Shown here: positions 1-15,547 of the stretch, piece by piece
Layout of the letters: the number at the start of each line of letters is the position of its first letter
How positions within the stretch are numbered: the first letter of the stretch is position 1
Source: an uncultured Eubacteriales bacterium
GTDB lineage: Bacteria; Bacillota; Clostridia; Oscillospirales; Acutalibacteraceae
Assembly: GCA_964515215.1 (NCBI GenBank)
Contig: CAZESL010000054.1
Location: 1-15,547 of the forward strand
DNA length: 15,547 nucleotides
Reading direction: 5' to 3'
Program-made: the position numbers and the translations under genes
The notes under the pieces: generated by a model
What the model was told of the DNA's origin: nothing
What the model saw: the letters and a program-made list of their open reading frames with translations, nothing else
The model's database searches: none

Positions 1-7454: not shown

Positions 7455-8083
7455 ACCGCATCACCCACCCTTTCGTGAGCGGCCGCATTCCGTCCCGCAA
7501 TTTTGCGTTTGGAGATTTTGGACCGCACCACGGCACTGACCTGTTGGTCGGCCATATAGATGGAGATCTTTTTGATGTTTTCTTCGGTTTCGGGGATCTT
7601 CACCTTTTCGAACAGATTGACGCGTTGCGAAGTGGAAAGAAGTTCCGCTTCGAGCAGGCGCACCTGTTCGTCCAACACCTCGGCCATCAAATCCAGCGAC
7701 ATCGCCTTTTCCATGTGATCGGCGGCGATATCCACCCACAGGGGCGTTTCGTACAAGTCGTAATCCCCCCGTGAAAAATCCGCGCCCTCAAACGTGGGGA
7801 TATCCACACCCGCGATGTTGCCCGTTCCTTTACGCACGTTGCGGACGGACACCGCGTTTTCGGGGAACGCCGCCGTCTCGCCGAAAACGGCGATCCAGTC
7901 GCGAAACCCGTGTTCGAGTTGTTCCCGCTCGGTGCGTACGGCATTCGCCTGCGCTTCAATGGTGCGGATCTCGGCTTGCAGTTGTTGTTTTTTCAGTGTC
8001 AGAGTCGGCAAATATCTCCGGTACATCTTCAGTGCATCTTTTTGTACCTTTAACTCATTTTTCGTTAATTTGATTTTTGCCAA
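7451..8083 (-). CDS. atpD: V-type ATPase subunit D (central stalk)
   Basis: The 275-aa frame was trimmed to a TTG start at 8083, with a GGAGG RBS 9 nt upstream, immediately after the atpB stop. Translation: MAKIKLTKNELKVQKDALKMYRRYLPTLTLKKQQLQ..., about 210 aa and coiled-coil rich. The exact start (TTG versus the nearby ATT) is uncertain. Confidence 0.75.
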   Translation of the reverse strand: MAKIKLTKNELKVQKDALKMYRRYLPTLTLKKQQLQAEIRTIEAQANAVRTEREQLEHGFRDWIAVFGETAAFPENAVSVRNVRKGTGNIAGVDIPTFEGADFSRGDYDLYETPLWVDIAADHMEKAMSLDLMAEVLDEQVRLLEAELLSTSQRVNLFEKVKIPETEENIKKISIYMADQQVSAVVRSKISKRKIAGRNAAAHERVGDAV

Positions 8084-8097
8084 AATTACCGTCCTCC

Positions 8098-9399
8098 TTA
8101 CTTCACGGGCCAGAACTCGTCCGTAAGGTCGGACTTGATGCCGGTCTCTTCCTTCTGGAAACAGTCGGCAAGGATCTCCCAACCGAGATCCAACGCTTCT
8201 TCCAACGAAAGTTTCACCGACAGATCCATCAGTTTCCGTTCGAACAGATCGCCGTATTTGAGCAGCTTTTCGTCCCAACGGTTCATGGAGAAGCCCATAT
8301 TCTTTTTCTCAAGCGTTTCTTTGTAGGAGGAGTACATGCGGATCATCGCATCCATCAGTGCGCGGTGATCTTTGCGCGTTTTGTTGTTGACGTTTTGCTT
8401 CAAACGCGAAAGTGAACCGAACGGTTCAATGCGGCCGCCTTTCAGATAGTACTGTCCTTCGGTGATGTATCCCGTATTATCGGGCACGGGATGCGTCACG
8501 TCGTCACCGGGCATGGTGGTCACCGCCAATACCGTGACCGAACCCGAATCCGCAAAGTCCACCGCCTTTTCGTAACGGGCGGCAAGCTGAGAATACAAGT
8601 CACCGGGATACCCGCGGTTGGAAGGCACCTGTTCTTGCGTGATGGCGATCTCTTTCATGGCGTCGGCAAAGTTGGTCATATCGGTGAGCAACACCAACAC
8701 GTCTTTGTCTTGCAGGGCAAACTGTTCCGCCACTGCCAGCGCCATGTCGGGGATCATCATGCATTCCACCGTCGGGTCGGAAGCGGTATGCACGAACATG
8801 ACGGTTTTACTGAGTGCGCCGCCTTTGGACAATTCCTCCTTAAAGAAGAGGAAGTCGTCGTATTTAAGACCCATACCGCCGAGTACGATCACGTCCGCTT
8901 CGGCTTGCAGGGCGATACGCGCGAGCAACTGGTTGTACGGCTCACCCGAAATGGAGAAGATGGGCAGTTTTTGCGACACGACCAGCGTGTTGAACATATC
9001 GATCATCGGGATGTTCGTACGCAACATGCGGTTGGCAAGAATACGTTTGGTCGGGTTGACCGAAGGGCCGCCGATCGGCGTCATATTTTCGGTGAGAGCG
9101 GGGCCGTTGTCCCGCGGTTCACCCGAACCGTTGAAGATGCGCCCGAGCAGATCTTCGCTGAACGATACCCGCATCTCGTGCCCCAGAAAACGTACTTCGT
9201 CACCCGTGGAAACGCCCTGACCGCCCGCAAATACCTGCAACGATACGATGTCGCCTTCGATCTTGTTGACCTCGGCAAGCGACTTGCCGAAACGGGTCGT
9301 AATTTCCGCCAATTCGTTATACCGAATGCCATTTGCCCGCACGGTGATCACGTTACCGTTGATGGATTCAATGCGATTGTAGACCTTGCTCATGCTCAC
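8098..9399 (-). CDS. atpB: V-type ATPase subunit B (regulatory)
   Basis: 433 aa, with the characteristic A/B-family fold motifs. Its ATGA start overlaps atpA. Confidence 0.93.
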
Positions 9400-11165
9400 T
9401 CACCACCCTTCAGCAACTGTGCGGCTTCACTGCCGAGTTTGCCCGATGCGCTGTCGTACAACGCATCGATCTCCCGTTCCGCCGCGCGGAACGCGTCGCT
9501 TTCAAATTCCGTGTAGTTCCAGTCGATGAACTTCTGACGTAAACGGTTGAAGAACCCGCGTGCTTCATCCTTGCTGGCGATCGCATACTCACTGCCGAGT
9601 ACGTAGATCAGTTTATCGGTCACATAGCGTTGACGGGCGGTGGTGCAGTTGGCCTCGATCGGGTCGAAGGAGTTTTGCTGCAGATACACCGCATCCAGCA
9701 TTTCCTCTTTCAGGAAGGTCATGTGGTCGGACAGGCTGATGCCGTCCTCGCCGATGACCTTCATCATGGATTCGATCTCGTCGCCGCGTTGCAGGATCTC
9801 TTTGCAAAAACGGGATTTTTCGGGATCGATGACGGTACGGTATTTCGACCACGAGATGAGCGGGTCGATCGCGGGGTATTTACGTGCATCCGACCGTTCA
9901 CGCGAAAGACCGTGGAACGCACCGACCACCTTCAACGTGGCTTGCGTCACCGGTTCTTCAAAGTTACCGCCCGCAGGGGATACGGTGCCGCCGATGGTGA
10001 CCGAACCGATCGAGCCGTCCGCCAATCGCACGCGACCCGCACGCTCGTAAAATGCGGCGATATACGACTCCAGATACGCGGGGAACGCTTCTTCGCCCGG
10101 TATCTCTTCCAAACGCCCCGACATTTCACGCAGCGCCTGCGCCCAGCGGGAGGTGGAGTCGGCCAGCAGCAGGACGTTCAAGCCCATTTGACGGTAATAT
10201 TCCGCCAGCGTCACCGAGGTGTACACCGAGGCTTCGCGCGCCGCCACCGGCATGGAGGAGGTGTTACAGATGATGATGGTGCGCTCCATCAAGGAGCGGC
10301 CGGTGCGCGGATCCACCAATTCGGGGAATTCGGTGATGGTCTCCACCACTTCACCCGCACGCTCACCGCAGGCGGCAATGATCACGATATCCACGTCGGC
10401 GTATTTCGACGTGGTGTGCTGCAACACCGTCTTGCCCGCACCGAACGGGCCGGGAGTGCAGTAGGTACCGCCCTTGGCAACGGGGAAGAAGGAGTCCATC
10501 AAGCGCACCTTAGTCTCCATCGTCTCCATCGGTGCCAACCGTTCAGCATAGCATTTGATGGCACGCTTAACAGGCCATTTGAAGGACATGGAAACCGAGA
10601 TCTCCCGTCCGCGTTCGTCCGCAATGACGGCTACGGGTTCTTCCACCGTGTACCGGCCTTTTTCGACAACGGACTTTAAGGTGTAGTTCCCGAGCAGATA
10701 GAACGGCACGAAGATCTTATGGGTAAACGCCCCTTCGGGAACGGTGCCGATCGTATCACCCGCACGCAGGGTGTCGCCTGCTTGTGCGGTCGGTGTGAAC
10801 TCCCATTTCTTTTCACGGTCCAGACCGTCGGCATAGATGCCGCGCTCCAAGAACCAGCCTGCTTGCTCCGCCAATATCGGCAACGGATTTTGTAAGCCGT
10901 CATAGATCTGACCGAGCAGACCGGGCCCCAAAGTGGCGGACAGCATATCGCCCGTGAACTCCACTTCGTCGCCGCATTGAATGCCGCCCGTCATTTCATA
11001 AACCTGGATCTGCGCCACGTTGCCGCGGATACGGATGACTTCGCTTTTCAGTCGGGTACCGTCCACGTGAACGAAGCAGATCTCGTTCATGGAAACGGTG
11101 CCGTGGAATTCAACCGACACCAAGTTGCCGTTGACGCTGACGACCTTTCCTTTATTTTCGGTCAT
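9396..11165 (-). CDS. atpA: V-type ATPase subunit A (catalytic)
   Basis: 589 aa. Walker A 'GPFGAGKTV' lies in the '[40 protein letters not shown]' context. Confidence 0.95.
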
Positions 11166-11719
11166 TTCACAACCTCCAACCGATCTCCACGCATAATGGA
11201 GTCGTAAATATTTTTGTATGCGGTCACACCGCGATCGGTATCAAACTGACGCATACGTAAAAGCAATTTCAATTTCAAAAGATAATAGAACACGAAGTCT
11301 TCCGCAAACGTGTCCATCGGCCGCAGACTTTCCAAAAACGCCAACCGATAACGGAACAGATGCCGCTCCGCCTCTAAGGGGTTTTCCGTATCCACTGCCG
11401 TGCGTACGGCCTGCAACAGCGCAGGCGGCACCGAGGGGAGATCTTCCTCAAAGGGCTTTTGCATCTTTTCTGCCCGTGTTTTGGCCAACGCGAGCCGCAA
11501 CAGCCGTTCTCCCTCGTTCCACACGGACACCAACGCCGAGGAGGACTTTTGGTTTTCTTTTGAAGGGAGCAGCGTCACACGGCGCAACTCATTTTGCACC
11601 TTCTTACCCAAAAACCGATCGCACAGTTCCAAAAACCGTTCTTCGGTAATGGGAAGCGGCGTGCTCTCCGAAACGCTGTCGAGCGACGGCAGTTGGGATA
11701 TCAAATAGTATTCGGCCAT
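11162..11719 (-). CDS. V-ATPase operon-associated protein (DUF2764-like; subunit C analogue)
   Basis: 185-aa ORF wedged between E and A with 4-nt and 3-nt junctions. Its position matches the uncharacterised gene in Bacteroidetes/Treponema-type V-ATPase operons. The DUF2764 call rests on recalled synteny. Confidence 0.55.
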   Translation of the reverse strand: MAEYYLISQLPSLDSVSESTPLPITEERFLELCDRFLGKKVQNELRRVTLLPSKENQKSSSALVSVWNEGERLLRLALAKTRAEKMQKPFEEDLPSVPPALLQAVRTAVDTENPLEAERHLFRYRLAFLESLRPMDTFAEDFVFYYLLKLKLLLRMRQFDTDRGVTAYKNIYDSIMRGDRLEVVK

Positions 11720-11722
11720 AGT

Positions 11723-12331
11723 TTATTCCGCCTCTTTCAGAAGTGCCGTGACTCTGGGGGAGAGGTAGTTCGCAAGCATGTCACAGACCGCATCCGCCGA
11801 GTAATCGTAATAGGCACCGCCGTCTTTGGCGGCAATACGGAACCCGCCGTCAAAATTGTTGTTGGCCTTCAGCGTAACACCGCTCAGCGCTTTGGCTTTA
11901 AACTGTGCCAGCAGGGTCTCCTCCAACGCTTTCCGATCGGCTTCGTTCAGGATCACTTCCACCTCGTCGGCATCGGGTCGGCTCACCCAAGTTTCCACCG
12001 CCGTCACGATGATCTTGGCAAAGGCGTCCGATGAATACACCGCCGCCACCTGTTCGCCCACGATCGCGCGCAACTCGCGCGTGACGCTTTCGCGGAACGA
12101 GATGAGCAGGTTGCGCCCCGCCTGACGGATCGCCTCCTCCGAAGAGGTCACCATACGCTCGTTTTCACGCTTGGCGCCAAGCAGCAGTTTGTCGGCTTCC
12201 GCCCGAGCGGCGGCAACGATCTCCGCCGCTTCCGCTTTCGCGGCGTTCCGTATCGCTTCGGCTTCGGCTTCGGCCGCTTCGACCCCTTCCCGTTTGATCT
12301 GTTCGATCAATTCTTGCAGTTGTATTTCCAT
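11723..12331 (-). CDS. atpE: V-type ATPase subunit E (peripheral stalk)
   Basis: The start was set at the internal ATG (MEIQLQELIEQIKREGVEAAEAEAEAIRNAAKAEAAEIV...) because it has an AAGGAGAG RBS 7 nt upstream. The ORF's first ATG, at 12361, has no RBS. Confidence 0.85.
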   Translation of the reverse strand: MEIQLQELIEQIKREGVEAAEAEAEAIRNAAKAEAAEIVAAARAEADKLLLGAKRENERMVTSSEEAIRQAGRNLLISFRESVTRELRAIVGEQVAAVYSSDAFAKIIVTAVETWVSRPDADEVEVILNEADRKALEETLLAQFKAKALSGVTLKANNNFDGGFRIAAKDGGAYYDYSADAVCDMLANYLSPRVTALLKEAE

Positions 12332-12363
12332 AAGGCACTCTCCTTTTGAAATAATACGCACGT

Positions 12364-12378
12364 TTAGGTTAAACCTAA
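12364..12378. repeat. Inverted repeat TTAGGTT-a-AACCTAA in the atpE 5'UTR, adjacent to the RBS
   Basis: Perfect 7-bp arms with a 1-nt spacer. It could form a hairpin in the mRNA or serve as an operator. Confidence 0.3.
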
Positions 12379-12391
12379 CCCATTAAATTCC

Positions 12392-12420
12392 ATTATACAC
12401 ATTTTTTTCGCCGTATTCAA
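12392..12420 (-). promoter_or_regulatory. Putative sigma70 promoter of the V-ATPase operon (TTGAAT - 17 nt - TATAAT on the minus strand)
   Basis: The reverse complement of 12415-12420 is TTGAAT, and of 12392-12397 is TATAAT. The predicted TSS is ~12385, giving a ~54-nt 5'UTR. Confidence 0.4.
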
Positions 12421-12466
12421 TAGTTTTGCAGTGAAATTTTTGAAAATTCACAATTACAAAGGTTAC

Positions 12467-12480
12467 AACGTTGCAACGTT
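12467..12480. promoter_or_regulatory. Perfect 14-bp palindrome AACGTTGCAACGTT between the divergent promoters; candidate regulator binding site
   Basis: Exact dyad symmetry. It lies ~40 bp upstream of the T-box promoter -35 and ~50 bp upstream of the atp promoter -35. The neighbouring GTGAA-N11-TTCAC inverted repeat (12431-12451) is a second candidate site. Confidence 0.4.
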
Positions 12481-12490
12481 ACGCACAATC

Positions 12491-12539
12491 GAAAAAATTT
12501 GAAAAAAGTGTTGACAAGCGCAAAAAGGCGTGCTATAAT
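12491..12539 (+). promoter_or_regulatory. Near-consensus sigma70 promoter with an UP-like A-tract (TTGACA - 17 nt - TGcTATAAT)
   Basis: A-rich 12491-12510 (GAAAAAATTTGAAAAAAG). -35 TTGACA (12511-12516), 17-nt spacer, TG extended -10, TATAAT (12534-12539). Confidence 0.75.
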
Positions 12540-12545
12540 GCGTCA

Positions 12546-12816
12546 CATATTGAAAAAGCTGTGACGAAGACGGCAGAAACAGGATGTTTTCAGAGAGTCG
12601 GCGGGTGGTGCGAGCCGACAGCGGAGCGTTTCAATGCCCATCCCTTCCGAGCTGATCGTCCCGAAATCGTTTCGTGAGTAGGGCGTTCCGTGTATGCTAC
12701 GTTAGTGCAAAGGGCTTGTTGGAGCCTTAAAAGCGGTGTCGAAAGACGCAATTTGAGTGGTACCGCGGGTGAAGGAATTTACTCGTCTCAAAGGAAACTT
12801 TGAGACGGGTTTTTTT
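12546..12816 (+). promoter_or_regulatory. T-box riboswitch leader (tRNA-sensing transcription attenuator)
   Basis: Stem I distal elements: AG bay AGAGA (12592-12596), then distal helix GTCGGC/GCCGAC with loop GGGTGGTGCGA (the GGUGNRA motif). F-box-like GCTACGTTAGTGC (12696-12708). T-box sequence AATTTGAGTGGTACCGCGGG (12750-12769), matching 17/19 of the consensus AAUUAGGGUGGNACCGCGG. The antiterminator is TTTGAG[TGGTACC]GCGGGT...ACTCGTCTCAAA; its 3' strand is the 5' strand of the terminator. The UGGU bulge implies a tRNA with discriminator A. Confidence 0.8.
12784..12816 (+). terminator. T-box intrinsic terminator (attenuator)
   Basis: CGTCTCAAAG-gaaa-CTTTGAGACG perfect 10-bp stem, then GG and 7 T residues. 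It sits ~30 nt upstream of the GGAAGGAG RBS/ATG at 12849. Confidence 0.8.
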
Positions 12817-12848
12817 ATTTGTAATCAACTTGGAAGGAGAAAACGACA

Positions 12849-15152
12849 ATGGATTACAGTTTGAAAGAAGTGGCAGGGAGAATCAAAGATCTGCGCGAAG
12901 CCAAGGGATACACGCAGGAGGAACTGGCAAGGCTCACGGGCGTGTCGATCGAAGATTACAAGATTTTGGAGAACGGCGAGACCGACTTCAGTTTCACTTT
13001 CATTTACAAATGCGCGAAGGCGTGTGACGTGGAAGTTGTGGACCTGCTTGAAGGAACCAGCACGACCCTTTCTTCGTTTGCGATCACGAGAAAGGGAGAA
13101 GGCCTGAAGATCTTGAAGCAGCACGGGGTGGAGTACAATAACTTAGCTCCGAAATTCAAAGACAAACTGGCCGAGCCGTTCTTGGTGAAATTCCCCTTTA
13201 TTCCCGAGGAACAGAACGCACCCATGAAACTCAATTCCCACAACGGTCAGGAATTTGACGTGGTGGTAAAGGGTTCTCTGAAAGTGCAGGTCGGCAGTCA
13301 CGTGGACGTTCTTCACGAGGGCGACTCGATCTTCTATAACAGTTTGATCCCGCACGGGATGATCGCGGTCAGCGAAGGCGGATGTGAGTTCCACGCTGTG
13401 GTGCTGAATCCGCAAAACGGTCTGGTGAGCGAGGAGTACCCGGAAGTGCCGTATACCGCTCCCAAAGCAGTGGAAAACGAAGAAAAACCCGTCGGTGTGG
13501 CAGATAACTTCGTGGAATCCTTCTACGATGAAAACGGCGTCTTCAACGGCATCAAGTTCAAAAATGAAGACTCCTTCAACTTTGCGTTTGACTGTGTGGA
13601 CGCCATTGCGCAAAAGACGCCCGACAAACTGGCGATGCTGTGGGTGGCGAACGACAAGACCGACCGCCGTTTCACCTTCAGCGATATGAAGAAATATTCG
13701 GCGAAGACCGCGAACTATTTCGAATCGCTCGGTATCAAGAAGGGCGACACCGTGATGTTGGTGCTCAAACGCCACTACCAGTTCTGGTTCTGTATGTTGG
13801 CGCTTCACAAGATCGGTGCGATCGCCATCCCCGCGACCAACCAGTTGGTGGAGCACGATTTCACCTACCGCTACAAAGCGGCAAAAGTAAAGGCGATCGT
13901 CTGCACGGCGGACGGCGACGTGTCGGGTGAGGCGGAAAAAGCCGCTGCCGAATTCCCCGATATGCTGAAAGTTCTGGTCGGCGGCAAGAAGGACGGTTGG
14001 AACGATTTCGACGTGGAGATGGAGCGTTTCAGCACCCATTACTTCCGCACCGAGCAGACCCCCTGCGGCAACGATCCGATGCTGATGCTCTTCACCTCAG
14101 GTACGACGGGCTATCCCCGTATCGCGACCCACTCGTACAAGTACGCGCTCGGCCATTATCCCACCGCGCGGCATTGGCATAACGTCAATCCCGACGGCTT
14201 GCACTTTACCATCTCGGATACGGGTTGGGGCAAGGCGCTGTGGGGCAAACTCTACGGTCAGTGGCTGTGCGAAGCGGGTGTGTTCACCTACGATTTCGAT
14301 CGCTTCCATTCGGAAGACATCCTGCCGATGTTCGCGAAATATCACATCACCACCTTCTGTGCACCGCCGACAATGTACCGCTTCTTCATCAAAGAGGATC
14401 TGTCGAAGTACGATCTGTCTTCCATTGAATACGCCACCACCGCGGGCGAGGCACTGAACCCCGAAGTGTTTAATCAGTTTAAGAAGGCCACGGGGCTTAC
14501 TATTATGGAAGGCTTCGGTCAGACCGAAACCACCTTGTCTATCGCCAACTTCGTGGGGTCCACTCCGCGCATCGGTTCGATGGGTAAGGCCAGTCCGCTG
14601 TACGACGTGGTGGTGCTGGATCCCGACGGGAACGAGTGCAAGACGGGCGATACGGGCGAGATCTGTATCCGCGTGAAAGACGGGGAAGCCCCCTGCGGCC
14701 TCTTCATCGGGTACTATTTGAACGAAGACAAGACGAACGAGGTCTGGCACGACGGCTTCTATCACACCGGTGACCAGGCGACCATGGACGAAGACGGCTA
14801 TCTCTGGTACGTCGGCCGTATCGACGACGTGATCAAGTCGTCGGGTTACCGCATCGGGCCGTTCGAGATCGAAAGCGTCATCATGGAACTGCCGTACGTG
14901 CTGGAATGTGCCATCACGCCCGTGCCCGACGAGGTGCGCGGTCAGATCGTAAAAGCCACCATCGTGCTGGTGAAAGGAACCGAGGGCAGTGACGCTCTGA
15001 AAAAAGAGATCCAGGAATACGTGAAGACCCACACCGCTCCTTACAAATATCCCCGTATCGTGGAGTTCGTGAGCGAGTTGCCGAAGACCATCAGCGGCAA
15101 AGTGCGCCGTGTGGAGATCCGCAAAAACGACATGGAAAAGATGAACAAGTAA
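12849..15152 (+). CDS. Fusion protein: N-terminal HTH (XRE family) plus cupin domain, then a full-length AMP-forming acyl-CoA synthetase/adenylating enzyme
   Basis: 767-aa ORF with a GGAAGGAG RBS. XRE HTH: 'GYTQEELARLTGVSIEDYKILENGE'. Cupin: 'VVVKGSLKVQVGSHVDVLHEGDSIFYNSLIPHGM'. AMP-binding core motifs: 'FTSGTTGYPR' (A3), 'GFGQTETT' (A5), 'YHTGDQA' (A7), 'GRIDDVIKSSGYRIGPFEIE' (A8), 'PKTISGKVRR' (A10). The 'ISDTGWGKALWG' motif resembles the medium-chain acyl-CoA synthetase subfamily. Confidence 0.85.
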   Translation: MDYSLKEVAGRIKDLREAKGYTQEELARLTGVSIEDYKILENGETDFSFTFIYKCAKACDVEVVDLLEGTSTTLSSFAITRKGEGLKILKQHGVEYNNLAPKFKDKLAEPFLVKFPFIPEEQNAPMKLNSHNGQEFDVVVKGSLKVQVGSHVDVLHEGDSIFYNSLIPHGMIAVSEGGCEFHAVVLNPQNGLVSEEYPEVPYTAPKAVENEEKPVGVADNFVESFYDENGVFNGIKFKNEDSFNFAFDCVDAIAQKTPDKLAMLWVANDKTDRRFTFSDMKKYSAKTANYFESLGIKKGDTVMLVLKRHYQFWFCMLALHKIGAIAIPATNQLVEHDFTYRYKAAKVKAIVCTADGDVSGEAEKAAAEFPDMLKVLVGGKKDGWNDFDVEMERFSTHYFRTEQTPCGNDPMLMLFTSGTTGYPRIATHSYKYALGHYPTARHWHNVNPDGLHFTISDTGWGKALWGKLYGQWLCEAGVFTYDFDRFHSEDILPMFAKYHITTFCAPPTMYRFFIKEDLSKYDLSSIEYATTAGEALNPEVFNQFKKATGLTIMEGFGQTETTLSIANFVGSTPRIGSMGKASPLYDVVVLDPDGNECKTGDTGEICIRVKDGEAPCGLFIGYYLNEDKTNEVWHDGFYHTGDQATMDEDGYLWYVGRIDDVIKSSGYRIGPFEIESVIMELPYVLECAITPVPDEVRGQIVKATIVLVKGTEGSDALKKEIQEYVKTHTAPYKYPRIVEFVSELPKTISGKVRRVEIRKNDMEKMNK

Positions 15153-15161
15153 ACGAAAAGC

Positions 15162-15188
15162 GCGACGGAAATCTCCGTCGCGTTTTTA
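15162..15188 (+). terminator. Rho-independent terminator after the fusion gene
   Basis: CGCGACGGA-aatc-TCCGTCGCG 9-bp stem followed by TTTTT. Confidence 0.75.
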
Positions 15189-15217
15189 TGTGTATGCAAT
15201 TGGATAAGAACGTGTAG

Positions 15218-15243
15218 GGCGGGGGCTTGCTCCCGCCGTTTTT
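15218..15243 (+). terminator. Second tandem terminator
   Basis: GGCGGGGG-cttg-CTCCCGCC 8-bp stem (one G.U) followed by G TTTTT. Confidence 0.55.
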
Positions 15244-15400
15244 GCGACCGATCTGCGGTGAGCGTTGTAGGGACAGGCGTCCTCGACTGTCCGTTATGCG
15301 ACCGCGAGTTTTGTATGTGGTTGCGCACAAAGCCTCCCTTGTCTAAAGGAAGGTGGATTTTTTGCGGCGCAAGCCGCGAAAAAGACGGAGGGATTCATAA

Positions 15401-15526
15401 ATGCCCCTTCCGCATAACACAAATGGTGCGGTCGGTTGTGGAGAATGTCCGTTTGCGGTGCCCGAAACAGCATTATCTCGCTATCGCTCGTGCTGTTTCG
15501 ACCGCGGCACAGGATATCGCCCGTAA
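15401..15526 (+). CDS. Hypothetical 41-aa Cys-rich small protein (MPLPHNTNGAVGCGECPFAVPETALSRYRSCCFDRGTGYRP)
   Basis: ATG with a GGAGGG RBS 8 nt upstream. CxxC and CC motifs. Too short for the supplied ORF track. A long T6-GCGGC-gcaa-GCCGC-A5 hairpin (15358-15383) precedes the RBS. Purely sequence-based and speculative. Confidence 0.2.
   Translation: MPLPHNTNGAVGCGECPFAVPETALSRYRSCCFDRGTGYRP

Positions 15527-15547: not shown

Follow-up and report, generated by a model that had tools for sequence, protein, structure and literature searches.

The window, which is the whole 15,547-nucleotide stretch of DNA analysed here, carries a T-box leader RNA (12552–12817) with an isoleucine specifier, AUC, followed by a gene for a 767-residue protein (12849–15152) in which a helix–turn–helix (HTH) and cupin module is fused to an AMP-forming acyl-CoA synthetase. 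On the reading that we consider probable, a tRNA-Ile T-box controls a ligase of the MacsMa/MbcS type that would salvage 2-methylbutyrate to isoleucine. No precedent for an acyl-CoA ligase driven by a T-box was found in a literature search, and the novelty that a first-pass annotation had claimed for this enzyme class under T-box control likewise met no contrary report there. All features described below lie on the + strand.

The leader RNA is a T-box

A covariance-model search with RF00230 matched the leader at 12552–12793 with 87.0 bits (E = 1.4e-19), spanning model positions 1–219 of 219; extended through the terminator and its U-run, the leader RNA reaches 12817. The curated gathering cut-off of RF00230, which is an annotation threshold rather than a structural feature, is 93 bits, and a default Rfam scan at this threshold returns no match for the window leader because its score falls 6 bits short. 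Orthologous leaders 5′ of the same gene score 95–102 bits, those of further relatives 94.9–100.6 bits and those of more distant relatives 98.6 and 100.3 bits. In all, more than 100 loci keep a T-box leader 5′ of this gene, and many of these leaders exceed the cut-off.

The leader is confirmed as a genuine T-box. The first-pass annotation had made the same call, and every element that it named was recovered in place; it had also proposed that an Rfam score below threshold should count against the T-box. The score is indeed below threshold (87 versus 93 bits), but we judge this not to be meaningful here, because the match runs end to end at E ~1e-19, because the orthologous leaders pass the cut-off, because Stem I pairing is retained with changes on both sides of its helices, and because the low score is in keeping with the non-canonical specifier region that the whole subfamily has in common.

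Stem I and the specifier codon

Stem I (12558–12652), defined by alignment to RF00230 and by covariation, starts with a base helix (12558–59 with 12651–52) and the two K-turn strands (12560–65 and 12648–50), which are followed by helix H1 (GAAG 12566–69 with CUUC 12644–47), an extra helix H2 (GGCA 12572–75 with UGCC 12635–38) and helix H3 (GAAAC 12576–80 with GUUUC 12628–32). The AG bay, AGAGAG, occupies 12592–12597, and a distal helix (12598–602 with 12614–18) carries the distal loop GGGUGGUGCGA (12603–12613), which contains the GGUGNRA motif, here GGUGCGA. The K-turn at the base is found together with the AG bay and distal loop that make up the platform for the tRNA elbow. Across 67 distinct leaders, 93.5% of Stem I cells are paired, compared with 26–46% in slid controls, and 15 of the 25 Stem I pairs show changes on both sides. 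In the same set H2 is paired in 97.8% of cases, with double changes in 3 of its 4 pairs.

The specifier AUC (Ile) lies at 12640–12642, on the 3′ side of a small internal loop formed by AC (12570–71) on the 5′ strand and C-AUC-C (12639–43) on the 3′ strand. The codon, ATC in the DNA, is the same in all 73 related leaders. The base before it varies between C and U, and the base after it, parsed automatically in 71 of the 73 leaders, is A in 61, C in 7 (the window included) and G in 3. Other T-boxes from the genomes of these leaders served to calibrate the register, with GAA-CUC-A read in front of a LeuA-like gene and GAA-UUC-C/A in the leaders 5′ of PaaK-like ligases. The specifier loop of the window has no S-turn (AGUA/GAA), and its codon is followed by C instead of a purine; the place usually taken by the S-turn is occupied by a covarying 4-bp helix, GGCA/UGCC in the window and GGUC/GACC in most relatives.

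The first-pass annotation had offered UUC (Phe) as an example of a possible specifier. That triplet, at 12630–12632, sits within the GUUUC strand of H3 (12628–12632), paired with GAAAC (12576–12580), and is not supported as specifier; its place is taken by AUC, at the 3′ edge of the stretch from which the Phe codon had been proposed. A scan for tRNA-Ile genes turned up none, either in the window or in 12 loci.

Promoter, antiterminator and terminators

Upstream of the leader is a sigma-70-type promoter (12511–12539) with 12 of 12 consensus matches, made up of TTGACA (12511–12516), a 17-nt spacer with a TG, and TATAAT (12534–12539). The same −35/−10 layout, together with an A/T-rich stretch upstream, is kept in about 60 related loci. 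Downstream of Stem I, alignment to the RF00230 consensus structure places Stem II (12655–61 with 12681–87, AGUA at 12677–80) and the Stem IIA/B and F-box region (12689–12704, F-box CGUUA at 12700–12704) within 12655–12704, then the Stem III hairpin with a GAAA loop (12736–12749; −6.6 kcal/mol) and the antiterminator (12752–12791; −13.1 kcal/mol). The T-box bulge UGGUACC lies within the antiterminator at 12757–12763, and TTGAGTGGTACCGCG is present in 72 of 73 related leaders. UGGU pairs with the tRNA 3′ end ACCA, which implies discriminator A, in line with the earlier reading of this bulge.

The intrinsic terminator (12781–12817; −20.2 kcal/mol, z = −7.5) consists of a 13-bp stem (12781–12810) and a U-run. 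It overlaps the antiterminator at 12781–91, where the 3′ strand of the antiterminator is the 5′ arm of the terminator; the antiterminator with its UGGN bulge and the downstream terminator are mutually exclusive, as expected of a T-box. A ribosome-binding site, GGAAGGAG (12832–12839), read directly in the sequence, precedes the ATG by 9 nt. A second, strong intrinsic terminator (15156–15188; −22.2 kcal/mol, z = −6.4) stands just past the stop codon, so that the gene is a lone, monocistronic unit in the window.

A decayed or chance T-box-like sequence without regulatory function is an explanation that the comparative data already contradict and to which we give almost no credence. The silent threshold scan and the non-canonical specifier loop are what it would predict, but it does not account for full model coverage at the E value given above, for retention of the leader ahead of the same gene in so many loci with scores often over the cut-off, for the covariation of Stem I, for a codon that is invariant while the bases around it vary, or for a perfect promoter and a strong terminator.

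Domain architecture and likely substrate of the ligase

The 767-residue protein, defined by its open reading frame and Pfam domains, begins with an XRE-type HTH (residues 12–65, 12882–13043; HTH_3, E = 3.5e-10, 40.2 bits against a cut-off of 23) and a Cupin_2 domain (residues 128–184, 13230–13400; E = 4.9e-9, 36.2 bits against 27.2). These are followed by the AMP-forming acyl-CoA synthetase (13602–15101), composed of AMP-binding (residues 252–610, 191.5 bits) and AMP-binding_C (residues 673–751, 76.3 bits) domains; all four domains exceed their Pfam cut-offs. The core motifs of the ligase are present as FTSGTTGYPR (415–424), YHTGD (638–642), GRIDD (656–660) and PKTISGK with K751. The single downstream fusion of HTH, cupin and adenylating enzyme that had been described under the T-box is supported by these assignments. 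Relatives at 88–95% identity occur in 80 species-level genomes, all of them genomes of uncultured Clostridia (MAGs), and the isolate names among them that state a source refer to ruminant hindgut, rumen or faecal samples.

The closest solved relative is MacsMa of Methanosarcina (3ETC; E = 2.2e-198 over residues 234–762). The predicted acyl pocket comprises W443, W460, K462, W465, C504 and G557, with G461 between W460 and K462. Four of these, W443, W460, K462 and C504, correspond to pocket residues reported by Meng et al. (2010). In the alignment to 3ETC these four are conserved with MacsMa, as are G557 and W465, which correspond to the gatekeeper Gly and alternative Trp259 positions. The best NCBIfam match is MbcS (NF047394), with 443.4 bits against an equivalog cut-off of 850 bits, so the protein is a relative of MbcS and not an MbcS equivalog; acetate and propionate CoA-ligase models match it too, more weakly than MbcS.

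Propionate is abundant in the gut, and a route from propionate to isoleucine is known in some anaerobes. Together with the weaker model matches, this would suit a ligase that activates propionate, the propionyl-CoA being reductively carboxylated to 2-oxobutyrate, which would enter the ordinary ilv pathway to isoleucine. We hold this to be improbable, since MacsMa, whose pocket residues are conserved here, forms propionyl-AMP without completing CoA-ester synthesis on propionate (PMC10455477). It would also leave the valine paralogue described below without a counterpart, whereas isobutyrate to valine parallels 2-methylbutyrate to isoleucine, and the oxidoreductase next to the ligase in relatives is classed as VorB, the branched-chain type.

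MacsMa prefers 2-methylbutyrate, the only substrate with which both half-reactions were completed; MacsMa has Gly in place of the Trp by which Acs is restricted to acetate, and Trp259 takes over the position of that Trp (PMC10455477). MbcS activates 2-methylbutyrate and isobutyrate, isovalerate poorly and acetate not at all (PMC10026030). Judging from these relationships, the ligase most likely converts 2-methylbutyrate to 2-methylbutyryl-CoA. This fits the suggestion of an acid derived from an amino acid, not an ordinary fatty acid, as substrate; the companion suggestion, direct adenylation of an amino acid, is unlikely because the catalytic part belongs to the CoA ligases of the MacsMa/MbcS type.

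The six pocket residues do not vary among 29 relatives whose Ile or Val T-box was parsed, and the one exception observed is Thr replacing C504 in the downstream paralogue at one locus (L085). As Ile-type and Val-type enzymes have these residues in common, discrimination would depend on a single position close by and on the T-box itself. That position is residue 461: all 22 Ile-type proteins have Gly there, and 6 of the 7 Val-type proteins have Ala. One of the six Ala-461 Val-type proteins, that of L119, falls outside the Val clade.

Specifiers and gene neighbourhoods in relatives

Relatives of the HTH–cupin ligase carry T-boxes with AUC (Ile) or GUA/GUC (Val) specifiers, and no Leu specifier was found among their parseable leaders. 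Ile and Val ligase paralogues stand in tandem in four loci (L081, L090, L101 and L116). A different ligase, a TIM-barrel–ligase fusion, lies behind a Leu T-box in related loci, and in the same genomes a PaaK-like ligase with an associated ACT protein lies behind a Phe T-box. In L150 a stand-alone ligase without HTH–cupin follows an Ile T-box (94.9 bits), and the link to the T-box therefore follows the enzyme.

The ligase is linked to branched-chain 2-oxoacid:ferredoxin oxidoreductase (OFOR) and aminotransferase genes in L107, L094, L123, L116, L090, L101 and L100. In L107 an Ile T-box (98.6 bits) is followed by the ligase, a P-loop protein, OFOR alpha, beta and gamma subunits and a class IV aminotransferase, the alpha subunit matching NCBIfam VorB with 545 bits against a cut-off of 399. 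The order in L094 is Val T-box, ligase, OFOR alpha/beta/gamma and branched-chain aminotransferase, and that in L116 is Ile ligase, Val ligase and IlvE (478 bits against a cut-off of 307). The 15.5-kb window and the 80 closest loci contain neither an oxidoreductase nor an aminotransferase gene.

In the proposed mechanism, transcription of the leader would stop by default at 12781–12817. When tRNA-Ile is poorly charged, uncharged tRNA would pair with the AUC of Stem I and the UGGU of the bulge, which would stabilize the antiterminator and allow transcription of the ligase gene. The 2-methylbutyryl-CoA formed by the ligase from 2-methylbutyrate would be reductively carboxylated to 2-oxo-3-methylvalerate by a VOR-type branched-chain OFOR, and transamination by IlvE would yield isoleucine. 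The scheme as a whole would correspond to the route from volatile fatty acids to branched-chain amino acids that physiological work has described for rumen anaerobes and in which 2-methylbutyrate gives Ile, isobutyrate Val, isovalerate Leu and phenylacetate Phe (PMC7356843, PMC2812497); a literature search found no gene assigned to the acid-activation step. We infer this pathway role for the source organism, the gene contexts with OFOR and IlvE being those of relatives.

With the same T-box and substrate, the ligase could instead supply 2-methylbutyryl-CoA as primer for anteiso branched-chain fatty acids when isoleucine, its normal source, is short. MbcS, the best NCBIfam match, has a demonstrated role of this kind in Staphylococcus aureus (PMC10026030, PMC11167679), and no oxidoreductase adjoins the gene in the window or its 80 closest relatives. 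We nonetheless consider this unlikely: in more distant relatives the ligase stands in rows with VorB-type OFOR and IlvE, which are amino-acid and not lipid-primer genes, Ile and Val paralogues exist separately, each with the matching specifier, and the Phe T-box drives a PaaK-like ligase in the same genomes although phenylacetyl-CoA is not an ordinary fatty-acid primer. A primer role and salvage to isoleucine are not mutually exclusive.

The HTH–cupin module

Residues 6–188, which contain HTH_3 and then Cupin_2, align to the HTH–cupin regulator 1Y9Q. Stand-alone HTH–cupin homologues of about 185 residues are common, and in relatives without a T-box the module is a separate gene of 184–204 residues directly 5′ of the ligase and OFOR genes. 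This N-terminal module also holds many of the positions at which Ile-type and Val-type proteins differ. As judged by homology and gene order, the module is probably a ligand-sensing regulator that was formerly a separate neighbouring gene, and it may exert feedback on the enzyme, DNA or both. A search of the window and its relatives for an operator gave no convincing candidate: ATTTGAATATCAC is conserved at the predicted transcript start in relatives only and is absent from the window, and a 14-nt palindrome at 12467–12480 is at about chance expectation.

The intact HTH_3 and Cupin_2 domains, the separate regulator genes beside ligase–OFOR operons and the many Ile/Val differences located in the module would also suit a protein that is mainly a transcription factor, its ligase acting as a BirA-like sensor, such that isoleucine starvation makes a regulator of unlinked genes that needs 2-methylbutyrate. 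This seems to us distinctly doubtful, given that the ligase retains all its catalytic motifs and pocket residues, that the L150 ligase lies behind an Ile T-box without any HTH–cupin module, and that the operator search gave none.

Salvage of 2-methylbutyrate to isoleucine, our preferred reading, may also be part of something larger, although we put this forward only tentatively: the T-box ligases of gut Clostridia could form a salvage regulon in which the specifier labels the substrate and the Ile/Val ligases act as trigger enzymes. Its members could conceivably be the Ile/Val HTH–cupin–MacsMa ligases, the Leu TIM-barrel–ligase fusion and the Phe PaaK-like ligase with its ACT protein. If so, fermentation acids would be turned back into amino acids by T-box-controlled ligases, and the trigger enzymes would sense the end product or precursor and control unlinked oxidoreductase and aminotransferase genes, so that control would act at two levels, through tRNA charging and through precursor availability.

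Significance and comparison with known systems

That anaerobes of the rumen and hindgut need or use branched-chain volatile fatty acids and phenylacetate to make Ile, Val, Leu and Phe is long established. Because a T-box spells out in sequence which amino acid a gene serves, the ligases behind Ile, Val, Leu and Phe T-boxes are specific and testable gene assignments, and in relatives in which the Ile/Val ligases lie beside VorB-type oxidoreductase and IlvE genes the whole route would be covered. The proposed reading would link tRNA charging to an old but genetically undefined route of gut anaerobes from volatile fatty acids to branched-chain amino acids, and would extend the known range of T-box outputs to precursor-salvage enzymes. 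These organisms are abundant in livestock guts, where branched acids are relevant to feeding, and T-boxes with a compact, S-turn-less specifier loop are a natural set useful for structural work.

With canonical transcriptional T-boxes (RF00230; the ileS and ilv-leu leaders of Firmicutes) the window leader shares the K-turn, the AG bay and distal loop of Stem I, Stem II/IIA-B, Stem III, a terminator and a competing antiterminator with its UGGN bulge, and the use of an AUC specifier, in line with the preference for C in the third position. It differs in that its output is an acyl-CoA ligase and not a tRNA synthetase, classical biosynthetic enzyme or transporter, in its score 6 bits under the Rfam cut-off, and in its compact specifier loop (5′ AC, 3′ N-AUC-N), in which the covarying 4-bp helix replaces the AGUA/GAA S-turn.

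The whole catalytic part of the protein, including the gatekeeper Gly, Trp259 and the other pocket residues, is shared with MacsMa (Methanosarcina acetivorans medium-chain acyl-CoA synthetase, 3ETC), which is archaeal, lacks both the N-terminal HTH–cupin module and a T-box, and is not known to have a physiological role in isoleucine supply. The alpha-branched selectivity of S. aureus methylbutyryl-CoA synthetase, MbcS, for 2-methylbutyrate and isobutyrate mirrors the Ile and Val T-boxes of the relatives of the window ligase, whereas MbcS feeds fatty-acid synthesis and has no HTH–cupin fusion, and the window protein reaches about half its equivalog cut-off; PMC10026030 and PMC11167679 make no mention of T-box control of MbcS. 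The layout of HTH_3 followed by Cupin_2 is that of XRE-HTH–cupin regulators (1Y9Q; PuuR-type), but in the window the module is fused to the enzyme that it probably once regulated. The trigger enzymes BirA, PutA and NadR, which double as regulators, similarly join a DNA-binding to a catalytic domain, which in BirA is adenylate-forming, a likeness to the window protein that is one of resemblance only.

A T-box leader with an isoleucine specifier

The gene for the 767-residue fusion protein (plus strand, 12849–15152, 767 codons preceded by a ribosome-binding site) is transcribed from a sigma-70 promoter, TTGACA-17-TATAAT with TG, that matches perfectly (plus strand, 12511–12539), through a plus-strand leader of approximately 270 nt. 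A strong terminator on the same strand (15156–15188) follows the open reading frame, so that the gene stands alone in the window.

The leader had been called a T-box in the first-pass annotation, which proposed a check against the Rfam family RF00230. In a scan by E-value, the whole model (positions 1–219) aligned to 12552–12793 with an E-value of 1.4e-19; its score of 87.0 bits is 6 bits short of the curated cut-off of 93, and a default Rfam scan of the window gave no match. Leaders at eight of the ten Rfam-scanned loci exceed the gathering score, at 95–102 bits. The second-best family, RAGATH-7 (12416–12566), reached 25 of the 111.8 bits that its cut-off requires and is noise, and the other weak Rfam matches in the window are chance similarities.

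All classical elements are readable in the RF00230 alignment, confirming the earlier observation. On the plus strand, these are the K-turn, the AG bay AGAGAG (12592–97), the distal loop GGGUGGUGCGA (12603–13), Stem II with AGUA at 12677–80, the Stem IIA/B and F-box region, Stem III (12736–49) and the T-box sequence with its bulge, UGGUACC (12757–63). The antiterminator (12752–91, −13.1 kcal/mol) and the terminator (12781–12817, a 13-bp stem followed by a U-run; −20.2 kcal/mol, z = −7.5), both on the plus strand, share residues 12781–91, making termination the default state. For Stem I a comparative analysis was required, the minimum free energy fold of this stem by itself being wrong and insignificant (z = +0.63). 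Across 67 distinct sequences the Stem I structure is 93.5% paired, compared with 26–46% when the 3′ partners are slid, and both sides have changed in 15 of 25 pairs; none of 500 shuffles reached the observed values. Essentially all loci with sufficient upstream sequence have the T-box core approximately 110 nt before the gene.

The UUC (Phe) specifier given as an example in the first pass did not hold, as 12630–32 falls within GUUUC (12628–32, helix H3), paired with GAAAC (12576–80). The triplet 5′ of the lower helix CUUC (12644–47), with one base between, is AUC (Ile, 12640–42), which is invariant in all 73 leaders. The base preceding it is C or U in the leaders compared, and the base following it, in 71 leaders parsed automatically, is A in 61, C in 7 (including the window) and G in 3; these variable flanking bases rule out the alternative frames CAU/UAU and UCA/UCC. 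The reading rule was cross-checked on other T-boxes of the same genomes, giving GAA-CUC-A for the leader of a LeuA-like gene and GAA-UUC-C/A for the leaders before PaaK-like ligases. The bulge UGGU, present in 72 of the 73 leaders, requires discriminator A, which fits bacterial tRNA-Ile; a scan of the window and of 12 loci found no tRNA-Ile gene in which to check the discriminator.

The S-turn motif AGUA/GAA is missing from the specifier loop, its place being taken by a 4-bp helix: GGCA/UGCC in the window, and GGUC/GACC, GGUC/GACU, GGUU/AACC, AGCU/AGCU or GAUC/GAUC in relatives. Pairing in this helix stands at 97.8%, and three of the four pairs show double changes. The remaining internal loop is compact, with AC on the 5′ side and N-AUC-N on the 3′ side, where only N-codon-N is unpaired (window 12570–12575 and 12635–12643; columns 13–18 and 84–92 of alignment A2), and the leaders of the same family that carry a valine specifier have an identical layout. 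The compact, S-turn-less region is probably why the Ile/Val-ligase subfamily scores 85–102 bits against RF00230, whereas the Leu T-boxes of the same genomes score 119–139.

The ligase and its predicted substrate

The protein consists of four Pfam domains: HTH_3 (residues 12–65), Cupin_2 (128–184), AMP-binding (252–610) and AMP-binding_C (673–751). Its N-terminal 190 residues align to the HTH-cupin regulator 1Y9Q over both domains, and its catalytic part (residues 234–762) aligns to MacsMa of Methanosarcina acetivorans (3ETC) with an E-value of 2.2e-198. The preferred substrate of MacsMa is 2-methylbutyrate, the one acid with which it completes both half-reactions; the tryptophan that restricts Acs to acetate is a glycine in MacsMa, its position being taken over by Trp259 (PMC10455477). 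Both residues are kept in the 767-residue protein, as G557 and W465. W443, W460, K462 and C504, which we take to be the counterparts of the remaining MacsMa pocket residues in the list of Meng et al. 2010, are likewise conserved. Among NCBIfam models MbcS scores highest, with 443 bits, under its equivalog cut-off of 850. MbcS uses 2-methylbutyrate and isobutyrate, with isovalerate and butyrate as poor substrates and no detectable activity on acetate (PMC10026030).

Relatives carry isoleucine or valine specifiers

A scan of one genome per species yielded 576 relatives, the best 80 of which are 88–95% identical (relatives’ loci are numbered with the prefix L; a and b denote paralogues in one locus). 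All 80 belong to genomes of uncultured Clostridia, with labels such as Oscillospiraceae, Acutalibacteraceae and Eubacteriales, and the sources named in their isolate names, where stated, are hindgut, rumen or faeces of cattle, goat, sheep, yak, deer and buffalo. The N-terminal 250 residues of the fusion protein, searched against 1.84 billion representative proteins, gave 2951 matches. Full-length fusions (80%, 43% and 35% identical) are among them, as are numerous HTH-cupin proteins of about 185 residues that stand alone. A metagenome scan returned 80 loci at 44–70% identity.

Automatic parsing of the T-box-bearing relatives read AUC in 18 leaders and GUA in 6. Reading by eye added Ile specifiers at L098, L101a, L116a, L121, L150 and L152 and Val specifiers at L101b, L116b, L094 and L090b, L120 probably having GUG; the two tandem paralogues of L081 carry AUC and GUC. 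Such tandem Ile/Val paralogues recur (L081, L090, L101 and L116), and no Leu specifier was found among the parsable leaders of this ligase’s relatives. L150 encodes a ligase lacking the HTH-cupin part behind an Ile T-box (94.9 bits), which argues that the T-box link follows the enzyme. The core was not found in relatives of 44–49% identity with sufficient upstream sequence, nor for seven fusions of 57–66% identity (L087, L088, L089, L091, L114, L115 and L117).

Residue 461 (window 14229–14231), placed between two predicted pocket residues, is glycine in 22 of 22 proteins behind Ile specifiers (Ile-type) and alanine in six of the seven behind Val specifiers (Val-type); one of these six, from L119, falls outside the Val clade. 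Residue 461 is a candidate specificity switch. Extra bulk next to the pocket would go with isobutyrate, the smaller acid. Of the 15 alignment columns with the clearest Ile-type/Val-type separation, 13 fall in residues 40–232, a clustering that is suggestive, but the Val-type proteins are mostly one clade and the N terminus is more variable.

Partner genes in diverged relatives

Oxidoreductase and aminotransferase genes are absent from the window and from the 80 closest loci, where synteny is weak, and occur near the ligase only in the more diverged metagenome set. Among the 85 loci of the more diverged set, the commonest neighbours are the α-subunit (POR_N and PFOR_II) of a 2-oxoacid:ferredoxin oxidoreductase (OFOR) in 13, its β-subunit (TPP_enzyme_C) in 9, a P-loop CbiA/ParA-like protein in 9 and a class IV aminotransferase in 5. 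The order at L107 is Ile T-box (98.6 bits), ligase, P-loop protein, OFOR α, β and γ, and aminotransferase, the α-subunit being assigned to NCBIfam VorB, the branched-chain type, with 545 bits against a cut-off of 399. L094 has a Val T-box, ligase, OFOR α/β/γ and a branched-chain aminotransferase; L123 has ligase, branched-chain aminotransferase, P-loop protein, OFOR α and OFOR β; L116 has an Ile ligase, a Val ligase and the aminotransferase IlvE (478 bits against a cut-off of 307); and L085 has an Ile T-box, a 400-nt spacer, two ligase paralogues and a class I/II aminotransferase. Judged from their predicted products, these gene sets would encode a route from acid to acyl-CoA, 2-oxoacid and amino acid, and such a three-step route fits the rumen physiology summarized in PMC7356843 and PMC2812497. 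An AMP-forming ligase runs towards the CoA-ester, and induction by uncharged tRNA would be sensible only for supply, not breakdown.

The P-loop protein, of about 220 residues, has weak CbiA/ParA similarity and no NCBIfam match (L107, 6267–6938). It recurs at L090, L099, L101, L108, L113, L123, L138 and L163, nine loci in total, in most of which it lies beside the ligase, OFOR genes or IlvE, and it may be an Fe–S or maturation factor. A protein of about 480 residues with an ACT domain and a metallo-β-lactamase fold adjoins the ligase gene in 14 close relatives, though not in the window, and is downstream of it in most (for example, L025, 4019–5593). Near the ligase, 10 loci of close relatives also have a LysR-type regulator and 11 have a sodium:solute symporter (SSF); at L062 these are divergent neighbours (8364–9305 and 9306–10922). 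The symporter could serve to import the acid.

The HTH-cupin module and upstream sequences

In six T-box-less loci (L128, L131, L139, L158, L163 and L165) the HTH-cupin protein is a separate gene of 184–204 codons directly upstream of a ligase of 547–559 residues, as in the L128 pair at 3995–4555 and 4565–6241. In five of the six, OFOR α and a fused β–γ subunit (about 480 residues) follow the ligase; the exception, L163, has a partial OFOR α gene upstream on the opposite strand. As a separate upstream gene in these relatives, the HTH-cupin module looks like a local regulator of the ligase–OFOR operon, joined to the enzyme in the Clostridia lineage.

No operator for it was found in the upstream regions of the window and relatives. 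A perfect 14-nt palindrome, AACGTTGCAACGTT (12467–12480), sits between the divergent promoters of the V-type ATPase and T-box units, 31 nt ahead of the −35 box; as an operator it was rejected, about one such palindrome being expected per window by chance and the closest relative, L001, lacking it. An A/T-rich stretch upstream of the −35 box was likewise rejected as a CodY box: it is also present ahead of the Leu and Phe T-box promoters of these genomes, which makes it look like a feature of promoters in general.

Approximately 66 related loci (for example, L056, about 5660–5675) have a near-invariant AAAUUUGAAUAUCAC where the transcript is predicted to start, complementary to AUUCRRAUUU immediately 3′ of the terminator U-run. 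Pairing of the 7-bp core is kept in 62 of the 66 loci, the sole changes being A/G opposite U, and each of the motif’s 74 occurrences in the loci precedes this T-box; it is absent from the window, L001 and L066. It could form a long-range RNA helix or serve as an operator.

Neighbouring genes and other T-box-driven ligases

Adjoining the T-box unit in the opposite direction is a V-type ATPase operon (minus strand, 5514–12361) encoding subunits I, D, B and A, a DUF2764 protein and subunit E. The longest reading frames of subunits D and B (minus strand, 7451–8278 and 8098–9399) have about 180 nt in common; the Pfam match of subunit D begins only at residue 75, and its true start is therefore probably further downstream. 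Upstream, on the plus strand, are genes for a DUF2828/DUF7788 protein (264–1889), an SPFH/Band 7 protein (2392–3507) and an RtcB RNA ligase (3494–4696), which resemble an RNA-repair-type cluster unrelated to the T-box and ligase.

Two other T-box-driven ligases occur in the same genomes. A Leu T-box (119–139 bits, GAA-CUC-A) drives the LeuA-like gene, behind which lies the gene for an 826-residue fusion protein that joins a xylose-isomerase-like TIM barrel (AP_endonuc_2) to an acyl-CoA ligase of another kind (PRK12583 type, 675 bits). At L056 the three features lie at 1430–1673, 1736–3142 and 3123–5603; the arrangement is repeated at L030, L050, L051, L052, L058, L062, L067 and L078, and is divergently oriented at L081–L084. 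For leucine and isovalerate, this fusion may be the equivalent of the Ile/Val ligases. The second ligase is a PaaK-like phenylacetate-CoA ligase, which scores 526 bits where the PaaK cut-off is 646. It is under the control of a Phe T-box (GAA-UUC-C/A, about 102 bits), as at L062 (T-box 11572–11823, ligase 11899–13227), and also at L008, L067 and L079; at L049 the ligase is cut by the contig end and at L045 the T-box occurs alone. An ACT-domain protein follows the ligase at L008, L062 (13238–13675) and L067. The pair would fit phenylalanine formation from phenylacetate.

Function and comparison with known ligases

The first-pass interpretation, that the substrate or product of the enzyme is tied to the charging of a specific tRNA, was right in outline, with AUC in place of UUC. 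The most likely function, as predicted from sequence, is activation of 2-methylbutyrate, induced by isoleucine starvation, for isoleucine synthesis, a reading limited by the absence of partner enzymes from the window and by an Rfam score just below the cut-off. Full-text literature searches turned up no paper in which a T-box is linked to an acyl-CoA ligase or to an OFOR, and the T-box surveys consulted, Vitreschak et al. 2008 not among them, likewise had no acyl-CoA ligase behind a T-box. The restriction of specifiers to Ile and Val matches what would be expected from the selectivity of MbcS and MacsMa for α-branched acids.
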